A stretch of 64,000 nucleotides of DNA, from NCBI GenBank assembly GCA_000092065.1, contig CP000589.1; one strand, written 5' to 3'. This stretch comes from Ostreococcus lucimarinus (Eukaryota). A program made the translations under genes and the position numbers. A model generated the notes under the pieces. It made no database searches and had not been told where the DNA came from. It saw only the letters and a program-made list of their open reading frames with translations. Numbering within the stretch: position 1 is the stretch's first letter; every line of letters begins with the position of its first letter. This document shows positions 1-64,000 of the stretch, in pieces.

Positions 1-433
1 CAGCACGTACGCGTTTCGCTTCGTCCGCCGCGCCGTCACCCTCACCTCGCTCGTCTCCCGCGCGCTTCCCAGCGCGCACCACGCCGCGCACGCCGTCGCC
101 GCGACCGCCATCCCCGCGATCGCCCCTCCCGGCGGTCCCAGCGCCGCCGTCGTCGTCGCCGCGCCTCGCCGTCCCGTCGTCGTCGCGCCTCCTCGCGTCC
201 ACGTCGTCCCGCGCGCCATCGTCCCGCCCCGTCGTCCCCGCGCCGTCGTCGCGCGCCGACGCGGACGCGAGGACGTCACCGGCGTCGCCCGCGCCGCGCG
301 CGCGCGCATCCGTCGTCGCGCGCCGCGCTCTGGCGCGCGGCCGCGCGTGCGACGGTCGCACACTGTTTGCGCACACAGCGGTCGGTCGGACGACCCTCGA
401 CGGCCCCCGTCCGACCGACCGCGATCCGAGCGT

Positions 434-1597
434 ATGCGCGAACAGTGCGCGATGTCATTTCGACGACGGCGCGCGCGATTCGAACGTCCCGCGCGCCGCG
501 CCACACGGCGACGCGCGATGGGCGATCGCGACGCGAAGCGCCAGCGCGGCGCGCGGCGTCCGCGCGCGCAGTCCGACGACATGGACGACCTGCTCGGCGC
601 CGCGGGCGTGGACGCGCGCGACGACGGACGCGAGGACGACGACGACCGGGGACGCGCGATCGACGGCGACGACGACGACGACGACGACGGGACGCGCGAG
701 GCGAGCGATGGACGACGAGCGGAAGAAGACGCGAGCGGGAGCGATTCTCGCGCGAAGGGGGCGCGGGACGGCGGCGAAAGCGGCGAGACGCGACGGGAGG
801 ACGACGACGAGGGGGGACGCGATCCGGGGCGCGAAGACGACGACGACGACGACGAAGACGTGATGGACGCGGAGTGCGGGGAGGAGGAGGAGGGAAGCGA
901 TGGCGACGCGCGCGAGGAGGACCAGGGGAATAAGACGAACGCGAGGAAGCGAGGGCGGAAACCGAAGGCGGCGAACGAGGAGGGCGCGCGCGGAGACGCG
1001 GACGCGGAGGCGAGCCTGCCGAAACGGACCGAGGTGACCATCACGGGGAACGCGCGAACGAAGGCGGAGTTGATCGGGATGAAGGGCGTAGTGAAGAAAT
1101 CGTTGCCGTCGGGTGGGTGGCATCGGTTGGTGTTGGAAAATGGGCGCGAAGTGCGCGTGCGAAGAAGCGCGTTGACGGCGTCGGAGACGGGGCGCGGAGA
1201 CGAGGAGGGCGAACAGGGCGAAGACGACGACGACGAGGACGACGAGGATGAGGACGACGGCGACGATAAAGACAACATGGCGACTAGAGCTCGACGACCG
1301 ACGCGCGTTCCTGGAAACGGACCTCCGAGCCAGGCGGCGGCGGCGGCGATGAAGCGCCTGCAAGAACGTCGCCGAAGCGCGCGTCCGAACTGTCAATCGA
1401 ACTTCGAGCGTCTGACGCTTTCAACTTTACAAAAGTACAAGAAAGCGTACGAAATGGAAGCCAACCCGGAGACGGACGGCGATAAGAATGCGCTCGTGCA
1501 CGAGGTCGGCAAGCACTTCATGCAGCAAAAGCTCGACGAACAAAAAGTGTTGCAAGCGTTCATGTGCGCCGTGGCGGACACGACGCAGATTGGATAA
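434..1597 (+). CDS. SAP30-like Sin3/HDAC-complex subunit (acidic low-complexity N-half, SAP30-type Sin3-binding C-terminus)
   Basis: ORF 347..1597 starts with GTG; the first in-frame ATG is at 434 (others at 452 and 518). The C-terminal ~60 aa (ERLTLSTLQKYKKAYEMEANPE..LVHEVGKHFMQQKLDEQKVLQAFMCAV) fit the SAP30 Sin3-binding-domain pattern. The rest is D/E/R-rich. Confidence 0.55.
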   Translation: MREQCAMSFRRRRARFERPARRATRRRAMGDRDAKRQRGARRPRAQSDDMDDLLGAAGVDARDDGREDDDDRGRAIDGDDDDDDDGTREASDGRRAEEDASGSDSRAKGARDGGESGETRREDDDEGGRDPGREDDDDDDEDVMDAECGEEEEGSDGDAREEDQGNKTNARKRGRKPKAANEEGARGDADAEASLPKRTEVTITGNARTKAELIGMKGVVKKSLPSGGWHRLVLENGREVRVRRSALTASETGRGDEEGEQGEDDDDEDDEDEDDGDDKDNMATRARRPTRVPGNGPPSQAAAAAMKRLQERRRSARPNCQSNFERLTLSTLQKYKKAYEMEANPETDGDKNALVHEVGKHFMQQKLDEQKVLQAFMCAVADTTQIG

Positions 1598-1638
1598 TAA
1601 AATTTTAATCATCGAGTCTAGCGGTTTTTCACATTCTT

Positions 1639-2376
1639 CTAAATCCTAAGGTCGGAAGGCACCACGCCGCTCTTGAGAGCGTTCTCCAACCGACTCACTT
1701 CTTCGAGGGTCTCCGCGTTGGCAATCGCCACCTTGAGCGCCGTGAGTTGTTCCGGCGTCGGCCCGCTCGGTTTAGCGTCCTTCTTCGTCTCATCCTTTGT
1801 CTCCTCCAACCCATCGCCCGGGGTAAACGTCTTCGCCCGCTGCGCCGCGCCATCATCCGCCCCGAACGTCTTCTCCGCCTCCTCGCGTTCGCTCGCGCGC
1901 ACCTTTTGAAAATCCAGCGTCTTCAACGCCTTGCACTTGTAAATCACGTACAACCGATAGTTCTCCTTCGCGCACACCGGATTCCCACACAACGTCAGCA
2001 TCTTCAACTTCTTCAGCGAACCCAACCCATCGCAATCTCCCAAGTTCCGCAGCGCGTTATTCGTCAGCGTCAGCGTCGTCAGCGCCGGCGTCGCCCTCGC
2101 CAGTTCCTCCCCGTTCACCCTCGCGATTCGATTATTCCCGAACATCAGCGTCTTACACCGCGGCATCGACGGCAAATTCTCCAGCCTCACGACGTCGTTC
2201 CCCGTGAAATCGTACGCGTCGTACTGATCCCGCGCCGTCGCCAAGTTTTCCAGTCGCCCAATCCTCCGCCCCCGCAGGTCGATTTCGTGCTCGCCGAGCG
2301 GGTTATACCGTCGATCGGCGTCCGCGATGACGTCCGCGGTCAGCCGGTCGCTCGCGGCGTTCGCGTCGGCGTGCAT
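1639..2376 (-). CDS. U2 snRNP A' (leucine-rich-repeat splicing protein)
   Basis: Collinear with U2A': IDLRGRRIGRLENL, FTGNDVVRLENLP, LMFGNNRIARV, LTLTNNAL, LCGNPVC, YRLYVIYKCKALKTLDFQKV. The ORF-track start 2487 is GTG; the first ATG is at 2376 (cat at 2374-2376 on the + strand). Confidence 0.85.
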   Translation of the reverse strand: MHADANAASDRLTADVIADADRRYNPLGEHEIDLRGRRIGRLENLATARDQYDAYDFTGNDVVRLENLPSMPRCKTLMFGNNRIARVNGEELARATPALTTLTLTNNALRNLGDCDGLGSLKKLKMLTLCGNPVCAKENYRLYVIYKCKALKTLDFQKVRASEREEAEKTFGADDGAAQRAKTFTPGDGLEETKDETKKDAKPSGPTPEQLTALKVAIANAETLEEVSRLENALKSGVVPSDLRI

Positions 2377-2594
2377 CGCGCGCGCCTCCGCGCGTTCCTC
2401 GCGCGCCGCGCGCGGAGTGCCGACGCCGCGCGTCGATCGGGGCGACGCCGCGCCGTCGTCGCGACCGACCCCGTCGTGTCGAGTCACGACTCGCCGCGAT
2501 CGACAGACCCCCTCGCGTTCGAATCACGACCCGTCGAACGGCGATCGGGGACATTCGGCATTCGTCGCCCCGCGGCACGCGCGCGCGCGGCGCG

Positions 2595-4109
2595 ATGGCG
2601 ACGACGCGACGGTCGAGCGCGGCGAGGCGCGCCGCGGCGGCGCGCGTCGCGAACGACCGCGACGACGACCGCGACGACGACGACGACGAGGACGCGATGA
2701 CACGCGCGGAGGCGACGGAATCGACGGAAATGGAAGACGATTGCGACTTCGTGCGCGAACTCCCGGGCGCGTCGGGAGGGCTCGAGGAGGCGACGCTGGC
2801 GGCGATGCGGGGCGTGTCGCTGGGAGACGCGTGCGCGGCGGCGGGCGTGAGGACGCTGGCGCGAGAGACGCGAGATGGGGACGCGGTGATCGATCGAGAC
2901 GCGGCGGCGGCGACGACGGAGCGGGCGCTGGACGCGGCGATGCGGGAAAAGGCGCTGGTGCTGGAGAGATACGAGGGAAGGACGCACTCGGTGAAGGCGA
3001 AGGAGGGAAGCGTGCAGGGGGCGTTTCAAAGGGCGGTGTTCGCGAAAAAGTTGCACGAGAGGATCACGACGCGCGTGCGGGAGGAGGTGCGAAGACGAGC
3101 GGAGAGCGATTTGAGAACGGCGAGACGAGCGGCGCAGGAGAGACAGTTGAGTGGGAGGCGAGACGCGAAGGCGGCGATGGACGCGAAACGAGAGGCGCCG
3201 CATAAACCGTGGTTCTTGTTGGAGACGCCGAAGGATGAGCAAATGCGATTGCGAAAGGCGGCGATGGTGGACGCGGCGAACGCCGAGGCGGGCGCGGACG
3301 CGGGCGCGGACGCGTCGTCGTCGTCGTGGACGATGCCGGGGAACGTGACGATCGAGCCCGTGCCAGATACCACGGATGAATCGGTGCTAGGTGCGGTGAG
3401 GATGTGCATTTACATGGTCCAGTCGCATCCGAGACCGATTCAGAAGGTTTTGGACTACCTCTTTGGGTACTCGCCCGCGGTGGACGGCGAAGACTTGGAA
3501 GAAATCGACGCGTACTCCAAAGGGCTCCCAGTGTCGCGCGGTCGAATGCCGGCAGATTTGGCGTACTCGTACGCGGCGAATCTCGACAAAACTCTCGGCG
3601 AACGAGACAAAGTGGCGCTCAAGGCGCTCATCAAGGATGTCAAGGAGGAGTGGTCGTCGCACATCAAAGCCGGGTTCGACGCGGTGAAGGAGCTCGAATC
3701 CACCCCGCTCGACTCCGCAGAGGACATTCGCGTGCAGAATCGCGACAGTTGGCTCCGCGCTATGTTCCCAACCCTCGATTGGCCGACGAGAAACGAGAAA
3801 AATTATAAGTTCATGGAGCATTTGCGCGAGCAACAAGCCTTGGACGCTCGCACCGCAGTCTCGACGTCGCGACCAGTTCCCTTGGCTCTCAGTCGCGCCA
3901 ATCGCGCCAAGCAAGCGCAAGAACAAATTCAAACTTATGATCTGGGTGGCTCAAAGATTCACTACAGCAAAGATGGCGTCCCGATCATTGCTCCCGATGG
4001 TTTCTTCCCCAAGGCGAACACCGCGCCTTCGAAACGCGCCGAGACCGCACGCATCCGTCTCGCCGCCTCCGACGCCGAACGAAGGCTCGCCGAGCGGCGA
4101 CGACTATAG
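2595..4109 (+). CDS. hypothetical conserved-looking protein (504 aa), family not recognised
   Basis: ATG-initiated ORF. The C-terminal ~300 aa have ordinary, non-repetitive composition (VRMCIYMVQSHPRPIQKVLDYLFGYSP, WLRAMFPTLDWPTRNEKNYKFMEHLREQQ). Head-to-head with the U2A' gene across 218 bp. Confidence 0.6.
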   Translation: MATTRRSSAARRAAAARVANDRDDDRDDDDDEDAMTRAEATESTEMEDDCDFVRELPGASGGLEEATLAAMRGVSLGDACAAAGVRTLARETRDGDAVIDRDAAAATTERALDAAMREKALVLERYEGRTHSVKAKEGSVQGAFQRAVFAKKLHERITTRVREEVRRRAESDLRTARRAAQERQLSGRRDAKAAMDAKREAPHKPWFLLETPKDEQMRLRKAAMVDAANAEAGADAGADASSSSWTMPGNVTIEPVPDTTDESVLGAVRMCIYMVQSHPRPIQKVLDYLFGYSPAVDGEDLEEIDAYSKGLPVSRGRMPADLAYSYAANLDKTLGERDKVALKALIKDVKEEWSSHIKAGFDAVKELESTPLDSAEDIRVQNRDSWLRAMFPTLDWPTRNEKNYKFMEHLREQQALDARTAVSTSRPVPLALSRANRAKQAQEQIQTYDLGGSKIHYSKDGVPIIAPDGFFPKANTAPSKRAETARIRLAASDAERRLAERRRL

Positions 4110-4240
4110 AACACCAAAGTCGATAGCACTAGTCCATCATTGGCCCCTCCTAGCGTTTTAGAAACGAAATTATTCTCTCGACGCTCCTTCGTCGCGTCCC
4201 TCGCTTCGCCCTCACATTGCGCCTCGAGGCGCTCGCCGCC

Positions 4241-5413
4241 ATGATTTACTTCGAGCGCCAAACCTCGCGCCTGTGCGGAGTGCACGCCATAAACGCTCTC
4301 CTCCAAGGTCCCTTCTTTAGCGCCAGCGACCTCGCCGCGATAGCCCGCGCTTTGGACGACGAAGAGCGTTCGTTACTCGACCAATCTTCGCTCCGTCGCT
4401 CGAGCGGTTCGCACGCCGAGCGTTCCGAGAACGTTGGAGACGACGGTAACTTCAGCATACAAGTGTTGTGCAAAGCTTTGGACGTGTTCGGGCTCAGCGC
4501 GCGGTACGCGTCCGCGGATGAAGAGCGCGGGACGGACTCCGCGAAGGAGCTCGCGTTCGTCTGCAATTTATCCGAGCACTGGTTCGCGCTGCGGCGGCTG
4601 GGCGACGCCTGGTGGGACTTGAATTCCATGCACGCCGCGCCGAAAAAAATCGGAACGTTCTATTTGGACGCGTTTTTGAATCAGTTGACCGCGGAAGGGT
4701 ATTCGATCTTCGTGGTGCGGGATTTAGCCGCGGCGGCGTTGCCGGAGATGCTCGGGCAAAACGGCGAATACGGCGAGTGGTTGACGGAGGAGGAATGTCT
4801 GCGGTTGACGAGCGAAGCGGAGACAGCGCAAGCATCGGGACGTGCGCGACTTGCAGCTGAAAGTGCGATGAAGACGCTGAGCGATGGGCCGTCGCGGTTG
4901 GTGGTGGATGGTGGCGTCGCGAGCGACGTCGTCGACTTGACGGCGGATAGAGAGTTGCAAGCCGCTCTGGAGGCGAGCATGGAGGATTACGGCAAGCTTG
5001 ACGCATCGGGTACCGATACCGACGCCGATCTCAAAGCGGTTCTGGCGGCGAGCTTAGAAGAGATCGAAGGTGGCGATGCGTCCATCGAAGCCGCGATCGC
5101 CGCGAGCTTGCGAGACGAAGAGGCGAAGATGGACGTCGACGTCGCGCGATTCGCCGAAGAGCCCGACGCGGGCGACGGAATCGTGTCGCTCGCGTTTCGA
5201 CTTCCCGACGGTGACCGCATCGCTCGTCGCTTCGCGTGCGCGAGCTCGATCGCAGACGTTGAAAAGTGGCTCGAAGTCGCCAAGCGTTTGGACATGCGCA
5301 GCAACTGTCTCGCGCTCGCGTTTCCGCCGCGCGCGCTCGCGGACGCCTCGACGTCCATTCGAGACGCCGGCATCACCGATCGCGAAGTTCTCGCCGTTCG
5401 TCCACGACCGTGA
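4241..5413 (+). CDS. Josephin-domain deubiquitinase (ataxin-3-like) with three UIMs and a C-terminal UBX-like domain
   Basis: The ORF-track start 4217 is TTG; ATG at 4241. Josephin motifs: QTSRLCGVHAINALLQ (Cys) and EHWFALRRLGDAWWDLNS (His/Asn). UIMs: ELQAALEASMED, DLKAVLAASLEE, IEAAIAASLRDEE. UBX-like tail: VSLAFRLPDGDRIARRF..LALAFPPRAL..AGITDREVLAV. Confidence 0.8.
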   Translation: MIYFERQTSRLCGVHAINALLQGPFFSASDLAAIARALDDEERSLLDQSSLRRSSGSHAERSENVGDDGNFSIQVLCKALDVFGLSARYASADEERGTDSAKELAFVCNLSEHWFALRRLGDAWWDLNSMHAAPKKIGTFYLDAFLNQLTAEGYSIFVVRDLAAAALPEMLGQNGEYGEWLTEEECLRLTSEAETAQASGRARLAAESAMKTLSDGPSRLVVDGGVASDVVDLTADRELQAALEASMEDYGKLDASGTDTDADLKAVLAASLEEIEGGDASIEAAIAASLRDEEAKMDVDVARFAEEPDAGDGIVSLAFRLPDGDRIARRFACASSIADVEKWLEVAKRLDMRSNCLALAFPPRALADASTSIRDAGITDREVLAVRPRP

Positions 5414-5518
5414 ATTCAACAAATAGTCCCATTCTTTTCAAGTTTCCAAAAACGTTCTCGCGTCTTGTCTTCGCGTCGCTCGCGCGTAGTCCTCACAACG
5501 CGACTGGGGCGCATCGTC

Positions 5519-5939
5519 ATGGGCGCCACCGCCCTCACTGCCGTGTTCGGCGCCGTCTCTGGCGTCGGCTGCGCGGCGTTCGCGAACGGCTTGCGCAAGC
5601 TCCCACCGTTTTCACGTGCGTTGCTCCCCTCGCGCGTCGCGTCGCCGCGCCGAACGCGTCGCGACGCGATCGATCTAGGGTTGGATGTCGCGCACTCGCG
5701 ACGCGACGCCACCGCCTGACGCGCGAATCTCGCGCCGCGCGATCGGACACTGACGAAGTGTTGTTTGTTTACGTCACGCAGAACCCTGGAAGCACGCCGT
5801 GGCGGCGGGCGTCGGTGCGGCGGCGTTAATGTACAACGCGGATTTGGAAACGTCGCTCAAGGAGGACGTGGAGCGCTTGCGGGCGACGCGCGCCGAGCAG
5901 AACGCGGAGTACATGGCGGAGATACGGGCGAAGCGATAA
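5519..5939 (+). CDS. two-exon gene for an 84-aa Gly/Ala-zipper two-TM protein (possibly MICOS Mic10-like; unverified)
   Basis: Exons 5519..5615 and 5782..5939. The 166-nt intron runs from 5616 GTGCGT, through a CTGAC branch site, to ACGCAG 5781. The phase-1 junction restores the frame: MGATALTAVFGAVSGVGCAAFANGLRKLPPFS-Q-PWKHAVAAGVGAAALMYNADLETSLKEDVERLRATRAEQNAEYMAEIRAKR*. The ORF track shows only exon 1, read through into the intron (5465..5719). Confidence 0.5.
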
Positions 5940-6067
5940 TAGGGAGTTGTGATGATACAGAATGTACAATATATATTCATAAATACGAAGTCTCGATATT
6001 ACCGCGGATGGCGCGCCGTCGGCGCTGAGCGGCGCTTCTCGTAGTTGACTACACCGGTGTACACTTG

Positions 6068-7716
6068 CTAATAGCCAGCCAAGTCCATCAAATTAATTTC
6101 GCTTTGGCAGTGACGCATCTGCTTCGTGCGTCTTAAGCCACTGGGGAGAGGTAAGGTCTCTGGGATCGTGGGTGGATGCAGCGCCGGCGCGCCCGAGTCG
6201 CGAAGAATCTCGTATCGCATCGACTGAACATCCAACTTATCGTCATGCGACGCGTCAGAGTTCGACAAACGATCATCTGAGATGCGCCGTTTAGAGTTTT
6301 GTTGATGTAGCTGCTGATCGTCGAGCGTTGTGTGCTTCATCGGTGCGAAAGATAGGGGCTTTGCGTTGTCCTCATCCTCAACCAACGCCGACAAGTCTGG
6401 ACAGCTTTGAAATGACTTTAGCGCTGAAGTCTTCTCATCCGGATTAGCCTTAACGAAACGACCCTTCACGCGAACGCGCGCGTCTGCGAGCGTTTTACGG
6501 CATTCATAGCGCACCACTTTCTTCAACCCCATCAATCGACGCTCGCGCTTGGCGCGATATCTGTCGAGCTGCGCTTGGCGCTCCTTGCTCACCACGCGTC
6601 GAGGGATGCCGAAGAGATCGCTCGACATCGGCATCATTATGGGTGGAAAAGCCCCGGGTGGATAGGAACCTACCGTCTCTGCGGGCCCACGCTGCGCCGC
6701 GGGCAGTCCCAATCCAAGAGGCGACGGTCGCGGAGTGAAATTATCTCTCGCGCTCTTCGAGACGTACGCCTTGGCGGCGGCTTGATTCGGGCTCACCGCT
6801 TGAATCTGATCCGCCACCGCCTCCAGAGCGGCGGAAATAGACGCCGCATCGCCATCGAATAAAAGCGCCGACTCTGTTTCGGGCATCTCCAGCAAAGAAG
6901 CCAACGGATCGTCGTCCAAATCGAAAATCATCGTGTCGCTATTACTCGACATTCGCGGCGCCCTTGGACTCGTATCCTCTTCTCCGTTCTCACCTAAATT
7001 CAAAAACACGCCCACATCCCACGCACTGATCGTCGCGTCCATGCTCGACGTCGAATCGTGCGTCGTCGTCTTCGCATCGTCCCTCTTAAACAAACTGAAA
7101 CTCTTCTCCCTCAAACTCTCGCTCGTCCCGCGTCCTCGTCCGTCCTCGTCCTCGCGCCTCGCGCTCGCCGTCGCGCTCGCCGCCGCTTTCCAATCCCCGC
7201 ACTCCTTCGCCTCACTCAATCCCGCCTCGAGCGTTCGTTTATACCACTCATCCACCGTGATCCTCTCGTGTCTCGCCGCGACCTACGGCGTTCAACCGCG
7301 TCCCGATCGTCAGTCCGTCGCGTCGTCGTCTCGCGCGCCCAGTCGACATCGCTCGTTCGCGCGCGCGTTCGTTTCGCGAATATCCGCGCGCGCGCGCACC
7401 GCGTTCGCCCCGTGCACGCGCGCGTCGCACGTCGCGCACAGGAACGCCTCTGCGCCGAATCGAAGCGCGATCGCGGGCGTAAAAAATCAGTCCCAATCCT
7501 CGTCGCGCGCGTCTCTCGTCGCGCGCGTCGCGCGTCTCTCGTCTCTCGTCTCTCGTCGTCGTCGTCCATCCGCGTCAGCGCGCATCGTGTCGCCGCGCGC
7601 GCGTCCATCCGCGTCTTTTTCGCGCGTTCGCGACGCGTCTCTCGTCGCGCGCGCGCACCGTCGGCGAGACAAAATATATCGGCGTCGCGCGCGCGACACG
7701 CCGCGCACGCGGGCAT
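6068..7716 (-). CDS. CONSTANS-like transcription regulator (one B-box + CCT motif), three exons
   Basis: Exons 7716..7659, 7449..7400 and 7282..6068. Introns are 7658..7450 (GTGCGCG..GCGCAG) and 7399..7283 (GTGCGCG..CTGAC..CCGTAG). The joined B-box is CAACRARDADIFCLADEAFLCATCDARVHGANAVAARHER. The CCT motif is RYRAKRERRLMGLKKVVRYECRKTLADARVRVKGRFVK. Frame is kept: 58+50+1215 nt = 441 codons. Confidence 0.8.
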
Positions 7717-7911
7717 CGCGACGGCCGCGGCGTCGTGTCGCGCGCGCGATGGCGCGATGGCGCGCGTCACCGTCACACGGAGACACGCGGATCAACGACT
7801 TTGTCGAGACTCGGATAAACACACGGATCTGTGGACATCGATCGTCGACGCCGCGCCGCGCCGCGCGACTCGACGACGCGACGCGACGCGACGCGATTCG
7901 GGACGCGTCGA

Positions 7912-9198
7912 ATGTCGTCGCGCGTCGTCGCGCGTCCGACGGTCGCGCGCGACGCGCGGCGCGCGCGCGCGGGCGCGATGGATGGGCGACGAAGGCTGCC
8001 GACGACGACGCGGGGACGACGCGAGCGGACGCGCGCGGGCGCGGGCGCGCCCGGAATCGACGAGATGCTCGACGGACGCGAGCGGAAGTATTACATGGTC
8101 GGAGGCAAGGGCGGGGTCGGGAAGACGTCGCTGTCGAGCTCGCTCGCGGTGAAGTTCGCGAGCGCCGGGCACGAGACGCTGGTGGTGAGCACGGACCCGG
8201 CGCACTCGCTGAGCGATTCGTTGGCGCAGAACGTCAGGGGAGGGCAGCCGGTGGAGGTGAACGATACGGATGGGATGCTGTACGCGCTGGAGATCGATCC
8301 GGAGAGCGCGAAGGCGGAGTTTACGCAATTCGCGCGGGCGACGGACATGAGCGGGGGGGCGAGAGATTTTATGAGCTCGGTCGGTTTGGGCGGGTTCGCG
8401 GACTCGATCGCGGATTTGAAGCTCGGGGAGCTCTTAGACACGCCGCCGCCGGGGTTGGACGAGGCGATCGCGATCGCCAAGGTGTTGCAGTTTACGAAGG
8501 ATGAGAAATTTAGCAAGTTTACGCGCATCGTCTTCGACACGGCGCCGACGGGGCACACGCTGCGGTTGCTGTCGCTTCCGGATTTCCTCGACGCGTCGAT
8601 CGGGAAGATCGTGCGATTACGTCAAAAGCTCACGAGCGCGACGGATGCGGTGAAGGGGATCTTCGGCGTGGGTGAGGACAAGCAGGACGACGCGGTGGAG
8701 AAGCTCGAAAAGCTCAAGGCGCAAGTCAAGGAAGTGCGCACGCTGTTTCGAAACAAAGACACCACCGAATTCATCATCGTCACCATCCCCACGGTGCTAG
8801 GCGTGAGCGAATCGGGCCGCTTGTTACAAAGCCTTCGCGACGAGGACGTGCCGTGCAAGCGGTTAATCGTCAACCAAGTGCTCAAGGTGAACGTCGACGA
8901 CTTTAAAGCCACCGCCGCCGAGGCGCGAGACGCCCAAGACGCCCTCGTCGCGCGATTATCCGGCGACGACGCGGAGGCGTTACAAAAGTACGTCGATTTG
9001 AACGCCAAAGCCTTGAAAGCGGCGCAGGCCGCGGTGACGTTTTGCAGCGTCAAGGAAAAAGACCAGACGCGCGCGTTGCAAATGTGCGAAGAAGACGCGG
9101 GATTAAACTCTCTCAATCGCACCGACGCGCCGCTGTTTGACATGGAAATTCGCGGCGTTCCGGCGTTGAAATTCTTCGGCGACCAAGTGTGGCGATAG
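7912..9198 (+). CDS. GET3: ArsA/GET3-family ATPase with organellar transit-peptide-like N-terminus
   Basis: The ORF-track start 7831 is GTG; ATG at 7912. Motifs: P-loop MVGGKGGVGKTSLSSSLA, STDPAHSLSD, FDTAPTGHTLRLL. The N-terminal ~60 aa are R/S/T/A-rich. Confidence 0.85.
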   Translation: MSSRVVARPTVARDARRARAGAMDGRRRLPTTTRGRRERTRAGAGAPGIDEMLDGRERKYYMVGGKGGVGKTSLSSSLAVKFASAGHETLVVSTDPAHSLSDSLAQNVRGGQPVEVNDTDGMLYALEIDPESAKAEFTQFARATDMSGGARDFMSSVGLGGFADSIADLKLGELLDTPPPGLDEAIAIAKVLQFTKDEKFSKFTRIVFDTAPTGHTLRLLSLPDFLDASIGKIVRLRQKLTSATDAVKGIFGVGEDKQDDAVEKLEKLKAQVKEVRTLFRNKDTTEFIIVTIPTVLGVSESGRLLQSLRDEDVPCKRLIVNQVLKVNVDDFKATAAEARDAQDALVARLSGDDAEALQKYVDLNAKALKAAQAAVTFCSVKEKDQTRALQMCEEDAGLNSLNRTDAPLFDMEIRGVPALKFFGDQVWR

Positions 9199-9332
9199 TT
9201 AGTCTCGTCGCGCGTCGAGATCGCGCGCGCTGTCATTATTACGCTTTCAATTTGTTTCGTCTCGCCGCCTCGCCGTCGCGCCTCGACCGCACTTTCGCGC
9301 GCCCCGTCTCGACTCCCACCGCGCGCGTCGCC

Positions 9333-10192
9333 ATGAATCAGGCGGACGTGGACAAACAGATCAACCAGGTCCGTCGCGTCTCCCGTCGTCGCGCCTCGAC
9401 GACGTCGCCATCGCGCGCGGCCACCGCTCGTCGATCTCGCGACGGAAACCGAGCGCGCGAAACGCGTCCACGCGCGACGACTGACGGCTCCGTCGCGCCC
9501 GCGCGACGCACGCGCAGATGGTGCAGTTCATCAAGCAAGAGGCGAACGAGAAGGCGCGCGAGATCGCCATCGCGACCGAGGAGGAGTTTAACATCGAAAA
9601 GCTCTCCATGGTGGATGGGGAAAAGATCAAAATAGCGAAGGAGTACGAACGAAAAGAAACCACCGTGGACACGGCGAAGAAGATCGAGGCGTCGACGGGG
9701 CGAAACGCGATGCGGTTGAAGGTGCTGAGCGCGCGGGCGCAGGCGATGGAGACGGTGGTGGAGGAAGCGCGCGCGAAACTGGCGGAGACGAGCGCGGACG
9801 CCGGACGATACCGGACGCTGATGACGGCGTTGATCGTGCAAGGGGCGCGAAAACTCGGCGATGCGAGCGTGCGCGTGCGATGCCGGGAGTGCGATGCGGC
9901 GGTGGCGCGCGAGGCGGTGGCGGCGGCGGCGGCGGAGATGCCCGGGACGACGGTGACGTTGGACGAGTCGTCGAGTCTGCCGGCGGCGCCCGCGTGTTCG
10001 GGCGGCGTCGAAGTCGCGAACTCGACGGGTAAGATCGTGTGCGATAACACCCTGGACGCACGCTTGCGTATCGCGTACGAAAACGGTACCCCGGCGATTC
10101 GGGCGAAGATTTTCGGCGAGTCGAGCGCCGACGCCTCCGCGCGCGAGCGCGCCGCGGTTCCCGCCTCCGCGCCCAATTTAATCGCTCTTTAA
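9333..10192 (+). CDS. VHA-E: V-type H+-ATPase subunit E, two exons
   Basis: Exon 1 is 9333..9368 (MNQADVDKQINQ). The intron is 9369..9517 (GTCCGT..CTGAC..CGCAG, 149 nt, phase 0). Exon 2 is 9518..10192 (MVQFIKQEANEKAREIAIATEEEFNIEKL..NTLDARLRIAYENGTPAIRAKIFG). The joined N-terminus matches the conserved subunit-E start. Confidence 0.9.
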
Positions 10193-10274
10193 CCCCTCGC
10201 CCCTCGCGCGCGCCGCGCGCCGCGATCTCTACACGCATCTCTAGCCATTGTTACAATCCTATCGAATCGAATCA

Positions 10275-10610
10275 CTACTTGAACGTCGTCGGCGCCTTGG
10301 CCAACCTTCCGCTCGCCGTCGTTCTGATTTGCTCCGCCTCCGCCGCCAACTCCTCCACCACCTGCGAGCTCGCGCTGCTCACGCTGAACGTCCGCTCCTC
10401 CGTCTTGAACGGTTTCACCCTCTTCTGCGCCTGCTGTTTGCTCTGCGCCAGCGCCAGTTCGAACCCTCTGAGGACGTTTCCTCCCGAGCTGTGATCGGTG
10501 AGCAGCGACGTCTCGAGGTCGTACACCTGACGCTCGATCTCCGCCGCGTCGGCCTCGATCTTGGCGCGGCGCTGCTTGAGGTGCGTCATCGTCGCGTTCT
10601 TTTCGCTCAT
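10275..10610 (-). CDS. EAF6: Eaf6/MEAF6-like NuA4 histone acetyltransferase complex subunit
   Basis: IERQVYDLETSLLTDHSSGGNVLRGFE..KPFKTEERTFSVSSASS fits the Eaf6 family pattern. ATG at 10610 (alternative ATG at 10676); the ORF-track start 10739 is GTG. Confidence 0.7.
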   Translation of the reverse strand: MSEKNATMTHLKQRRAKIEADAAEIERQVYDLETSLLTDHSSGGNVLRGFELALAQSKQQAQKRVKPFKTEERTFSVSSASSQVVEELAAEAEQIRTTASGRLAKAPTTFK

Positions 10611-10772
10611 CGCTCGTCGCGTCGCGCGGGCGAGGCGGGCGAGGTGTGCGGAACGCGAATGAATTCGGTTCGGCATGCATTCATTCTCACGCGCAGCGCG
10701 GCGACTCGGCGAGACGGCGGCGGCGCGGCTACGCGCCACGCGTGGACCCGGCGTTGGACGTCTGAGAGGACG

Positions 10773-12305
10773 CTAAGGACCCGGACGCGCGAGTAACACC
10801 CCGACCAAGGCTTCGTGGTAATCGACGCTCGCGGGGGAGGACTTTAAGCGCTCGGGGAGGGCGTCGGCGAGCGCGCGCTGCGCGGCGACGACGGAGACGC
10901 CGACGGGCGGCGGGAGCGGCGGACCACGGCGAGGGGAATCGCACAGACCCAGACGCTGGCGCAGGGCGAGATTTTCAGCCTGCGCGCGCGCGTGCGCGTC
11001 CACCATGTCGGAGGGGTGCCGCGAAGGGAACACGCAGTCGGCGTGGTCGTTTTCAAATTTGACGTTGACGCACACGGCGCGAGGGATTTGAGCGTCGCGA
11101 ACGCACACCAAGCCGTCGCTGGGCTCGCCGTAGCGATTGTCGATGTAGCGCGCGGATGGAAACAAACCGGCCGCGGCGGATTTCGTCGCCGTGGCGAAGG
11201 ACACCACGGGATAGTGACTCGGAATGGGGTGCGCGGCGAGAAAAGCGCGACGTTCGCGATACGTCAAGTCGCGAATAGGCTCGAGCAATCGAGCGCCGTC
11301 GCCTTTGGGCGCGCTCACCAAAATTTCAAGAAGCGAAGCGACGGGGTCCGCCAACGGCGCGCTGAGTAAATCGGTCGCGATGGGTGACCCTCCGAACGGG
11401 CTTTGCACCGCGATTAAACCGCGCACGAGCTTTCGTAGTCTGTCGTCGTGCAACGCGAGCGCCGCGCCTCCGTCGACGCCGCCCTTCGAGTGTCCAATGA
11501 TCACGACACGTTTCCCAGTCTCGGCGTGAATATCTTCAATCTCGCGCGCCAGTGCCTTTGCGTTCGTTACGACCGCGCCTTCGCCATCGACCAAACGCGA
11601 GATGCGACACTGCGCTCCGCGGTCTCGGAACGCCTGCTCAACGTCGGCGTAGTATCGCGGATAGTACGATCCAAACAAACCTGGCACGAGCAGATAAAAG
11701 TACTCCGCACCCGTCGCGAGCACGCTCCCAGGACGCGCTAAAACTCCTTCCAAAGCTTCCTCGAACGCCGATTCGCCGTCGATCGTCGTTTCCGCCGCCT
11801 CGTCGTCCAACCATCCGACGTCGCCTCGACTCGCCGCCGTGCTCGCGAGCGCGTTCGACATCTGCCGCATCAAATCCGCCGGCACCTCCGTCCAAGACGC
11901 TCGCGCGTCGACGAACGCTCTCGCTGCCTCGCGCGCCGCGCGTAGTCTCGCGACGCTGTCGCCCGCGGCGGCGTCGAGCCACTCCGCCGCCGCCGCCGCC
12001 GCCGGCAAGTCGCGCGCGCGTCGCAGCGCCGCGAGCGCCTCGCCCAGCGCCTCCGCGTCGACGAACGCGCCGCTGTCGACGAATGGAAACCGCGACCTCG
12101 CCGGTGGCGCCGCGACGTCCGTAGCTTCCGTCGCGTCCGTCGCGTCGTCGTTTCCGTCGTCATCGTTCTCGAGCGTGTCTTCGCCAAGTTTCGACGACGA
12201 CGACGTCGCGACGTCGCGTCGCGCGGCCGCGCGCGACGAACGAGCGCGTTGCGGTACGTTCGCTCGGACTGGTGCGAGGCGCGCGCGCGCGAGGGCGAGG
12301 CGCAT
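10773..12305 (-). CDS. lipase-like alpha/beta hydrolase with transit-peptide-like N-terminus
   Basis: Nucleophile elbow VVIIGHSKGGVDG preceded by LLVPGLFGSYYPRYY. The track ORF extends to 12728, but its first 141 codons have no ATG and overlap the upstream gene's 3' end in another frame. The first ATG is at 12305 (MRLALARARLAPV). Confidence 0.7.
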   Translation of the reverse strand: MRLALARARLAPVRANVPQRARSSRAAARRDVATSSSSKLGEDTLENDDDGNDDATDATEATDVAAPPARSRFPFVDSGAFVDAEALGEALAALRRARDLPAAAAAAEWLDAAAGDSVARLRAAREAARAFVDARASWTEVPADLMRQMSNALASTAASRGDVGWLDDEAAETTIDGESAFEEALEGVLARPGSVLATGAEYFYLLVPGLFGSYYPRYYADVEQAFRDRGAQCRISRLVDGEGAVVTNAKALAREIEDIHAETGKRVVIIGHSKGGVDGGAALALHDDRLRKLVRGLIAVQSPFGGSPIATDLLSAPLADPVASLLEILVSAPKGDGARLLEPIRDLTYRERRAFLAAHPIPSHYPVVSFATATKSAAAGLFPSARYIDNRYGEPSDGLVCVRDAQIPRAVCVNVKFENDHADCVFPSRHPSDMVDAHARAQAENLALRQRLGLCDSPRRGPPLPPPVGVSVVAAQRALADALPERLKSSPASVDYHEALVGVLLARPGP

Positions 12306-12351
12306 GAGGACGACGGACGCGATGTGACGACGCGACGCGACAGTTACTCCG

Positions 12352-14688
12352 TTACACGCGAAAGGACTTTGCGATCGCCTCGATCGCCTCGATGGCGCTA
12401 GATTCCACCCGGTCGTTGTGTGCGATCGATTGCTTGAGGGCACGGATGATATCGCGCGCGGGCGCGACGGCGGGCGGCGCGGCGCGGAGCCAGTCGGCGG
12501 GGAGGACGTCGACGACGGCTTGAAGCGACGCCGCGCACGCGGCTGGATCCACGAGCTGTAAACGCACGTAAGGGATGACTTGGGCGCCGATGATGCCGTC
12601 GGCGACGATGCGCTGAAGCGCGGCGCGGTCGACAATATCTTCAAACGCGAATGCGCTTCGAACGAGATCCAAAGCGAGTCGGAATTGAGCTTGGGCGTGA
12701 CGTGCGGCGTTTGGCGCGCACGTGGCAACTATTGGCGAATACGTCGGTACCGCGCATTCCTCTGCGCATCGCTTCAGTCGACGTTGTAACGCGATGACAA
12801 TCTCCTTTGCCTCTTCGTTCGCGCTCGGTTCGACGTAGACGAAGATATCCTTGAGCGTAGACGCCAGAGCGCGCGATTGCGCCGGATCTCGCGGTTCCCA
12901 CCACTCTTCCACAGCCTCCGATGCGATCGGTAAAACGACGTGCTGCACCATGTTGGGCAACAAATTCGCATCTTCGTCACCTTCGTCGATTTTTCCATCA
13001 ATCACGCCGTAGTCGAACAGTTGTCCGTACCAAGACATTGCGTCCAACGCGCCTGGCGCAGTTTTCCCAGCGAGCGGAAACAACGGAGACCATCCAATCA
13101 GTTCCAATCGCACGAAAGGAGCGAAGAGATTAGGGACGGAGACCGACATATACGTGCTCTTATACGAACCAAGGTGCGTGCGCTTCCATTCCTCGGCGTG
13201 CCTTTTCACCGCGCTGAGCGTCGAGAACTCTTCTGACGCGTCCTTGAGCATCGAGCTCGCCGCGTCTCTGGCGTCCGCCCAATCTTTGTGAAGCAATCCG
13301 ACCTCGCGTTCGTCCTCAGCGACCGCCATTGCCGTGTCGCTCGACTCACGTCGCTTTGATCGCGCCTTGACTTTTTCCCGCATCGCGATGTTCAAGTCTC
13401 TGCCCATGTCGTCCAACTTTTCACCGTGCAAACCTTTGGCGTTGAACACGGCGTCCCGAATAGCCGTCACCGCAGTCGCCTTCGCCTCGGTCTGCGAACC
13501 GCTGCGTTGTAACACTGCGTTCACCGCTTCCGCCGCGGCTTCCGCTTCGATCGCGCTCTCCTCGAACTCGGCATTCATCGCCTGCGTCAGCGCTTGCGCT
13601 CGTTCCGCGTGGAATTTTCTATAATGCTCCTCGAGCTCGTCTAAGATGAGCTTCTTTTCGTGCAGCATGGCGCACGCGTCTCTAAAGTAATCGCGCAACT
13701 TTTGAGTGAACACGTATCGCTCACTCGCATCCTTGAGCTCCTTCTCGTAAAACGCCAAAGCCTCTTGACTCTTCACCGCGTTTTCGTCGGCGCGAGTCGC
13801 CTCCCTTCTCGCCGTCTCGCTCGACGACTCCGCTGCCTCCAACGCGCGTTTCAAACTTTCGAACGCTTCCATACCACCTCGTTCGATCGAAACCCCAGTA
13901 CCCGCCCGCTCCATCGTCGCTCGCGCGTCCCGAGCGCTTCGACGCATCTCCGGCTCGTCCCTGAACACGCGTTGCAACTGCGCGCGCTCAAACTCATCGT
14001 CGTCGCTCCCCGGCAAGATATCACCCTCCACGTACCCCGCATACCTATCTCGCGCACCACCGTCTCGCACGCTCTTAAACGCCACGCGCTCTCGGCGTCC
14101 GCCGCTAGAATCTAAGTCGACGTAATCCGCCGCCGTCGATTTCGCCCTCGCCGCCTCCCGCTTCGCCTTCGCCTCCGCGATCGTCTTCGCGTCCGGAATC
14201 ACCGTTCCCACCCCCCCCGCCGTCTCGCGCGCCGGCGGCGGCGGCGTCCACGCCTCCGCGCTCGTCCCTCCGAAGACGTCGCTCGCCGACCGTCCCGCCG
14301 TCCCGCTCGCCGCCGCGCCCCCCCTGTCCTCCGGTCGATCTCGCAGCGTCGCCTGCTCGCGCCGCAGCGCCGCCAGCGCCGCCGCGTCGTACGTTCGCGT
14401 CTCCCCCGTCGTCGTCGTCGTCGTCCCTCGTCGCGCGTCCATCGCCGCGACGCCTCGTCGTCTCGTCGCCTTCGCCGCGCGCGCGTCGCCGCCGCCGCCG
14501 CCGTCGTCCTCGTCGTCGTCGCGCGGCGCGTCGTCCTCGAACGACAGCAGCGCGCGCGCGCTCGACGCTTTCTTTCGCGCGCGCGGCGTCGTCGTCGCCG
14601 GCGTCGCGTCGTCGCCGTCGCGCGTCGCGTCGCCGTCGCGCGTTCGATTCGCCGACGACGATTTCGTCGCGCGACGACGGAACGCCAT
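12352..14688 (-). CDS. GC-rich-sequence DNA-binding factor-like (GCFC/PAXBP1/NTR2-type) protein
   Basis: The C-terminal half is collinear with the GCFC domain (YKSTYMSVSVPNLFAPFVRLELIGWSPLF, MSWYGQLFDYG, LLPNMVQHVVLPI, WWEPRDPAQS). The track start 14844 is GTG; the first ATG is at 14688 (MAFRRRATK). Confidence 0.75.
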   Translation of the reverse strand: MAFRRRATKSSSANRTRDGDATRDGDDATPATTTPRARKKASSARALLSFEDDAPRDDDEDDGGGGGDARAAKATRRRGVAAMDARRGTTTTTTGETRTYDAAALAALRREQATLRDRPEDRGGAAASGTAGRSASDVFGGTSAEAWTPPPPARETAGGVGTVIPDAKTIAEAKAKREAARAKSTAADYVDLDSSGGRRERVAFKSVRDGGARDRYAGYVEGDILPGSDDDEFERAQLQRVFRDEPEMRRSARDARATMERAGTGVSIERGGMEAFESLKRALEAAESSSETARREATRADENAVKSQEALAFYEKELKDASERYVFTQKLRDYFRDACAMLHEKKLILDELEEHYRKFHAERAQALTQAMNAEFEESAIEAEAAAEAVNAVLQRSGSQTEAKATAVTAIRDAVFNAKGLHGEKLDDMGRDLNIAMREKVKARSKRRESSDTAMAVAEDEREVGLLHKDWADARDAASSMLKDASEEFSTLSAVKRHAEEWKRTHLGSYKSTYMSVSVPNLFAPFVRLELIGWSPLFPLAGKTAPGALDAMSWYGQLFDYGVIDGKIDEGDEDANLLPNMVQHVVLPIASEAVEEWWEPRDPAQSRALASTLKDIFVYVEPSANEEAKEIVIALQRRLKRCAEECAVPTYSPIVATCAPNAARHAQAQFRLALDLVRSAFAFEDIVDRAALQRIVADGIIGAQVIPYVRLQLVDPAACAASLQAVVDVLPADWLRAAPPAVAPARDIIRALKQSIAHNDRVESSAIEAIEAIAKSFRV

Positions 14689-14804
14689 CGCGACGCGCGC
14701 GCGCGACGACGGCGCGAAAACGACGGAATCGGCGTCGCGCGTCGCGTCGCGAGAGCGCGTCGCGCGCGCGCGTGTGGCGCGTTCATGAATGAATCGATGC
14801 GTCG
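14689..14804. promoter_or_regulatory. 116-bp bidirectional promoter region between head-to-head genes
   Basis: Inferred only from the divergent ATGs at 14688 (-) and 14805 (+). The region contains out-of-frame ATGs at 14785 and 14789. Confidence 0.4.
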
Positions 14805-17800
14805 ATGGCGCGCGCGCGTTCGACGAAACGGCGTCGCCGCACACCGACGCGCGCGCGCGGCGTCGCGCGCATGGAGCGCTCGAGCGCGCCGTCGCGCGCC
14901 GTCGCGTCGACGCGCGCGCGCTCGCGCGCGTCGAGCGCGTCGAGCGACGTCGACGCGTCGCGCGCGGTGTCGAACGCGCTCGCGCGTTTGAAAACGCTCG
15001 CGACGACGACGACGGCGCGGGAATCGCGCGCGCGCGGCGCGGACGTCGCGCGCGCGATCGTGGACGCGTTCGAGGCGCTGGCGCGCGCGGAGGCGCGCGG
15101 AGGACGACGGGCGGAGGGAGACGCGGTGGAGGCGGCGCGACGCGCGGCGCTCGGACGCGCGGCGGACGACGACGAGGGGAGGGAATCGGACGGCGAAAGC
15201 GAGCGCGACGCGCGCGCGGTGGACGCGCTGTATGGATTGCGGCGGGCGGTGCACGCGGAGGGGTGTTCGGGGGACGTGCGGGTGAATTGCGCGCGCGTGG
15301 TGGAGGCGTTCGCGCGCGAGCCGGCGTCGACGACGACGGAGGCTCGGTGGCGCGCGCTCGTGGATTGCGTGCCGAACACGCCGAGGTCGGGACGCGAGAT
15401 CGTGGCGATGGCGTCGCCGAACGCGCGCGTGGGCGTCGGATCGCGGGATTGGGCGTTGAGCGTCGGCGCGGCGTTGGCGACGGCGGCTCGATGGAACGAC
15501 GTCGCGGCGACGGAATTGTTTGAACTCATCGACGATAAGATTCAGGGAGGCGCGGGCGAGCGCGTGGTTGGGTTGACGCTGCTTCACGCCGCGCTCGCCG
15601 TCGATGGTTTAGTCGCGAGCGATGATTTAGTCGTCGCCGTGCACAAGGCGTTGACGGCGGTGAGCGGCGCGCCGGTGGAGAATGGATTCGCGTGCGCGAG
15701 CGTCGGCATGCGTTGCGTGTGCGCGGCGGCGAGGAACCTTTCCATGGGCGACGTCAGGACGTTACGAAGCGCGTGGCTCGAGCCGAGACTGCGTGCTCAA
15801 GGATTTACCTGGCACAGCGCGCAAAGCGACGAGTCGCGCGCGACGCTTTCGCTCATTGAATATTTAAAAATCCCGCGAGACGAGCGGCTCGGCGCGACGG
15901 CGATGTCGGCGTTTTTGATAGCTGATTTGGATCTCGTCGGTTACGTCGACGCCGAGGAGTTCAAACGCAAAGTCGTGCACGGGTCGGTCGATCTGGATAG
16001 TCCGGCGTTTCGCGCGCTCGCGGCGAGCGAACGCGCCGTCGGACGAACCGTCGCGGCGGCAATCATCGCCACGCAAATGAATCTCATTCACACGCTTTAC
16101 GTCGCACCTGGTCAAGAAGATGACGCGGACGAGTTACGGATGAAAGTAGCTACTGAGGGTGGAAGGATTCTGTGCGGTAAAGCTCTCGATTTACTTCGAC
16201 TGGAGCGCGCGAATACGGCGAGTTTGACAGAGAACGCGCAGATGAAGGTTGAGGAGCTGACCACGGATGCTCAACCGAGCACGTTCTTCGGGGTTTTGAG
16301 CTACGCACTGACGACGAACGTGATCGATATCGATGAAAATGAGCGCGCAAAGCTCGTTTCGTGGTGCTGCGACAAATTGAGTGAAAAATTCGTCACCGCG
16401 ACGGATGCTTCGATGCGCGCGATGATCACCTCTGGCTGCTTGAGCGCTCTCTTACGCCTCGCCGAGACATCGGAGAACGCAGCGATGGCGGACGCATGTA
16501 TGCAGTGCGTTTCGGTGCTCATCGATCTGATATTGGTACCTAGCACACTGTACGACTTTGTCGAAATCATAGCCTTCAAAACACCGTCGTTGGATTTACT
16601 CGGCGTTGAGAGCAAGTCAGAGGACGACAAACGAGCGACTTACGTGGTGGCGGCGCTGAATTGGTCGGTGTCTCGTATTCGAGCCTCATCGACGGTTGCA
16701 CAAGCCGACAAATCACTCAACTTATTCAGAAGATTATTTGTCTTGCTCCCGGAAACGGAGCACACGACTTGGTTGGAATATTTCACTGACGCGTACGCGA
16801 GCGCCGCGTTGTGGGCGGGCTGCGTCGAAAAAGAAGTCGCGGTGGATACTGACCGCGTGCTCGCAGATGACGCGGCGCGCAAGTGTGTAGAGTCGTTCGA
16901 AGCTGATATCTCACGCGAGACATCGAAAAAGACGCCAGAGTGGTTGGGAAATCTTCAAACGCGCGCGAGATGGTTGAATGAAGCGTTTGCTGCGCTCGGC
17001 GAAGACGCCTACCTTAGAGCACACTTCACCGCAGACCTCGCCGCAATCGTGTCAAAGTCTGTGGATGTCGGACTCCAAGGTTCGACCGACCCGAAAGTCA
17101 ATGCATCGTACTGGCCATATGAAAGCAAGCGTCCACTCATCGTCCCTCGCGCGCCGCTGGGACCGGGTGGTATTTTGGCGACGTCGGCTGCGACGTTTGA
17201 TCTCATCGCCAAGCAGCTTGAATCGCAATTTCTCGCGATCGAGACGAGTTTGCAGAAATCACTGATGGAACACACTGGTCTAATTCACATGATGACCACG
17301 GTAACATCAGCCGTCGCCGCCGCTGGCGTCGCCATCAAGACACCGGGCGGCGCGAGCGCGGGGCGCGTCGCCGCCGCCGCCGCGCGAGCGCTCGTCCTAG
17401 TGGCGCAATCCATCACGCATCTGCACGTCACTGTTAACTGCAGTGAGATGCAATTGAGAAACGAAGAACGGGAGCTCCTGTTGCTCACCAAACAGTTACT
17501 CGAAGCGTCCAACGTTATGGAGCAAAGGAAGACGCTTGAAGCCGCGCCGGGGGTGCATCGCCGTCGCTACGCCGCGGCCCGCGCGGCGTTGGCTCGCGCC
17601 CTCAGTCTCACCGATGCCTCCTCCGAAGACATCAAATTCGAGCTCAACAAAATTCGCAAGCGTCGACACTCAAAGCGCTGGACGGAAAAGCACCAGCGTC
17701 CACCGACCGCGCCGCGTCCCGCCTCCGCCGTCAACTTCACCGCTCGCGAAGCCGAGCCCGACGACTTCGTCGACGAGGACGGCGTCTCCATACTCGAAGC

Positions 17801-17894
17801 CTTCGAGCCGAGCACGGACGAGGAATCCGACAGCGGCGATAACGACGACGACGCCTTCGTCGTGCGCGGGATGCAGGACTTCGACGAACCATAG
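14805..17894 (+). CDS. large helical-repeat (HEAT/ARM-like) protein, 1029 aa, family not recognised
   Basis: ATG at 14805 (alternative at 14871). Long non-repetitive helical-looking sequence with an acidic C-terminus (DEESDSGDNDDDAFVVRGMQDFDEP). Confidence 0.65.
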   Translation: MARARSTKRRRRTPTRARGVARMERSSAPSRAVASTRARSRASSASSDVDASRAVSNALARLKTLATTTTARESRARGADVARAIVDAFEALARAEARGGRRAEGDAVEAARRAALGRAADDDEGRESDGESERDARAVDALYGLRRAVHAEGCSGDVRVNCARVVEAFAREPASTTTEARWRALVDCVPNTPRSGREIVAMASPNARVGVGSRDWALSVGAALATAARWNDVAATELFELIDDKIQGGAGERVVGLTLLHAALAVDGLVASDDLVVAVHKALTAVSGAPVENGFACASVGMRCVCAAARNLSMGDVRTLRSAWLEPRLRAQGFTWHSAQSDESRATLSLIEYLKIPRDERLGATAMSAFLIADLDLVGYVDAEEFKRKVVHGSVDLDSPAFRALAASERAVGRTVAAAIIATQMNLIHTLYVAPGQEDDADELRMKVATEGGRILCGKALDLLRLERANTASLTENAQMKVEELTTDAQPSTFFGVLSYALTTNVIDIDENERAKLVSWCCDKLSEKFVTATDASMRAMITSGCLSALLRLAETSENAAMADACMQCVSVLIDLILVPSTLYDFVEIIAFKTPSLDLLGVESKSEDDKRATYVVAALNWSVSRIRASSTVAQADKSLNLFRRLFVLLPETEHTTWLEYFTDAYASAALWAGCVEKEVAVDTDRVLADDAARKCVESFEADISRETSKKTPEWLGNLQTRARWLNEAFAALGEDAYLRAHFTADLAAIVSKSVDVGLQGSTDPKVNASYWPYESKRPLIVPRAPLGPGGILATSAATFDLIAKQLESQFLAIETSLQKSLMEHTGLIHMMTTVTSAVAAAGVAIKTPGGASAGRVAAAAARALVLVAQSITHLHVTVNCSEMQLRNEERELLLLTKQLLEASNVMEQRKTLEAAPGVHRRRYAAARAALARALSLTDASSEDIKFELNKIRKRRHSKRWTEKHQRPPTAPRPASAVNFTAREAEPDDFVDEDGVSILEAFEPSTDEESDSGDNDDDAFVVRGMQDFDEP

Positions 17895-17959
17895 CTTAAA
17901 TTGTATTATACGCCCGCGCGTCCCGACCGACGCCCCTCCGCCTCGCCTCACAACCGCCC

Positions 17960-18922
17960 ATGCCCTTCACCTCCCCGCCCCTCCAGCGCGCCTTCGCCGC
18001 CGTCGTGTACGTCAGCGAGGGTCGTCGCACCGCCGTCCTCGACGTCATCGAGCGCGTCGCGCGCGAGGCGACCGCGCCTCGTCGTCCCGTCGCGCTGGTG
18101 AACGTCTTCAGGGACGCCGAGTACAACAGGACTGGGTTCACCCTCGCCGGCCGCGACGTCGATGACGTCCGACGAGCCGCGCTCGACGTCGCCCAGGTGT
18201 CTCTGCGCGAGGTGGACATGCGCGCGCACGACGCCACGCACCCGAGAGTGGGCGTGGTGGACCACGTGAGTTGTCACGCGTTGGCGGGCGAACGCGCCGG
18301 CGCGGCGAAACTCGCGAAATCCATCGGTGAAGGCTTGGGAACGCTGGGCGTGCCGGTAAAATTATACGGAGACGCGGCGAGCGATGGGATCGGGCTGGAT
18401 GAGATTCGGCGACGGAGTGGGTACTTTAGCGGCGCCGCGGGCGGGCGGTGGACGGGGGAGTTCGCCGTCGAGCGCGGGTTCGCGTTCGATTACGGCCCGA
18501 GCGACGTGCCCGAGCGCGAGGGGTTCGGCATGGTGGGCGCGGTGCCTTGGGTGTGTAACTATAACGTCCCTCTGGCGTTCACGTTCGCGGATGAGGGTTT
18601 GGATGCGGAGACGAGGATGACGCGCGCGATGGCGTTTGGACGCGCCGTGGCCAAGCGCGTATCGGCGCGCGGCGGCGGTCTACCCTCGGTGCAATCCATG
18701 GCGTTGCCACACGGCGGAAAAGTCGAGGTGGCGTGTAATTTATTAGACGTCGACGCGTCGTCCACGGCGGACGTGCAGCGCGCGACGGCGGCGGCGGTGG
18801 CGGAGACGGACGCGCTCAAAATTCTAGGCGCCGGCGCGTCGGCGATGGTGGAAGACGGTTACGTCACCAATCAAACCCCAGAGAGCATCATCCGCGCCAT
18901 CGATGCGATCGACGCGCGTTAG
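17960..18922 (+). CDS. formiminotransferase-domain (FTCD N-terminal-like) protein
   Basis: ATG at 17960. Motifs: VVYVSEGRR, NVFRDAEYNRTGFTLAG, HDATHPRVGVVDHVSCH. Confidence 0.7.
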   Translation: MPFTSPPLQRAFAAVVYVSEGRRTAVLDVIERVAREATAPRRPVALVNVFRDAEYNRTGFTLAGRDVDDVRRAALDVAQVSLREVDMRAHDATHPRVGVVDHVSCHALAGERAGAAKLAKSIGEGLGTLGVPVKLYGDAASDGIGLDEIRRRSGYFSGAAGGRWTGEFAVERGFAFDYGPSDVPEREGFGMVGAVPWVCNYNVPLAFTFADEGLDAETRMTRAMAFGRAVAKRVSARGGGLPSVQSMALPHGGKVEVACNLLDVDASSTADVQRATAAAVAETDALKILGAGASAMVEDGYVTNQTPESIIRAIDAIDAR

Positions 18923-19040
18923 TTCGCCCCGCGTTCGCTTTAATGCATTCATCTCATTCGCGCGACGCTTCGGCGCGTTCCATCGGCGCGCGCGTCTCGG
19001 ACGCCTCGACTCGTCCTCACACCTCGACGCGCCGGTCGAC

Positions 19041-20039
19041 ATGCCCGACGCCGAATTGGACGATCGCGACTGCCTCACGCGCTTCGCCGCGCACCACCGC
19101 GACGTGTTCAACAAGGAGATTTTGTCCAAGATGAAGACGCCGCGTCGCGCGTGCCCGTGCGGGCGCGCGAACGAAGTGCCCAGTTGCAGAATTCACTACG
19201 CCGTTTTGCGGTGCGTGAACCGCACGTTCAGGAAGTTGCTGCCGCCGTACGAGGAGGTGATGGCGAAGAAGAACGAACTGCTCGTGTGGGATCGCGTCAC
19301 GGGTAGACCAGGGGTTTCGAAAAGCGAATTACAACGTTACGTCTGCATGCACGCCGCGCCGAAATTGATGGAAAAGACGATTCGCGCGCGCGACGAGGCG
19401 GGCGACAGGCTGTGGTGGGCGGTGAAAGAAACACTCGATGATATGGCCGCAGGTCGAGATAACCCTAAGTATGAGTGCGAGGTGTGCGGGAAGTTCGTAT
19501 GCGTCTTCTGTGGCGCGGCTTGTGCGTGTCCAGAATGCAACGACGTGCGAACGTGCCGAGAATGTGCCGAGACGTATGAAAACTTTACGTTCTGCAAGTC
19601 TTGCAAAATCGCGTACTGCAACGATGGCGATGAGTACGACGATGAAAGTAATTGTGACAAAGACATAGTATACTGCTCAGAATGCGATAGATTCCGTTGC
19701 TCGGACGATTGTCAGAACGACCTGATGTTCTGCGAAATATGTTCCGACGCGGACCCATTTTGCTTGGACTGCACATGGCGCCATCATGTCAATTGTGACG
19801 GGTGCGGTGGACATCTCATGTGTGAAGGACACAACGAGGTCGATGAATATCTAACATACGTGGGCGACGACGACGATCAACCAGAAGGGTACTGGTATCT
19901 GTGCGATAGTTGTCTGAATCCACGCCCGTGGAAGCCGCCGATCGAGAAACCTCCACGAAAGGCGCCGATCAAGAAACCGAGAAGCCCAAGCGTTTCGCCT
20001 CGCATGTCGTTCTCAAGCTGCACGGACGACATCGACTGA
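19041..20039 (+). CDS. CxxC-rich zinc-ribbon-array protein with F-box-like N-terminal segment
   Basis: The upstream ATG 18903 overlaps the previous gene, so ATG 19041 is the more likely start. There are ten CxxC pairs between nt 19470 and 19915 (CEVC, CVFC, CPEC, CREC, CKSC, CSEC, CEIC, CLDC, CDGC, CDSC). The N-terminal segment is YAVLRCVNRTFRKLLPP and the tail is Pro/Lys-rich. Confidence 0.6.
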   Translation: MPDAELDDRDCLTRFAAHHRDVFNKEILSKMKTPRRACPCGRANEVPSCRIHYAVLRCVNRTFRKLLPPYEEVMAKKNELLVWDRVTGRPGVSKSELQRYVCMHAAPKLMEKTIRARDEAGDRLWWAVKETLDDMAAGRDNPKYECEVCGKFVCVFCGAACACPECNDVRTCRECAETYENFTFCKSCKIAYCNDGDEYDDESNCDKDIVYCSECDRFRCSDDCQNDLMFCEICSDADPFCLDCTWRHHVNCDGCGGHLMCEGHNEVDEYLTYVGDDDDQPEGYWYLCDSCLNPRPWKPPIEKPPRKAPIKKPRSPSVSPRMSFSSCTDDID

Positions 20040-20089
20040 AGGTGAATATGGAACTATCATCACGATTCAACGACGTAGCATTACAATTT

Positions 20090-20824
20090 TCATTGAAAGC
20101 ATTCGACTAACTCGCAACCGAGGATTTGCCACCCGAGCGACTCTCGAATCCTACGCAACCGCTTACTCTGCTCGCCCAAATCGCTCACGGGCGTCATGAA
20201 AGGATAGACATACTTCACATCCATCGCGAACGAGCGATACAACACCAACGGCCCATTGCCTTCGTCGCCACTCCAGTTTCTATCGCTCACCGGCTCGTTC
20301 TTCACCCAAAATTCGACGACGTCGTCGCCGAGTTTGCCCGGCACGGAAAATCCAACGAACGAGCCCTCCGCCCGATCCTCTCGCATAATTAATTTAGAGT
20401 TCTCCACCGATTCCAACGTCGCGTCCACGAGCGCGTTCGCGGCGTCCTTCGCGTCGCGAAACGTATTCGGCGCCGTCCAAGGCGACGCGTACTTGTCGCT
20501 CTCGCGCGACGACGTGCTCACGCAGTTGTGTTCGCGCGGACAGCCACGCACGCGCCCCGGAGGCTGTAAACCGAGCTCAAGCTCGCCCTCGGGCTCCATG
20601 ATCGTGCGCGCGTTCGTTTGCGCGCGCGCTGTGGGCGCGAACGCCGTCGCGACGAGCGCAGCGCTGGAAAACAAGATGGATCTTCTGTCGCGACGTGCGA
20701 GCGTCGATGGCGTCGACGCCGACGATGTGACCGGCGATGTGACGGACGACGAAGCGCGCGTCGAGTTTTGTATCGCGCGTAGTGCGCGGTCGCATCCGGG
20801 GACGGTCGCGAGTTGGGCGCGCAT
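20090..20824 (-). CDS. DUF1499-type thylakoid-lumen protein with twin-arginine signal
   Basis: ATG at 20824. An S/T-rich transit region is followed by ARRDRRSILFSSAALVATAFAPTARA. The mature part contains GCPREHNCVSTSS..KYASPW. Confidence 0.7.
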   Translation of the reverse strand: MRAQLATVPGCDRALRAIQNSTRASSSVTSPVTSSASTPSTLARRDRRSILFSSAALVATAFAPTARAQTNARTIMEPEGELELGLQPPGRVRGCPREHNCVSTSSRESDKYASPWTAPNTFRDAKDAANALVDATLESVENSKLIMREDRAEGSFVGFSVPGKLGDDVVEFWVKNEPVSDRNWSGDEGNGPLVLYRSFAMDVKYVYPFMTPVSDLGEQSKRLRRIRESLGWQILGCELVECFQ

Positions 20825-20893
20825 GGCGAGTGTCGCTGTGAGGGGTGGCGGCGAATTTGTTTCTTACACTGTACAGTACACTGTTTCATCGCT

Positions 20894-23800
20894 TCATTCG
20901 TTGTCGCGGGGATCCACGAGCTCGTACGATGCGTCCGCCTCTTCGTTGAGCATGCGATCGATTTCATCGAGACGCTCGGCGAGCGTTTCGTCTCCATCTT
21001 CGTCGCCCATCGGCGCCGACGGTTTTCCATCGAAATCGCATCCAGTATACGAGTCATTCAACCGGCAGTAATCGATGAGACTCCTCCAGTGCACGTCGTG
21101 GCTCAAGATGTGAGGATTACCCACGATGATCAAGAGTGACATTGCGCGCGTCACGGCAACGTTGAATCGCTTTGGATTCGCCATGAAACCGAGGCGATGG
21201 CGAGCGTCAAACTTCAAATGGGCAGTGTCGCTGCGAACGGTTGATAAGATGACTACGCTAAACTCTTGTCCTTGCAAGAGTTCAGTCGAACCCACGGTGA
21301 CTCCAGAAATCTTTTTCGCTTCGAGGTGTTTCATCATCTTCAGTTTTTGCTTGTGATACGGTGTACAGATGGCGATGTCTTTGGCTGTCAAACCCGTGTT
21401 CTTTCGGTCCAAAATTTTCGTGATCCACGAGCTCACTCGAAGTATCTCGTCGGGATTAAACCAAGATGGCGAATTCGCCTCTCGGAGTTCTTCGCCCATG
21501 ACACCGTCGAAAACGACTGGAAACGATGGATTCGGAAGCTCTTCCCATCCCTTGAAAATGTTCGTCCGCATGGGATCGGCGCAACATTCCAGCCTGTCAA
21601 AGTAGAATAACTTCGACGGAATTTCGATGATGCACGCGTGCGAGCGATAATTTTTCGTGAGCATGCACACTTTACTTGGCTCAAACGTACCGTCCGCGCG
21701 AACGCTATACGGAGTCTCAGTGTACGGCGCCGGAGGTAAGCACAGACGCTCGAGCATACTGACTTCCAAAGCTCTCGATTCCTTGGCTTGCACCAGCGGT
21801 CCCAGCTGTCGGGCGTCGCCGGCCAGAACCAGACGCCCTTTTTTTGGCTCTAATACGCTGACGATGGCGGTGAGAAGTTCGGGCTCCGATGCATGACCTG
21901 CTTCATCGATGATGACATTTTCAAAGCGACGCTCCGGCGATAAAATGAACACTTTCCTCGCTTTCCCTTTTCCGTACTCACCAGAGTCTCGAAACGTCCG
22001 CGTGAGTCTCTGCGCCGTAATCGGTGTCATGGCAACCACTCGAGCTCGCATGAATCTCTCAACAGTCGGCGGACAAAAAACGTTTGCAGTACTATCGTAG
22101 TTTGAGACGTCTAAGAGCTTCGATGGCACCTGATCGGGCATTCGAGAGAAATTGTAGACGCGATACGCTTCGCTCTTTGGAACGCCACCGTGCTCGATGA
22201 CGCGTGAGATGAACAAGTCACACGCCGCGTTACTTGGAGCCATCAACAAGACTCTTCCGCCAGTTTTATACATCTGCGCCGCTATCTCCACGACAGTAGT
22301 CGTCTTACCAGTACCAGGAGGTCCAAAAATGATGAATGGAGATTGTGAACGCGGCGCCATCGCGTTCGCAACTGCGAGCTTTTGTTCCTCGTTTAAGCGC
22401 CGATTCAACATTTTCAGATCTGATCTGCCAGTCGCGTCTACGTCGAGATCGTCGCCAAACTTTGGAAGCAAAAATGACTCATACGACGAAGATTTCAGAG
22501 AGTCTTTAATCGCGCCATGCATGAGTTCTATCGCGGTGCGCGACACTTCAAACGACACGTCAGCCTTGACCCCATTGATGTATGCTTTCGTGAAACCAGG
22601 ATGGAATCGGCACACGATGTGCTCAGCTTCCACGAATTCAACTTTCCCTCGAAATGAGCTTTTAGCCGTGGACAAATCGACGATGATCGAGTCGCCACGA
22701 AGCACCGATGGACGAGCTTCAGCGAGGCCTGGGACGAAAAGTCTATACATGGCTTTGGAATTGGTCTGCGAGAGCGCGACGTTGTGCATATCGTACAATC
22801 TCACGTTTTTGGTCGCCTGCACTTCTTCCATCATGAGCAGCTGACGAAAGAACTGAGCGTAATTCGTCTTCGAGAGATACTTTTGTCCGGTTTCTAGCAT
22901 TTCAGTAACAGAAGATGCCTGTGGTTCCTCGCCGTCGAGCGCTTTCCGAATGTCAGCCATGGGAACGGAAAGCGGAGCCGGCCAGAAGAACTTTGTCTTC
23001 GCGTTTAAAACCTCTTTCGAAGGGCCTGGATCGACGACTTTCTTCGACCCCTTCACCAAACTCGAATTTTTCTGCTGTTTCGGATACGCGAACGCGCTCG
23101 TCGGCCCGAGCGCGATTCGTTCCGCGCTCTCCTGCGCGCTTTCCCTCGCTCGAAGACGCAGCACGAGCACCGAGAGCGTAATCTCGCCCGACTCGACGTC
23201 GTCTTGATACGTTCGATACGAGAAGACGAGTGAAACGTCGTGCACCCCCGCCTTCAAATCCTTCGCCCAATCATCTCTCAAACACACGGCGTTCTCCACC
23301 TCCAGCATTCCTCCCTCCTTCACCTCTCCCTCGAACGTTTTCAGCGTCGGCTCCTCCAACACGCGATCGCCCAAATCGTCTCGGGCGAGCCCGAACGCGC
23401 CGAACAAAACCGTCACCTTCTCCCCCGCATCGATCGGCAATTTCAGCACCACCGACGCGCTTTTCAAATCCGACGCCGACGAGATCTTTCGCGGCACCAG
23501 CGTCTCCTTCGGCGTCGCCTCCGCGCCCGCCTCCGCGCTTCGTCGAAACGTCGCCGCTCGATGTTTCGCGCCGCGCTCGTGCTCCTCTCGTCCGCACGCC
23601 GGCACGTCCACGTCGCACACGTCGCATCGATACGCCCCTAACAGCGCGTCTCGCGCGTCTCTCGCGTTCGAGCGGTGCGCCCTCGTGCGCTCGTGCTCGA
23701 ACCGCGCGCGCGCGGGCATCGACGCATCGCACGCGACGCATCGCCAGGTCAACGAGTCGCGCGTCCGCAGCTTGGCGCGATGCCGCGCGCCGCGCTCGTG

Positions 23801-23938
23801 CGTCGGCATCAAGCGCGCGGGAACGTCGCAATCGCACACTTCGCATCGCGTCGGCGCGCGCGCGCCGTCGACGGGCATGACGCGCGCGCGCGGCGCGATG
23901 TGACGAGTCTCGGAGATCGACGCGACGAGGGGTGCCAT
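20894..23938 (-). CDS. MOV10/SDE3/Armitage-like SF1 RNA helicase with three N-terminal C2H2 zinc fingers
   Basis: Helicase motifs: IIFGPPGTGKTTT, VIIDEAGHASEPE, LVLAGDARQLGP, LTKNYRSH, ICTPYHKQ, GQEFSVVILSTVRS, NVAVTRA. Three C-x2-C-x11-H-x5-H fingers lie at nt 23561-23845. The track start 24067 is GTG; the first ATG is at 23938. Confidence 0.85.
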   Translation of the reverse strand: MAPLVASISETRHIAPRARVMPVDGARAPTRCEVCDCDVPARLMPTHERGARHRAKLRTRDSLTWRCVACDASMPARARFEHERTRAHRSNARDARDALLGAYRCDVCDVDVPACGREEHERGAKHRAATFRRSAEAGAEATPKETLVPRKISSASDLKSASVVLKLPIDAGEKVTVLFGAFGLARDDLGDRVLEEPTLKTFEGEVKEGGMLEVENAVCLRDDWAKDLKAGVHDVSLVFSYRTYQDDVESGEITLSVLVLRLRARESAQESAERIALGPTSAFAYPKQQKNSSLVKGSKKVVDPGPSKEVLNAKTKFFWPAPLSVPMADIRKALDGEEPQASSVTEMLETGQKYLSKTNYAQFFRQLLMMEEVQATKNVRLYDMHNVALSQTNSKAMYRLFVPGLAEARPSVLRGDSIIVDLSTAKSSFRGKVEFVEAEHIVCRFHPGFTKAYINGVKADVSFEVSRTAIELMHGAIKDSLKSSSYESFLLPKFGDDLDVDATGRSDLKMLNRRLNEEQKLAVANAMAPRSQSPFIIFGPPGTGKTTTVVEIAAQMYKTGGRVLLMAPSNAACDLFISRVIEHGGVPKSEAYRVYNFSRMPDQVPSKLLDVSNYDSTANVFCPPTVERFMRARVVAMTPITAQRLTRTFRDSGEYGKGKARKVFILSPERRFENVIIDEAGHASEPELLTAIVSVLEPKKGRLVLAGDARQLGPLVQAKESRALEVSMLERLCLPPAPYTETPYSVRADGTFEPSKVCMLTKNYRSHACIIEIPSKLFYFDRLECCADPMRTNIFKGWEELPNPSFPVVFDGVMGEELREANSPSWFNPDEILRVSSWITKILDRKNTGLTAKDIAICTPYHKQKLKMMKHLEAKKISGVTVGSTELLQGQEFSVVILSTVRSDTAHLKFDARHRLGFMANPKRFNVAVTRAMSLLIIVGNPHILSHDVHWRSLIDYCRLNDSYTGCDFDGKPSAPMGDEDGDETLAERLDEIDRMLNEEADASYELVDPRDNE

Positions 23939-24022
23939 GTTTTTTTGACGCGACGGGACTGGACGCGTCGACGCGACGAGGGGTGCCGTGGTTTTTCGAC
24001 GACGCGACGGGACTGGACGCGC
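23918..24022. repeat. tandem duplication, 2 x ~51-54 bp, spanning the helicase start codon
   Basis: Copy 1 is cgacgcgacgaggggtgccatgtttttttgacgcgacgggactggacgcg. Copy 2 is cgacgcgacgaggggtgccgtggtttttcgacgacgcgacgggactggacgcg. Only copy 1 carries the ATG (catggcacc on the minus strand). Confidence 0.8.
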
Positions 24023-24038
24023 GCGTCGAGACGAGCGC

Positions 24039-24176
24039 GGGAGAGAAGAGAAAATTGCGTCGATCACACGAAGGAAGCGCGCGCGCGCCGGGTGCTCGAG
24101 ACGCGAGCGAAGCGACGCGCGCTCAACCGAGGGCGGTTAAACCGCTGGTGCCGAGCGTCTCGAGCTTTTCGAACGC
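24039..24176. repeat. direct repeat copy A (138 bp), partner of 27355..27463
   Basis: 24056-24087 equals 27370-27401 (32/32 nt) and 24115-24176 equals 27402-27463 (62/62 nt). Copy A has a 27-nt insert (24088-24114). The left ends are degenerate (gggagagaagagaaaat versus gggagaagagaagag). Confidence 0.9.
24123..24176 (-). pseudogene. orphan duplicate of the last 17 codons plus stop of the APX gene
   Basis: The minus strand reads gcg ttc gaa aag ctc gag acg ctc ggc acc agc ggt tta acc gcc ctc ggt tga (AFEKLETLGTSGLTALG*). This is identical to APX 27410-27463, but here it lies 3.3 kb from any peroxidase body. Confidence 0.8.
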
Positions 24177-24249
24177 TTTTCGAACGATGGTAGATTTCCC
24201 GGTACGAGCCAGACCCTTGACGTAAAACACGACGTCCCAACCGTCATGA

Positions 24250-26874
24250 TTAAGAAAACGCGAGTAGATTTTCAACGGTCACACGGCGCGTCTTGACAAT
24301 CGCCAACAACTCAACTGAAGCGATGGACACCAAAAGGAAGAAAAACGCGGCGTTACCACCCGCTTGAGACAAAACTTGAAGCGGAGGTAGCTTGTACTTC
24401 CGTGTACACGAGTATGGGAAATTTTCTTTAGTCCAGGCACACATTCGATCGCGACCGATTTCATCAAAAATTGTGCGGAACGTGTTCAAGACGAGCGCGT
24501 CATTTCGATCCATCACTGCCGTATAGCTCACCGCGATGCCGCCCGCTTTATATTCATCTGTTGTGAGTATCAAGGAGCCATGTACTGTTCCGCTGATGTG
24601 GTTGGTAAAATTGGTTTGCTGATTTTGAAAAAAGGTGTCGAAAGTAGCGTTCACCGTGCCCATCATATTTGCGTAGTACTTGTATGAAGGACCAAATCTG
24701 CCCCACGGACGGAGGTAAGCCGATGGCTGCCGCCCATAATCCGCGTCACTATAGCTCAATATCCCTTGGCCAGGTCCAAATGAAGGCGTGGACTGCTCAA
24801 GCTCGCTTAAACCCGAGTTCGTCAGCGATGGTTCTTCGATTTTGGCTAAACATTCATCGTATGTCCAATTCTTGCCATACCAGATAGCGTCCTTCAATGG
24901 ACGACACGTGAAACCTTCCTTTTCGAGGACATTTTCTACCACCGTTTCCGTAAACTCCTGAGTCGCGTAAAACTGCAGGAGCAACGCAAATACAATCAAA
25001 GAGGCTGCCCCGAGAACAAAGCACACTAAAAGTGTGCGTATAGGTGACATGACGAGGTCCAGATCGGTCACTCGGAACCACTTGTCCTCCATCGGTAAAC
25101 GTGCCTTCCAGCCCAGAGGATTGCTCGCGGGGAGGCGCTTGATTATGATGGCCACTATCCACATGAGGCTTGCGGCGATGAACTGAGCGTTACCATATGA
25201 GAGAGAGAGGCGCGTGAGTGTATCGGGCGGGCCTGACTTTTTGCACTCGTACGGCGAGTTTTCCTTCGTGAAAAGGCACACCTCGTCGCCTGCGACATCC
25301 ATCATGGCTTTCCACACCTCGACTGCATCCGCCTTGAGTGCGTCTGTCCATGAGTTGGAAGGTGCATTGATTAGAATACGAGTCGACTGGGGTTTTCCTC
25401 CAACGAGAAACGAAGCCGGATCTTCCCAGTGATCGAGATCGGTCGTCGCGCTGTATTGAGTCAGCGTAGCGTTTGGGCGTTCTTTGCCCCAAAACGCTTG
25501 CGATGAAACGCCTTCTTTGGATGCATTAAACGGAACATATTTCGCTTTGATTGGGACCGGATTCGGCATGTTCAATGGATCGCCCTGCCAGGATTCGAAA
25601 TTAATATTATCCACCGTGATGTCCTGTAAAGCAGCCTTGCAGTCGTCGAACGTATATCGCACACCGTAACCGAGGTTGTCTGTCGTCAACGGCGTGCAGT
25701 TGTATCCAGGCATTGCCCAAGAACCTGTGATTTGAATATCGGTGATGTACTGCGAAGTCGACGAAAAGTACTGGTAAAACCATGCAAACGTTCCTACACC
25801 GACGGCACAGATGGTAAGCGAAAAGAAACCAACGACCAGCGTGTTCGACACGAATTCGAGCGGCTCCTCGTCGTAAAATTCGGGAGGAAAAGATAACTTT
25901 TCAATCCAGGTTTTCTCATTGGTAGCCTTTGGAGCTTTGCGGAAAAAGCCTATGAAGGTGGGTAAAGTAGCAAGGAACACGGTGATCACGAGCCCAGCAT
26001 TATTATTCGACAGACCAATCATTTCTAAAGCAGTCATTCTTTTCGACTTCAAACACTTGTACGGCAAGTTGTGCTTGGTGAATTCGCACACGTCGCCTCC
26101 ATTGACGTATTCAATCGTCTTGCTGAACAACTGCAAGAAATGAGCCGCGCTGGTGTTAAAAGTCTCGCAATCGCCGACGATTCCATTGGTGCTGCCACCT
26201 CCGGAACGCCTGATTTGGCCCGCGTTGCACGTCGCGCCAGACGGGTTTGGGTACTGCCTGCAGTCGCCGTTGTTTACAACTTGATTGATGTATGTTTCAA
26301 TTTCTGGCGTACGTGATTCCGGAAGCTTTGGCCAAATACCTCGATGGGCTTGAACACTACCGAACGGATTGTAATACACCGAATTCTTCACCGAGCAGTT
26401 ATAGGGTATAGTGCCCCCGTTACTATAGTCAGTACGTGTCAGGTAACCTCCAGCGGCGATAGCCTCTGCATTGGCGATATCAAAGCCAATTGCACTCTCT
26501 GTCAATGGCACTATCTTCGTTAAACACTCTTCGTACGTATAGTTTAACCCGTAAAATTCATCCGGGCTCAACGGCGCGCAGTCGTAGCCAGCGATCGCCG
26601 TGGAGTCGCTGATGATCGTATCCGTCACCCAGCGCGCTTCGTCCGCGTAGTAAAACAACGACCCGATGAATGCCAAGGTAGCGAGCGTGTGCATCGTCAC
26701 CGCCCCGCCGTAGGCCATCCACACTGGTCCTTTGAATTCGAGATACCGCTCGCGCGCCCAATAAATTTCAGGTACTGGAAGTCTTCGTATGAATCGCTCG
26801 ACGGAGCCCCTCGCCTTGCGCGCGCGCTGCTTGATCGACGAGGGCGCCGGGGCCGATGCCGACGCGTGCGTCAT
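24250..26874 (-). CDS. six-TM membrane glycoprotein made of three tandem TM-Cys-ectodomain-TM modules; family not recognised
   Basis: The track start 26904 is TTG; ATG at 26874 (MTHASASAP). Modules span about nt 26793-25939, 25938-25138 and 25137-24253. First shared motif: GYDCAPLSPDEFYGLNYTYEECLTKI / GYNCTPLTTDNLGYGVRYTFDDCKAAL / GFTCRPLKDAIWYGKNWTYDECLAKI. Second shared motif: GDVCEFTKHNLPYKC / DEVCLFTKENSPYEC / DRMCAWTKENFPYSC. Each module is flanked by hydrophobic helices, and there are many N-x-S/T sites. Confidence 0.75.
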   Translation of the reverse strand: MTHASASAPAPSSIKQRARKARGSVERFIRRLPVPEIYWARERYLEFKGPVWMAYGGAVTMHTLATLAFIGSLFYYADEARWVTDTIISDSTAIAGYDCAPLSPDEFYGLNYTYEECLTKIVPLTESAIGFDIANAEAIAAGGYLTRTDYSNGGTIPYNCSVKNSVYYNPFGSVQAHRGIWPKLPESRTPEIETYINQVVNNGDCRQYPNPSGATCNAGQIRRSGGGSTNGIVGDCETFNTSAAHFLQLFSKTIEYVNGGDVCEFTKHNLPYKCLKSKRMTALEMIGLSNNNAGLVITVFLATLPTFIGFFRKAPKATNEKTWIEKLSFPPEFYDEEPLEFVSNTLVVGFFSLTICAVGVGTFAWFYQYFSSTSQYITDIQITGSWAMPGYNCTPLTTDNLGYGVRYTFDDCKAALQDITVDNINFESWQGDPLNMPNPVPIKAKYVPFNASKEGVSSQAFWGKERPNATLTQYSATTDLDHWEDPASFLVGGKPQSTRILINAPSNSWTDALKADAVEVWKAMMDVAGDEVCLFTKENSPYECKKSGPPDTLTRLSLSYGNAQFIAASLMWIVAIIIKRLPASNPLGWKARLPMEDKWFRVTDLDLVMSPIRTLLVCFVLGAASLIVFALLLQFYATQEFTETVVENVLEKEGFTCRPLKDAIWYGKNWTYDECLAKIEEPSLTNSGLSELEQSTPSFGPGQGILSYSDADYGRQPSAYLRPWGRFGPSYKYYANMMGTVNATFDTFFQNQQTNFTNHISGTVHGSLILTTDEYKAGGIAVSYTAVMDRNDALVLNTFRTIFDEIGRDRMCAWTKENFPYSCTRKYKLPPLQVLSQAGGNAAFFFLLVSIASVELLAIVKTRRVTVENLLAFS

Positions 26875-27354
26875 GATGAACGACGGGCTTCCGCGCGCGG
26901 GCAATTTTGCGATGACCGTGCTCTCCGATCTGACGTGTCGACGTAATTACCCTAACGACTCCTCACTCGGTCCCCCCTAATTGAATGCGAATGGAGAGGA
27001 AGTGACTAACATATAATGTGGTTTTTAGAGGTATCATATCAGTATCGAGCCCTGGCTCAAGGGCACGCTGGACTGAGTTACCGTGCGCAATGATACATTA
27101 ATTGCATTACTAGGGATTTCGAAAATAATGTATGAGGGTAAAATAGTGAATTTAATTAACCTAGAGACGTCTTGTCGCGCCGGCGCGCGCCACTTCGCGC
27201 CGCGCGCGCGTCCGGGCGGCGCGGAGTCAACCGATGTTTCCGTGTATCGTGATATCCGACCGTTTAAGTTTGAATTCCACGCGTGGGTGTTGACGGAAGA
27301 CGACCGTTGGAGCTCGATGGGCACGTTAACTTTTGGGCCAGATTCTGTCGCGAC

Positions 27355-27463
27355 GGGAGAAGAGAAGAGTGCGTCGATCACACGAAGGAAGCGCGCGCGC
27401 GACGCGCGCTCAACCGAGGGCGGTTAAACCGCTGGTGCCGAGCGTCTCGAGCTTTTCGAACGC
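27355..27463. repeat. direct repeat copy B (109 bp), partner of 24039..24176; overlaps the genuine APX 3' end
   Basis: See copy A. Copy B contains the true APX stop (27410-27412), the last 17 codons and about 55 nt of 3' flank. Confidence 0.9.
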
Positions 27464-28477
27464 GGCGGCGAAGTCTTCGAAGAAAACCTTCTGACTCTTG
27501 GCGTAGACGTCGACGTACTTCTTGAAGTCGGCGTCTTCGATGAGCGCGATGTCGCTCGGAAGCATCATCAAGTTGCCGCTCGGGTCTTTGTATTGGAACT
27601 TTTTGGCGTCCGGATTCGGCTCCCACTTCAAGCCTTTGAGGAGGACGAAGTAGGAGTTGTTGAACAGCAACGGCGTCCCGCTCCACGGTCCGACGTAACC
27701 GGACGCGTCGGCGTGACAACGACCGAGGGCGTGGGCGCCGCTCAACGCGACGATTTCTCGATCGTCGAAACCCATGCGGTAGAAGACGTCGCGCAAGCCT
27801 TGCCTCGTCTTCGGTCCAGGGCCGTCGCCCTTGTCGGCGTCGGGCAAGCGCCCGTCGGGGGTGACCGCCTCGGGATCCATCTCGTCGACGCGACCGTACG
27901 AAAACTTCAACTTCGGCCCGCCCATCTCTTCGATCGCCACGACGCCGACGAACGCGATGAGATCGGCCCACGATACGTCCGGGTGCCGCTTCTTGATCGG
28001 CTCGAGCTTCGCGATCGCCTTATCCAGTCCCGCGTTCCCGCCGTGCGCGAGTTCCTCTTTAAACCGAATCGTCCCGCCGCCGCTCCCACCAGTCTTGCCC
28101 ATCCGGTCGTACGTCCCGGACGAGTGCCACGCGAGTCGCACGAGCGTCGGCCCGAAGTCCGCGTCGGCGCGCGTCAGCTCGACCGCGTCCCGTCGAACCG
28201 ACGCGAAGCGTTCCTCCGCCGTCGCCGCGCGCGCGGGCGCGACGTCGAACGCCGCGAAGAGCGCCGGCGCGAGCGCGATCGACGCGAGCGCGCGTCGTCG
28301 CGGCGTCGATGAATCGGATGGCGATTCGTCCGAAACGACGTTTCGGACGACCGTCGCGCGCGGACGCGGACGCGTCGCCGCGCGCGTCGCGCGAGCGCGC
28401 GTCGAAGCCGACCCGATCGCCGCGCCGAGCTTCGCGCGCGCCGTCGTCGTCGTCGTCGTCGTCGTCGTCGCGCGCAT
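27410..28477 (-). CDS. APX: class I haem peroxidase (ascorbate peroxidase-like) with chloroplast transit plus Tat-type lumenal signal
   Basis: Distal site LVRLAWHSSGTYD; proximal site IVALSGAHALGRCH; also GPWSGTPLLFNNSYF. The first ATG is at 28477 (MRATTTTTTTTTARAKLG), followed by PRRRALASIALAPALFAAFDVAPARA. The track start 28672 is GTG. Confidence 0.85.
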   Translation of the reverse strand: MRATTTTTTTTTARAKLGAAIGSASTRARATRAATRPRPRATVVRNVVSDESPSDSSTPRRRALASIALAPALFAAFDVAPARAATAEERFASVRRDAVELTRADADFGPTLVRLAWHSSGTYDRMGKTGGSGGGTIRFKEELAHGGNAGLDKAIAKLEPIKKRHPDVSWADLIAFVGVVAIEEMGGPKLKFSYGRVDEMDPEAVTPDGRLPDADKGDGPGPKTRQGLRDVFYRMGFDDREIVALSGAHALGRCHADASGYVGPWSGTPLLFNNSYFVLLKGLKWEPNPDAKKFQYKDPSGNLMMLPSDIALIEDADFKKYVDVYAKSQKVFFEDFAAAFEKLETLGTSGLTALG

Positions 28478-28534
28478 GATTAAAACGTGCGAAAAAGTGC
28501 GGTTGTGTCGTAACCGTCCGCCGAATTCCGCAGA
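28478..28534. promoter_or_regulatory. 57-bp spacer between divergent ATGs (APX and metallophosphoesterase)
   Basis: ATG at 28477 (-) and ATG at 28535 (+). Shared promoter function is inferred from the arrangement only. An alternative + start lies at 28622. Confidence 0.35.
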
Positions 28535-29701
28535 ATGTCGCGCACCGCGCGCGCGCCATCGACGCGCGTCGCGCGCGTCCCGACGACGAGAGCGTCGACA
28601 TCGCGCGCGCGCGCGTCGGCGATGCGCGACGTCGCGGGCGTGTACGCCGTCAGTGACGTGCACGTCGATCACGAGAAAAACGCCGCGTGGGTGCGCGCAC
28701 TTCGACGTCGCGATGACGTGGACGTCGCGTGCGTGTGCGGAGACGTGAGCGACGATTTAGACGCGCTCGAGGAGACGCTCGAGGGATTCAAGCGCGCGGC
28801 GTTCGCGGAGGTGTTTTATACGTTCGGAAACCACGAGCTGTGGTTGGGCGAAGCCGACGAGACGCGCGGGACGAAGGATTCCAAGGCGAAGATCGAAGAA
28901 GTGTTCGCGATGTGCGCGAGAATAGGGGTGCGGACGTCGCCGATGAAGGTTTGCGATGGGCTTTGGATCGCACCGGTGCACTCGTACCATCATAAGGCGT
29001 TCGACACCGAGCCCGAGGTCGCAGAAGCGGTGCCGCCGGTGGAGCGCGTCATGAACGATTTTCGGTTCTCGAAGTGGCCCGATGGGATGGACGATCGCGA
29101 TTCCGACGACGTCGCGCGATATTGCGATTCACTGAACGATGGCGCGGCGTGGGAGACGTTCTTGCGATCGATCGAGCGGGGCGATAGGGTCGTTAGCTTC
29201 TCCCACTTTCTTCCTCGACTCGAGCTGTTGCCGGAGAAACGCATGCTTTTTTATCCGAAACTCGCGCAAGCGAGCGGTTCGGTTCATCTGCGCAAACGCG
29301 TGGAAGAAATTAAGTCACGCATTAACGATGGTGATATGACGCACGTGTTTGGGCACACGCATTTCGGTTGGAATACGCAAATCGACGGAGTCAGATACGT
29401 CCAGGCGTCGTTGGCGACACCGAAGGAGTGGCAAAAACGCCCGCGTAGTTTAATCATAGGCAACTGGACGAACGCACAACCCGAACCTATGTGCGTATAC
29501 ACGAAAGCGCGTTCGCTGGGGGTCGTCGACGACGCGAAGGCGATGTGGAGCGAGTATTACGCGAAGAATCGTAGAACGCCGGAAGACGTCGAATTGGCGC
29601 CGCACGCGCGCGAGTTCGTTCAAAGGCGCTGGGGCGATCGTCGATTAGAGTCGAACGGCGCTGATGCGCCGTTACCAGGCGCGACGGGTCGGGTCAAGTA
29701 G
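28535..29701 (+). CDS. calcineurin-like metallophosphoesterase
   Basis: Motifs in order: VYAVSDVHVDHE, VCGDVSDD, TFGNHELW, SFSHFLP, VFGHTHFGW. Confidence 0.75.
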   Translation: MSRTARAPSTRVARVPTTRASTSRARASAMRDVAGVYAVSDVHVDHEKNAAWVRALRRRDDVDVACVCGDVSDDLDALEETLEGFKRAAFAEVFYTFGNHELWLGEADETRGTKDSKAKIEEVFAMCARIGVRTSPMKVCDGLWIAPVHSYHHKAFDTEPEVAEAVPPVERVMNDFRFSKWPDGMDDRDSDDVARYCDSLNDGAAWETFLRSIERGDRVVSFSHFLPRLELLPEKRMLFYPKLAQASGSVHLRKRVEEIKSRINDGDMTHVFGHTHFGWNTQIDGVRYVQASLATPKEWQKRPRSLIIGNWTNAQPEPMCVYTKARSLGVVDDAKAMWSEYYAKNRRTPEDVELAPHAREFVQRRWGDRRLESNGADAPLPGATGRVK

Positions 29702-29806
29702 TTTAGCATATAGCATATAGCGTTGGATGATATTTATACGTGATGTCGGTCTCGAAAATGAACAAGACGTGAAATAATGGGCGGTGGTTGGTGCTTTGGA
29801 GGGATT

Positions 29807-30556
29807 TTACGCTACGACGCGCGCCTCGCCGCCTAACAATCGTCGATGGTTGAGAACGATGTGTAGGAAATACCCAGCGAGCACGAGATTGAGCGCAGTA
29901 CACAGCGTTTGCACGCTGCGCGTCTTAAACGTCATCACAAACATCCAAAACGCGGGAATCGACGCCGCGAGCTTCTTGTCGAGCGTGTGCACGGTGTCCA
30001 TGTCGTGAAAATACAGCAACATCACCCCAAGCAGCGCGGTCGTCAAGTACACGCCCCCACTTCCCGTTTCTTCCTTGCCTTTTGAAAACTTTCCCTGTGC
30101 AAAATTCGCCGCCCGTTCGCGCTTGAGCTCGTCGCGAGTCGCGTTCAACTGCTCCCTCAACCGTTCCCGAATCTGTTCCTCTTCCTTTAATTTCGCGCAC
30201 GCCGCGATGAATTTCTCTCGTTCGATCTCCGACATCTTTCGAAACGCCTCAATCTTCTCGCTCGACGACCGCGAATACTCGCGAAATATCTCGCCGTCGT
30301 CTTTGATTTCCGCCGCGCACGCCGCCGCCAGGCTCGGCTTCAACGCCAGCGCGTACAACCCGCGCAACAGCGCCCGCACGTCCGTGCCGCGAGACATCGT
30401 CAATTCGCGCAGCATCGCGCTCGCGAGCTGCATCGGCAGCGCCGCGAACGCCGCCGCGTGCGCGACGACGCCGAGCGGAAGGACGAACAATGCCAGCGTA
30501 ATCGTTGTGCTCAGCTCTTTCGCGCGTCCGAGCGCGCGCGTCGCCGCGTCCGTCAT
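29807..30556 (-). CDS. hypothetical membrane protein with central coiled coil
   Basis: ATG at 30556. Hydrophobic N- and C-terminal segments (ITLALFVLPLGVVAHAAAFAAL; VYLTTALLGVMLLYF; IPAFWMFVMTF) flank a K/E/R-rich helix. Confidence 0.55.
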   Translation of the reverse strand: MTDAATRALGRAKELSTTITLALFVLPLGVVAHAAAFAALPMQLASAMLRELTMSRGTDVRALLRGLYALALKPSLAAACAAEIKDDGEIFREYSRSSSEKIEAFRKMSEIEREKFIAACAKLKEEEQIRERLREQLNATRDELKRERAANFAQGKFSKGKEETGSGGVYLTTALLGVMLLYFHDMDTVHTLDKKLAASIPAFWMFVMTFKTRSVQTLCTALNLVLAGYFLHIVLNHRRLLGGEARVVA

Positions 30557-30726
30557 CGTTCGAGCGCGCTCGATTCGTGCGATCGGTGTCCTTCGTCCTT
30601 CGCGCGCGTCTCGGCGCCCGTTCGCGGCGCGCGACGCGCGTCGGGCGTCGACGCGCGTCGACGAGTAGCGCGACGGTTCAACGAGATCTGCATTCCCACG
30701 CGCGCGGGCGTCGCGGACGAGCGACG

Positions 30727-32070
30727 ATGGCGCGCGATGACGCGGGGCGGCGCAAAAGCGAGTCCACGTCCGATCGCGCGGGCGCGCTGGACGTCGGCGC
30801 GCGCGTGTGGGCGAAGGCGTCGTTCGATGAAAAACGACGGCTCGGGGAAATCGTCGACGTGCGTCGCGAGGACGGCGTCGCGGTGGCGTATTACGTGCAC
30901 TATAGCGAGTTGAATAAACGCCTGGACGCGTGGGTGCCAGTGGAGGACGTGGAGACGCGTAAGGAGGGCGAGGGCGAGGGTAAGGGCGAGGGCGGCGACG
31001 GTCGAGGCGGCGACGGCGACGGCGGCGGCGCGGGGAGCGCCGACGACGCGCTTGGGGCGCACGGTAGAGTGAACGGGAAGCAGCCGAAGACGTTGACGCG
31101 GAATTCTAAGCGGAGATATAATGAGATACACAACGTGGACGCGCCGGTGGAGGATTTGCCGCCCATGGATCAAATGTTTGAGCGCATGCACGAGGAGAAA
31201 ACAAAGGTGAAGAACGTGCACTCGATCGAGCTCGGGCGGCACGAGATGGACACGTGGTATTATTCTCCGTATCCGGATGACTTCGGAAAGTGTTCCAAGC
31301 TGTACTTGTGTCAGTATTGTTTCAAGTATATGCGAAAGGCGAAGACGTGCGTGCGGCACAAGGCGGAGTGCGAGATGAAGCATCCGCCGGGAAAGCGGGT
31401 TTATCGACATCCACAGGGCGAGGGCGAACCGTTGTTGAGCTTTTGGGAAATCGATGGCGCGCACTTCAAAATGTACTGCCAGAATTTGTGTTTGATGGCG
31501 AAACTATTCTTGGACCATAAGACGCTGTACTTTGATGTCGAACCGTTTATGTTTTACGTGCTCACTGAGTCAATGGATGGAGACGAAACGCACGATATCG
31601 TGGGTTACTTTAGCAAAGAAAAGGTTTCAGTGGACGATTACAACTTGGCGTGTATTTTGACGCTGCCGGCGTATCAACGCAAGGGATATGGCTCATTCTT
31701 AATATCGATGAGCTACGAGCTGAGTCGACGCCAAGGCGTGTACGGCACCCCCGAACGGCCGCTGTCTGATCTCGGACAAGTGAGTTATAGAAGCTATTGG
31801 AGTCGAGTCGTTTTGGACGTGCTCCACAAGCACAGAGGAAACCTCAGCGTGAAGGATCTGAGCTCGATGTTGATGTTTCGCGAGGCAGACATTGTCAGCG
31901 CGTTGCAGTCGCTCAATCTGGTCAAATACTGGAAAGGCCAGCACATCATCTCTTCTTCGCCAAAAATTGTGGAAGAACACTTGAGTAGTTTTGAAAAGAA
32001 ATCCGCTATAGCGGGTACGAGGCTCGAATTCAACCCGGAGTACTTGAATTGGACGGCGCCGCCGATGTAG
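30727..32070 (+). CDS. MYST-family histone acetyltransferase (Esa1/HAM/Tip60-type) with chromo-barrel
   Basis: Chromo-barrel: VGARVWAKASFDEKRRLGEIVDVRR..YYVHYSELNKRLDAWVP. MYST core: LYLCQYCFKYMRKAKTCVRHKAEC, FLDHKTLYFDVEPFMFYVL, ILTLPAYQRKGYGSFLISMSYELS. The in-frame ATG is at 30727. Confidence 0.9.
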   Translation: MARDDAGRRKSESTSDRAGALDVGARVWAKASFDEKRRLGEIVDVRREDGVAVAYYVHYSELNKRLDAWVPVEDVETRKEGEGEGKGEGGDGRGGDGDGGGAGSADDALGAHGRVNGKQPKTLTRNSKRRYNEIHNVDAPVEDLPPMDQMFERMHEEKTKVKNVHSIELGRHEMDTWYYSPYPDDFGKCSKLYLCQYCFKYMRKAKTCVRHKAECEMKHPPGKRVYRHPQGEGEPLLSFWEIDGAHFKMYCQNLCLMAKLFLDHKTLYFDVEPFMFYVLTESMDGDETHDIVGYFSKEKVSVDDYNLACILTLPAYQRKGYGSFLISMSYELSRRQGVYGTPERPLSDLGQVSYRSYWSRVVLDVLHKHRGNLSVKDLSSMLMFREADIVSALQSLNLVKYWKGQHIISSSPKIVEEHLSSFEKKSAIAGTRLEFNPEYLNWTAPPM

Positions 32071-32199
32071 CTTTTAAAAACAATACCGTGAAATGTGAGT
32101 TACAAAGACGAAATGCATTAATACAGAAAGAATTATTTTAGAATACTGCCAGACGCCAGACAAAGCACCGAGTGGTGTGCAGTGGGAACGAGAAGACAT

Positions 32200-33510
32200 C
32201 TACGATGAAATCTCGACCCGTCCCTGTCGTTGCAAGCGCCGAATGGCGCCATTTGAGACCACTGATCGAACGGCTTTGGTCGCCGACGCGGCGACCGCGG
32301 GAAGTGTGAGTGAGGATGGAGACACTCGAAGTCCGATTTTCAACGGCGACGAGTCCTCAACCGACTTCGCGCGCGTCAACTTGGCACCTCTCGGCATTGG
32401 TAGTTTCCATCTCGTGCGTAAAAGTTGCGCCTCGACGCCTTTGGCGATACTTTTTGTGACGCTATTTTGTGCATCGAGAGCTAACGACAGCGCCGACCTC
32501 CCGGTCTCCACGAGAAATCCTCCGAACGAAAGCACTTCGCGAACGATGGGGACGTTTTCGGAAGTTCCCGCCACGACGCCCGATCCCCACGTCACGAATC
32601 GTTTAGCCGGAACAAATGGCATGAAGCGAGTGCCCATGCCGAACATGAGCGTCGCGCTGGCGAATCGCCCCGCCTTGTTCCAATTTTCTACGTTCTCGAC
32701 GTCCGTCAAAGCCTTGGTTAACCACAGGTGATGCTCCCAAATTCGTCCCTTATTCTCCTCTAGTCTCTTCATGATGCCGTGCTTCACAAACTTACTGCTC
32801 ACCGCGGTTTCTCGCGTCAAGTAGTAGCACAAGTCGTTGAGGTAATGCCGGCAATCGTTCACGTGTAACTCGTACACCATGTCGCGAGCGTCGTTGAAAC
32901 CGCGAATATCGTCGAGCGACAAGTGTGTCGTCCCCACGAGATATGCTCCATCGGGTAACGAACGCACTTTGTGATCTCTAATCTCCCCCTGTACGCACGA
33001 CGACTTCCTTCGCGCTCTGTGCCTGCCCACGCGACCTCTCGTCATCGCGTACACCGTTTCCCGCGCGCCTTGTTCGCTCGATCTCAGCGTCTTCCCGCCC
33101 GCCAGCGCCAACCAACGATCGTGCACGTCTCCACCCACCGGTCCGAAATCAAACTGTCGCATCTCACCCGTTTTCAAATCTCTGTACACCAGCATGAAGT
33201 GCGCCACGCCCGCTGTCAACAGCGCCTCTCTCGCGCCTCGCGGCAACGCCGAGAATATCCCCTTCCCCCACTCTTGAAACGGTCGACTCACGCAGTACAC
33301 CTCCGCCTCCTTCGTCCCCGAGCGTTCGCGCGCTTCGAGTTCGTCATCGATCGCCTTATCTTTCTCGCTCGCGAATCCCAACCGCCGCGCCGTCGGTCGT
33401 CGTCGGTCGTCGCTCTTTCCCGAGAGACCCGCGCTCGTCGCGACTTTCCCTCGCCTCGCGCCGGGGAACAGCGGTTCGCGCGTCTCGCGCGTCGGCGACG
33501 CGTGCGTCAT
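32200..33510 (-). CDS. hypothetical protein with possible PPPDE/DeSI-like thiol-peptidase core
   Basis: The first ATG is at 33510 (the track start is GTG). His-region GVAHFMLVYRDLKTGEMRQFDFGP and Cys-region VYELHVNDCRHYLNDLCYYLT resemble the PPPDE H...C arrangement. This is unverified. Confidence 0.5.
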   Translation of the reverse strand: MTHASPTRETREPLFPGARRGKVATSAGLSGKSDDRRRPTARRLGFASEKDKAIDDELEARERSGTKEAEVYCVSRPFQEWGKGIFSALPRGAREALLTAGVAHFMLVYRDLKTGEMRQFDFGPVGGDVHDRWLALAGGKTLRSSEQGARETVYAMTRGRVGRHRARRKSSCVQGEIRDHKVRSLPDGAYLVGTTHLSLDDIRGFNDARDMVYELHVNDCRHYLNDLCYYLTRETAVSSKFVKHGIMKRLEENKGRIWEHHLWLTKALTDVENVENWNKAGRFASATLMFGMGTRFMPFVPAKRFVTWGSGVVAGTSENVPIVREVLSFGGFLVETGRSALSLALDAQNSVTKSIAKGVEAQLLRTRWKLPMPRGAKLTRAKSVEDSSPLKIGLRVSPSSLTLPAVAASATKAVRSVVSNGAIRRLQRQGRVEISS

Positions 33511-33836
33511 GATCGTCGCCTTCCCCGCGCCGGTTTCGCGCGCGGTCGCTCGCGCGTCGTCTCGCGCGCGCGCGCAAGATGCGTTGCGTCGGCTCGATCG
33601 ATCGCTTTCTGCGTCCAGGTCAACGCGCGTCGCGCCTCGGCGTCGCGGTCTTCGCCGCGCGCGCGCGCGGTCTTCGCCGCGCGCGGTCTTCGCCGCCGTC
33701 GCCTCGCCGCGCGTCCGTCGCCGCGCGTCGCGGTCTGCGACGCGCGCGTCGAAAGTTCTCGATGCGCCGCGACTCGTGGCTACGGTGCGATCTAAAATGA
33801 TTATTGATACACTATTGATTCCTAAAGCACAACGTA

Positions 33837-34469
33837 TCACGTCGCCGCGCGTTCGCGGCGGCGACGGTCGACGAGCGCGCGCGCGTCCTCGACGAGCGCG
33901 AAAGCGTCCGATGCGAATGCTTCCAACACCCGGTTCCGTCTGGCGGCTTCGTTCGCCTCTTCGGCGAGGGCGGCGCCTTCGGCCGCGTACTGTCTCAACA
34001 ACCCGTCCGCGTCGTCGCAGCGCCGCCTCAACAGCGCCTCCTCCGTGATCCGCGACGCGTCCTCGCCGCCGACTGGCGTCTCTACGGATTCCTCGCGCGC
34101 GCGCGGGGCGACCGCGCGCTCGAGCGAGCGCAACGCGTCGTCGCGTTCGCGCTCCGCGACGCGCGCTCGCTCTCCGAGCCGTCTCGTCTCAGCCTCGAAA
34201 GCCGCTCGAATCCCCGCCGTCGCGTCGGTGTTCGACGTCGACGTCGACGTCGTCGCGCGTTCGACGCGCGCGCGCAGCTCATCGATCGTTCGCGCGTCCT
34301 CCTCCGACTTTCGCTCGACTTGCTCGAGTCTCGATTTCATCGCGCCTAATTCTGCAGTCGCCGTTTCCGCGTACGCCATCGCCGCCGCCGTCGCGCGTCG
34401 CAGCGCACCGCGCAGACGCGCTATTTCTTCGTCTTTATCGTCGTCGCCGCGCGCCATCGCGCCCGCCAT
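33837..34469 (-). CDS. hypothetical coiled-coil protein
   Basis: Start chosen at ATG 34469 (MAGAMARGDDDKDEEIARLRG), because the upstream ATG 34697 would overlap the divergent neighbour. The sequence is heptad-like and E/R/A-rich. Confidence 0.45.
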   Translation of the reverse strand: MAGAMARGDDDKDEEIARLRGALRRATAAAMAYAETATAELGAMKSRLEQVERKSEEDARTIDELRARVERATTSTSTSNTDATAGIRAAFEAETRRLGERARVAERERDDALRSLERAVAPRAREESVETPVGGEDASRITEEALLRRRCDDADGLLRQYAAEGAALAEEANEAARRNRVLEAFASDAFALVEDARALVDRRRRERAAT

Positions 34470-34676
34470 CGCGCGTCGGTGTGCGGATAGAATTTTCGCG
34501 CCAAAAGCGTTGACATCTTCGCGGTGAACACGCGTCACATCGCGAACGAGATGCCGGGCGGTGCGGAGGACGCCGCGTGCGCCGCGACGCGCGTGCGCGG
34601 TGAACTTAACGCCTCGTGGCCGCGCGGAAGAACGCCCGCGAGCGGGTCGACGCCGCTCGTCGCGCTCGCGAAGAAT

Positions 34677-35975
34677 ATGTCCTCGGTGCTTCAACATTTT
34701 GAAGCGGTGAAGACGACGGATGCCGACGACGAGACGACGCAGGTGGCTTCGCTGCGCGCGTTTAGCGAGCGAGAGGTCGTGGTGGATGTGTACGATCGAT
34801 CGGGCGGGGCGACGCGAGCGGTGCGTGAGAAGTTGGGCGCGGTGGGCGGGACGCGGGTGCGGGAAGCCAGAGACGCGAGCGGCGACGGCGACGTCGGGTT
34901 GGTCGTCGTCGACGGGCAGGAAGAAGAGAGTTTCGAAGCGATCGGCAAAATTTTGAAGCAGTCAGGCGTGGCGTCGACGCGAGTGATCGTGCTCGTGTAT
35001 GGGGCGGCGGTGGGGACATTGGAGGAGGCGCGAGCGCGAGCGGCGCGAGAGACGCGAGCGCCGATTGAAAACGTCTTTGCGACGTTTGGGATTTTAGACG
35101 AGTCGACGAGCGAGCGGTTGGATTCGTTGTTGAAGAATCCTCCGCTAAGATCGACGTTGGAGACGTCCGCTGAAGTGAGAGTGTCTGTGCCAGAACCGGT
35201 GTCGGCGTTCGCCTTGGACGACGAAGACGAAGACGAAGACGAAGGTTTGACTTCGATCGCGTTGTCGGACGCGAAGGTCGAGCGTGAAGAATGGGAAACG
35301 ATCGTTCGTGAACACGCGGAGCGATGCTTCGAAGATGCCGTCGACGCCACTATGGAGCAGACGCGACAGTTTTGCTTGCGACGCGCGGAAAAGTTGGCTT
35401 TGCAGTACGAACCGCTGCGTAGTTCTTTATATCAACGGATTAGAGGCGAGCGTTCGAAGACAAAAATCGTGGAGCCGTCGATACAGGCTCGCGTGGCGCC
35501 GCCATCGCAATACGTCGAAGAAATGACGACGACACGTCCGTATAAATTGAATTCCGCGGCGTCGCAACCACTCGGTATCGATATGATCAAGCTTCAATCA
35601 GTGGCGATTTCTGGTGTCGAGCAAGGCGCCGTCGTTGCGTCGCAGGCGGCTGAAAAGGTTGGCTCGTTCCTCAACTGGATCGTAAGCGAGAATGAAGAGA
35701 GCGAGGACGAGCGTAGACGACGAGTTGAGCACGAGCGCGTCTGGCACGAAAGGCGCCAAAAGTTGTGGGATGCCGAGCGCGCGCAACGTGTGGAGACGCA
35801 AAACCGAGGCAAACACTCACCGACGGCGTCCTTCGTCGAAACGACGTCCAAGCTCGTAGACATCATAGACGGTTCGCTTGGCGGCGAATCTCAGCTCGAT
35901 CAAGCCAACGCGAGGATTCGCGCGCTCGAGGCTGCCCTCGCGCGATACGACCCGTCGCACGAGCTGTTGCGCTAA
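34677..35975 (+). CDS. hypothetical protein (432 aa), family not recognised
   Basis: ATG at 34677 (MSSVLQHFEAVKTTD); the track start 34524 is upstream and non-ATG. Non-repetitive sequence with an acidic stretch and a C-terminal coiled coil. Confidence 0.55.
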   Translation: MSSVLQHFEAVKTTDADDETTQVASLRAFSEREVVVDVYDRSGGATRAVREKLGAVGGTRVREARDASGDGDVGLVVVDGQEEESFEAIGKILKQSGVASTRVIVLVYGAAVGTLEEARARAARETRAPIENVFATFGILDESTSERLDSLLKNPPLRSTLETSAEVRVSVPEPVSAFALDDEDEDEDEGLTSIALSDAKVEREEWETIVREHAERCFEDAVDATMEQTRQFCLRRAEKLALQYEPLRSSLYQRIRGERSKTKIVEPSIQARVAPPSQYVEEMTTTRPYKLNSAASQPLGIDMIKLQSVAISGVEQGAVVASQAAEKVGSFLNWIVSENEESEDERRRRVEHERVWHERRQKLWDAERAQRVETQNRGKHSPTASFVETTSKLVDIIDGSLGGESQLDQANARIRALEAALARYDPSHELLR

Positions 35976-36011
35976 ACTAGTATTTGTATTTAACATCCGC
36001 CCGCTTTGCTA

Positions 36012-36683
36012 CTACGTGTCGTCATCCATCAACGCCCGCACCGCCTTCAACTCGCTCAACAACACGCGAAACTTCTCCTCACTCATCTCCATATCCAAGC
36101 GTCCATCATCTACCGTATCCAACGTCAATCGCACCCCCAAGCTGTCTCCCGGCGCTCGATTCTCGTCATCGCCGTCGCTGCTTCCAAACGTCACTCCCCA
36201 CCCTAAATCCCTCAGCCCATTCACTCGCACCGTGGCTCCGAGCGCGGCTCGCCGTAACCCATCTCTGTCTTTCCCATACGACTTACACATCGCCTCGGCG
36301 TGCTCTTTCGGCAATCCAAGCTGCTCGAGCTCCCGACCCAGCGTCGTTTCGTCGACGTCGAAGCGCGTGGCGTTCGCGATCGCGTATTCCAACGCTGCCA
36401 CCACCGCTTCCGCGTCCTCGGGCGTGATGGCGTCGTCGACAACTTTGCGGAACTTGGAGTAATCGACCTGCACGCGCGGCGTCTCCGCGGGTGCCGTCGC
36501 GTCGTTGTCGTCGGTCGATTTCAATGTCCCGAACGGTTGCGCATTCGACGCCGCTGACGCGCGAACGGCGACCAAGTGCGAGCACAACAGGCGGACGCGC
36601 ACGCTGGAAAGCTTGGAGACGGTGAAGATCTCGGCGAGGAACCAATCTGGGGCGTCGCGGTCGCCGAAGATTTTAAACTTCAT
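36012..36683 (-). CDS. COMMD4: COMM domain-containing protein 4
   Basis: The N-terminus MKFKIFGDRDAPDWFLAEIFTVSKLSSVRVRLLCSHL and the later LGLPKEHAEAMCKSYGK and EKFRVLLSELKAVRALM are collinear with animal COMMD4. Confidence 0.85.
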   Translation of the reverse strand: MKFKIFGDRDAPDWFLAEIFTVSKLSSVRVRLLCSHLVAVRASAASNAQPFGTLKSTDDNDATAPAETPRVQVDYSKFRKVVDDAITPEDAEAVVAALEYAIANATRFDVDETTLGRELEQLGLPKEHAEAMCKSYGKDRDGLRRAALGATVRVNGLRDLGWGVTFGSSDGDDENRAPGDSLGVRLTLDTVDDGRLDMEMSEEKFRVLLSELKAVRALMDDDT

Positions 36684-36727
36684 CGCGCCGACGAATGCGG
36701 GCGAGCGACGCGACGTTCACTACAAAG

Positions 36728-37903
36728 TTATGCTAATTTACCTTTTGAATCCTTCGAATCGACGTCGCCGATGGATTCTAAAATCTCACGCGTCTTTTCG
36801 AGCAAATCGTACATGTTCTCGCCCGCGTCCGCGCGGCGCGCGCGCTTGGGACCGATGACGTCGAGCGCGGCGTAGGCGAGCGTCGGGAAGAAACGCACGC
36901 AATACGTCAACGCCATGATGGGCTGTGGCGCCAAGACGAGCTCGTCGACGTCGGCGAGCGCAGAGCGTACGATGCGCGCGGCGACGTAATCGACGTTCAT
37001 GCGACCTTTCGTGGACGGCGGTCGCGCGGCCGTTCGCGAAATTGCCGTTTTTGACGCGCTCGGCGACGGCGTGGAATCCGCCATATTCTTGCGAAATATG
37101 ACGCGCTCTTGGCCGTTCATCCCCGTCGCGATCGGACCTGGGTACACACACACCACCTTCACGCCCGTGTTCGCGATTTCAGAGCGCAACGAGTTTAAAA
37201 ACGCAGCATACGCCGATTTCGCCGCGGCGTACACGGACTGGCCCGGCGCCGGAACTTTGCTCGCGACGCTACACACGCCGACAATCTTCGGCGCGATCGA
37301 GCCCGCCTTTCGCCGACGCGCCGCGGCGACCATTCGCTTCGCGACTTCCTTCGTCAGAGAAATCGCCCCGATCGCGTTTAATTGAAACAACGCCTTGTCC
37401 ACGTCTTCGTCGTCGCCCGCCAAAGCGCTGCACGCCTGCGACCCGCCCGCGGCGTTCACGAACACATCCACCGTCCCACCCGCCGCCTCGAACGCCCTCT
37501 CGCACGCTTCGCTCAGCTCGCTCCGCGTTCCGCACACGTCAAACACCACGCATTTCGCGCTCGCCGCTCCCAACCGCGCGCACTCCTCCGCGACTTCCGC
37601 GCACCGCTCGGCGCGTCGTCCCGACACCACCACCCTCGCCCCGAGTCTCGCGCACGCGCGCGCCGTCGCCTCTCCGAGCCCCTGCGACGCCCCCGTGATC
37701 CACACCGCGCGTCCTCGAAGCGCGCGCGCCGGTCCCCGTCGCGCCGTCGCCCGCGCGACGACCGCGCGCGCCAGCCACGCGAGCGCGAGCGCGAGCGCGA
37801 GCGCGACGCGACGCCGCGCGCGCGCGAGCGCGACGACCGCGACGACGGGCGCGAGCTCGCGCGCGATCGCCGCGCGACGTCCAGCGCGCGCGAACGCCGA
37901 CAT
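36728..37903 (-). CDS. short-chain dehydrogenase/reductase with N-terminal membrane anchor
   Basis: Motifs: VWITGASQGLG (TGxxxGxG), VNAAG, and the catalytic SVYAAAKSA (YxxxK). The N-terminus is hydrophobic (VALALALALAWLARAVVA). Confidence 0.85.
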   Translation of the reverse strand: MSAFARAGRRAAIARELAPVVAVVALARARRRVALALALALAWLARAVVARATARRGPARALRGRAVWITGASQGLGEATARACARLGARVVVSGRRAERCAEVAEECARLGAASAKCVVFDVCGTRSELSEACERAFEAAGGTVDVFVNAAGGSQACSALAGDDEDVDKALFQLNAIGAISLTKEVAKRMVAAARRRKAGSIAPKIVGVCSVASKVPAPGQSVYAAAKSAYAAFLNSLRSEIANTGVKVVCVYPGPIATGMNGQERVIFRKNMADSTPSPSASKTAISRTAARPPSTKGRMNVDYVAARIVRSALADVDELVLAPQPIMALTYCVRFFPTLAYAALDVIGPKRARRADAGENMYDLLEKTREILESIGDVDSKDSKGKLA

Positions 37904-38046
37904 CCCGCGTCGCGCGGTGCGGCTGGTCGGCGCGCGCGCGGCGAACGCGAGAGGCGAGAGGCGAAGCCGCGCGCGGTCGTTCGTGAGATTACGATCACAA
38001 GCCGTCGGACGACGAACGCGACGCGCGCGATGAAGATCGATCGCGC

Positions 38047-39129
38047 TTAATCGAGCTTAAAACCGGGGATCGGGGCGTACAAGAAGGGCTCGCGGGCGAG
38101 CGGCATGCCGAGGAGCGCGAAGACGCCGCCGGCGGCGGCGCCGACGAGAATGATCGTGACGCCCCATTGCACGCCCTTGCGCACGAATTGAGCGACGACC
38201 TCGGGATCGTTTTCGTTGGCGGTCGCGTTCGTCGTCGTGAGCTGACGCCGGACGTCGATACCGAGAAGCTTGCGCTCGGCGGCTCTCGCCGTTTGCTCGC
38301 TCGCTCGACTCGTCAACGCCAGGGCGTTAAATTCGATACCCTTCTCGGCGCGCATCGCGCGCAACACTCTAGCCACGCTCGCTCGCGTTTCGACGACGGC
38401 CCATTTTGCGATTTCGCTCTTCGAGCCAAACTTCTTCGACGCGTACGTCGCCCCCTCCAACGCGACGTACGCGAATTCCGCGCCGTCGCCGCCCTCGAGC
38501 GCGAACGCCCGCGCCCCCTCCTCGAAACACCGCAACTCTCGCTCGACGTACCCTTTCGCCCGACCGAGCGCATCGACGTCGCTCTTCTTCAAAACTTTCA
38601 AGTCGTCGCTCCCGAAGCACGCCTCACGATCGAACAACGCCTTCGTCTTCGCGCGTTCGCACCCGTCGCCTTCGCCGTCGGCGATCGCCTTCGCCGCGTT
38701 CGACAATCCCACCGCACCTTCGACCCGCACCTCCCGCCGCGTCACCCCTGGCACGTCCCAAACATCTGCACCGCCATCCGCCACGATCGCGTCGTGCGCG
38801 AACGTCAAGAACCTTCCCTTTCTCGTCCCCGCGCCGTCGCTCGAGCGTCGCGCCGCGAACCAAATCTTCTCCTCGTCCACCGTCGCCCGCACGACGTCGT
38901 CGCGCGCCGAGACGCCCTCCGCGACGAGTCCGAGCGACGCGCGCGCGATGACGGCGAGCTCATCGAGCGTGATCGCGCGCTTCATCGCGTCGTCGCCCGT
39001 CGAGAGCCATCCATCGGTCGTGGCGTCGAAAAACGTCCCGGCGGTCTCGCGCGTCGCGCGCGCGACGTCGCAGCGCGCGACGAGCGCGACGAGCGCGATC
39101 AGCGTCGCGGCGACGCGCGCGCGAGGCAT
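38047..39129 (-). CDS. type I membrane protein (signal peptide, lumenal domain, one TM, short tail)
   Basis: The first ATG is at 39129 (MPRARVAATLIALVALVARCDVARA). C-terminal TM VTIILVGAAAGGVFALLG plus tail MPLAREPFLYAPIPGFKLD. The upstream part of the track ORF (to 40170) has no ATG and is antisense to VPS18. Confidence 0.6.
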   Translation of the reverse strand: MPRARVAATLIALVALVARCDVARATRETAGTFFDATTDGWLSTGDDAMKRAITLDELAVIARASLGLVAEGVSARDDVVRATVDEEKIWFAARRSSDGAGTRKGRFLTFAHDAIVADGGADVWDVPGVTRREVRVEGAVGLSNAAKAIADGEGDGCERAKTKALFDREACFGSDDLKVLKKSDVDALGRAKGYVERELRCFEEGARAFALEGGDGAEFAYVALEGATYASKKFGSKSEIAKWAVVETRASVARVLRAMRAEKGIEFNALALTSRASEQTARAAERKLLGIDVRRQLTTTNATANENDPEVVAQFVRKGVQWGVTIILVGAAAGGVFALLGMPLAREPFLYAPIPGFKLD

Positions 39130-39217
39130 GGCGACGTTCGACCGACGCGCGCGCGCGGCGTCGCGGTTTGACGATAGATTCCGCGATTCACGACACTCAT
39201 CCGCGCGCGGTCGCGCG
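39130..39217. promoter_or_regulatory. 88-bp (or zero) spacer between head-to-head genes; overlapping CATG start codons at 39127-39130
   Basis: The minus-strand ATG occupies 39129-39127. An in-frame + strand ATG occupies 39128-39130, and the next + ATG is at 39218. Confidence 0.35.
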
Positions 39218-42200
39218 ATGTCGCGTCCGTTACCCGCGGGTGCGGCGCTGTTGGACGATCCAAACGCCAGGGCGTCGTTCGACGCGTTCGCGCGCCGCGA
39301 CGGGGTCGCGCGCGATGAAGAAACAGACGAAAACGCGCGCGATGTTGATTTGGATGCATCGGCGTCGCGGCCGAAATTCGCGGCGCTGAACGTCGGCGCG
39401 ACGTTGATGACGCCCGGAGTGGAGTCGGATGATGTGGACGATCGCTTAAAGGCGTTCGTGTTGGGTGGGGGTTCGAACGGGCGCGCAGTCGTGAGCGACG
39501 GCGGCGGCGGCGCGTTCGTCGGGCGGTTGGGCGACGGCGCGCGCGACGGCGTCGATGACGACGCGATCGCGCGGAAGATCTCGAGCGAAAACGCGGAAAC
39601 GTCGACGAGCTTGATCGTCGTGGACGATTGGTGCGGCGAACACTGCGTGATCGGGGTGATGGGTCGAGGCGACGGCGCCGGGGACGGGGCGCGATATTGG
39701 CGGCGAGGTTGGGCGGCGGCGCGGCCGCTCGCGGGTTTGCGTGGCGTGCACTGCACGTGCGCGACGTTCGTCAAGGGGAAAGACGGCGACAACGATGGGG
39801 CAAGGATCCTCTTGGGCTCGAGCGATGGGCGCGTGTTCGACGTGCGCGTGGACGCAGCGGACACGCGACGGTTTGAAAAATCGTGCGAAGTGGCGTTAGA
39901 GTTGCGAGACGGGAAAGCCATCACGGGAGTGTGCGCGACGAAAGATCGCGCGAGCGATGGTAGTGAAAGGTTCGGGGCACTGATTACGACGCCGTCGAAA
40001 TTGTACGCGTTCGTGGGGTCGTATTCATTAGAGTCCGTGCTCGCCATGGCACGCGCCCGACCGAGCGGTTTCGAGGCGGCGGTTGAGATGCCCGTGGAGA
40101 GCGATAGGAGTAAGCTGTGCGTGTGGCGAAAGCGGCGATCATCAACGCCTGATCGCATGGCGTGGCTCACCGGGGCTGGGGTTTATCGCGGGAAGCTGAA
40201 TTTCAAAGTCGACGACGCTTCAAGCGTGTTGGAGCAACACGGCGCGCTCCCCTTTCCAAAACTAGAAGACGACGAATCGGGGAACGACGCCCCGATTTCG
40301 CTTGCGATGACGGAGCATCACATTTTATTGCTATACTCGACGCGTTTGGTGGCCATGAATTCAATCACGGGAGATGTGGAAGGGACGATTAAACTACCCC
40401 TAGGTGGCGCGTCGACATTCGCTTTCACCGATCCTGCGACGTCTGTTCCGTACGCGGCGAACGCAGAGAATTTGCTACAAATCGTCGTTACAAACGAAGA
40501 TGCAAACATGTGGCGAGTGTACTGCGACCAAAATGATTACGACCAAGCGATTACGGCGTGCAAGTCTGATTTACAGCGGCAGTTCGTGTACACTGCTCGA
40601 GCAGAACGCGCGTTGAAATTGAAACGCTTCGACGAAGCCGCGACGGCGTTTGCCAACGCCGGCATCGCGCACGCAATCGAAACGATCGCAAAAACGTTCG
40701 TTGACTTGAACGCAAAAGACGCACTGTATGCGTACATGGAAGGGCGGTTACGCGGCTTACCGCAAGACGATGCGGCACGACGTTTGATCATCGCCATGTG
40801 GTTGCTTGAGGAGTACGTCAAGATTGCGAGCTTCTCTCGCAACGAGGCGAACGACTTCAAGGTTCGAGAGTTTTTGCGAGAAAATTTCGAGAGCCTGGAC
40901 GAACGGGAAGCGTTGCGAATTTTAAGCGAAGCTGGTCGTATCGATGACGAAATTTACTTTGCCGAACTGTGCGGTGATTACGACAGGGTATTGGATCATT
41001 TCATGCAAATCGGCGACGCGAGAAAAACTTTAGAAATCGCGGCTTCGCCTAAAGTACCGCGTTCAACGTTGAATCGAGTGTTGCCGACACTCATTAAGGC
41101 ACTGCCAAAAGACTCGATCGATTTCATGCTATCACGCCCGAAGACGGATGACGATGTGAAAATTATAGAGGCTTTGGCTCGCGACGATGCGTCCTACGCG
41201 GCGTCAGAGACGAGTGAATCGCTGGCTGCATACTTGACGAGATATTTAGAGTCCATCACGGCGAAACCGGACGGCGCAGCTCGCGGCGACGCCACGGTGC
41301 ACGATCTTCTGCTCGATGTGTACATCAAACAGCTAGAATCCTCACCCACCGTGGTGGCAACGTTGAACAAGTACATACTCGACGCCGTGGATGAAAGCAC
41401 TAATGCGCCGTACTACGACGTACATTATGCGATTCGTATGTGCGAAAAACATGGCGCACATCGAAGCGCTGTGTACGCATACTGTGTATCTCGGGATTTT
41501 GACATGGCCATGCACGTCGCGTTGACGACGCTTCAAGATGTGGAGTTGGCAAAAACCGTGACGAAAAAAGCCGCCGAGTCGAAATCAGATGATCCAAACG
41601 AAGACGAAATCACGCAGAAAAAACTGTGGATTGAGATTGCAAAGTGGTCGATTCGCAAGTCTGGTGCACTGGACAAGGCAATGGCATCGATGGACGAAGA
41701 CGAAAAGCGCACCGCGATTCGCAGCGCGCTGAGCTTTTTGAATGAAACCAACGGCGCGTTGCGTGTGGAGGACATTCTTCCTCTCCTTCCCGACTTCACC
41801 ATCATCGACGACGTGAAGGACTTGGTGCTGCAGTCTCTCACAGAGCATCGAACGGAGATCGAACAATTGAAAGAAGGCCTAGAAGAGATCACCGCCTTCA
41901 CGCAAGACGTCCAGGACGATATCGAGGAGATGGAACAGAAAACCATCGTCATCTCCAAGGATACGAAGTGCTTTGAATGCGGCAAGCCTGTGGTGCGTTT
42001 GCGTCTGATGGAGACGGCGGATGATCCAAACTTACTCGCCCCTTTCTATGTCTTTCCGTGCGAGATGGCGTATCACACTGAGTGCCTACTCCGACGCACG
42101 CTACCTCTCATGCTCATCGATCAACGCAAACGAGCGTTGGCGCTCATGCGTGCGCTCAAGGTGCCGCTCCCGCGACGGCTCAAGCCCGAGACAAAGTTTT

Positions 42201-42514
42201 GGGGCGCGCCGCCGAAATCTGCCACCGGTCTCACCACCGCCGAAGCCGTGAGTGAGCTCGAAGACATCTTATGCGCAGACTGCCCAGATTGTGGCGCGCA
42301 CGATTTACGTCTCATAAACCTCCCAATCTTGACACCAGAAGAGGAAGCCTTGGACGAGGAACTCGTGCGTTTGCTCCCGCCCGAGTGGTTCGAGCCCATG
42401 CACGCAGCCATCAACATGAACGACCCCGCGGAGACGTACCTGACCATGGAAGATTTCAAAAAAATAGATCTCGGCGAGGGATGGCCCGATCACGACTTCT
42501 TCCGCACGTTTTAG
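39218..42514 (+). CDS. VPS18: VPS18/Pep3-type HOPS/CORVET core subunit
   Basis: About 1100 aa with an N-terminal beta-rich region and a helical solenoid. The C-terminal RING-H2-like motif is CFECGKPV..FYVFPCEMAYHTECL. An alternative in-frame ATG lies at 39128. The track ORF start 38270 is an artefactual extension. Confidence 0.85.
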   Translation: MSRPLPAGAALLDDPNARASFDAFARRDGVARDEETDENARDVDLDASASRPKFAALNVGATLMTPGVESDDVDDRLKAFVLGGGSNGRAVVSDGGGGAFVGRLGDGARDGVDDDAIARKISSENAETSTSLIVVDDWCGEHCVIGVMGRGDGAGDGARYWRRGWAAARPLAGLRGVHCTCATFVKGKDGDNDGARILLGSSDGRVFDVRVDAADTRRFEKSCEVALELRDGKAITGVCATKDRASDGSERFGALITTPSKLYAFVGSYSLESVLAMARARPSGFEAAVEMPVESDRSKLCVWRKRRSSTPDRMAWLTGAGVYRGKLNFKVDDASSVLEQHGALPFPKLEDDESGNDAPISLAMTEHHILLLYSTRLVAMNSITGDVEGTIKLPLGGASTFAFTDPATSVPYAANAENLLQIVVTNEDANMWRVYCDQNDYDQAITACKSDLQRQFVYTARAERALKLKRFDEAATAFANAGIAHAIETIAKTFVDLNAKDALYAYMEGRLRGLPQDDAARRLIIAMWLLEEYVKIASFSRNEANDFKVREFLRENFESLDEREALRILSEAGRIDDEIYFAELCGDYDRVLDHFMQIGDARKTLEIAASPKVPRSTLNRVLPTLIKALPKDSIDFMLSRPKTDDDVKIIEALARDDASYAASETSESLAAYLTRYLESITAKPDGAARGDATVHDLLLDVYIKQLESSPTVVATLNKYILDAVDESTNAPYYDVHYAIRMCEKHGAHRSAVYAYCVSRDFDMAMHVALTTLQDVELAKTVTKKAAESKSDDPNEDEITQKKLWIEIAKWSIRKSGALDKAMASMDEDEKRTAIRSALSFLNETNGALRVEDILPLLPDFTIIDDVKDLVLQSLTEHRTEIEQLKEGLEEITAFTQDVQDDIEEMEQKTIVISKDTKCFECGKPVVRLRLMETADDPNLLAPFYVFPCEMAYHTECLLRRTLPLMLIDQRKRALALMRALKVPLPRRLKPETKFWGAPPKSATGLTTAEAVSELEDILCADCPDCGAHDLRLINLPILTPEEEALDEELVRLLPPEWFEPMHAAINMNDPAETYLTMEDFKKIDLGEGWPDHDFFRTF

Positions 42515-42598
42515 AATTTTAGACATCCATGTTGAAATCGACGGAGCCGTCGCTTATCCACAGCCCGTGCGCGCGCAGAGTCTCCACAGCGCGACGTG

Positions 42599-43876
42599 AT
42601 GCATCGCGCCCTCGCTCGAACTTCTCTGCGGGTATCGCGTCACGACTTAACGACATCAATCTCCAGTCCCGCGTCGCACGCGCGTCGTCGCGCGATGCCC
42701 GCGCTGTCGTCCCGAGCCGACGCCGACTCGAAATCTGTCCCCACCGGGTCGCGAGAGCCACACTTTCGGTTCGGTTTGCTCGCCGACATACAGTACTGCG
42801 ACGGCGACGACCGCAAAAACATCACCGGAACGCAAATGCGGAGGTACAGGAACACGCTGAACGTCGCGGAACGGGCGGTGGAGTATTTTAACACGCACGA
42901 GTGTGACTTTTTGGTGCACAACGGAGACATCACCGACCACCAGTGCGCGTTTGATTTCGCGAGCGATGATTTTAAGCCCATCGAGCGCGGAAGAGAGGAT
43001 TTAGGGGCGGTGATGCGGATATTGAGCCGAGCGAAGTGCGCGGAGTGGTTGTTCACGGTTGGGAATCACGAGCTGTATAATTTTACGCGAGAGGAGTTGC
43101 GCCAAGGCGTGGCGAGTCCTGGGAATTCGTTGAATTTGAAATGCTCGAACGCGGATGGGGAGTTTTATTACTCCTTCAAAGCCGGACCGGGATGGCGAGT
43201 GATGGTGCTGGATCCGTACGCGGTGAGTATTTATCGCAAAGGTCGCCAGCAAGGGCTGTGCGAGGAAGCGGTGGAGCTGTTGCGCAAGCACAACCCAAAC
43301 GTCGACTTGTTCGTCAAGGAAAATCCAGACGTGATAGAGACCGAACGCATGAGCGGGACTTTTCCGTACTTCAAAGACATCGAGGGGCTGGCTGGGCGAT
43401 GGGTGCCGTTTAACGGAGGATTGGGGAAAGAGCAAATCGCCTGGGCTCGCGAGACGATTCGCGCCGCGAGCGCCGCAGACGAAAAGGTATTAATCTTCTC
43501 TCACTTGCTCATCCACCCGCACTCCACGGCGAAAAGATCGGGCAAGACTTTGATGTGGGACTACGACGAAATTTTAGAAATTATCGAGGCCGAGGAAACG
43601 CGAGGGTGCGTGAAGTGCGTAGTCTCCGGCCACCAACACGAAGGCACAAAGTGGCAGTGCGAGAAAACGGGCGTGCATTACATCGGCATGGAGAGCCCGA
43701 TGCTAGCCATGGACGTGTCCCCGGGACCATTTGCCATCGTTGAAGTCTTCGATGATGAAATTGTATTCAAAGGGTACGGGCGAAACGAGGACTCGCTCTT
43801 ATTCCCTTTCGATCCAGAAGAACCACCGACGGAGCCGTTGTTGTGCAGTCTTCGTGTGAATTCGCATGATCCTTAG
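42599..43876 (+). CDS. Mn-dependent ADP-ribose/CDP-alcohol diphosphatase-like metallophosphoesterase
   Basis: Motifs: FRFGLLADIQYCDGDD, LVHNGDITD, FTVGNHELYNF, VVSGHQHEG, collinear with ADPRibase-Mn. The track start 42596 is GTG; ATG at 42599. Confidence 0.75.
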   Translation: MHRALARTSLRVSRHDLTTSISSPASHARRRAMPALSSRADADSKSVPTGSREPHFRFGLLADIQYCDGDDRKNITGTQMRRYRNTLNVAERAVEYFNTHECDFLVHNGDITDHQCAFDFASDDFKPIERGREDLGAVMRILSRAKCAEWLFTVGNHELYNFTREELRQGVASPGNSLNLKCSNADGEFYYSFKAGPGWRVMVLDPYAVSIYRKGRQQGLCEEAVELLRKHNPNVDLFVKENPDVIETERMSGTFPYFKDIEGLAGRWVPFNGGLGKEQIAWARETIRAASAADEKVLIFSHLLIHPHSTAKRSGKTLMWDYDEILEIIEAEETRGCVKCVVSGHQHEGTKWQCEKTGVHYIGMESPMLAMDVSPGPFAIVEVFDDEIVFKGYGRNEDSLLFPFDPEEPPTEPLLCSLRVNSHDP

Positions 43877-43945
43877 AGCGCCCATCACACCACGTGTTGT
43901 ATTACTTTTACAATCCTTGTTAGTCATATTCTGTCGCTTTGCGAT

Positions 43946-44023
43946 CGTCGCGCGCTTTCATCGGACGAAATCTCAGACGCAATGGCGTCTTTTGCGATTT
44001 CGTCGTCACGCGCGCGCGGACGT
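43946..44023 (-). promoter_or_regulatory. type-2 SECIS-like stem-loop in the MsrA 3'UTR
   Basis: Minus-strand RNA: CGCGCGCG-UGA-C-GACGAAAUC-GCAAA-AGACGC-CAUU-GCGUCU-GA-GAUUUCGUC-C-GAU-GAAA-GCGCGCG. It has a 9-bp helix II, an AAA bulge 12 nt after the UGA, a 6-bp helix III with a tetraloop, tandem G.A/A.G plus U.U quartet positions, and a GC-rich helix I. The 5' core is GUGA rather than the canonical AUGA. Confidence 0.5.
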
Positions 44024-44064
44024 CGCTGCGCGAAAACAAATCTACTACTTTGACGCGACGAAAA

Positions 44065-44673
44065 TCACCACCCGAAACGCGACACGCGCGGTTTATTGTA
44101 GTACTTTTGATGGTACTCTTCGGCATCCCACCACGGTGTCGCTAAAGAGACCTCCGGCGGGTAGATATCGGTGAAGAACTTTCGCTGCACTTGCTTCTCG
44201 CGCGCTTCCTTGGACGCCACCGCTTTTTCGTACTGCTCGGGCGTCTGCGCCCAAATAGCGCTCTTATACTGCGCTTTGCTTTCGTACGTGGGTTGATGCT
44301 CGCTCCAAAACTGTTCCAACAGCTTATCGAAGCTCGTCGTCGCCGCGTCGTACGCCACGTAATACCCCTCCGTGTGCCCGGTTCCTCCGGCACACACCGC
44401 TGAATACGTCGGGAAATCGCTCTCGCCTCCTGTGTACCCGACCCTGACGTTCTTCACGCCCTTGAGCGCGCTGAACGAGGCGTCGGGCCCCCAAAATCAC
44501 CCAGAGGCGAAGACGGCGAGTTGGCAATTTTCCGGGACGACGAAACCATCGCCGCGGTCGGTGCGCCGCGCGTCCTTGCTCGCGGGCATCGCGGCGAGCG
44601 CGCGGACGTTTCTTTTGTTCGCGGACGCGCGCGAGGGAGCGGCGACGCGCGCGGTCGCGACGGCAGCGCGCAT
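44065..44673 (-). CDS. MSRA: peptide methionine sulfoxide reductase A with in-frame TGA (predicted selenocysteine) at the catalytic position
   Basis: Track ORFs 44497..44934 and 44065..44457 are in the same frame, separated by TGA at 44499-44497. Read-through gives ..QLAVFASG-U-FWGPDASFSALKGVKNVRVGYTGGESDFPTYSAVCAGGTGHTE.., which is the MsrA GCFWG active site with U in place of C. Candidate starts are ATG 44673 (transit-like) or 44589. Confidence 0.75.
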
Positions 44674-44705
44674 CGGGACGCGCGTCCCGGTGTGACGTGG
44701 CCGCA

Positions 44706-44743
44706 CAGATTTCGACCGCGCGGGCGCGCGCGGTCGAAATCTG
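44706..44743. other. perfect 17-bp inverted repeat with 4-nt loop
   Basis: cagatttcgaccgcgcg ggcg cgcgcggtcgaaatctg. It lies 33 nt upstream of MsrA ATG 44673 and about 100 nt downstream of the stop of the upstream tandem gene. Confidence 0.85.
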
Positions 44744-44845
44744 AGGCGCACACCGGCGCGACGCGACGCGCGCGCGAGACGAAAGCTAGAGATATGATGA
44801 GTAAAAATATTAATCTCGCGCGCGACGACGACGGCGAGCGCGCGA

Positions 44846-45400
44846 TCAGCGCAGGATGACCAGAGACCAATCCGGGAACTTTGCGTTCCAGTATCGAACG
44901 CCCATCTGCGCGAGCGTTCGCGAGTTATCGTCAAACTTCTTCCCCGCGTACGCCAAGCGCACGAGCCCCGGCATGACTCCAGTTTTATCCGCGATGAGCT
45001 TTTTCACCTCGTTCACGCGCGTGGTGTCCGAGACGTCGATCCAGAACGGCCCTCCGTACTCGCAGTCGACGTGCAGCATGCTCGTGACGAGCAGACGCAG
45101 CGTCTTCGGCGGCTTTCTCATCGCCGCCACTTTCGCGTCGATGAAGCTCCCGAGCGGAATCCCTTTCGCCACGGCCTCGGCTTTATCCTTCAAGTATTCC
45201 TCGCGCGTCGGATCGTACATGGGCGTCCACTCCGAGCTCACCCCTCCCTCCCCGCGCGTCGCCGGCGCGTACCTCTCATCCTCCTCGTACCACGGGTACC
45301 CACCGTTCGGCGGGATCGTCGCCGTCGCCCCCGACCCCCCGGTCCCGGGCGCGTTGTTATACTTTGAAAACGCGAGGTCCGAGCTTCGATACGTCGGCAT
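44846..45400 (-). CDS. hypothetical protein with C-terminal ubiquitin-like fold
   Basis: ATG at 45400. The C-terminal ~85 aa (LRLLVTSML..FWIDVSDTTRVNEVKKLIADKTGVMPGLVRLAYAGKKFDDNSRTLAQMGV) follow the ubiquitin-fold pattern. Confidence 0.55.
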   Translation of the reverse strand: MPTYRSSDLAFSKYNNAPGTGGSGATATIPPNGGYPWYEEDERYAPATRGEGGVSSEWTPMYDPTREEYLKDKAEAVAKGIPLGSFIDAKVAAMRKPPKTLRLLVTSMLHVDCEYGGPFWIDVSDTTRVNEVKKLIADKTGVMPGLVRLAYAGKKFDDNSRTLAQMGVRYWNAKFPDWSLVILR

Positions 45401-45581
45401 CGCGTCCGTCCGCGTCGTCCTGTGCCGTTTTTCGCGGCCGTTTTTCTCGAGAGATCCAAACCGTTTTTTATCTGACGCGACCGCGCGAGGCGACGTCGCG
45501 CGAGTGGATAAGGCGCCTCACCGCGCCGCGCGCGCGCGCGACGCGCGCGGAGGCGCCGAAAAGCTAGGACCGCGCTCGAGA

Positions 45582-46628
45582 ATGACGCGCGCGTCGATCT
45601 GTCGCGCGGTGCCCGCGCGCGCCGCGCGCGCGGCGCCGCGCGCGCGCGCGAACGCGCGACGTGCGGGACGCATCGCGACGACGACGCGCGCGGCGTCGAC
45701 GACGGACTTCCCGAGCTTCTTCCCGCCCGAAGTGCGCGAACTCGAGGAACCGGCGGCGATCGCGATGGCGCGGCGGTGCCGATCGGTGTCGGTGGACGTC
45801 CCGGGGCGGGCGAAGGCGGTGCTGACGTCGTGCGCGGGCGACGCGGGGCCGGCGGGGAGCGACGCGGCGCCGTTCGTGCTGCTGCACGGATTCGATTCGT
45901 CGTGTTTGGAGTACAGAAGGTTGTTTCCGAAGCTCGCGGCGAAGGCGGAGACGTGGGCGGTCGATTTGTTGGGCTGGGGGTTCACGGACGCGCAGGATGG
46001 AGGGATCGGGGATTACTCGCCCGAGGCGAAGCGAGCGCACTTGTACGCGTTTTGGAAGGCGAACGTCGGGCGGCCGATGGTGCTGTGCGGTGCCTCGCTC
46101 GGGGGAGCCGCGGCGATAGATTTCGCGACGAATCATCCGGAGGCGGTCGAGAAGCTCGTGTTGATCGACGCGCAAGGTTTCATCGAAGGTCTCGGGCCGA
46201 TGGGCGCGTTGCCGCGGCCGGTGGCGAAGATGGGCGTGAACATTTTGCGCACGACGGCTTTGCGCAACGCGGCGAATCAAATGGCGTATTACGACAAAGC
46301 GACGTTCGCTACCGATGATGCGCTTCGCGTCGGGCGCTTGCACACGTTTGCGCCGCAGTGGTGCGACGCGACTTTGTCGTTCATGCAATCCGGCGGGTTC
46401 AAGGTGAGAAACTCCATCGCGAAGGTGCCGATGGAGACGCTCGTGTTGTGGGGTCGTGAAGACAAAATCTTGGAGCCCAGCTATGCTGAAAAGTTCATGA
46501 AGGAGCTACCGAACGCACGATTGGTGTGGGTCGAAAAGTGCGGGCACGTCGCGCACTTGGAGCAACCCGAGTTCATGTGCCAGACGCTTTGGGATTTCGC
46601 GGGAAAGACGAGCGCGGCGACGGCGTAG
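45582..46628 (+). CDS. alpha/beta-fold hydrolase (MhpC/pheophytinase-like) with transit-peptide-like N-terminus
   Basis: The in-frame ATG is at 45582 (MTRASICRAVPARAARA). Motifs: FVLLHGFDSS (HG), LCGASLGGAAA (GxSxG), CGHVAHLEQP (catalytic His). The upstream part of the track ORF is antisense to the previous gene. Confidence 0.8.
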   Translation: MTRASICRAVPARAARAAPRARANARRAGRIATTTRAASTTDFPSFFPPEVRELEEPAAIAMARRCRSVSVDVPGRAKAVLTSCAGDAGPAGSDAAPFVLLHGFDSSCLEYRRLFPKLAAKAETWAVDLLGWGFTDAQDGGIGDYSPEAKRAHLYAFWKANVGRPMVLCGASLGGAAAIDFATNHPEAVEKLVLIDAQGFIEGLGPMGALPRPVAKMGVNILRTTALRNAANQMAYYDKATFATDDALRVGRLHTFAPQWCDATLSFMQSGGFKVRNSIAKVPMETLVLWGREDKILEPSYAEKFMKELPNARLVWVEKCGHVAHLEQPEFMCQTLWDFAGKTSAATA

Positions 46629-46716
46629 AACTGAAATTTCCATAAATTGCGTTGAAATATATATTGCATCAGATCGTTAGTGCATAAACGCTTTTCTTAT
46701 TCGAATTAAAGTCGAA

Positions 46717-47838
46717 TTAAACGACTTGCAACGGCATCGTCGTTTGCGGCTCGCCGACGAGGATAAAGCTCACGGTGTATACCGGAGCGGCGCCGATCGG
46801 CACTTGCAGCGCGCCTCCAAACATCGACATTCCGGGCATTGCGTACATTTTCCCCAGGAAAACGCCCGGGTAAATCGGTCGCAACTCATCGCGGAAGTAC
46901 GTAAAGTCGTGATTGAACGAGCTGTAATCGACGACGACAGCGTTCGTGCCCGGCTGAAAGTTGGAAGAACTGATTTCGGCTCGGCCCGGGTAGAGTTCGA
47001 TTGGCTCCGCCAGTCGTGGGAAGACGCTGTTCAGTAAGGTGCCGTAATTCAACTGAATCAGATTCCTTACTGACGCAGGATCGATTTGATCAAAGACTTT
47101 GCCGCGCCAGCTGTCGAAATTGAATGTTCTACGAACGCCGTACGCGCGGGCGATCGCTTCGTACGTCCCGGTACCGAGGATACACCCCTCGTAGCGACCT
47201 CGAGGAATTTCTGTGCCGGAAAAGTCCGCGGCTTGCCAGTACGCGTCGTCCATCGCCGTGTCGTCGAGATTCGCGCGCAAGAAATCAGAGCCACACACAT
47301 CGTTTTCGACAAATTTACTCACGTTCAACGGGTTGTATCCAAACTGGCCGTCGTCATCGACGTACGAATATAGATTTTGGGCAAAGGTTGAGTTCCAGCT
47401 CGTCGGCGCGAGCGCCGCTCTCGCGCTTTCATCTGACTGGCGCTCGACCGTGGCTGTCAAATTGAACCGCAAGAGCTCAGAAAAGAAAAAAGTCGTGGCG
47501 CGATTCACCACGCGCTCGACGAACGTCGTCGGCCCGAAGAGGGTGTTATCGGTCGCAAAGTCCAGAAAGTAATCTAGCACGGGCGTCGACGTTTCCTCGC
47601 CGCTTTGTCGCGCGAGAATCCAATCCAACACTGGCGTCGCAGTTTCCTCACCGCTTTGTCGCGCGAGAATCCAATCCAACACTGGTGTACCGTCGCCCTG
47701 AGATCCCAAGAGCTTTCGTCGAGCGATCGCGCTGGTGTACTCCGAATCCGACGTCCGGTCGTCGAGCGTCCTCGCGCTCGCCGCTGTCGCGCAGCCCAGC
47801 GCCGCCAAAACCAGCAGCGCCGTCCCCGCCTTCTTCAT
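46717..47838 (-). CDS. secreted hypothetical protein with internal 17-aa tandem repeat
   Basis: Signal peptide MKKAGTALLVLAALGCATAASA from ATG 47838 (alternative ATG at 47892; the track start is TTG). The repeat is TPVLDWILARQSGEET(A/S) x2. The C-terminal region is conserved-looking (FRDELRPIYPGVFLGKMY). Confidence 0.65.
   Translation of the reverse strand: MKKAGTALLVLAALGCATAASARTLDDRTSDSEYTSAIARRKLLGSQGDGTPVLDWILARQSGEETATPVLDWILARQSGEETSTPVLDYFLDFATDNTLFGPTTFVERVVNRATTFFFSELLRFNLTATVERQSDESARAALAPTSWNSTFAQNLYSYVDDDGQFGYNPLNVSKFVENDVCGSDFLRANLDDTAMDDAYWQAADFSGTEIPRGRYEGCILGTGTYEAIARAYGVRRTFNFDSWRGKVFDQIDPASVRNLIQLNYGTLLNSVFPRLAEPIELYPGRAEISSSNFQPGTNAVVVDYSSFNHDFTYFRDELRPIYPGVFLGKMYAMPGMSMFGGALQVPIGAAPVYTVSFILVGEPQTTMPLQVV
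47584..47685. repeat. 2 x 51-bp tandem repeat inside the secreted-protein CDS
   Basis: 47584-47634 versus 47635-47685 differ at about 3 positions. A degenerate third unit lies upstream (TPVLDYFLD). Confidence 0.85.
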
Positions 47839-48071
47839 CGCACATCGCGCGCCCTTCACGAACCGCACGTTCACGAAGAATTTTCGCGTCATTTTCCGTC
47901 GCGTTCGTCTCGCGTTCGTCGTGCGCGTCGCGTAATGCCGCCGCCTCGAAACGCTCAATGTGACGGTTAAAATCCATTCGCCTCGAAACGCGCGACTTCG
48001 CGCCTCGAAACCATCGACGGTGGCGTCGCGCGTCCGAGTCGACGCGCGGCGCGCGAGCGCATTCGCACTCC

Positions 48072-49103
48072 ATGTCCGCGTCGCCCGCGTCGCTCGTCGC
48101 TCTCGCGCGTCGCGTCGCGCAGTGGCGCGCCGTCGACGATGACGCGCGTGGCGGCGGCGTCGTCGCGCGCGCGAATCCCAAGGCGTCGCGCCGCGCGCGC
48201 CAGCGGAGAGAACCGAACGAAAGCCACCCCAAACGCAAGTACACGATCGAGGAGCGTTTGAAGCACAAGGGCGTGGACGTCGAGCGGGCGCGGATGGGCG
48301 GCGCGCGGGACCGGGACGACGCCGGCGGCGGGGCGGCGTCGAGCGCGGCGGTTTCGACGAGTGGAGACGTCCCGAAGGGCGAAGACGTGTGCGAACGCGT
48401 GGCGGAGTTGGCGTTCAGGCAAGACGCCGAGGGGTGGCCGGCGCAAAAGACGGAGGCGTGGGCGTTCGCGCGGGCGAGCGCGTTGACGGCGAGCGACGTC
48501 GGGCGAGTGTTGAGCGGCGACGGCGCGAAAGTCTTGATGCGCAAACAGCGCACGCGAGCCGCGGAGCAGGCGTTAGAGCGCGACCGTGCGACTTCGGCTT
48601 TGGTGCGAGAGGTAACAGAGGCGCCGGTGGCGACGGGGTCGTCGAAAAAGGAAAGGAAAGGGAAGGGCGGAGGTACGTCTCCCGCGATTCGACACGGTAA
48701 CGAATTTGAATCCGAAGCCTTGGCGCACTACGAAGCCGTATTGGGGACAAAGTGCCTGGAATTCGGACTCAAAATACATGACGTGCACTACTGGCTCGGC
48801 GCTTCGCCCGATGGCGTGCATCCCAGCGGTCGCATCGTCGAGATAAAATGTCCGTACTCTCGACCAATCATCGCGCGTCGGCGCGCGATGGAGCACTATG
48901 CCCAAATTCAAACCTTGTTGGAAGTCTTCGACCTCGATTATTGCGACTTTGTGCAGTACAAGCCCGCGGGACGCGGCAAAGGCCGTTCGGGCGACCCTGA
49001 CGCTCCGGAATTCCTCTGCGAAACCATCGCTCGAGACGCCGAGTGGTGGTCGACGCACTTCGACGAGCTCCAAACTTTCGCCGCGAGCCTTCCTTCGCCC
49101 TAG
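48072..49103 (+). CDS. YqaJ-type (lambda-exonuclease-fold, PD-(D/E)XK) nuclease-domain protein
   Basis: ATG at 48072. Motifs: RASALTASDVGRVLS, IRHGNEFESEALAHYE, WLGASPDGVHPSGRIVEIKCPYS, YAQIQTLLEVFDLDYCDFVQY. Confidence 0.7.
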   Translation: MSASPASLVALARRVAQWRAVDDDARGGGVVARANPKASRRARQRREPNESHPKRKYTIEERLKHKGVDVERARMGGARDRDDAGGGAASSAAVSTSGDVPKGEDVCERVAELAFRQDAEGWPAQKTEAWAFARASALTASDVGRVLSGDGAKVLMRKQRTRAAEQALERDRATSALVREVTEAPVATGSSKKERKGKGGGTSPAIRHGNEFESEALAHYEAVLGTKCLEFGLKIHDVHYWLGASPDGVHPSGRIVEIKCPYSRPIIARRRAMEHYAQIQTLLEVFDLDYCDFVQYKPAGRGKGRSGDPDAPEFLCETIARDAEWWSTHFDELQTFAASLPSP

Positions 49104-49302
49104 CGCGCTGTGCACGCATGTAAACATTTATTGGTTTCTCGCCGCACTCCGGACGTCGAGCGCGCTCGTCGACGCGCGCGCATTCATCCGCGCGTCGTCG
49201 CGCGCGCAAAAATTTGAAATTTCCCACAGCTCGAGCCGTCCCGTCGTGCCCATCGCGCCGTCGCCAAACCGCGCCTCGCGCCCGGGGCGTCATCCGCTCG
49301 CC

Positions 49303-52300
49303 ATGGATTGGGCGTGTCTAAACGACGCCTCGCAACCCCCCGACGACGTCGAACGCCTCGCGCGTCGCACGGCGGAGGCGGAAGAGTCGCGATTGATTTC
49401 CTCGTACGAACACGCCGTGCGGAGAGCCGCGTCCGGAAACGCGCACGAAGCGATCGAGAGCCTGCGCGCGGTGCTCGCGCACGCGCTGACGAATCGCGAG
49501 GACGTCTCCGCGCGATTGCTCCGGGTGAAGTTTCTGTCGCTGAAAAATCTCGGGCGATTGCTGGATGAACGCGGGACGGCGGCGAGCGAAGACGACGAGG
49601 CGGCGCGAACGGATCGAGAGGAGGCGGTGCGGTGCTACGCGAGCGCGGTAGAGATAGACGACACGGATGCGTTGGTGTGGGGAAGATTGGGACGCGCGGC
49701 GGTGGCGGTGGGCTCGATGGCGGTGGCGAGGATGGCTTACGAGAGAGCGGTGAGCGCGAGCCCGCGGAATCAGCTGTTTTTGGAAGACTTGAGCGAAGTG
49801 TGCCTGAGCGCGGGGGATTTTGAAACAGCCAAGGCGTTGGCCGGGGCGGTGATGGAGATTGACCCTGGAAATGCGCGCGCGCGAGCGATGAAACGCGCGC
49901 CGGAGGCGCTGGAACCGACTCGGGCGATGAAGGTGGCGAGAGAAAGAGCGGCGTCGGCGGCGTCGACGAGGGATGAGGGAGAAATCGCGATTCGGTTGAG
50001 CGCGGACATGGACAAGAATTGGGGGGTGATAACCGCATTATTAGCGCGCCTCGGTGGTGCTCCGACTCCGGAATCGATCACGAGGAGCGGCAAAGCGAAG
50101 GATGCCGCTGAGCCCGAGACGCCCGCTGAGGCGGAGAATGCCGACGCACCGGCTACACCGACGCAGTCAAAAGAGGTGGACGTGGTGCCAGGATCGGCAA
50201 CGGCAGACGACGAGGATGTTTCGGAAGATGATGTGATTTCTTCTTCATTCGCAAAGTATATGCGCCACGTGCGAGACGTCCACATCCCGAGAGATGTGAT
50301 AGGGAGAAAGGTTCGATTCGTGTTTGATTCGCCGTCTTCGATGCCGATGGAATTAGGAACGACTGATGTCGTCGATCTGACGGACAAAGACGTTTTGACA
50401 CAACCATCTGTGGACACGCCATCTACATCCCAGCCGGTGAGCGAAGTGAGTGCAAGCCAAGCCAACAAAACGCCCTCCAAGGCGGCTGCAAAGGCCAAGG
50501 CGGCTGCAAAGGCGCAGAAAGATGTCGCTACAATTCGGAAATCGCGACGTCAACTGGAATTAGACGAGAAAAAAGCGCTCGAAGACGAAAAGATGCGCAT
50601 TATCGCCGAACAGGAAGCCATTCAAAAAGCGCTAGAAAAGGAGGAGAAGAGAAAAGCTGCCGAGGCAAAGGAATGGAAACCGGAATCGAACATCTCTCGC
50701 GCTCTGTTGAATTTGATAGGCGCTGAAGACCCAGTCGTGTCAGCGGTAAAAAAAGCAACTACCGACGTCGCGGGTGCCAGAGATCGTGCGAATACCATCA
50801 AAAAGCAACATCAGAGAGAATTGAAGGAGGCAGCTGCGAAGAGGGCGAAAGAGGAGCGTGAAATGAAGACGCATAAGCGAGTTTCTTCATTCGTTAACGC
50901 CATTGACGATGTGCATGCAGGCGCCGCGCACATCGCTTGGCGATTCTTATCTACAACAGCTGCTCGCTGGCGACCGGACACTGAAGATGATTGCTCGCCA
51001 CCTCCTTGGTCGATCATTTACCTGTATCACATCTTTGGCGTTGGACAGGGAGACGAGCTCGCGCCCGTGGCGCGAATATTGTTGTGCATCGCTGACACCG
51101 CAATTCTTGCGGCGCGCGAATGTGCGCTTGGACATCCGGGGCGCACGTACTTCAGAAACATGGCAGTCGGGTTGTTAGACGAGGTATCTTTAGTGATGAA
51201 CCGTGATCCGAAACAAGACTTTCACGCAGAGAGCCTGTTCTTACGTCATAAGCTTGTGGATCTAGATGGCGAAGATCGAAGTGTGAGCATGTTCTACCTT
51301 GAACGGGCGCAAGAAGTTGCTCCGGATGATGCAGATCTCCCGCCGGCACCTGCCTCAATCGAAGATGCCGCACCCGCACGTTTCAGTAAGCAGTCATTAC
51401 GTGCCGCGATGGACGCAATGAAGGTGAAGGAAGTTGTCATTGGCGCCGCGGCGAGATTTGCCAAGGGGCAGACTACCGAAGTAGTATCAACGTTGACACC
51501 TCTACTCTTACCCGATGAAGATCAGGAAGAATCGACCGATAATTTGGACGCGCTTTGCTTGACGCAATCAGAAAAGCAAAATGCACTTAAGGTGCTCGCG
51601 GCGGCGGCGAAAAGGCAAGGTCCATCGTGTGTCGTTATTCAGATAAAAGCTCTCAAGATGGCTTACGACTTGGACGTAACGAAACATCACTCGATGCTGA
51701 GACTCATCGCTGAGGCACTGGAATCCACCGACCGCGCACACACAAAGCAAGCGCTCGAAGTCGTTGAATCTATGGGATTAGCGGCGATCGCGGCGTCGCT
51801 GTTTGAGGCGCATTACACCGAGTTCGCGATGGCACCTGGAGTGAAGAAGAAAAACAAAGCTTCGCGTTATGCTGCCGCAAGCTTGGAGGCTTCAGCACTA
51901 CTAATCTCCGCTATCCAGCGAGCTTCAAAGCCAAAAGATTTGGAACTCATTGAGTTGCATGAGAAACTTCATGATCGCCTCGCGGACTGTCGATGCTGTT
52001 GCGGCGACTATCGGAAAGGAGTGTTTCTGAAGTCGTCTCTTGTCCAGTTGGCCAAATGCAGAAATCGTATTACAAAGGCGCGAGATCAACGACACGCTAC
52101 TGAACCCACAAAAAAGCGGACAACGAAAGTCACCATCGAAAACCGTAGCAAGGACACTTCCGATAAGGTGAAAAGGAAAAAGAAGGTGGATGCGGATGAT
52201 GAGGGTGAATTCCGCCGACGTGTGCGTCGTCAGCGTAGCAGCATCAGTAGCATCGAAGACGACGATAGAACACCGCAAGACAAGGCTGATCGTAAACTTC

Positions 52301-55300
52301 TAGATCGGTTGGATAAACTCATAATCCAGCTGTGTCACTGCGTGTATGGATTTACATTGGATCAGCCCACTCGGAATTGCCGAGAAGAATATGGCGCATG
52401 TACGACCACACTTCATATTTCGAACGAAATGGAAGCCGCCAACCTTTGGTTGGCCATTCAACCTTACGCCATGGTGAACAAGGAAAGTATTCCCAGCGCC
52501 GTCATTGAGGAGATCCGCAAGAAAATATCCGATCCACCGAAGACCGAGCAAGCTACACTTATCGAGAAGTACTTGTCCACAGGCTCAGACGACCTTGCGT
52601 GCTCGTCTATCGCAAACTTTGGAGAGATAACCGAGCAAGATCGACAGCTCGCTCGAGAGCTAATCAGCACGCCGACCGCAGATGAAGTCATCGTTGCTCG
52701 ACAAGGAGGCTCGACTCCGAAGAACGGCCCCAGCGCGCCGCCGACTCCGGTTGTCACTACAGACGTCATGCATTATCTCACGAGTACTCCAACTACAGAC
52801 CGTGCGCTTCGCACCGTTCAATCCGATGAGAAAATTTCGTTGTTTGCGAGCTTTTACAAAACTTTCTTGCAATTTTGTGCAGACATGGACGTTGTTGCGC
52901 TCGAAACATTGCTCGAGGACGAACAAACAGATTATGATCAACTTCATGCGTTGCTTGGAAGTGTTGCATCGTCGACTCCCACGGCGCAGCAATCTGCTGT
53001 GGCGGCCAAGAGCGAGGAGGTGACGAAGCTGTACAAGTTTGACGTCGAGTACAATCCCACGCGCCCGCAAAGTTGGATCGCGCTGGCCGATCACCTGGAT
53101 AACATCAAAGATATCGTTCTTAACGATGCCGCCAAAATCTTGGCAGTCGGCACCTTCCGCGCGTCTCCAATGTTGACAATGCTTCAGTCGACGCAGCTGG
53201 CGATTCGACGGGCGTTGATTGCGGCGGAAGAGGCTTTAACAATGACTCATTATCCTGGACACCCGGAGACGGAGTGGGTGCGGTCACAAATTTACGAGCG
53301 CCTCGGCCAAACTGCGTACGAGCTCGTACAGGATGCTCCACCAATATACGACTCTCGCAAGTTTGCTTTGGTCAAAACTACTCCTACGTACGCATCCACG
53401 CTTGCGTTGTGCAAACAAGCGTTCACGAAAGCTTCCGAAGCTTATCCCGACAATTGGATATACCCCCACTACCTGGCGAAGATCGCGAAAAAAGATGGCC
53501 AACCTTTATCACACGTTCTCGAAACCCACGCACAGGCGCTCGCGATAAAGCCGGGCTGTTTGGAAGCAATCTATCAAGTGACGAATATTCGTTTGCACAT
53601 GCTCTTGTCCATCGAGGTTAGCGGAAGAAAGAAGATGACTCCAGAGTCACAAGCAATCACGCTTTGCGTACTCAAGCAACCGTTTAACCCAGGAGACATG
53701 CAAAATAGTTGGATCGGTGCATATCGAGATTGCATCGTAGCGTTGCTCTTCATCAACAAGAATTATCCCAAGTTCCACAAGGCGAGCTATCGTCTTGCGT
53801 GGGCTCGCTTGAAAAAGTCTCCGGGAGAACTCGGGCACTGTCAAAAAGCTTTGGAGTACCTGAACCCTCTATTCAAAAGTCCTCGGACTGGAACGTTCAA
53901 GATTTTCATGACTGAAATCGATGACACAAATTTGGGCATCAAGACTCCCGTGGAGACGGTCGACGGAAATATTGCGTATGAGTGCGGTATCAGCGAATCT
54001 CGACGACGCTTCATAGCGAACGTTCGCCGTACGCTTCGCTTGTACTTGACGTTGCTTTACACAAACGAGGACATGGGTACACTTGCGGCGGTAGTTTCTT
54101 ACATCACGGACTATTCCAAAACCGCCACGAAAACGCGTCTGCCAATCATCGCGAACTCACAAGACGTGCGCTTCTTTGCTTTCGGACTTTTGTTGCGAGC
54201 CCTTGCGGCAAGGCTCTCGGTTGTGGGTCGAAGAATTCAAGAATCATTGCAGAAAGAACAAGCGTCCATGCTCGCTGGAAAAGAAGGCGCGAATACAGAA
54301 GCGGGTACGCCACAAGCGGCGTCGGTCGCATCGACCAAACTAGATGTGTACCTCGAACAAGCGTACAATGTTTGGTTTGACTTCGCGGTTCCCGCTCGAG
54401 GAAATATGTTGTCTTGGGAGCAAAATGTCGACGAGGCTTTCACACAACTTGAAGTCGAGGAAAGCCGCACCGACGAAGGCCCTGATCTCGTCAAGGAACC
54501 TTACAAGACGGCGTTCAGTAGCGCGAGCAAGTTCACGAAGTCATCACCAGAGATGAATTTCGAACAGTACGCTCTCGAGTGCATAACCGACTTGGAAGCC
54601 AAATCTGACTTGAATACGCTCGCCGCACGGCTATCCCTCTGTCAAAAACGTTTCAGGGAAATCGAACCTGAAGCCGACGCGCAAGTGAAAGAATCAGGCA
54701 TGAATCGTTTGAAGATTCTTGGTAACGCGTTGAAGGATGCGTTCATCAGATGCTCTGCGCCGACGATTGAACTCTTGGCAAAAGGGGAAATCAAGTTATG
54801 CCCGGGTGGTTTAGAAAACGTCGAAGAAGAGACCTCGAAGAAGGACAACGATGCTGTCGTCGACGAAGCGAAAGAAGGTACCGAGGCTGTGAATTCGCCG
54901 CAAAAGTCTACGCCAACCAACTTCACCGAAATCGTCCTCGTCACTGCGCGGCGTCTTCATGTGGTAACGAAGACAGAATCTACGGCACGACTGTACGAGT
55001 TCGCTGTCCAACGACGCAATTCATTGCAAGCTCTGATCGATGCGATTGATTCTGGTAGCACACCAACGGACATGGAAGACCCGAGCGTGCCTGTCGTCGC
55101 TAAACTTCACGCGGAAGTCACCAAGCTAACGGCAAAAATTGCCGAGCTGAAAACAAAGCACAGCAATTTGGTCGAAAGCGCGCTCGTCGCCGAAGGCCAG
55201 ACGACCGATCCAGAACAACTAAAGCTCGTCAAGGAAACGTACGAGGAGCTCACCACTACGATTGTTCGATGTGAGAAACTCAAGGCGGATCACGCCTGTG

Positions 55301-55571
55301 AAGTGGTCAATTACCGCAAAGAGACGAGCCAGCTCGCGGATGAAATGGGCAAGCGCGACATTGGCAACGCTGATTCGACAGAATACATCCTGCGCGTGAT
55401 GAGCGCCGTGCTCCAACGTGAAGTGACCGATATCGATGAAGCCGAACGCGAAGCCGAAATCGCCATCGGAGAGCTGAGAAGGTTGCGTTCGGACGTCGCG
55501 AAAACGAAACGCGCGAAAGTCAGTCGCGGTCGCTCAAAAAAATCCGCGGCGACAAACGCGACGGAAGCCGT

Positions 55572-55609
<38 letters not shown>

Positions 55610-55716
55610 TCGAACCTCGCCAAGAGCTCGAGCCCCCTCGGCCCGAGCCCGAGCCCACCTCTGACGTCACCATGCTCGTCGCCGACGCCGTCGCCGACGC
55701 CGTAGCCGACGTCTGA
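49303..55716 (+). CDS. giant TPR protein, CABIN1/HIR3-like (HIRA histone-chaperone complex subunit)
   Basis: The in-frame ATG is at 49303 (MDWACLNDAS); the track start 48898 overlaps the previous gene. N-terminal TPRs: YEHAVRRAASGNAHEAIESLRAVLAH..LLRVKFLSLKNLGRLL..AVRCYASAVEIDDTDALVWGRLGRAAV. About 2137 aa with a C-terminal (AD)n tract. Confidence 0.65.
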
Positions 55717-55758
55717 GGTCCCCGTTGTAAAAACATCCCCACTCGCCCACTCGGGCGC

Positions 55759-57840
55759 ATGCGAACGACCACCTCTCTGTTCGCGCAACGTTTGACCCTC
55801 ATCAGTGGCCTACGCGCGTTCACCACCACGCGCTCCGCGCCCCGTCGCGCGCTCCACGCGTCGTCGTCGTCGATCGTTTTCGCCGCGCGCGCGACCCCGG
55901 ACGCGAATCGCGACATGTTTCGCGACGGTCCCGACGCCGGTGGGCGCGGACAACCGCGCAAGCGCCCTCGAGGCGGTCGAGGCAACGGCGGCGCGCCCCG
56001 TCCGCGCAGCGATGGCGCTCGAACGCACGTGAACGATCGACTCGAGAAGCCGTGGGAAGGTCAGGACGACGCGCCGAGATCGAGCGCGCCGCCACCGCGA
56101 CCGAATTTGATGAAAAACACGCACGGAGGCGCGCTCGCGCAGGCGCAGATCGTGGAAGTCGCGACGGGGAACGCGCCGAGCACGACGGCGGCGTTCGCGA
56201 ACATGGGACTCACGGAGGCGTCGATGCGAGCGATTCACGAGGTGATGGGATTCACGCACGCGACGGCGGTGCAAGATTCGACGCTGCCGCACATCATGCG
56301 AGGATTGGATGTGCTCGCGCGCGCGAAGACGGGAAGCGGGAAAACGGTTGGATTTTTGTTGCCGGCGATCGAACGGTTGGCAAAACAAGGAGCGCCGCGA
56401 AAGGGGGACGTGTCGTGCCTGGTAATTTCGCCGACGAGAGAGTTGGCGTCGCAAATCGGCGAGGAGGCGAAGAGTTTGTTGACGTATCATCCGTTCAATT
56501 GCCAGGTTGTCTTCGGTGGGACGAACATTAACAGCGAACGAAAGCGATTGACGTCGCAAGGGGTTGAATTTTTGGTCGCTACTCCCGGACGGTTGATCGA
56601 TCACTTTGAGTCGAGCAACTTGGCGCGCGCGTGCCAAAACCTCGACGTCTTGGTGCTCGACGAGGCGGATCAGCTTCTCGACATGGGTTTCCGACCGAGC
56701 TTGGAAAAAATTTTGTCTTATTTGCCTACGCAGCGACAGACGTTGTTGTTCTCCGCCACGGTGCCGAAAACGGTGCATCAAATCGCTGCCAACGCTTTGC
56801 GACCGGGTCATCAGTACATCGACTGCGTCGGCGACGACGCACCGGCGACGAATTTGCAAGTTAAGCAATCGCTCATCGTCGCCTCGTTTCACGACCACTT
56901 GACGCTGATGACGCAAGCTATTGAAGAACATCAGGCGGAGGAACCAAATCACAAGATCATGGTATTCTTTCCCACCGCTCGTTCGACGCAACTCGCGTCA
57001 GAAATGTTCGAGGCGTGCGGCAAACCCGTCTTTGAGATTCACAGCCGCAAGTCTCAGGCTGTTCGTACGAAGGCGGCGGATAAGTTCCGCGAAGCCCGCG
57101 CGGCGGTCATGATGTCTTCTGATGTCACCGCACGCGGTATGGACTTTCCAGACGTGACGATGGTTATTCAAATCGGTGTTCCGTCTGCTCGCGAGCAATA
57201 CATTCATCGTCTTGGTCGAACCGGGCGCGCAGGCAAGACGGGCAAAGGCTTGCTCATGCTCGATCCCGCGGAGAAGTTTTTCCTCAACGGCGTTCGTGAC
57301 TTACCCATCGAAGTCTTAAACCCTGCGATTGATTCTCAAGTCGACCAGCGCGTGCGCAAGGCCATCAGCAGAATCAATCCGGATACCAAGGCGCAAGCAT
57401 ACAGCGCATGGTTGGGCTTTTACAACGGCTCGAGCGGAAAGATGAAGTGGAGCAAGGACGATTTGATCTTTGCAGCCAACAACTACGCCTTGGAGACCTT
57501 GCAGTGCGAAAGTTTGCCCGGTCTTTTGAAGAAGACTGTGGGTAAGATGGGTCTCAAGGGGTTCACCGCGAACTTGAACATTGTCTCCGAGTTGGGCGGC
57601 GGCGGCGGCGGCGGTCGCGGCGGCGGCGGCGGCGGTCGTGGCGGCGGTGGCGGCGGTCGCGGTGGCGGCGGCTTCGGTGGTGACCGCGGCAGTGGTGGAT
57701 TCGGCGGTGGTGGCGGTGGTCGCGGTGGTCGCGGCGGTGGTCGTGGTGGCGGCGGTGGTCGCGGCGGCGGTCGCGGCGGCGGACGCGGCGGTGGCGCCAA
57801 CGCGACGAGCATGAACTGGCAACAGCAAAGCTTCTATTGA
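55759..57840 (+). CDS. DEAD-box RNA helicase (Mss116/PMH-like) with mitochondrial presequence-like N-terminus and RGG tail
   Basis: Motifs: Q-motif FTHATAVQ, AKTGSGKT, PTRELA, TPGRL, VLDEADQLLD, SAT, HSRKSQAVR, ARGMDFP, HRLGRTGRAG. The N-terminus is MRTTTSLFAQRLTLISGLRAFTTTRS. Confidence 0.9.
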   Translation: MRTTTSLFAQRLTLISGLRAFTTTRSAPRRALHASSSSIVFAARATPDANRDMFRDGPDAGGRGQPRKRPRGGRGNGGAPRPRSDGARTHVNDRLEKPWEGQDDAPRSSAPPPRPNLMKNTHGGALAQAQIVEVATGNAPSTTAAFANMGLTEASMRAIHEVMGFTHATAVQDSTLPHIMRGLDVLARAKTGSGKTVGFLLPAIERLAKQGAPRKGDVSCLVISPTRELASQIGEEAKSLLTYHPFNCQVVFGGTNINSERKRLTSQGVEFLVATPGRLIDHFESSNLARACQNLDVLVLDEADQLLDMGFRPSLEKILSYLPTQRQTLLFSATVPKTVHQIAANALRPGHQYIDCVGDDAPATNLQVKQSLIVASFHDHLTLMTQAIEEHQAEEPNHKIMVFFPTARSTQLASEMFEACGKPVFEIHSRKSQAVRTKAADKFREARAAVMMSSDVTARGMDFPDVTMVIQIGVPSAREQYIHRLGRTGRAGKTGKGLLMLDPAEKFFLNGVRDLPIEVLNPAIDSQVDQRVRKAISRINPDTKAQAYSAWLGFYNGSSGKMKWSKDDLIFAANNYALETLQCESLPGLLKKTVGKMGLKGFTANLNIVSELGGGGGGGRGGGGGGRGGGGGGRGGGGFGGDRGSGGFGGGGGGRGGRGGGRGGGGGRGGGRGGGRGGGANATSMNWQQQSFY
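57595..57795 (+). repeat. GGC/GGT/CGC-rich coding microsatellite (Gly/Arg RGG tail)
   Basis: Encodes GGGGGGRGGGGGGRGGGGGGRGGGGFGGDRGSGGFGGGGGGRGGRGGGRGGGGGRGGGRGGGRGGG. Confidence 0.9.
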
Positions 57841-57958
57841 GCGCGGTGTCACCCTTTTTTCAAATAAATTCGCAGTAGATTACATTCTTTTATCCGTCGT
57901 GTGGACTAGAACCCTATTCGACTAGAACCGTGATTGTATCAAACGCCTACTCTCCTCT

Positions 57959-59419
57959 CTATTTCACGCACTTCTTTAGATGCCTCAGGACGTCGCCGAC
58001 CAAATACAGACTGCCAGTGACGAGGACGTTGACGCGCGCCGGCGCCACCTCTCGCGCTCGATGTCGAATGAGACTGAGCGCTTGATGAATGCTCGAAACC
58101 ACGACACCTCGAGTGTCTTGAGCTTTTTCTGCGAGCACGTTCGCACGTTTGACGATGATATCGTCCCACGTACGCGCACACCTGTCTTGCCAAGAGGTCG
58201 CCTTTGCGTCCCCGCACTTGTCTAACCCGCTCGTGGTGCTATCCGGCGGGCTAAAAATAGCGCGCTCTAACTGTACGTTTGAAGTCGTGTGGAAAACATC
58301 CGCGACCGGTTCGAGTAAATCCTCCGGTTTGCGATCATCCATGCAGTTGAAAAGCATGATGTTGTGCTCCGCCGTCACCGCTCGCGCGGTGCTCGTAAAC
58401 CATTCGGCGCTGTGGCGCATGGATTCGATGGTGTGCGCGCCGTCGAGATAAAACGTCAAGTTCATCACATCGGGATCGTGCATCACCTGCGATCGACCCG
58501 GCCACGTCGTCTTCTCTAACCCGACGCGAAAGCTCTCCGGTAACTCGTTTCGCGCGAACGAAGCCTCCATCTCCTCCGCCCACGGCTGGTTCGTGGCGTT
58601 CGCCCACTCCCGCACCAACTCCACGGCGACGGCGGCGTTGACGCGTTGGTGCGGTCCCGCCAACCCGACTTCGATCTCACTCCCGCCCTCATAGCTGTCT
58701 AAATCTCTCGCGACGACTAACGGCGAACCAACCTCGGCGGCGCGACGCTCGAGCGCGACCATCGCCTCGGGTTTTTGCGGCGCCGTAAACGTTCGCACGC
58801 CCGGCTTCATGATCCCCGCCTTCTCCGTCGCGATTTTCCCCAAAGTATCCCCTAAAATATCCACGTGATCCATCCCGAGCGACGTGATCCCGCACGCCGC
58901 CGGCGCGCGCACCACGTTCGTCGCGTCCAGGCGCCCCCCCAACCCCACCTCCAGCACGCACGCCTCCACCCCCGCGCTCGAGAAAATTCGCAGCCCCAAC
59001 AGCGTCAAAAACCTAAAGTACGCCGGCATCCCCAGATCTCCGCACCGCGCCGCGATCGCGTCCCGCGTCCACCAAAACTCCCTCGCGAACGTCTCCTCGT
59101 CCACCATCGCCCCGTCGATCCGAAATCGTTCTCGCACGTCCATCAAGTGCGGGCTCGTGAACGTCCCCACCCGCGTCCCGCTCGCCCTGAGCATCCCCTC
59201 CACCATCGCGCACGTCGATCCCTTCCCCTTCGTCCCCGCCACGTGCACCACGTCGAGCGCGTCGACGCGCCCTCGCAGGTCCAGCCTCGAGACGTACGTC
59301 TCCAGCTGCGCGAACTGCGCCTCCCACGTCACCGCGCCCGGGTCCGCGCGTTTTTTACCCGTGATCGTCTTCGCGAGCTCGCGCACCGCCGCGTCGTACG
59401 TGCGGTCGTCGTCGCGCAT
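57959..59419 (-). CDS. FPGS: folylpolyglutamate synthase / dihydrofolate synthase family
   Basis: Motifs: VVHVAGTKGKGSTCAMVEGML, FTSPHLMDVRERF, ITSLGMDHVDILGDTL. The first ATG is at 59419 (the track start 59740 is GTG). Confidence 0.85.
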   Translation of the reverse strand: MRDDDRTYDAAVRELAKTITGKKRADPGAVTWEAQFAQLETYVSRLDLRGRVDALDVVHVAGTKGKGSTCAMVEGMLRASGTRVGTFTSPHLMDVRERFRIDGAMVDEETFAREFWWTRDAIAARCGDLGMPAYFRFLTLLGLRIFSSAGVEACVLEVGLGGRLDATNVVRAPAACGITSLGMDHVDILGDTLGKIATEKAGIMKPGVRTFTAPQKPEAMVALERRAAEVGSPLVVARDLDSYEGGSEIEVGLAGPHQRVNAAVAVELVREWANATNQPWAEEMEASFARNELPESFRVGLEKTTWPGRSQVMHDPDVMNLTFYLDGAHTIESMRHSAEWFTSTARAVTAEHNIMLFNCMDDRKPEDLLEPVADVFHTTSNVQLERAIFSPPDSTTSGLDKCGDAKATSWQDRCARTWDDIIVKRANVLAEKAQDTRGVVVSSIHQALSLIRHRAREVAPARVNVLVTGSLYLVGDVLRHLKKCVK

Positions 59420-59814
59420 CGTCGTCGTCGTCGCGCGGGTCGTCGTCGTTCGATTCGTTTCGATGTTTCGTTTCGATTCGACGCGTTCGTCGCCTTCCGC
59501 GCGCGAGTTCGACGCCGTCGAATTCCGCGGATTATTTTTATCTCGCGATTCGCCGCGTCGGCGATCGCGGCGCGTTCGCGCGCGCGCGCGTCGCGCGATC
59601 GCGCGCGCGGCGCGCGGTCGAGGCGGCCTCGTCGTTTTATATAGCGAAAGTGTCGTATTTAAGGAGTCTCTCGTTCGCGTTGAGTCACGACCCGTCGAGA
59701 GAGTCGTAACACCCCCGCGATTGTGACGGCGCGCGCACACCGCGACGCGCGCGGTCGCGTCGCGCGCGCGTCGCCGCGGTCGCTCGGACTCGATTCCGAC
59801 GACGCGCGCGCGCG

Positions 59815-60855
59815 ATGGCGTCGCCCGCGCGACGGACGCGCGAGACGGACGACGCGACGGTGAACGCCATGGGTGGCGATCGAAACGTGTTCGCGTCGCG
59901 CGCGTGCGACGCGTGCCGCGCGCTCGGGTCGTTCATGGTGCTCGTCGTGCTGGCGATCGTCGGGCTGACGTACTACGCCACGGTGGTCGTCGTGTACGGA
60001 CCGTTGGCGGCGGAGGGGGGGGAGGACGCGGGCGTGGCGACGGGGGCGCTGTGCGCGTATCACGTCTTCGCGTTCATGCTGCTGTGGTCGTACTTTGCGT
60101 GCGTGCTGACGGCGCCGGGAGACGTGCCGAGGGGGTGGACGCCGGCGCCGGAGGATCCCGAGGAGGCGGCGTCGGAGGCGAAGAAGTCGAACAGCGAAAA
60201 GAGACGGCGGTTTTGTAAAAAGTGCGCGGCGTGGAAGCCGACGCGGACGCACCACTGCTCGGTGTGCAAACGATGCGTGTTGAAGATGGATCATCACTGC
60301 GTGTGGGTCGCGAATTGCGTGGGGGCGTATAACTATAAATTTTTTCTGCAGTTTTTGGCGTACACGTTCTTGGCGACGGTGCTGGATGCGATTTTACTGT
60401 TGAGCAATTTTATAGATTTCTTCAAAGACGTCGAGGAGAGTCAGGCTGCGGGAAGCCAAGGGGCGGACGCGAAGGTCGATCCGGCGGAAGGAACGGAGTT
60501 AGCGGTGGTGTTTGTGACGTTTATAGTCAACGTGGCGTTCTCGGCGTCGTTACTGGGCTTTTTAGTGATGCACGGTAACTTGATCCTGAGCAACATGACG
60601 ACGATCGAAATGTACGAAAAGAAAAAGACGCTTCCGTGGAAGTACGACTTGGGAAGGTTCAGAAACTTCAAGGAAGTGTTTGGAGAGAACGTTTTCATGT
60701 GGTTCCTCCCCGTGCATTCGAGCTCGCACTTGGAAAAGATGCGCGTGAACACGGGGATTTCAGACGGGGAATGTTTAGAAGGCGCCGCGTACGCCAGGGC
60801 GTGCGAAAGCGCGCAACGAGAGGCGACGATCGGGAATAGAAAAGGTCGAGCGTAG
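59815..60855 (+). CDS. DHHC-type protein S-acyltransferase
   Basis: CKKCAAWKPTRTHHCSVCKRCVLKMDHHCVWVANCVGAYNYKFF, with four flanking TM segments. ATG at 59815. Confidence 0.9.
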   Translation: MASPARRTRETDDATVNAMGGDRNVFASRACDACRALGSFMVLVVLAIVGLTYYATVVVVYGPLAAEGGEDAGVATGALCAYHVFAFMLLWSYFACVLTAPGDVPRGWTPAPEDPEEAASEAKKSNSEKRRRFCKKCAAWKPTRTHHCSVCKRCVLKMDHHCVWVANCVGAYNYKFFLQFLAYTFLATVLDAILLLSNFIDFFKDVEESQAAGSQGADAKVDPAEGTELAVVFVTFIVNVAFSASLLGFLVMHGNLILSNMTTIEMYEKKKTLPWKYDLGRFRNFKEVFGENVFMWFLPVHSSSHLEKMRVNTGISDGECLEGAAYARACESAQREATIGNRKGRA

Positions 60856-60999
60856 ATTTATTGGATGCAAGCATAGATTTGTCGAGCGCGCGTCGCGTCC
60901 ATGGAGATGTCGACGTCGCGAGCGATACAAGTGACTAGAAAGACGAAGCGCGGGACTATTGTGTAGTATACATGCACTCGCTACTGTCTGCGTCTTTCG

Positions 61000-61227
61000 C
61001 TACCCTCGCCTCGGTTTGCTCATGATTTCTTTCAACATCTGCCGCCTCGCCAGCTCTCTCGGCGCGTTCGCCGCCTCTATTTTCTTCTCCAGCGCCAACT
61101 TCTTCTCGCTCAAATTCTCCAACAACTCGTATCGCAGCTGCGGCATCGCTCGCGAGCGTCTATCGTAATTCTCAATCGCCGTCTTCGCGCTCGAACTGCG
61201 CGTCATCCGAAGCGCACGTCGACGCAT
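61000..61227 (-). CDS. small basic hypothetical protein (75 aa)
   Basis: ATG at 61227. Non-repetitive K/E/R helix (MPQLRYELLENLSEKKLALEKKIEAANAPRELARRQMLKEIM). Lies 27 nt downstream of the previous ORF's stop on the same strand. Confidence 0.35.
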   Translation of the reverse strand: MRRRALRMTRSSSAKTAIENYDRRSRAMPQLRYELLENLSEKKLALEKKIEAANAPRELARRQMLKEIMSKPRRG

Positions 61228-61254
61228 TCGTCAGTCACCCGCGCGCCTTCGTCG

Positions 61255-61620
61255 TTACGCGTCGCCGTCGAGTCCTCGCGCGCGCTCGCTCGGCTCGCAA
61301 CACCAATCGCACCTCATCGCCTTCACCGCCCGCTCGAGCGTCGGCAAATCGCTCGTCGCGCTCGCCTCGCTCTGTATCGCCGCGTTCAGCGTCGTCGTTC
61401 GCAGCACCTCCGCCGCGTCTCGCACGTTCGCCGCCGTCGCGTCGACGCACGCGCGCGCGAACCCATCGACGAAGTGCGTCCCGCGCTTCGCGATGAAACT
61501 CGCGACTTCGCCCCCCCCCGCGCCGTCGCCGCCGCCGACGAGCGCGTGCATCGCGCCCTGCGTCACCGTGTCGCTCACCGCGGACGCCGCGGTGGAGAGC
61601 GTGGACGAGAGCGCGTCCAT
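61255..61620 (-). CDS. hypothetical protein (121 aa from ATG 61620)
   Basis: MDALSSTLSTAASAVSDTVTQGAMHALVGGG..FIAKRGTHFVDGFARACVDATAANVRDAAEVL..; an alternative ATG lies at 61668. Coding status rests on composition only. Confidence 0.35.
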   Translation of the reverse strand: MDALSSTLSTAASAVSDTVTQGAMHALVGGGDGAGGGEVASFIAKRGTHFVDGFARACVDATAANVRDAAEVLRTTTLNAAIQSEASATSDLPTLERAVKAMRCDWCCEPSERARGLDGDA

Positions 61621-61688
61621 GGCGCGTCGCGATGTCGCGCGCGGGGCGCGACTCGACGCGCGCGGCATTTCGCCGCCGTCGGCGCGTC

Positions 61689-62429
61689 ATGCGCGCCGTC
61701 GTCTCGGCGCGCGCGCGAAGCGCGCGAAGCGCGCGCATCGAGGCGTCGACGAGCGGCGCGACGGCGCGAGGACTCGCGGCGCGCGCGCGCGGCGCGAGGA
61801 TTCGCGATCGGTGTGGAACGGTTTCGACGACCGTCGAACGACGCGCCGTCGCGCGCGCGCGCGGCGGACGCGAAAGCGACGGGACGGACTCGTTCGACGC
61901 GATGTTTCGCGATCTCGAGCGAGAGACGCGGTGGATGTTCGAGCGCGCGGCGCGCGAGTCGAGGGCGCTCGAGGGACGCCGGCGCGAGGCGCTCGAGCGG
62001 CGGCGAGCGGCGCCGCGCGACGCGGGAATCGGGGACGATTGGCGACGAGAGGAGCGCGGAGAAAAGCTTCTACCCGGAGGTGGGGTGCACAGGTATTACG
62101 TCAGCGAGCGGGTGACGACGTACGGAGGCGCGCCCGCGCGAGGCGCTCGCGTCGGCTCGGCGGTCGGCTCGAGCTCGGGGTTCCTCGCGACGTGCCTCGC
62201 GCTCGGCGTCGCGGCGACGTACGCGAGCCTGGGGAGAAAGTTTTTCAAAGGCTTCGACAGGACGTCGTACAAAGAGGACGCGAAACTCGGTCTCACAGCG
62301 CGCTGGCCGCTGTTGTACGCGTCTTCAAGCAGGTTTCGGGACGAGTTCGCCGCGGCGACGGCGGACCCACCGCGCGACGACGACGATCGCGGCGCGAAAA
62401 AAGACGTCGACGTCGACGTCGACGAGTAG
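61689..62429 (+). CDS. hypothetical protein with transit-peptide-like N-terminus and one TM segment
   Basis: Candidate starts at ATG 61689 or 61632. MRAVVSARARSARSARIEAS..SFDAMFRDLERETRWMFE..GFLATCLALGVAATYASLG..RWPLLYASSSRFRDEF. The competing frame 61493..62560 is an Arg-rich shadow ORF. Confidence 0.45.
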   Translation: MRAVVSARARSARSARIEASTSGATARGLAARARGARIRDRCGTVSTTVERRAVARARGGRESDGTDSFDAMFRDLERETRWMFERAARESRALEGRRREALERRRAAPRDAGIGDDWRREERGEKLLPGGGVHRYYVSERVTTYGGAPARGARVGSAVGSSSGFLATCLALGVAATYASLGRKFFKGFDRTSYKEDAKLGLTARWPLLYASSSRFRDEFAAATADPPRDDDDRGAKKDVDVDVDE

Positions 62430-62472
62430 CTCACGTAGCGTTCAGACGTGTCCATTTCAACACTTTGTGCGA

Positions 62473-62520
62473 TTCAAAAAACCATCCGGGCGTCGGTTCA
62501 AAAAACCATCCGCGCGTCGG
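62473..62520. repeat. 2 x 24-bp tandem repeat in the HAD-gene upstream region
   Basis: ttcaaaaaaccatccgggcgtcgg / ttcaaaaaaccatccgcgcgtcgg (23/24 identical), 115-160 bp upstream of ATG 62635. Confidence 0.85.
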
Positions 62521-62634
62521 TCGCCGCACAGTCAGCGTCGTCCGCGGAATATCTTTCTAGAAAGTCGACCCCGACCCCGGCAAACCTCCGCGCGCGCGCG
62601 CGCCGCCGGACGCGCGCGCGCGCGCACGAGCGCC

Positions 62635-64000
62635 ATGGACGCGACGTCGGCCACCGCGCGCGTCGCGACGCGCGCGCGCGGCATCGGCGTGCGAAACGCT
62701 GCGCGACCGGGTGTCCCCGCGCGCGCGCACCGCGCGACGCGTCGCGCGCGACGCGACGCGACGGCGAGAGCGTCGGAGCGCGCGGACGACGAACGCACCG
62801 CGGGACCCGACAGTCTGCGCACGCGGGCGCGAACGGCGGTGGACGCGGCGAACGCGGCGCTCGGGACGGGCTCCGCGGCGCGTTCGCGCGAGAGCGCGGC
62901 GGGACGACGGCGCTCGAGCGAGCCCGCGCGCGTCGAGGCGAACGATGGGGTGGAGTACGACGTTAAATTAATCGTCACTGATGTCGATGGAACGCTGTTG
63001 GACTCGAAGCAGCGGTTGAGCGAGAGGACGGCGGCGGCGCTGCGGGAAGCGGCGGAGTTGGGCGTGCGCACCGTCGTCGCCACGGGGAAGACCAGAGGGC
63101 CGTGGGCGCGCAAGCTGTACGACGAGCTCGGGCGGGATAACAAGAAGATGCCTGGGTTATTCATACAAGGTCTCATCACGTGCGACGGACTCGGGAAGAC
63201 GATCAAGAGTCGGACGCTGGATAAGGCGTACGTGAAGGATATTTTGCGCTTTGCGCAAGCGCGAGACTGCACGATTGTGGCGTTTTGCGACACTAAGATC
63301 GTGTGTTCGACGCGAAATGAGCTCACGGACAAAGTCTTAGACTACGGCGAGCCAGAACCGGTGGAGTGCGGAGATTTATTGGCCAAGAGCGATGAGTACG
63401 ACGTCAACAAGTTGTTACTCTTTTGCGACGACGCCGACGTGCAACGATACCGCCTCGAGGTGCGCGGAAGCTCGCTCTCCGACGCATGCGATGTTACCGT
63501 GGCCGTGTCCGGTATGTTAGAATTCTTACCGAAAGGTGCGAGCAAAGGCGCCGCTGTTCGCGAGCTGTGTGAGTCGTTGGAAATCGATTTAGCCAACGTC
63601 CTGGCGCTGGGCGACGGTGAAAACGACAAGGAAATGCTAACCTACGCGGGTGTCGGCGTCGCCGTCGGAAATGCGAGCGACGCCACGAAAGCGGTGGCGG
63701 ATATTGTTTTGGACGAAACGAACGATGATGACGCCGTGGCTGTGGCTATAGAAAGGTACGTGCTTCCGGTATTGAGACGCGAAGCCAAAGCCAAGGCGGA
63801 GGCAGAGGCGGAAGCAAAGCGCAAGCTGAAAGAAGAAGCTAAAGCCAAGGCCACAGCAAAGGTTCAGGCAGCGAAAGAAAAAGCGGAGTATCAAGTGCTT
63901 TTAAGACAAAAGACCGAAGACGAGCGCAGAGAGGCGGAAGCTGAGCTCGAGGCTGAGCTCGAGTTGAAGGTCGAAACTGAGGAAAAATTGCTCGGATTGG
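62635..64000 (+). CDS. Cof-type HAD-superfamily phosphatase with transit-peptide-like N-terminus and Lys/Ala/Glu-rich C-terminal extension (3' partial, runs off the window)
   Basis: Not in the ORF track because no stop is reached. Frame 1 is open from ATG 62635 to 64000. HAD motifs: IVTDVDGTLLD (motif I), VVATGK (motif II), LPKGASKG, LALGDGENDKEML..GVAVGNA (motifs III/IV). The tail is EAKAKAEAEAEAKRKLKEEAKAKATAK. Confidence 0.8.
   Translation, partial: MDATSATARVATRARGIGVRNAARPGVPARAHRATRRARRDATARASERADDERTAGPDSLRTRARTAVDAANAALGTGSAARSRESAAGRRRSSEPARVEANDGVEYDVKLIVTDVDGTLLDSKQRLSERTAAALREAAELGVRTVVATGKTRGPWARKLYDELGRDNKKMPGLFIQGLITCDGLGKTIKSRTLDKAYVKDILRFAQARDCTIVAFCDTKIVCSTRNELTDKVLDYGEPEPVECGDLLAKSDEYDVNKLLLFCDDADVQRYRLEVRGSSLSDACDVTVAVSGMLEFLPKGASKGAAVRELCESLEIDLANVLALGDGENDKEMLTYAGVGVAVGNASDATKAVADIVLDETNDDDAVAVAIERYVLPVLRREAKAKAEAEAEAKRKLKEEAKAKATAKVQAAKEKAEYQVLLRQKTEDERREAEAELEAELELKVETEEKLLGL

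Follow-up and report, generated by a model that had tools for sequence, protein, structure and literature searches.

Three-exon structure and intron-split B-box of the CONSTANS-like gene COL2 (Ol09g01380) of Ostreococcus lucimarinus

Introduction

An open reading frame with a CCT motif lies on the minus strand of a 64,000-nucleotide stretch of the Ostreococcus lucimarinus genome (contig CP000589.1; this whole stretch is referred to as the window), and it raises the question of whether the locus encodes a CCT protein alone or the last exon of a longer, CONSTANS-like gene. The original prediction, made from the letters of the DNA, favoured the latter: two micro-exons upstream of the reading frame were proposed to restore a complete B-box once two introns are removed, and the gene was suggested to be a light/clock regulator. 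The analysis described below indicates that the locus is almost certainly the nuclear gene COL2 (Ol09g01380) of O. lucimarinus CCE9901, with three exons, one B-box and a CCT domain.

Gene model and reading frame

The minus strand of the window between 5800 and 8200 was read, and the proposed segments were joined by script. The features of the gene are as follows.

7659..7716, minus strand: COL2 exon 1, 58 nt, with the ATG at 7716-7714; equals the published exon 199,716 to 199,659
7450..7658, minus strand: intron 1, 209 nt, phase 1, GTGCGCGC...GGCGCAG (GT...CAG)
7400..7449, minus strand: COL2 exon 2, 50 nt; equals the published exon 199,449 to 199,400
7283..7399, minus strand: intron 2, 117 nt, phase 0, GTGCGCGC...CGCCGTAG
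6068..7282, minus strand: COL2 exon 3, 1215 nt including the stop codon TAG at 6070-6068; equals the published exon 199,282 to 198,068

The joined coding sequence of the three exons is 1323 nt long, remains in frame and specifies a product of 440 amino acids; the exons predicted at 7716-7659 and 7449-7400, and the third one starting with VAARHER, are correct at every base. Exon 1 encodes MPACAACRARDADIFCLAD and the first base of E20, ending in ...GCC GAC G ahead of GTGCGCG (phase 1), while exon 2 encodes (E)AFLCATCDARVHGANA and ends in ...AAC GCG, also ahead of GTGCGCG (phase 0). Exon 3 opens with GTC GCG GCG AGA CAC (VAARH, the start of VAARHER), and the joined N-terminus reads MPACAACRARDADIFCLAD-EAFLCATCDARVHGANA-VAARHER.

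The GTGCGCG start that had been predicted for both introns is present in each of them; the heptamer itself is not enriched in the window (72 matches, as compared to 61 ± 8 expected from shuffles), and on its own it is therefore no evidence of a donor site. Its use as a stand-alone splice-donor signature was accordingly dropped. Intron 1 holds a CTGAC along with low-complexity repeats of the GACGAGAGAC type. Intron 2 contains both of the elements foreseen for it, namely a CTGAC, 31 nt from its 3' end, and an acceptor TAG, which is the in-frame stop truncating the naive reading frame. Since this TAG stops the frame, the naive six-frame ORF at 6068..7255 (395 amino acids, GTG start, directly after the TAG) has the appearance of a CCT-only protein, just as the original prediction had described it. 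The first ATG of exon 3 occurs only at residue 116.

Identity with the published gene

Table S3 of a comparative study on the circadian and light-sensing genes of Mamiellales (ISME J 2025, PMC12704426) gives O. lucimarinus COL2 as Ol09g01380, with exons 199,716 to 199,659, 199,449 to 199,400 and 199,282 to 198,068. All six exon ends equal the predicted coordinates plus 192,000, which corresponds to about 198.07-199.72 kb of chromosome 9, and the 399 nt printed for Ol09g01380 agree at every position with the minus strand of the window, counting from 7716. The window as a whole thus covers approximately 192,001-256,000 of chromosome 9 of O. lucimarinus CCE9901. An exact-sequence look-up identifies the 440-residue product as ABO98031.1 / XP_001419738.1 / UniProt A4S2F2. 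The chromosome segment, the six boundaries and the product are all identical to those of Ol09g01380, and nothing differs except the names: the public entries are called "predicted protein [Ostreococcus lucimarinus CCE9901]" and, for A4S2F2, "CCT domain-containing protein", with the B-box going unmentioned.

The gene model has thus been known since the annotation of 2007; the name COL2 and the assignment to the B-box-CCT class had appeared in print by 2017-2025. The same comparative study lists three COL genes per Ostreococcus species and states that introns across the B-box are mispredicted in most COL models of Mamiellales (PMC12704426), which is the phenomenon that the original prediction had noticed at this locus. 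With the gene, its exon structure and its CONSTANS-like class already contained in the 2007 annotation and the 2025 study, the finding carries little weight as a discovery. Its value is that of a calibration, the three-exon model having been recovered base for base from raw sequence in a gene family whose intron-split B-box is often missed by automated pipelines.

B-box of the joined protein

The claim that a B-box becomes visible only after removal of the two introns is borne out by the Pfam search, in which the joined protein scores 25.2 bits against zf-B_box (PF00643; curated cut-off, 24.1) over a single stretch, residues 2-45. The joined N-terminus also fits the predicted CONSTANS B-box signature residue by residue, with the ligand spacing C4-x2-C7-x8-C16-x2-D19-x4-C24-x2-C27-x4-H32-x8-H41. 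The zinc ligands are split 4 + 3 + 1 among the exons, C4, C7, C16 and D19 being located in exon 1, C24, C27 and H32 in exon 2, and H41 in exon 3.

Against the solved B-box chains of Arabidopsis COL2 (7vsp) and CONSTANS (7vsq/7wsj), the first 60 amino acids give E values from 1.5e-20 to 2.4e-19; these are values per protein for the whole sequence (1.5e-20 for COL2 and 2.4e-19 for CO), and both B-boxes of either plant protein align to one and the same query segment. A comparison with plant COL B-boxes had been proposed along with the original prediction, and the alignment to B-box 1 of Arabidopsis COL2 is gapless over 44 residues, with every Cys, Asp and His ligand in register. A second B-box is not detected by Pfam, and the residues after 45 display neither a Cys/His pattern nor a cysteine-rich stretch. 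The Pfam score, the solved chains, the micro-exons conserved among relatives and the published model together establish that the B-box is more than a chance match.

CCT domain and class membership

The CCT domain is located entirely in exon 3 (residues 271-315) and scores 56.9 bits against Pfam CCT (PF06203; cut-off, 28.4). Solved structures matched by this region include the CCT chains of Arabidopsis CO and rice Hd1 in the NF-Y complexes 7c9o, 7cvo and 7cvq (E 1e-7 to 6e-5), with an insertion of 2 residues in COL2 as compared to the plant CO/Hd1 proteins. As a single B-box and a CCT are both found in the joined protein, the predicted CONSTANS-like class holds, and COL2 possesses the two defining features of COL/BBX-CCT proteins. 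The two tandem B-boxes of CONSTANS proper (BBX group I: CO, COL1-5) are not present. Nor is COL2 one of the CMF proteins (CCT-motif family, CCT only), which are defined by the absence of the B-box that appears here once the introns are removed.

O. lucimarinus COL2 shares the B-box ligand spacing with Arabidopsis CONSTANS/COL2 and rice Hd1, and its CCT is homologous to the CCT by which CO/Hd1 bind NF-Y; it differs from Arabidopsis CO/COL2 in having one B-box instead of two, and from CO/Hd1 in lacking a flowering context. Its architecture resembles that of the plant single-B-box COLs (BBX structure group III). Among algal proteins, CrCO of Chlamydomonas reinhardtii (Cre06.g278159) is, by description, likewise a B-box and CCT protein. 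According to work cited in PMC12704426 and PMC5508029, it is tied to photoperiod, to the cell cycle and to the control of starch and lipids, and it reportedly complements the co mutant of Arabidopsis.

Conservation of the locus among relatives

The orthologues of COL2 in other Ostreococcus species are as follows.

O. tauri: ostta09g01510 (Q011X0), COL2 orthologue
RCC809: Od09g05010 (locus L002), COL2 orthologue
O. mediterraneus: Ostme10g01280 (locus type L005/L006), COL2 orthologue

A database search with the joined protein mostly returns prokaryote-style ORF calls from marine metagenomes that cover the CCT exon only, several of which start at "VAARH.R", i.e. at the beginning of exon 3. A cluster of 99% identity includes a transcript of Ostreococcus sp. 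'lucimarinus', and one of 40% identity includes the O. tauri protein Q011X0 / XP_003081141.1, which is annotated as "Zinc finger, B-box". The gene order ArsA/GET3-type ATPase - COL2 (CCT gene) - Josephin is kept in four related loci (L003-L006), and Pfam confirms the ArsA and Josephin neighbours in the window.

Two micro-exons are located upstream of the CCT reading frame in every relative locus of sufficient length, including L003, L005 and that of RCC809. Modelling these micro-exons by homology gives identical intron positions, phases and GT..AG ends in four species, all of which also have a CTGAC 28-40 nt from the intron 2 acceptor. Nucleotide identity to the window is 66-80% in exons 1 and 2 as compared to 52-63% in the introns, and shuffled sequences give a baseline near 50%; exon 2 is the best-conserved segment across species (76-80%). 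Eight of eight zinc ligands and the CCT core are invariant in a protein alignment of the four Ostreococcus-type orthologues. Lineage-conserved motifs also occur in exon 3: DDPLASLL, ASISAAL, PSPLG.G.PA, QSCPDLSAL and the C-terminal RHCQSEI.L of O. lucimarinus take the four-species forms DDPL.S, SI..AL, PSPLG.G.PA.Q, QSCPDLSA and RH.QSEI.L, respectively.

O. tauri COL2 likewise consists of three exons, its introns interrupting the B-box at the two positions found in O. lucimarinus; it possesses a single B-box and a CCT, and it has the C-terminal RH(C/S)QSEI.L motif in common with O. lucimarinus COL2. The amino acid identity between the two is about 40-48%, the middle of the protein being highly diverged. 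For this gene, the exon lengths of 60 + 54 nt in Table S3 of PMC12704426 imply an intron 1 that starts with GG (...GCGGAT followed by GGTGGGTAAA); a shift by 1 nt, to exons of 61 + 53 nt, provides a canonical GT donor and a phase-1 intron as elsewhere, when the donor side only is considered. A deposited model from O. tauri RCC1115 (P0089, OUS48986.1; 381 amino acids), orthologous to window 7282-7716, joins MGTTCAA directly to VHSANSVAARH, by which most of the B-box is deleted; it exemplifies the faulty splicing of COL B-boxes to which PMC12704426 refers.

A further COL2 orthologue is found in L001 (GCA_014466335.1, JACLAB010009507.1; proteins P0032 and P0120), the locus of which has a GC content of 0.53. 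This type is abundant in metagenomes, on contigs of up to 540 kb, and a 414-residue member of its cluster carries the spliced B-box (MRSTPCAHCAREAATTYCAADEAFLCAQCDVVVHSANEVAARHRRV). The assignment of the P0032/P0120 cluster (GC 53%) to Bathycoccus, which would contradict the B-box loss reported there, was rejected, since its sequence is unlike B. prasinos CMF2 outside the CCT.

Transcript evidence and alternative readings

Splicing across the B-box is evident from MMETSP transcript-derived proteins of the O. mediterraneus type. P0106 and P0111 (443 and 446 amino acids) carry the spliced B-box, and their N-terminus, MPACASCARDNACVYCVHD-EAFLCVACDAHVHSANA-LAARHERIT, is what splicing of the L005-type locus yields. 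A cDNA-like contig of 1692 nt encoding P0106 (L007) maps to the genomic locus L005 in three blocks, with breaks exactly at 3626/3791 and 3840/3947, the coordinates derived earlier by homology; both introns are therefore confirmed by transcripts in a sister species. A search with the N-terminal 116 amino acids for O. lucimarinus-clade transcript proteins with a spliced B-box returned exon 3 fragments only, and with no junction-spanning transcript of O. lucimarinus recovered, support for splicing in this species comes from homology and the standing annotation. Junction-pattern scans of the metagenome contigs (O. lucimarinus exon 1/2, and a degenerate exon 2/3 pattern that O. mediterraneus fits as well) gave 0 matches, and the positive control thereby built in, O. 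mediterraneus with its known spliced cDNA, yielded none either; the collection evidently holds no such cDNAs, and these counts are uninformative.

The alternative that COL2 is in fact a CCT-only, CMF-like protein translated within exon 3, with the B-box pieces being chance matches in GC-rich non-coding DNA, would agree with the CCT alone in the prokaryote-style gene calls and in the UniProt name of A4S2F2, with the lack of GTGCGCG enrichment in the window, and with the CMF proteins reported to carry the CCT alone in the related genus Bathycoccus (PMC12704426). It is extremely improbable, however, given a B-box above the Pfam cut-off with E values of about 1e-20 to the solved CO/COL2 B-boxes, micro-exons whose position, phase and sequence are kept in four species with diverging introns, and a spliced cDNA known from the sister species. 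Such a protein would, moreover, have no ATG in exon 3 before residue 116, and the 395-residue ORF has only a GTG start, right after the intron TAG. The B-box scores, the four-species micro-exons and the sister-species cDNA effectively refute this reading and leave the three-exon COL2 in place.

A different possibility is that both forms are made, a regulated retention of intron 2 (or 1) yielding a CCT protein devoid of the B-box beside the full-length COL2 and tuning its activity. A 390-residue MMETSP ORF of the O. mediterraneus type (P0110, flagged complete) starts with MMINHQ, where a Met first follows the in-frame stop of the intron 2 acceptor, and coexists with the fully spliced P0106 and P0111; likewise, an O. 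'lucimarinus' MMETSP ORF (P0042) starts at M116 (MDAT...), where exon 3 has its first Met. P0110 and P0042 are explained equally well, however, by pre-mRNA left unspliced, by assemblies truncated at the 5' end or by an ORF caller taking the first ATG, and the two-form reading is considered unlikely. The more specific proposal, that the introns dividing the B-box are used for regulated retention to obtain full-length COL2 and a CMF-like protein from the internal Met, is slightly more doubtful still; if true, it would represent an alga-specific modulation of a clock or light output factor.

Putative function, expression and upstream region

In CO and Hd1, the CCT forms a DNA-binding trimer with NF-YB/NF-YC, and the B-box allows oligomerisation or the binding of partners in a zinc-dependent manner. 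Going by its homology to CONSTANS/Hd1, COL2 would likewise contact DNA through its CCT in association with the histone-fold pair NF-YB/NF-YC, and its B-box, judging from the plant proteins, would support oligomerisation or protein-protein contacts that depend on zinc. The COL2 product would then act as a transcription regulator.

The O. tauri orthologue OtCOL2 (ostta09g01510) is one of two named COLs of that species and displays a rhythmic/diel expression with a minimum around ZT0 (PMC5508029), which makes COL2 a candidate for the integration of light and clock signals. COL2/CMF2 is also co-expressed with phototropin across the Tara metatranscriptomes (PMC12704426). A putative role in light/clock output has been published as a hypothesis based on these two observations, and the light/clock suggestion of the original prediction agrees with that hypothesis and with the expression data of the O. 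tauri orthologue. COL2 is a candidate for a photoperiod/clock output factor in an ecologically important marine green picoalga.

The region upstream of the gene is described by one feature.

7717..7990, no strand assigned: intergenic region, short, GC-rich and rich in CG repeats, lying between COL2 and the ArsA/GET3-type ATPase gene (plus strand) arranged head-to-head with it

This region is presumed to comprise a bidirectional promoter along with the 5' UTRs. Upstream of COL2, neither the window nor two orthologous loci contain an Evening Element, a CCA1-binding site or a G-box, and clock control is consequently not visible at the motif level.

Neighbouring features of the window

A small gene of two exons (~5519-5617 and ~5781-5939, plus strand) appears to lie between the Josephin/UBX gene and COL2, as judged from a probable exon join with the donor TTTTCAC/GTGCGT and the acceptor CGCAG/AACCC. 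Its predicted product of about 84 amino acids (MGATALTAVFGAVSGVGCAAFANGLRKLPPFSQPWKHAVAAGVGAAALMYNADLE...AEIRAKR) belongs to no Pfam family, and conserved counterparts of its last 37-46 residues lie at the corresponding place in L001, L002, L003/L004 and L005.

Dense low-complexity tandem repeats rich in CG occupy 7499-7564 (intron 1) and 7846-8049 (the intergenic region and the 5' end of the ArsA gene). Those of intron 1 have periods of 7-16 nt; positions 7944-7977 form a (CG)17 run, and there are also runs of CGACG/CGCCG pentamers. The local GC content reaches 0.72 at 14001-16000 and falls to 0.50-0.53 at 24001-26000 and 50001-54000, the mean of the window being near 0.61.

What the first reader, a model, noticed from the sequence alone, without database searches (positions are those of the whole stretch)
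20894..23938. MOV10/SDE3-type helicase fused to three U1/JAZ-spaced C2H2 zinc fingers
The SF1 core carries the full UPF1/MOV10 motif set. In front of it sit three fingers with identical spacing C-x2-C-x11-H-x5-H (CEVC..HERGARH, CVAC..HERTRAH, CDVC..HERGAKH; nt 23561-23845). That spacing class is associated with RNA/dsRNA-binding C2H2 fingers. MOV10/SDE3/Armitage helicases normally work with Argonaute pathways. To my knowledge Ostreococcus-type picoalgae were reported to lack Argonaute/Dicer. If that holds here, this would be an RNAi-independent, possibly antiviral or anti-retroelement RNA helicase. The gene also sits immediately next to the rearrangement described at 24039-27463.
Basis: partly seen in the sequence, partly recalled or inferred. 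Interest (0 to 1): 0.5.

Follow-up and report, generated by a model that had tools for sequence, protein, structure and literature searches.

The report
MOV10-type RNA helicase with zinc fingers
This is an intact gene of the green picoalga Ostreococcus lucimarinus for a MOV10-family RNA helicase with three small U1-like zinc fingers at its front end. That design also occurs in fungal and animal relatives, so it is an ordinary family member, notable mainly because this alga is reported to lack Argonaute and Dicer.

Summary
ORF 20894..23938 (-) encodes a 1014-aa protein. It has three C-x2-C-x11-H-x5-H fingers (nt 23561-23845), a MOV-10 beta-barrel (Pfam PF21634, 67.7 bits) and an intact SF1 helicase core.

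It belongs with MOV10/SDE3, not UPF1:
- 425 bits against lamprey MOV-10, versus 137 bits against a UPF1-type protein.
- The NJ split has 86/100 bootstrap support.
- The nearest named relatives are called 'helicase MOV-10' or 'SDE3'.

The fingers are of the U1/matrin/JAZ kind. The window's own fingers stay below Pfam thresholds. O. tauri finger 2 passes zf-U1, and collinear fungal fingers pass zf-met and zf-C2H2_jaz.

The fusion is not a peculiarity of this alga. Of the 154 nearest relatives, 47 carry at least one such finger upstream of the helicase. Basidiomycete proteins have three fingers collinear with these, and invertebrate MOV-10s have one.

The window is O. lucimarinus CCE9901, which is reported to lack Dicer and Argonaute (PMC4014436). 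An Argonaute-independent role is therefore plausible. MOV10 already has known Argonaute-independent roles (UPF1-linked decay, retroelement restriction). No antiviral role was testable.

Verdict: a new member of a known kind, of modest interest.

The parts
20894..23938 (-). Complete intron-less CDS (1014 aa plus stop) of the zinc-finger MOV10-family helicase.
   Evidence: It aligns full-length and co-linearly with orthologues from O. tauri (54% identity) and a third Ostreococcus-like species (55%). The AF2 model has pLDDT 85.8 and pTM 0.81.
23780..23845 (-). Zinc finger 1 (aa 32-53, CEVCDCDVPARLMPTHERGARH).
   Evidence: Regex match. Predicted beta-beta-alpha fold at E30-32, E37-39 and H41-49. 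The ligands are invariant.
23675..23740 (-). Zinc finger 2 (aa 67-88, CVACDASMPARARFEHERTRAH).
   Evidence: Supported. The orthologous O. tauri finger passes the Pfam zf-U1 threshold (24.1 bits against 22).
23561..23626 (-). Zinc finger 3 (aa 105-126, CDVCDVDVPACGREEHERGAKH).
   Evidence: Supported. It gives the window's best Pfam signals: zf-met 16.7 bits and zf-U1 14.4 bits, both sub-threshold. The x11 spacing is shared with the third finger of basidiomycete homologues.
23153..23503 (-). Predicted beta-sandwich (aa 146-262), in the position that the Ig-like domain occupies in animal MOV-10.
   Evidence: AF2 predicts strands 146-262 with block-mean pLDDT about 54-82. There is no Pfam hit and no profile-profile similarity to the animal MOV-10 Ig-like domain. 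This is the fastest-evolving part of the protein, at 23-27% identity between Ostreococcus species.
22799..22921 (-). Helical segment (aa 340-380) preceding the barrel. It corresponds to the Mov-10 helical ('stalk') region.
   Evidence: AF2 predicts helices 340-353 and 360-380. A Mamiellophyceae orthologue, P0056, reaches the Pfam Mov-10_helical threshold (25.5 bits against 24.8). The region aligns to lamprey MOV-10 from aa 315 onwards.
22550..22795 (-). MOV-10 beta-barrel (domain 1B), aa 382-463.
   Evidence: Pfam PF21634, E 6.1e-19, 67.7 bits against a threshold of 23.6.
21794..22396 (-). RecA1 (AAA_11), aa 515-715, with Walker A GPPGTGKT (aa 539-546, nt 22301-22324), DEAG (aa 678-681) and GDARQLGP (aa 707-714). 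It includes a Mamiellophyceae-specific insertion of about 12 aa around aa 650-668.
   Evidence: Pfam AAA_11 at 94.7 bits, invariant columns and the gap in the alignment to lamprey MOV-10.
21113..21679 (-). RecA2 (AAA_12), aa 754-942, carrying motifs IV to VI.
   Evidence: Pfam AAA_12 at 137.8 bits. It aligns with the UPF1 crystal-structure sequences. Foldseek's best PDB match is the UPF1 core, E 3.6e-33.
20897..21058 (-). Acidic C-terminal tail (aa 961-1014) ending in the family-conserved aromatic..R-[DE] motif.
   Evidence: R1011 is invariant in alignment A1. Similar ends (PWRAED, PWRDVE, FRDN) appear in animal, fungal and algal homologues.
23917..24021 (-). Tandem duplication of 51-54 nt spanning the start codon. 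The upstream copy has ACG where the downstream copy has ATG.
   Evidence: Repeat families D10 and D13 and the sequence itself.

Best explanation
The gene encodes the Ostreococcus lucimarinus orthologue of the MOV10/SDE3 family of UPF1-like SF1B helicases.

**Anatomy (shown)**
- A basic array of three U1/matrin/JAZ-like C2H2 fingers at the N-terminus.
- A fast-evolving beta-sandwich.
- A helical stalk and the MOV-10 beta-barrel (domain 1B).
- Two RecA domains with every catalytic motif intact.
- An acidic tail with a family-conserved terminal motif.

**Mechanism (inferred from the family)**
- The RecA core binds single-stranded RNA and translocates 5'->3' using ATP. As it moves it unwinds secondary structure and strips proteins.
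- The finger array gives the enzyme a second, ATP-independent hold on double-stranded or structured RNA, as U1C, ZMAT2 and JAZ-type fingers do. This recruits or anchors the helicase on structured substrates.
- The variable beta-sandwich probably mediates lineage-specific protein contacts.
- The host lacks Argonaute and Dicer. The enzyme must therefore act without a small-RNA guide, most plausibly as an mRNP-remodelling and RNA-clearance factor in cytoplasmic RNA decay or surveillance. Restriction of retroelement or viral RNA is a possible extra role.

The finger-plus-helicase design is inherited from the family's ancestor. It is not a new fusion.
For: **Family placement**
- Pfam gives MOV-10_beta-barrel at 67.7 bits, AAA_11 and AAA_12.
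- A profile search of 1.84 billion proteins returns a top 150 all above 540 bits. The named ones are 'helicase MOV-10' (lamprey, hemichordate, crinoid) or 'RNA helicase SDE3' (sea cucumber).
- BLASTP gives 425 bits and 38% identity over aa 315-984 to lamprey MOV-10, against 137 bits to a UPF1-type protein.
- The NJ tree separates the MOV10-like set from the UPF1-type and other SF1 proteins with 86/100 bootstrap support.

**Activity plausibly intact**
- The key helicase motif residues are invariant or at least 90% conserved.
- The RecA core is 70% identical to the O. tauri protein.

**Fingers**
- The pattern occurs three times and nowhere else in the window.
- The 12 ligands are invariant across algae and fungi and across the population variants.
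- The fold is beta-beta-alpha at high pLDDT.
- Pfam signals come only from zf-U1, zf-met and zf-C2H2_jaz, apart from one weak Sgf11 match to an extra finger in P0003. O. tauri finger 2 is above threshold. Fungal homologue P0088 scores 42.5 bits for zf-met and 25.4 for jaz.
- A profile of the fingers finds ZMAT2 and U1C as its closest solved sequences.
- The best local structural match is U1C, at probability 0.95 and 1.9 A.
- The finger region has 24 K+R against 16 D+E.

**Ancestral architecture**
- 47 of 154 nearest relatives have at least one such finger upstream of Walker A.
- The majority consensus of the 81-sequence alignment itself reads CxxC-x12-H-x5-H.
- BLASTP to the fungal protein runs the full length, including the fingers.

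**Host lacks RNAi**
- The window is O. lucimarinus CCE9901.
- PMC4014436 and PMC9871001 report that O. lucimarinus and O. tauri lack Dicer and Argonaute.

**Argonaute-independent MOV10 roles are documented**
- These include 5'->3' translocation on 3'UTRs together with UPF1, binding of UPF2 and blocking of L1 reverse transcription (PMC8799784, PMC12305709).

**Orthology by position**
- The downstream DUF1499 gene is conserved next to the helicase in three Ostreococcus species.
Against: - No biochemical, expression or genetic data exist for this protein or its orthologues. No paper mentions both Ostreococcus and MOV10.
- The window's own fingers are below every Pfam threshold.
- The Foldseek search with the finger model gave no statistically significant hit. 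The best E-value was 0.07, and most hits were DNA-binding C2H2 arrays.
- RNA binding, as opposed to DNA or protein binding, is therefore inferred from class resemblance only.
- The x11 spacing is one residue shorter than the canonical x12 of zf-met and JAZ fingers.
- The absence of Argonaute, Dicer and RdRP rests on the literature. It was not re-checked on the genome.
- The N-terminal domains typical of animal MOV-10 (MOV-10_N, Ig-like) are not detectable by sequence.
Confidence: 0.6

Rival explanations
1. The finger array is a regulatory and protein-docking module, not an RNA anchor. By analogy with the UPF1 CH domain or the human MOV10 N-terminal domain, it would fold back on the helicase core to modulate activity. 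It would then be released by a partner such as UPF2 or another decay factor.
For: - In UPF1, Sen1/SETX and human MOV10, the N-terminal extensions regulate the core and bind partners. The MOV10 N-terminal domain binds UPF2 MIF4G3 (PMC12305709).
- The full-length AF2 model has pTM 0.81, which suggests that the N-terminal modules pack in a defined way against the core.
- Some U1-like fingers mediate protein contacts. RNF125 appears among the structural hits.
Against: - The finger class is best known for contacting RNA duplexes, as U1C, ZMAT2 and JAZ do.
- The array is net basic.
- No inter-domain confidence data (PAE) were available.
- No partner is known.
Confidence: 0.2
2. The protein acts on DNA or on RNA:DNA hybrids in the nucleus, for example in R-loop or retroelement cDNA control. 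The C2H2 fingers would bind DNA.
For: - SF1B UPF1-like helicases commonly unwind DNA as well as RNA in vitro. DNA2, IGHMBP2 and Sen1 are among the structural neighbours.
- Most Foldseek hits for the three-finger model are DNA-binding C2H2 arrays such as CTCF and ZBTB7A, although none is significant.
Against: - H-x5-H spacing, long inter-finger linkers of 13-16 residues between successive finger motifs (35-38 residues start to start), and the lack of the TGEKP linker are untypical of DNA-reading C2H2 arrays. This is visible directly in the sequence.
- No match to the classical zf-C2H2 Pfam model was reported at E<=10.
- Characterised MOV10-family members act on RNA (PMC8799784).
Confidence: 0.1
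3. The gene is an evolutionary leftover of a lost RNAi pathway. It would be drifting with little or no function.
For: - The host lacks Argonaute and Dicer.
- GC3 (0.65) is lower than in most neighbouring genes.
- The N-terminal modules diverge fast, at 23-47% identity between species.
Against: - The 1014-codon ORF is intact.
- The key helicase motif residues and all 12 zinc ligands are conserved across at least four Mamiellophyceae lineages and in the wild-population variants.
- The RecA core is 70% identical to the O. tauri protein, higher than the neighbouring DUF1499 gene at 61%.
Confidence: 0.05

Closest known systems
Animal MOV10 (helicase MOV-10), including invertebrate and lamprey orthologues
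   Same: - Same UPF1-like SF1B core, MOV-10 beta-barrel (1B) and helical stalk.
- 38% identity over about 700 aa to the lamprey protein.
- Same C-terminal aromatic-x-R-[DE] ending.
- Hemichordate and crinoid MOV-10s carry one JAZ/zf-met-like finger (C-x2-C-x11/12-H-x5-H) in the N-terminal region.
   Different: - Animal proteins start with the MOV-10_N domain and have a recognisable MOV-10 Ig-like domain. Neither is detectable here by sequence.
- The alga has three fingers instead of one or none. Human MOV10 is reported to lack zinc-finger motifs (PMC12305709).
- Animal MOV10 associates with AGO2, which this alga lacks.
Basidiomycete CCCH + U1-like-finger MOV10-like helicases (for example Auriscalpium vulgare KAI0048937.1, Clavulina KAF8320843.1)
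   Same: - Full-length collinear alignment at 368 bits, including the fingers.
- Three C2H2 fingers whose 12 ligands align column for column with the algal ones.
- The third finger has the same x11 spacing.
- MOV-10 beta-barrel and helicase core.
   Different: - The fungal proteins have an additional N-terminal CCCH finger.
- Their first fingers have canonical x12 spacing and pass the Pfam zf-met and jaz thresholds.
- Like the algal protein, they are functionally uncharacterised.
Arabidopsis SDE3 / Drosophila Armitage / mammalian MOV10L1
   Same: Same family by common annotation. The sea-cucumber relative is named 'RNA helicase SDE3', and PMC8799784 lists SDE3 as a MOV10 orthologue.
   Different: - These proteins work in siRNA amplification or piRNA biogenesis with Argonaute/Piwi proteins. 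No such partners are reported in Ostreococcus.
UPF1 (NMD helicase)
   Same: Same SF1B fold. It is the best solved-structure match (Foldseek E 3.6e-33; phmmer E 8e-31), with the same motif set and 1B/1C insertions.
   Different: - No UPF1 CH zinc-knuckle domain (PF09416) and no UPF1-type 1B domain (PF18141).
- Only 28% identity, restricted to the core.
- It forms a separate branch in the tree.
U1-like / matrin / JAZ C2H2 zinc fingers (U1C, ZMAT2/Snu23, ZNF346/JAZ, zf-met proteins)
   Same: - C-x2-C ... H-x5-H ligand geometry.
- An aromatic residue before the first Cys.
- An H-x-x-G-x-[KR]-H helix signature.
- Beta-beta-alpha fold, with U1C as the best local structural match.
   Different: - The spacer is 11 residues instead of 12 to 14. 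It is 10 in O. tauri finger 3.
- The helix is Arg-rich with a conserved HERG motif.
- The window's fingers are sub-threshold for all three Pfam models.
- RNA binding is untested.

Membership tests
MOV10/SDE3/Armitage family (UPF1-like SF1B helicases) | Complete SF1 helicase motif set (I, Ia, II, III, IV, V, VI) in two RecA domains | tested here: met
   Pfam gives AAA_11 at 94.7 bits and AAA_12 at 137.8 bits. The residues G539-K545, D678/E679, G707/D708/Q711/G713, Q889/G890/E892, R924/N926/R931 are invariant in an 81-sequence family alignment, and Y764/R765/H767 are at least 90% conserved.
MOV10/SDE3/Armitage family (UPF1-like SF1B helicases) | MOV-10-type beta-barrel (domain 1B; Pfam PF21634) in front of RecA1 | tested here: met
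   aa 382-463, E 6.1e-19, 67.7 bits against a gathering score of 23.6. AF2 predicts strands at 384-464.
MOV10/SDE3/Armitage family (UPF1-like SF1B helicases) | Closer to named MOV10/SDE3 proteins than to UPF1 or other SF1B helicases | tested here: met
   BLASTP gives 425 bits to lamprey MOV-10 and 137 bits to a UPF1-type protein. The top hits of the exhaustive profile search are named MOV-10 or SDE3. The NJ bootstrap is 86/100. Caveat: the tree is distance-based, and reference SDE3, Armitage and HELZ sequences were not included.
MOV10/SDE3/Armitage family (UPF1-like SF1B helicases) | Mov-10 helical domain (PF21635) preceding the barrel | tested here: inconclusive
   No Pfam hit was reported for the window protein. 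The related P0056 reaches 25.5 bits against 24.8. AF2 predicts helices at 340-380 in the right place.
MOV10/SDE3/Armitage family (UPF1-like SF1B helicases) | MOV-10 N-terminal domain (PF21632) and Ig-like domain (PF21633), as in animal MOV10 | tested here: not met
   There is no Pfam hit at E<=10 on aa 1-379. hhalign of the algal aa 141-270 profile against the animal Ig-like profile gives probability 0.1%. A beta-sandwich is predicted at the equivalent position, so structural equivalence remains possible. These domains are also absent or weak in the fungal members, so they define the animal subgroup and not the whole family.
MOV10/SDE3/Armitage family (UPF1-like SF1B helicases) | Physical or functional coupling to an Argonaute/Piwi small-RNA pathway | not testable with these tools
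   The literature states that O. lucimarinus and O. tauri lack Dicer and Argonaute (PMC4014436, PMC9871001). The whole genome could not be searched here.
MOV10/SDE3/Armitage family (UPF1-like SF1B helicases) | ATP-dependent 5'->3' RNA unwinding | not testable with these tools
   This needs biochemistry. Only motif integrity could be checked.
U1-like / matrin / JAZ C2H2 zinc fingers (Pfam zf-U1 PF06220, zf-met PF12874, zf-C2H2_jaz PF12171) | C-x2-C ... H-x5(6)-H ligand pattern with a long spacer (canonically 12-14) | tested here: met
   There are three copies of C-x2-C-x11-H-x5-H. The spacer is one residue shorter than canonical. The same x11 occurs in the third finger of fungal homologues and in a crinoid MOV-10.
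U1-like / matrin / JAZ C2H2 zinc fingers (Pfam zf-U1 PF06220, zf-met PF12874, zf-C2H2_jaz PF12171) | Score at or above the Pfam gathering threshold | tested here: not met
   **Window fingers.** zf-met scores 16.7 against 21.2, zf-U1 14.4 against 22 and jaz 13.3 against 22.6.

**Homologous fingers that do pass.** O. tauri finger 2 scores 24.1 for zf-U1. Fungal P0088 scores 42.5 for zf-met and 25.4 for jaz.

Apart from one weak Sgf11 match to an extra finger in P0003, no other zinc-finger family gives any signal.
U1-like / matrin / JAZ C2H2 zinc fingers (Pfam zf-U1 PF06220, zf-met PF12874, zf-C2H2_jaz PF12171) | Beta-beta-alpha zinc-finger fold resembling U1C or JAZ | tested here: inconclusive
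   AF2 predicts three beta-beta-alpha units at block-mean pLDDT 80-94 in the finger-only model. The Foldseek search has no hit with E<0.07. The best local match is U1C (4pjo_L, probability 0.95, rmsd 1.9 A over 41 columns).
U1-like / matrin / JAZ C2H2 zinc fingers (Pfam zf-U1 PF06220, zf-met PF12874, zf-C2H2_jaz PF12171) | Binding of double-stranded or structured RNA | not testable with these tools
   This is inferred from class resemblance only.
UPF1 proper | N-terminal CH zinc-knuckle domain (PF09416) and UPF1-type 1B domain (PF18141) | tested here: not met
   Neither family is among the Pfam hits of the window protein. Both are precomputed for the separate UPF1-type protein P0006.

The most novel reading that the evidence does not exclude
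MOV10-family helicases ancestrally carried an array of U1-like, duplex-RNA-binding zinc fingers. On this reading the ill-defined 'CH domain' of vertebrate MOV10 would be its eroded remnant. In Ostreococcus, which has lost Argonaute, Dicer and RdRP, the family survives as a guide-independent sensor and remodeller of structured RNA, for example transposon, viral or aberrant transcripts. That would make this alga a natural system for isolating the Argonaute-independent core function of MOV10/SDE3.
Probability: 0.3. Interest if true: 0.5.

Novelty: new member of a known kind. Interest (0 to 1): 0.3.

Why it matters
MOV10, SDE3 and Armitage are usually discussed as accessories of Argonaute/Piwi pathways. 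This is an intact, conserved family member in a minimal eukaryote that lacks those pathways, so the family's core job does not need a small-RNA guide.

O. tauri is genetically tractable, so its orthologue could be used to study that job in isolation.

The comparative result matters slightly more widely. U1-like fingers sit in front of MOV10-type helicases in algae, fungi, an amoebozoan and invertebrate animals. This suggests what the poorly understood N-terminal region of MOV10 originally was. No paper held in the library links MOV10 to this finger type.

None of this changes current understanding in a major way. The gene lies in a genome published in 2007, and its family is recognised by standard profiles.

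Tried and rejected
- **Fingers as a chance pattern.** Rejected. Only 78 of 100,000 shuffles give one match, there are only three matches in the six-frame window, and the ligands are invariant.
- **UPF1 identity.** Rejected. There is no CH or UPF1-1B domain, and the score is 137 bits against 425 bits for MOV-10.
- **Sequence homology of the aa 146-262 sandwich to the animal MOV-10 Ig-like domain.** hhalign found nothing (probability 0.1%). The question is left open.
- **Foldseek of the three-finger model against the PDB.** No significant hit, only generic C2H2 arrays plus a good local U1C match.
- **Foldseek against afdb50.** The library was not available.
- **Second word-indexed protein search with the 81-sequence profile, to obtain named SDE3, Armitage or HELZ references.** It returned only 6 proteins and was uninformative. 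The tree therefore lacks those references.
- **Literature look-ups.** Cerutti & Casas-Mollano 2006 and Shabalina & Koonin 2008 are not held. No paper combines Ostreococcus with MOV10 or cites the O. tauri accession numbers. No expression data could be retrieved.
- **Whether the upstream neighbour in the third Ostreococcus-like species is the peroxidase.** It is not. Only the downstream DUF1499 synteny is conserved.
- **Compositional anomaly suggesting foreign origin.** GC3 is somewhat low (0.65) but within the range of other long genes in the window. The gene is syntenic in three species. Horizontal transfer was rejected.

Full report
**1. The observation**

The minus strand carries an uninterrupted ORF from 24067 to 20894. 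Its first ATG is at 23938, which gives 1014 aa plus a stop.

The pattern C-x2-C-x11-H-x5-H occurs at aa 32-53, 67-88 and 105-126, which is nt 23845 down to 23561.
- These are the only three matches in all six frames of the 64-kb window.
- Only 78 of 100,000 shuffles of the first 150 residues produce even one match.
- At the DNA level the three units are recognisable 57-nt repeats, 68-72% identical and spaced 114 and 105 nt apart.

Pfam finds AAA_11, AAA_12 and, importantly, MOV-10_beta-barrel at aa 382-463 (E 6e-19, 67.7 bits against a threshold of 23.6). The SF1 motifs are all present. Most of their key residues are invariant columns in an 81-sequence family alignment, and the remainder are at least 90% conserved.

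**2. Source organism and conservation**

Four neighbouring ORFs are identical to Ostreococcus lucimarinus CCE9901 proteins (XP_001419526.1, XP_001419521.1, XP_001419756.1, XP_001419745.1) on a 670,853-bp contig.

The exact helicase product is present only in metagenome and SRA-derived sources, not under an NCBI protein accession. The reference gene model may therefore differ or be missing.

Orthologues and population data:
- O. tauri (XP_022839118.1 / OUS47729.1) is 54% identical.
- A third Ostreococcus-like lineage is 55% identical.
- Further Mamiellophyceae-like proteins are 47% and 44% identical.
- The cluster at 90% identity holds 383 environmental sequences.
- The downstream DUF1499 gene is syntenic in three species.

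Divergence between species is strongly modular:

| Region | Identity between Ostreococcus species |
|---|---|
| RecA core | 70% |
| Barrel/stalk | 51-52% |
| Finger array | 47-48% |
| aa 128-265 region | 23-27% |

**3. Which helicase family**

- An exhaustive profile search of 1.84 billion representative proteins gave 7,980 hits below 1e-30. The top 150 all scored above 540 bits.
- The named ones are 'helicase MOV-10' (lamprey, hemichordate, crinoid), 'putative RNA helicase SDE3' (sea cucumber), an amoebozoan transcript and basidiomycete proteins. JGI calls the Mamiellophyceae-like orthologue cluster 'helicase MOV-10'.
- BLASTP gives 425 bits and 38% identity over aa 315-984 to lamprey MOV-10, against 137 bits and 28% (core only) to a UPF1-type protein that carries the UPF1 CH and 1B Pfam domains.
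- A Kimura-distance NJ tree of the core separates the 24 MOV10-like sequences, including the window protein, from the UPF1-type and other SF1 proteins in 86 of 100 bootstraps. The six Mamiellophyceae-like sequences are monophyletic in 100 of 100.
- No MOV10 structure is in the PDB copy. The best solved match is the UPF1 core.

One caveat applies. Reference SDE3, Armitage and HELZ sequences could not be obtained, and one search failed to retrieve them.

**4. The fingers**

The window's own fingers are below every Pfam threshold: zf-met 16.7 bits against 21.2, zf-U1 14.4 against 22 and zf-C2H2_jaz 13.3 against 22.6.

Across 13 Mamiellophyceae fingers, the Pfam families that respond are zf-U1, zf-met and zf-C2H2_jaz, apart from one weak Sgf11 match to an extra finger in P0003. 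O. tauri finger 2 passes zf-U1 at 24.1 bits.

Further evidence for the class:
- A profile of ten fingers finds ZMAT2 and U1C among its best solved sequences, weakly (E 0.07-0.4).
- AlphaFold2 gives a confident full-length model (pLDDT 85.8, pTM 0.81) with three beta-beta-alpha units. A finger-only model has pLDDT 87.5.
- Foldseek with the finger model has no significant hit. Its best local match is U1C in the minimal U1 snRNP (probability 0.95, 1.9 A over 41 columns).
- The sequence shows the class hallmarks directly. There is an aromatic residue before Cys1, an H-x-x-G-x-[KR]-H helix and H-x5-H spacing, and no TGEKP-type linkers.

The U1/matrin/JAZ assignment is therefore reasonable. It rests on homologues and resemblance, not on a threshold-passing match of the window sequence. 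RNA binding is untested.

**5. The architecture is not special to this alga**

Of the 154 nearest relatives, 47 carry at least one C-x2-C-x10-14-H-x5-6-H upstream of Walker A. The majority consensus of the 81-sequence alignment itself shows C-x2-C-x12-H-x5-H.

- Basidiomycete homologues have a CCCH finger followed by three such fingers. Their 12 ligands align column for column with the algal ones, and their third finger shares the x11 spacing.
- One of them scores 42.5 bits for zf-met and 25.4 for jaz, and aligns to the window protein over its full length.
- Hemichordate MOV-10 has the order MOV-10_N, one JAZ-like finger, Ig-like, helical, barrel, helicase.

At least one U1-like finger is thus probably ancestral to the family. 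Human MOV10 is described as lacking zinc-finger motifs, with an undefined 'CH domain' (PMC12305709, PMC8799784). No held paper links MOV10 to this finger type.

**6. The rest of the N-terminus**

AF2 predicts a beta-sandwich at aa 146-262 and helices at aa 340-380 before the barrel. The sandwich occupies the position of the animal Ig-like domain, but neither Pfam nor hhalign detects similarity. It is the fastest-evolving part, which fits a lineage-specific interaction surface.

**7. How it most likely works**

*Shown:* an intact MOV10-type SF1B motor, three conserved zinc-finger units of the U1-like class, a net basic finger region (24 K+R against 16 D+E), and conservation across species and wild populations.

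*Inferred from the family:*
- The motor translocates 5'->3' on RNA and removes structure and proteins.
- The fingers give a second hold on duplex or structured RNA.
- O. lucimarinus and O. tauri are reported to lack Dicer and Argonaute (PMC4014436, PMC9871001). The enzyme would therefore act without small-RNA guides.
- The most plausible setting is RNA decay and surveillance, like MOV10's UPF1-linked role.
- Retroelement or viral RNA restriction is a possible addition.

*Rivals:* the fingers are a regulatory or protein-docking module; the protein has a DNA or R-loop role; the gene is a decaying relic. The relic idea is contradicted by the conservation data.

**8. Surroundings**

The gene's 5' flank is unusual.
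- A tandem duplication of 51-54 nt spans the ATG (23917-24021).
- The segment 24043-24176 repeats 27357-27463, the end of the peroxidase gene and its downstream sequence. Together the two copies flank the 874-aa gene.
- The same arrangement is on an independent metagenome contig.
- O. tauri and the third species have a different upstream neighbour.

Nothing connects this to the helicase's function.

**9. Verdict**

The family and finger class are right, and the absence of RNAi is supported by the literature.
- The 'fusion' is an inherited, widespread architecture. Argonaute-independent MOV10 functions are already known. The defence role is speculation.
- This is a new member of a known kind, with interest 0.3.

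Noticed in passing
window 24043-24176 and 27357-27463: Direct repeats (65 nt at 100% and 55 nt at 91%) flank the 874-aa ORF at 24250..26874 (-), which is XP_001419745.1. The copy next to the helicase holds a relic of the last ~20 codons and the stop of the peroxidase-like gene (27410..28477 -). The ~3.3-kb block looks like an insertion with a duplication of more than 100 bp at its target. The same arrangement is on metagenome contig L001.
   Followed up: partly
window 23917-24021: A tandem duplication of 51-54 nt spans the helicase start codon. The upstream copy reads ACG where the downstream copy has ATG.
   Followed up: no
window 20894-23938: The exact 1014-aa product is found only in Logan, ENA and JGI metagenome sources. 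It is not under an NCBI accession, although four neighbouring genes match O. lucimarinus CCE9901 RefSeq proteins exactly. The reference annotation may lack this gene model or model it differently.
   Followed up: partly
window 20894-26874: The helicase gene (GC3 0.65) and the adjacent 874-aa gene (GC3 0.59) have lower third-position GC than most neighbours (0.70-0.84). The 2272-aa ORF at 48898..55716 is similarly low (0.59).
   Followed up: no
window 24250-26874 (-): The 874-aa predicted protein appears to consist of three internal repeats. Each ends in a similar motif (..FTKHNLPYKC.., ..FTKENSPYECKKS.., ..WTKENFPYSCTRK..) followed by a hydrophobic stretch. It has no Pfam annotation on the metagenome contig.
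   Followed up: no
window 21935-22006 (aa ~645-668 of the helicase): There is a Mamiellophyceae-specific insertion of about 12 aa in RecA1 (GKGKARKVFILSPER) relative to animal MOV-10. AF2 predicts it as a beta-hairpin.
   Followed up: no
window 20897-20950 (C-terminus of the helicase); P0060, P0088, P0105, P0200: An acidic tail ending in an aromatic-x(3-4)-R-[DE] motif (SYELVDPRDNE here; PWRAED, PWRDVE and FRDN elsewhere) is conserved from algae to animals and fungi. It is possibly a docking motif.
   Followed up: no
P0088, P0092, P0128, P0152, P0157, P0172 (fungal relatives): These MOV10-like proteins, two of which are confirmed basidiomycete (Auriscalpium, Clavulina), combine an N-terminal CCCH finger with one to three U1-like C2H2 fingers. 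The three-finger arrays of P0088, P0152 and P0172 are collinear with the algal three. The architecture is uncharacterised.
   Followed up: partly
L003 1266-4364; P0055: The third Ostreococcus-like lineage has a fourth finger upstream (CAPCARDVTAHSWAAHCASAEH). O. tauri finger 3 has an x10 spacer. Finger number and spacing therefore vary within the genus.
   Followed up: no

Follow-up and report, generated by a model that had tools for sequence, protein, structure and literature searches.

The locus lies in a 64,000-nt stretch of the Ostreococcus lucimarinus genome (contig CP000589.1), referred to here as the window. All of its genes considered here are on the minus strand: APX (27410..28477 in the open reading frame list), which encodes an intact ascorbate-peroxidase-type protein of 355 aa (Pfam peroxidase, 4e-44); M (24250..26874, same list), whose 874-aa product has no Pfam match; and the gene for a MOV10-like superfamily 1 helicase of 1014 aa (20894..23938; Pfam AAA_11, AAA_12 and MOV-10 beta-barrel). 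M is preceded by an upstream region (26875..27277, minus strand) that accompanies it in all haplotypes and includes an AT-rich stretch, with GC down to 0.44-0.49 at 26900-27199. Between this region and the APX end lies a filler or donor-specific stretch of 73-79 nt (27278..27356, minus strand), which is unmatched in the window, all fetched loci and viral contigs and which occurs as two strongly diverged alleles among insert-bearing contigs, the window-like one and that of contig L024. Haplotype comparison also places an unoccupied target of an element bounded by terminal inverted repeats (TIRs) at 20863..20883 (minus strand; CAGTGTACTGTACAGTGTAAG, with the core ACTGTACAGT at 20868-20877).

The segment that carries M, one gene with its own upstream region as first described, is enclosed by two direct repeats. 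Each holds the final 17 codons of APX together with its stop. In copy B (27357..27463, minus strand) 53 nt of 3' flank follow, whereas copy A (24043..24176, minus strand) has the full 80-nt ancestral 3' flank and is continuous with the helicase upstream region in the same way as in alleles without M. The initial annotation was accurate on the repeat arithmetic: 24056-24087 equals 27370-27401 (32/32 nt), 24115-24176 equals 27402-27463 (62/62 nt), 27 nt (24088-24114) are present in copy A and missing from copy B, and cttttcgaacg stands in tandem at 24165-24186. A repeat search lengthens the second block to 65/65 nt (24112-24176 versus 27399-27463). Since a scan of the whole 64-kb window found no further long repeat except GC-rich low complexity, a chance origin of the pair is excluded. 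The window segment contains no TIR or long terminal repeat (LTR), again in agreement with the first reading, nor any RNA gene or tRNA; no inverted repeat was found at the ends of 24177-27356, and the ORFs of the insert include no reverse transcriptase or integrase. An LTR retrotransposon or retrocopy was considered and rejected on these grounds: such an ORF is missing, the repeats consist of host APX sequence, present once at the empty site, and the insert carries its own upstream region.

The M protein comprises six transmembrane (TM) helices in three homologous modules; in each, two TM helices enclose an ectodomain of roughly 200 aa that carries two conserved Cys pairs. The motif Y-x-C-x-P-L ... 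C-x2-K-x-N-x-P-Y-x-C lies between the TM helices in all three modules, and the module core is modelled with a pLDDT above 85 (AF2). The module family is unnamed and has no Pfam entry; a profile search recovered 228 representatives, and three-module homologues of 38-41% identity are found in other species in a host-like context. Sequence and profile comparison identify M as a homologue of OlV1_007c (YP_004061640.1) of Ostreococcus lucimarinus virus 1, a prasinovirus that infects O. lucimarinus: the M family matches it with an hhalign probability of 98.5% (E 3e-15) and a BLASTP value of 5e-9, OlV1_007c falls in the 90% cluster of P0193, and M has a BFVD match at 1e-8. The viral protein resembles an M module in its N-terminal TM helix, its Y-x-C-x-P-L and C-x2-K-x-N-x-P-[FY]-x-C motifs and its C-terminal TM helix, but it has a single longer module (413 aa) in place of the three in M, with about 22% identity between the two putative proteins.

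The window was compared with about 35 contigs, all of them assembled from short-read metagenomes and possibly chimeric. Type 0 haplotypes have no M at the locus, type I haplotypes match the window in having it between APX and the helicase, and types II and III carry it between the helicase and a DUF1499 gene, so that the helicase gene is flanked by both known positions of the M cassette. The two-copy structure spans APX, M and the helicase in L009-L012, L016, L024, L029, L031, L036, L037, L039 and L041, and was found by at least 10 independent metagenome assemblies from different samples, assemblers and centres (ENA, JGI). A 65-nt exact repeat can loop short-read assembly graphs, and L040, with two 100% identical cassettes in tandem, is probably a chimeric loop of this kind; nevertheless, the independent assemblies agree, with shared junction-specific sequence and SNP-level differences. 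The two-copy structure is not a misassembly, and the probability that we leave to an artefact is negligible.

The empty site is present in seven contigs that are ~99.5% identical to the window (L025, L027, L028, L030, L032, L033 and L034). Their order is APX, one repeat with the 27 nt, and the helicase, with a stop-to-ATG spacer of 184 nt where 150-180 nt had been predicted for a site without the insert. Because contigs this similar show the predicted empty site, the segment is an insertion polymorphism, and wild populations hold chromosomes with and without the insert, as was proposed when the segment was first described as a gene-sized presence/absence variant. M is missing from the locus in 7 of the 10 sampled places, and the insert also segregates against chromosomes with the cassette on the other side of the helicase. 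One of the latter, L020 (type II), likewise has a single repeat copy with the 27 nt, leading directly into the helicase upstream region. In outgroup species (helicases 54-55% identical), the helicase is followed directly by DUF1499, as in the window. The 355-aa APX product is unchanged in contigs with and without the insert, and the unoccupied target sequence is identical across all the type I and type 0 contigs.

These single-copy alleles reverse the polarity originally assigned to the repeats. Copy A equals the single copy of L030 and L034 base for base, and these two contigs also have the 5' helicase haplotype of the window; from L020 and the L025 group it differs by one base, the L025-group empty sites and L020 having another allele in and beside the repeat. 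The ancestral sequence is that of copy A running on into the helicase upstream region, so that copy A is not simply a derived copy, and the 27 nt, which were taken for an insert in copy A, are present in every single-copy allele, so that it was copy B that lost them; copy B also has two substitutions at its distal edge. The identity of the repeats had been read as the sign of a recent event or of gene conversion, yet the copies differ by 2 substitutions and one 27-nt indel within 134 nt. Recency is also at odds with the cassette: over about 3,090 nt it has 32-38 differences from the nearest relatives, which lie at the other position, and its diversity within type is comparable to that of the flanking genes.

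Immediately after the M stop codon lies a 60-nt relic of a D5-like (superfamily 3) primase-helicase gene (24186..24245, minus strand), which the initial annotation overlooked. It encodes ..DGWDVVFYVKGLARTGKSTI, Walker A motif included, and is 100% identical to positions 3217-3276 of L019, where the counterpart lies within an intact 707-aa primase-helicase gene. This gene has a PHROG DNA primase match (9e-15) and belongs to the DUF5906 family, some members of which carry D5_N and which one source names 'phage/plasmid-associated DNA primase'. The M cassette is joined to the primase-helicase gene at an identical point in L020, L021, L007, L023 and L044, in which it lies between the helicase and DUF1499 inside an element that is bounded by perfect TIRs of 28 nt and has a duplicated core of 6-10 bp; in L020, L021, L023 and L044 this element occupies the target that is free in the window (20863..20883). 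The 28-nt TIR itself does not occur in the window, allowing up to 3 mismatches. Measured from one common M-proximal breakpoint, the relics form a nested series, the window having 60 nt, type III 110, type II 208, L036 245 and L040 at least 713. The M upstream region is collinear with that of L020 and L023, which have the cassette at the other position, up to window position 27277-27283.

The element has a GC content of 0.50-0.53, against 0.60 for the host, and is multicopy in the host genome. A 16-nt palindrome, ATTACTGTACAGTAAT, underlies its ends and was found once beside telomere-type repeats. Besides the primase-helicase gene, roughly 18 kb of the element region contain genes of the GIY-YIG and S74 fibre-like types and a giant ORF (at least 3,414 aa), the remaining ORFs being without Pfam match; these 18 kb, which cover part of the element, yielded no gene for a capsid, packaging ATPase, polymerase B or integrase. 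A donor copy with the 73-79 nt upstream of 27277 was found neither among the fetched loci nor among the viral contigs. The match between the relic and the element gene identifies the kind of donor, and by this sequence match the insert is a fragment of a resident, apparently virus-like mobile element.

The structure of the original event is preserved in L036, whose repeat copies measure 175 and 148 nt and whose relic measures 245 nt. Its copy A takes in another 43 nt of APX, up to window position 27506, and at the site of the window's 11-nt tandem repeat, which it lacks, it has 227 nt, that is, 185 nt more relic and 43 nt more APX fragment. The relic-APX junction in this contig, GATGTGGCT|ACGCCAAGAG, has a 2-nt CT microhomology, and the insert end on this side lies inside the primase-helicase gene, at L019 position 3032 in L036 and 3217 in the window. 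The other insert end lies in the filler, 73-79 nt upstream of the shared M upstream region, where the junction joins the filler beside a 10-nt imperfect microhomology (TTCTCTTCTC). The tandem repeat, described at first as the insertion junction, is thus the scar of a later deletion (24165..24186, minus strand), composed of nine templated nt (GTTCGAAAA) and the start of copy A. Comparison of the two sequences indicates that L036 is the older allele and that the window allele derives from it by two later deletions; the target duplication, originally 175 bp, has shrunk in the window allele to 134 or 107 nt. Polymerase theta end joining characteristically leaves templated insertions. The initial suggestion of templated or microhomology repair stands, and the arbitrary truncation, 2-nt microhomology and filler DNA make the junctions look like break repair, not transposition.

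The origin that we consider probable is the capture of ectopic DNA at a staggered break, in which the insertion of a ~3.36-kb element fragment and the target duplication would have arisen together; two deletions followed. The ancestral arrangement was that of a type 0 chromosome, with APX, the 184-nt spacer, the helicase and the DUF1499 gene. In one event, a fragment of about 3.36 kb from the resident virus-like mobile element, comprising M, its own upstream region and a 245-nt internal piece of the primase-helicase gene, would have entered the APX 3' end, the fragment ends being arbitrary break points rather than element termini. Integration would have doubled 175 bp of the target, namely the final 30 codons of APX with its stop, followed by 80 nt of flank; because of this duplication the APX 3' end would have stayed intact in copy B, with copy A remaining attached to the helicase upstream region, and M would be expected to use the APX terminator within copy A. 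The most economical pathway, we infer, is that fill-in of both overhangs of the staggered break preceded end joining, which would depend on Ku/Lig4, or on polymerase theta and Pol alpha-primase fill-in; an identical product would result from capture between sister chromatids with breaks 175 nt apart. Tandem duplications are known to arise when complementary 3' overhangs are filled in and the ends then joined non-homologously (PMC8355091). Subsequently, 27 nt were deleted from copy B between CGC microhomologies, and a second deletion on the copy A side removed 227 nt (185 nt from the relic, 43 nt from copy A) with a gain of 9 templated nt, which made the 11-nt tandem repeat.

Both cassette positions flank one helicase, 3.3 kb apart, an odd coincidence if the captures were independent. 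The shared helicase suggests a local event in cis, for which a tandem duplication would account equally. Accordingly arranged, a block of repeat, helicase, left end of the element, M and 245-nt relic would have been doubled on an element-bearing chromosome, which would make the relic-APX junction, with its 2-nt microhomology, a simple duplication breakpoint and explain the repeat length without a staggered break; deletion of the first helicase copy would then have made the repeat-filler junction, and the downstream element copy would have been removed by recombination with an empty-site chromosome. The helicase SNP tables show mosaic haplotypes, so recombination does occur, and an origin in cis needs it at a later step because type I helicases are without the private SNPs of types II and III. 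This scheme requires three events, however; of roughly 17 alleles that are private to the 3' half of the type II helicase, type I helicases share none, the 73-79-nt filler is missing from the sampled element, and neither a double helicase nor M at both positions occurs among the about 35 contigs, which came from searches not designed for such structures. We hold it to be unlikely, though the one competitor of some weight. An M ancestral between APX and the helicase, with empty sites formed by recombination between the repeat copies and repeats that are a secondary local duplication, is largely refuted and very improbable: the product of such recombination would equal the single copy of L030 and L034, which share the window's 5' helicase haplotype, and some empty sites could be revertants, but the allele of the L025 group and L020 is not derivable from the two window copies, copy A starts within APX coding sequence, the insert terminates in a mobile-element gene fragment, the L036 relic-APX junction is a plain insertion junction, and most sampled places lack M at the locus.

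Two further mechanisms, each with only a slight residual probability, would also leave direct repeats. Homologous recombination is efficient in Ostreococcus, and a single crossover with circular DNA containing M and the APX 3' end (Campbell-type integration) would duplicate the homology around the insert; against this, APX-derived sequence is absent from the donor-type contexts in the limited sample fetched (L019, L020, L021, L044 and L046), and the outer repeat limits fall at microhomology, filler and arbitrary breakpoints instead of clean ends of homology. Insertion by a transposase or integrase with an unusually long target-site duplication draws on the fact that the cassette does sit in a genuine TIR-bounded element at the other position, yet it is already contradicted by the missing termini, the window copy lacking both TIRs and ending in a gene fragment and unrelated filler, and its duplication would be 175 bp as against 6-10 bp at the element's own insertion site and a short, fixed length of 2-11 bp for TIR DNA transposons.

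The capture of ectopic DNA at a break has parallels in plant T-DNA, organelle-DNA and filler-DNA insertions. As in these, there is an empty allele in which the target stands once, sequence homologous to the insert occurs elsewhere, the insert is truncated at arbitrary donor points, the direct repeat consists of host sequence, and the junctions show 0-2-nt or imperfect microhomology and filler, with a templated 9-nt insertion at the later deletion. What differs is the size of the duplication (175 bp) and of the fragment (3.36 kb, with a complete functional gene), and a virus-like donor element that lies only 3.3 kb away in other haplotypes. FoSTeS/MMBIR, or tandem duplication plus deletion, is comparable in that the rearrangement falls within 7 kb and has breakpoint microhomology and a stretch of unplaced origin; no duplicated helicase intermediate occurs among the contigs examined, however, and the flanking haplotype is like that of empty-site chromosomes and unlike that of the element-bearing chromosome. 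Pack-MULE and Helitron capture resembles the other position, where a gene with host-type relatives lies within a TIR-bounded element, but the window copy has neither element termini, nor a short target-site duplication, nor Helitron ends, and judging from these features it did not move as a transposon. The donor element itself shares a D5/DUF5906 primase-helicase, TIRs, lower GC and multicopy occurrence with polinton-like viruses and virophages, of whose capsid genes Ostreococcus genomes are reported to hold one or two (PMC10120064); it differs in that the roughly 18 kb covered show GIY-YIG, S74 fibre-like and giant-ORF genes instead of capsid, ATPase, polymerase B and integrase genes. The locus does not reveal a new mobile-element class or a new mechanism, and the statement that its mechanism falls outside known classes was too strong: staggered-break fill-in, end joining and ectopic capture explain the structure, and the mechanism is of a known kind.

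A more far-reaching interpretation is that M is an accessory, virus-related surface protein gene shuttled in populations of O. lucimarinus by a family of large, uncharacterised mobile or virus-like elements, with a maintained polymorphism and targeted landing, which we regard as doubtful. If it were true, the elements would encode a D5-like primase-helicase, a GIY-YIG nuclease, an S74 fibre-like protein and an ORF of >3,400 aa, the absent, left, right, long and short alleles would be a maintained polymorphism tied to prasinovirus susceptibility, and repeated landing by the MOV10-like helicase would reflect targeted or locally constrained mobility instead of chance.

Break-repair capture as proposed here makes the locus a natural example of how a very compact eukaryotic genome gains a whole functional gene with its neighbours undamaged, the APX 3' end and the helicase upstream region both being preserved because of the long target duplication. 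Wild populations have yielded every stage (the empty site, the long original and the trimmed allele, and the alternative position), and for this reason the locus is a useful marker and a test case for break repair in Mamiellophyceae. The cargo belongs to an uncharacterised membrane-protein family common to the host and a prasinovirus (OlV1_007c), and the donor is an undescribed virus-like element; on account of this shared family and this donor, the locus may bear on host-virus interactions.

The segment of interest lies between an ascorbate-peroxidase-type gene (APX; 28477..27410, minus strand, Pfam peroxidase) and a MOV10-like helicase gene (23938..20894, minus strand, Pfam/ORF annotation), and carries the membrane-protein gene M (26874..24250, minus strand), which has no Pfam or PHROG match. 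In gene orientation the order is APX, repeat copy B, the M upstream region, M, 63 nt, repeat copy A and the helicase gene. On recheck, the repeat coordinates and identities in the initial annotation were exact (24056-24087 matches 27370-27401 and 24115-24176 matches 27402-27463 in full); the 27 additional nucleotides of copy A lie at 24088-24114, and cttttcgaacg is tandemly repeated at 24165-24186. A repeat scan of the whole 64-kb window found no other long repeats besides GC-rich low complexity, the segment yielded no terminal inverted repeats (TIRs), LTRs, RNA genes or tRNA, and no Rfam family or tRNA was found in the 19-30 kb interval of the window. A hairpin in the repeat (11-nt inverted repeat, 3' arm inside the 27 nt) was rejected as a special feature, being not exceptional (z = -1.13). 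The stretch from APX through M to the helicase gene, both repeat copies included, is reproduced at 99.3-99.7% identity in at least ten independent assemblies; contigs of many marine metagenomes encode an identical 822-aa M product, and misassembly of the two-copy structure is excluded.

An exact-match search with the DUF1499 protein, whose gene lies immediately downstream of the helicase gene, returned ten places. Seven of these (L025, L027, L028, L030, L032, L033 and L034) contain APX, helicase and DUF1499 genes without M anywhere in the locus, and are termed type 0; in type I, the arrangement of the window, M separates APX from the helicase gene, and in types II and III it lies between helicase and DUF1499. 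The type 0 spacer from APX stop to helicase ATG measures 184 nt, and its single repeat copy, containing the 27 nt, is continuous with the helicase upstream region, so that the signature of the empty site is a 27-nt-bearing repeat between APX coding sequence and that region. Since this single copy contains the 27 nt, copy A and the helicase upstream region represent the ancestral contiguous sequence, and the deletion of 27 nt, flanked by CGC microhomologies, fell in copy B; base for base, copy A matches the single copy of L030 and L034. The empty-site contigs thus bear out the core of the initial annotation, a gene-sized insertion forming a presence/absence polymorphism, but several of its details are reversed or superseded, among them the views that the 27 nt are an insert in copy A and that copy A is the derived copy. 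In two more distant species (helicase 54-55% identical), DUF1499 directly follows the helicase gene and a MatE gene lies upstream; because MatE stands there instead of APX, these loci are not a direct empty site.

The helicase start region includes a 51-nt tandem duplication (23917-24001), with the ATG (23938) in the downstream copy and ACG in the upstream one, which is also found in empty-site contigs and is therefore older than the M insertion. Three repeats of about 105-114 nt at the helicase N-terminus (23557-23850) encode Cys/His zinc-finger-like modules, and a 9-nt indel (GAGACGCGC) segregates among haplotypes, giving products of 1011 and 1014 aa. In the N-terminal extension of APX, a poly-Thr tract (GAC/GTC repeat, about 28455-28466) is length-polymorphic among contigs, yielding 352-355 aa; a search for exact matches to the 355-aa APX of the window returned none. 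The window's MYST acetyltransferase shares a 90%-identity cluster with XP_001419529.1 of Ostreococcus lucimarinus CCE9901, and no NCBI sequence is a member of the M cluster. The M frame of one insert-bearing contig (L031, 4121-6584) is split into 623 and 175 aa by a 5-nt length difference, reflecting either a pseudogenised allele or an assembly error.

The origin of the inserted DNA was traced through a 3,070-nt contig (L007) that matches the M cassette at 99.1% and diverges exactly at window position 24186, past which it contains an open frame with a Walker A motif. A metagenome scan for this junction returned five contigs. Contig L019 carries an intact 707-aa gene, whose interior is 100% identical to window 24186-24245, which matches PHROG DNA-primase families (9e-15) and is a member of the DUF5906/D5_N 'phage/plasmid-associated DNA primase' family; Pfam gave nothing significant on the 79-aa primase-helicase relic. 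All contexts share one M-proximal breakpoint in the primase-helicase gene, from which the relics form a nested series of 60, 110, 208, 245 and at least 713 nt. The longest of these occurs in L040 (1-8002), after two M cassettes in tandem with a period of 3,284 nt, approximately the repeat-to-repeat spacing. This apparent tandem duplication is set aside because its two copies are 100% identical, and is probably an assembly loop through the 65-nt repeat; the contig does show that type-I-like M sequence exists beside a much longer relic.

The 53-kb contig L036 is of type I but holds 218 nt more between M and the helicase gene and represents the original allele of the insertion. Its relic comprises 245 nt, 100% identical to L019 3276-3032, and adjoins an APX fragment whose start lies 43 nt upstream of that of the window's copy A; the junction (GATGTGGCT joined to ACGCCAAGAG) shows 2-nt microhomology. 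The repeat copies of L036, 175 and 148 nt long, differ only in the 27-nt deletion and in two distal-edge substitutions. Removing 227 nt from L036 and adding 9 templated nt (GTTCGAAAA) gives the window allele; the long and short alleles have the junction k-mers GATGTGGCTACGCCAAGAG and CTACCATCGTTCGAAAAGCGTTCG, respectively. The 11-nt tandem repeat, absent from L036 and initially taken to mark the insertion junction, is therefore a scar left by a subsequent deletion. The other junction is common to L036 and the window: copy B ends TTCTCTTCTC, followed by 73-79 nt of filler (CCGTCGCGACAGAATCTGGCCCAAAAGTTAACG...). The filler matched no available sequence, and a 28-nt stretch of it gave no exact match in IMG/VR viral contigs. 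A second, strongly diverged filler allele, 18 nt shorter, is found in L024 (about 840-900, corresponding to window 27278-27356), and variation between L024 and window-like sequences at this stretch is far above that in the rest of the locus.

The cassette also occupies a second position beside the same helicase gene. In contig L020, which shares about 99% identity with the window, APX is followed by one repeat copy and the helicase gene, hence an empty site, and the M cassette lies between helicase and DUF1499. In this type II arrangement, M lies within an element bounded by 28-nt perfect TIRs (AATCTACCCCCGCCATTGCGCGGGATGA), with the core ACTGTACAGT at both ends; the core occurs once in the window (20868-20877) and likewise in all type 0 and type I contigs. 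Window 20863-20883 corresponds to the unoccupied target of this element (compare L020 11256-11300, L021 1426-1470 and L044 2694-2737), and the element's right end carries 12-16 extra nt resembling an inverted copy of the left target flank. Type III contigs (L023, L044) share the left end of type II, followed by at least 12 kb of virus-like DNA that includes genes for a GIY-YIG protein and an S74 fibre-like protein and an ORF of at least 3,414 aa. The gene set of the element (L044 6230-18312; L045; L046) encodes GIY-YIG (165 aa), 256-aa, 208-247-aa and 141-aa products, the S74 fibre-like protein (774 aa) and the long ORF, and L046 has its intact primase-helicase (733 aa); of this set Pfam recognises just two domains, S74 and, more weakly, GIY-YIG, leaving the other genes unclassified. 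The 90% cluster of the GIY-YIG gene has 898 members, including XP_001421474.1 of O. lucimarinus CCE9901. No relatives of M or the primase-helicase were found in IMG/VR viral contigs, nor did the 24-nt TIR core match any of them exactly. A perfect 16-nt palindrome, ATTACTGTACAGTAAT, forms the basis of the element ends (L035 15633-15713; L044 7060-7085; L046 about 445-470). In L035 a right-end arm faces a left-end arm across four telomere-type repeats (CCCTAAA), and L044 and L046 each have two end-like arms joined directly to one another; these arrangements are suggestive of linear units, telomere-capped or hairpin-ended, or of att-like site-specific integration. L035 (contig Ga0494219_01171, 67 kb) also carries a 74%-identical primase-helicase homologue amid polysaccharide pyruvyl-transferase and Kelch genes, a neighbourhood presumably reminiscent of the glycosyltransferase-rich outlier chromosomes of Mamiellales.

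The insertion is best regarded, with reasonable though not full confidence, as a capture of ectopic DNA during break repair, because the donor is truncated at arbitrary points, the junctions show minimal or imperfect microhomology plus filler, and the duplication consists of host sequence. The mechanism would then be of a known kind, rather than outside known classes as initially proposed. A staggered break, with overhangs filled in before joining, would have produced the target duplication, since such fill-in yields duplications of this type (PMC8355091). One break point falls within the APX coding region and APX is kept intact only by a target-duplicating event, so selection probably accounts for the survival of a long duplication. 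The later 227-nt deletion with its templated 9-nt insertion is of a sort typical of polymerase theta end joining. The main alternative, local tandem duplication of the repeat-helicase-M block and then loss of the downstream element and one of the two helicase copies, would account for both cassette positions flanking the same helicase gene; requiring three events and intermediates, none of which was observed, it appears unlikely.

Divergence at the locus bears on the age of the insertion. The M cassette has 3-12 differing positions among type I contigs and 32-38 of about 3,090 between type I and types II/III, the helicase genes of these haplotypes diverge by a similar amount, and the repeat copies differ by 2 substitutions over 107 shared positions. 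Given these values, neither the recent event nor the gene conversion initially read from the repeats is needed. The helicase haplotypes of type I are mosaics that lie close to type 0, and they carry none of the alleles private to the type II helicase in its 3' half.

M has six predicted transmembrane helices and three modules, 19-24% identical to one another, each with two conserved Cys pairs and the motifs Y-x-C-x-P-L and C-x2-K-x-N-x-P-Y-x-C. Searched with a profile, 1.84 billion representatives yielded 228 relatives, many single-module, and no Pfam domain covered the module in nine relatives scanned. The 90% cluster of one relative (P0193) includes OlV1_007c of Ostreococcus lucimarinus virus 1, to which the M module aligns with hhalign (98.5% probability, E 3e-15) and BLASTP (5e-9). 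A first AF2 model of a module was discarded as too poor (pLDDT 62); a second, of module 3 (pLDDT 71, core above 85), had no significant PDB match and one significant match among viral models (E5ERE8, 1e-8). Three-module homologues of other species (L001-L006, P0003; L008, P0002) are 38-41% identical and lie in an ordinary host-like context of a Myb gene, the M homologue, a 502-aa gene and a discoidin-domain gene; the 502-aa gene beside the distant homologue in L001 was considered as a relative of the relic and rejected as unrelated. Given this context, the M family may have arisen in hosts, with the element acquiring it in the O. lucimarinus lineage, and a role for M at the host-virus interface can be hypothesized. 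The locus implies nothing categorically new; all allelic stages of the insertion have been recovered from nature, and its virus-related cargo and donor element were previously undescribed.

Follow-up and report, generated by a model that had tools for sequence, protein, structure and literature searches.

The minus strand of a 64,000-nucleotide stretch of Ostreococcus lucimarinus DNA, referred to below as the window, carries a gene for peptide methionine-S-sulfoxide reductase (MsrA) with a single internal UGA, and the question raised by this locus is whether a hairpin beyond the stop codon of the gene is the SECIS element through which this UGA would be read as selenocysteine (Sec). In SECIS elements, the unpaired purine that precedes the quartet is A in most eukaryotes; in Ostreococcus and Chlamydomonas, as in some animal genes, G is found there instead. 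Sec-MsrA, the GUGA core and the long mini-stem of Ostreococcus have been known since 2007, when MsrA was listed in Table 2 of a survey among 29 O. lucimarinus selenoproteins (Lobanov et al., 2007, Genome Biol 8:R198; PMC2375036). The same survey described no type I SECIS elements, a long mini-stem as characteristic of O. tauri and O. lucimarinus, and G before the quartet in all O. lucimarinus elements but one, the single ATGA-type element being that of the glutathione peroxidase (GPx) gene; 75Se labelling was reported for O. tauri as a whole (PMC2375036). The GUGA_AA pattern has been noted in Chlamydomonas and both Ostreococcus species (PMC3473315), and GUGA_AA and GUGA_GA are common in Chlamydomonas and Ostreococcus (PMC3473315; PMC11227280).

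Here, we report an analysis of the hairpin at 44023-43946 (minus strand) by folding, pattern search, covariance models and comparison with orthologous loci. It is almost certainly the form-2 SECIS of the O. lucimarinus selenoprotein MsrA mRNA. The value of the analysis lies chiefly in annotation, since gene callers cut MsrA at the Sec UGA and Rfam misses its SECIS; as a result of these two failures, pipelines will keep mis-annotating selenoprotein genes of Ostreococcus, Bathycoccus and Micromonas-like algae.

Sequences, alignments and models

The orthologous loci comprised 12 from a protein-guided contig search and 80 metagenome loci, with protein identities from 99% down to 43%. From these approximately 90 syntenic or homologous loci, 24 distinct lineage sequences were inspected, with 20 distinct elements. 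The structure-blind MAFFT alignment of the elements (A3) has three misaligned divergent rows (L011, L091 and L093), which are inherited by the covariance model R1; for this reason, a core-anchored count, a clean leave-out alignment (A5) and a second model (R2) were added. R2 was built from 15 elements of other lineages, the O. lucimarinus sequences being left out. The home-made SECIS pattern combined (A/G)UGA with an AA located 10-14 nt beyond the core and a GA on the 3' side; helix I had to have 4 bp or more, and helix II at least 9 of 11 positions paired. For comparison, the SECISearch spacing places the unpaired AA 10-13 nt after the core (PMC2375036).

Structure of the hairpin

The complete element, from helix I to helix I', occupies 43946-44023 on the minus strand, as delimited by the sequence itself, RNAfold, the pattern search and R2, and its 5' end (44023) lies 42 nt past the MsrA stop. 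In the RNAfold minimum-free-energy structure, helix I (6 + 4 bp) pairs 44022-44019 and 44017-44012 with 43955-43950 and 43949-43946; its 5' strand (44012-44022) reads CGUC-C-GCGCGC and its 3' strand (43946-43955) reads GCGCGC-GACG, the latter being preceded by an unpaired GAAA (43959-43956). The core has on its 5' side G44009 followed by UGA (44008-44006), as seen in the sequence and in the orthologues, and on its 3' side GA (43962-43961) and U43960, the partner of the core U, as seen in the orthologues. Directly above the core, C44005 stands opposite C43963, either unpaired or as a C.C pair, and helix II follows with 9 perfect base pairs between GACGAAAUC (43996-44004) and GAUUUCGUC (43964-43972), both strands of which are supported by sequence, RNAfold and covariation. 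The internal loop consists of GC and AAAA (43995-43990). Its A-run (43990-43993), which bears the conserved unpaired AA, begins 12 nt after the core as counted from A44006 to the first A, and its last base, A43990, is also the first base of helix III. This mini-stem (43975-43990) is formed in RNAfold by 6 bp between AGACGC (43990-43985) and GCGUCU (43980-43975), and is completed by an apical CAUU loop (43984-43981) and a GA bulge (43974-43973).

An earlier note on this DNA, made from its letters alone, had proposed a type-2 SECIS-like hairpin at this distance from the MsrA stop, with helix I, a UGA/GAU core, a 9-bp helix II plus C.C, a 6-bp helix III with a CAUU loop and an A-run 12 nt after the core. 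All of these parts are present base for base where they had been placed, and the folding that the note had suggested as a check reproduces helices I, II and III at -38.8 kcal/mol (z-score -3.9; none of 200 dinucleotide shuffles was as stable). Since sheared G.A pairs are outside its energy model, RNAfold draws the core as closed by C-G, G.U and U-A pairs; tandem sheared G.A/A.G pairs with a U.U pair are the predicted geometry of the core.

Two features that the note had singled out are to be read differently. The G before the UGA had been called atypical, but it is the norm in Ostreococcus (PMC2375036) and is found in 17 of the 20 orthologous elements. Moreover, since the lone ATGA-type element of O. 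lucimarinus belongs to GPx (PMC2375036), the MsrA SECIS must be of the G type, as was found. The AUGA on the 3' strand is indeed there (within GAUGA, 43962-43958), but the orthologues do not keep it: only its GAU is invariant among them, and on this comparison the 3'-strand AUGA is incidental.

Gene neighbourhood and the mRNA 3' end

The plus-strand ORF that converges on MsrA encodes a calcineurin-like phosphoesterase (Pfam Metallophos) and ends at 43876, leaving between the two convergent genes a spacer of 188 bp (43877-44064), the length given in the earlier note. The upstream neighbour is a gene for a 184-aa ubiquitin-like protein (44846-45400, minus strand); this protein and an alpha/beta hydrolase, also encoded in the window, are identical to O. 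lucimarinus CCE9901 XP_001419754.1 and XP_001419533.1.

UGUAA is the dominant poly(A) signal in O. lucimarinus (PMC6413133). Within the 265 nt past the MsrA stop (44064-43800), it occurs only once on the MsrA strand, at 43912-43908, 34 nt beyond the SECIS, where it probably serves the MsrA mRNA as poly(A) signal; the same-strand scan found no UGUAA between the MsrA stop and the SECIS. This placement agrees with the SECIS forming part of the MsrA mRNA.

Conservation and covariation

A layout identical to that of O. lucimarinus was found in almost all lineages, with the 3'UTR element 31-93 nt past the stop, and the Sec UGA at G*FW(G/H) is kept in all 24 of the distinct lineage sequences inspected. 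Where the loci from the contig search are long enough to show neighbours, they have the order ubiquitin-like gene, MsrA and convergent Metallophos gene; the convergent Metallophos gene by itself was seen in three further loci, and the upstream ubiquitin-like and hydrolase genes accompany MsrA in several orthologous contigs.

Anchored on the core, the 20 distinct elements have UGA and GAU without exception (20/20 each). Seventeen of them have G before the quartet and three have A; UGA is followed by C in 19 elements and by U in the other, and the base facing this position, before GA, is a pyrimidine. The invariant columns of the clean alignment A5 are exactly UGA, G20, AA and GAU. The helix II sequences, on the other hand, diverge and yet pair (GACGAAAUC, GGUGACAUUG, GACGCGCGCG, GAGCGCGUCG, GGCGGCGCAG and GAGCGAGGCU), with approximately 94% of cells paired in the core-anchored count. 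Even in the structure-blind alignment A3, 87% of helix II cells are paired and 8 of its 10 pairs have compensatory changes, and the alignment fitted by the covariance model concurs (90% of cells paired; 8/10 pairs changed on both sides). The mini-stem has two-sided changes at 6/6 pairs in A3, and at 5 or 6 of 6 across alignments. The covariation score of A3 was 0.50, compared with 0.24 for shuffles, none of 500 of which reached 0.50, and at most 0.27 in slid registers. For helix I, just 56% of cells are paired in the alignments, because loop lengths differ; taken singly, every orthologue forms a contiguous stack of 3-15 bp.

The orthologues also bear on which strand is folded. In O. lucimarinus, G.U pairs are absent from helices II and III, and the antisense strand would thus form an equivalent hairpin; the strand assignment therefore rests on the core motifs and the orthologues, whose frequent G.U pairs indicate that the folded strand is the MsrA sense strand. 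We accordingly weighed whether the SECIS has a second, antisense role, either as a 3'UTR hairpin of the convergent mRNA, which encodes a protein resembling ADP-ribose/CDP-alcohol diphosphatase, or as a bidirectional transcription stop. The position is suggestive, with just 70 nt separating the SECIS from the convergent stop codon, and as all helix II and III pairs are Watson-Crick in O. lucimarinus, the antisense strand would fold equally well. The many G.U pairs of the orthologues, however, become A.C mismatches on the antisense strand, and no conserved antisense motif was seen, so that we regard such a role as improbable.

Pattern search and covariance models

The home-made pattern matched once in the 64-kb window, both strands included, at 43946-44023 (minus strand). 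Markov-shuffled windows gave 0.8 matches per 64 kb, and the pattern alone is thus not rare genome-wide; within the 188-nt MsrA 3'UTR, the chance of a match is roughly 0.001 (approximately 0.8 x 188/128000). Neither the pattern scan nor models R1 and R2 found a second SECIS in the window.

With all filters off, R2 matched exactly 43946-44023 (minus strand) at 49.1 bits (E of approximately 6e-10 over the whole window), and its next best match in the window scored 11.7 bits (E 0.56); a clade-specific model therefore parts the true element from the background by approximately 37 bits. R1 found the element of L015, a sequence absent from its training set, at 46 bits (1890-1974). The second-best match of R1 in the window, at 41832-41907 (minus strand; 17.3 bits, E 0.016), combines a 9-bp helix with the motifs GUGA and CGAU. 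We rejected it as a SECIS: it lies antisense in a Vps18-like coding sequence, is without helix I and gave no R2 match at E <= 1, and is probably a chance match.

The Rfam models behaved differently. No Rfam release 15 SECIS family reached the gathering score over the whole window in cmscan, and none matched at E <= 10 in the 251 nt of 43850-44100. The same was true at E <= 10 of seven orthologous loci, those of the AUGA type included; because conserved orthologues with a canonical AUGA were missed as well, the Rfam negative carries no weight, and the Rfam SECIS models appear insensitive to this clade. The gathering score is in any case the cut-off of a classifier rather than a property by which a SECIS is defined biologically. 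The sole Rfam matches (CRISPR-DR28, isrK, eL15 leader and asX3) were rejected as chance. The earlier note had held that a covariance-model score below threshold, together with a better SECIS elsewhere in the 3'UTR, would count against its proposal; the former was literally what Rfam returned, but the latter was not seen, as the pattern scan found no better SECIS elsewhere in the MsrA 3'UTR.

Could the hairpin nevertheless be a generic GC-rich 3'-end or termination hairpin between convergent genes, with coincidental SECIS motifs and no role in Sec insertion? A spacer of so few base pairs between convergent genes, the number of pattern matches expected by chance, the lack of an Rfam SECIS match and the fact that either strand would fold in O. 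lucimarinus all speak for it. It is nonetheless very improbable, since what stays invariant in the 20 elements is exactly the set of motifs that define a SECIS (UGA, AA and GAU), against helices that vary with compensation, the element is in every case found with an MsrA whose catalytic site has UGA, and the G.U pairs of the orthologues tie the structure to the MsrA sense strand. In addition, this MsrA requires a SECIS, and no other candidate is present.

The MsrA gene and its Sec codon

The MsrA coding sequence spans 44065-44673 on the minus strand, where the first in-frame ATG (44673) was inferred to be the start and the UGA at 44067-44065 is the stop. Its read-through translation has 202 residues, including one Sec at the in-frame UGA (44497-44499), which stands in FASG*FWGP at the catalytic G-(C/U)-FWG position. 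With Cys substituted at the UGA, residues 53-195 match Pfam PMSR (E 1.3e-38), and the reading frame is unbroken on either side of the codon. As judged from its PMSR domain, the UGA in place of the catalytic GCFWG Cys and the SECIS in its 3'UTR, 44673-44065 is a selenoprotein MsrA gene. The first 45 or so residues (MRAAVATARVAAPSRASANKRNVRALAAMPASKDARRTDRGDGF..., 44538-44673, minus strand), which lie N-terminal to the PMSR domain, have a high content of Ala, Arg and Ser and look like a putative organelle-targeting peptide.

In every public assembly examined, MsrA is split or shortened at the Sec UGA; the pieces are, for example, ORFs of 58 and 97 aa or fragments of 130-136 aa (L001, 2957-3565; proteins P0001-P0010). 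A search with the MsrA protein following Sec likewise returned a series of shortened hits of 97-136 aa with 45-98% identity, which is the signature of gene callers halting at the Sec UGA. This recurrent splitting is a systematic mis-annotation of a selenoprotein. The converse, that MsrA is a pseudogene or two short ORFs whose UGA is a real stop, leaving the hairpin with nothing to recode, is what the separate 58-aa and 97-aa or 130-aa ORFs of the automatic callers would imply, but it deserves hardly any credence: the UGA falls precisely on the GCFWG catalytic Cys in a frame continuous on both sides, MsrA is published as an O. lucimarinus selenoprotein (PMC2375036), and the arrangement is retained down to 43% protein identity, which argues for purifying selection on the whole read-through ORF.

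Proposed mechanism and comparison with known SECIS elements

We propose that the G-UGA/GA-U core of the MsrA SECIS would form a kink-turn of tandem sheared G.A/A.G pairs with a U.U pair, to be bound by SECIS-binding protein 2 (SBP2), and that the unpaired A-run 12 nt above the core, together with the mini-stem, would complete the recognition surface. The complex would then recruit eEFSec with Sec-tRNA(Sec) to ribosomes at the UGA (44499-44497), approximately 490 nt upstream, so that selenocysteine would be inserted at the catalytic G-U-FWG position rather than translation being terminated. For the MsrA SECIS, we infer SBP2 binding and Sec insertion from the established eukaryotic Sec pathway. 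A tRNA scan found no tRNA genes in the 64-kb window, and hence no tRNA-Sec there, a result that is uninformative at this window size.

The element has the features of a form-2 SECIS in its 3'UTR site, UGA/GA-U core, pre-quartet purine, AA spacing and helices I and III. With the metazoan form-2 SECIS (AUGA_AA_GA; Rfam SECIS_1, RF00031), it has in common helix I, the internal loop, the UGA/GA quartet of sheared tandem G.A pairs, a helix II of approximately one turn, an unpaired AA 10-13 nt after the core, a mini-helix with a small apical loop and a site in the 3'UTR. In contrast to the metazoan elements, the O. lucimarinus MsrA element has G before the quartet and a very GC-rich helix I, its mini-stem of 6 bp is at the long end of the range, and it gives no match to the Rfam models even at E <= 10. 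From the published Ostreococcus SECIS elements it has no substantive difference, sharing with them the type II layout, the unpaired G before the quartet and the long mini-stem; the identity with these elements follows from gene and species rather than from a base-by-base comparison (PMC2375036). The Sec-MsrA of Chlamydomonas reinhardtii is likewise green-algal and has Sec at the catalytic position (cited in PMC2375036). Chlamydomonas SECIS elements, from a different green-algal class and likened here by description, are reported to have GUGA-type cores and long mini-stems (PMC3473315; PMC2375036).

The Mamiellophyceae MsrA elements form a series with an invariant extended core, (G/A)UGA-C-G ... 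Y-GAU. AUGA takes the place of GUGA in L004, L023, L042, L082 and L086, that is, in three lineage groups (L004/L023, L042 and L082/L086), with G in the rest, and some of these AUGA-type orthologues are 82-83% identical in protein to O. lucimarinus MsrA. If the switches between G and A were independent, they would amount to a natural mutational series, in which the SBP2 of these algae would not discriminate G from A. An extended core with such a natural G/A series, or else a second use of the element in ending the convergent phosphoesterase transcript, as its 3'-end hairpin or terminator, is a reading that we consider unlikely, if worth stating.

Further observations

In a low-GC lineage (L012, L013, L051 and L055), the SECIS is nested within a much longer outer helix, in which UUUUUUCUUCUU...GUGAACGCGCGCGCG pairs with CGUGCGUGUUUGCGCG...AGAAGAAAAAAA, the whole structure having -58 kcal/mol; the 3'UTR of this lineage also carries a CT-dinucleotide repeat just past the stop codon. 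In the more distant lineage L015, the SECIS falls inside a called ORF of 178 aa (1501-2037), whose C-terminal 50 or so residues are without counterpart in other MsrA sequences; probably, the called ORF extends beyond the real stop or a frameshift is present in the contig.

An inverted repeat of 17 perfect bp, its arms 4 nt apart (CAGATTTCGACCGCGCG / CGCGCGGTCGAAATCTG), lies at 44706-44743, in the intergenic region between the stop of the ubiquitin-like gene (44846) and the MsrA start (44673). It has the string GATTTCG in common with SECIS helix II; despite this, we rejected it as a relative of the SECIS, as it is without the UGA/GA core motifs. In five orthologous loci, the search upstream of MsrA turned up no comparable repeat; that of O. 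lucimarinus may form a hairpin in the 3'UTR of the upstream gene, or act as a promoter element. Along the window, whose GC content is approximately 0.60, there is a GC spike of 0.716 at 14001-16000, and stretches of low GC (0.50-0.53) lie at 24-26 kb and 50-54 kb.
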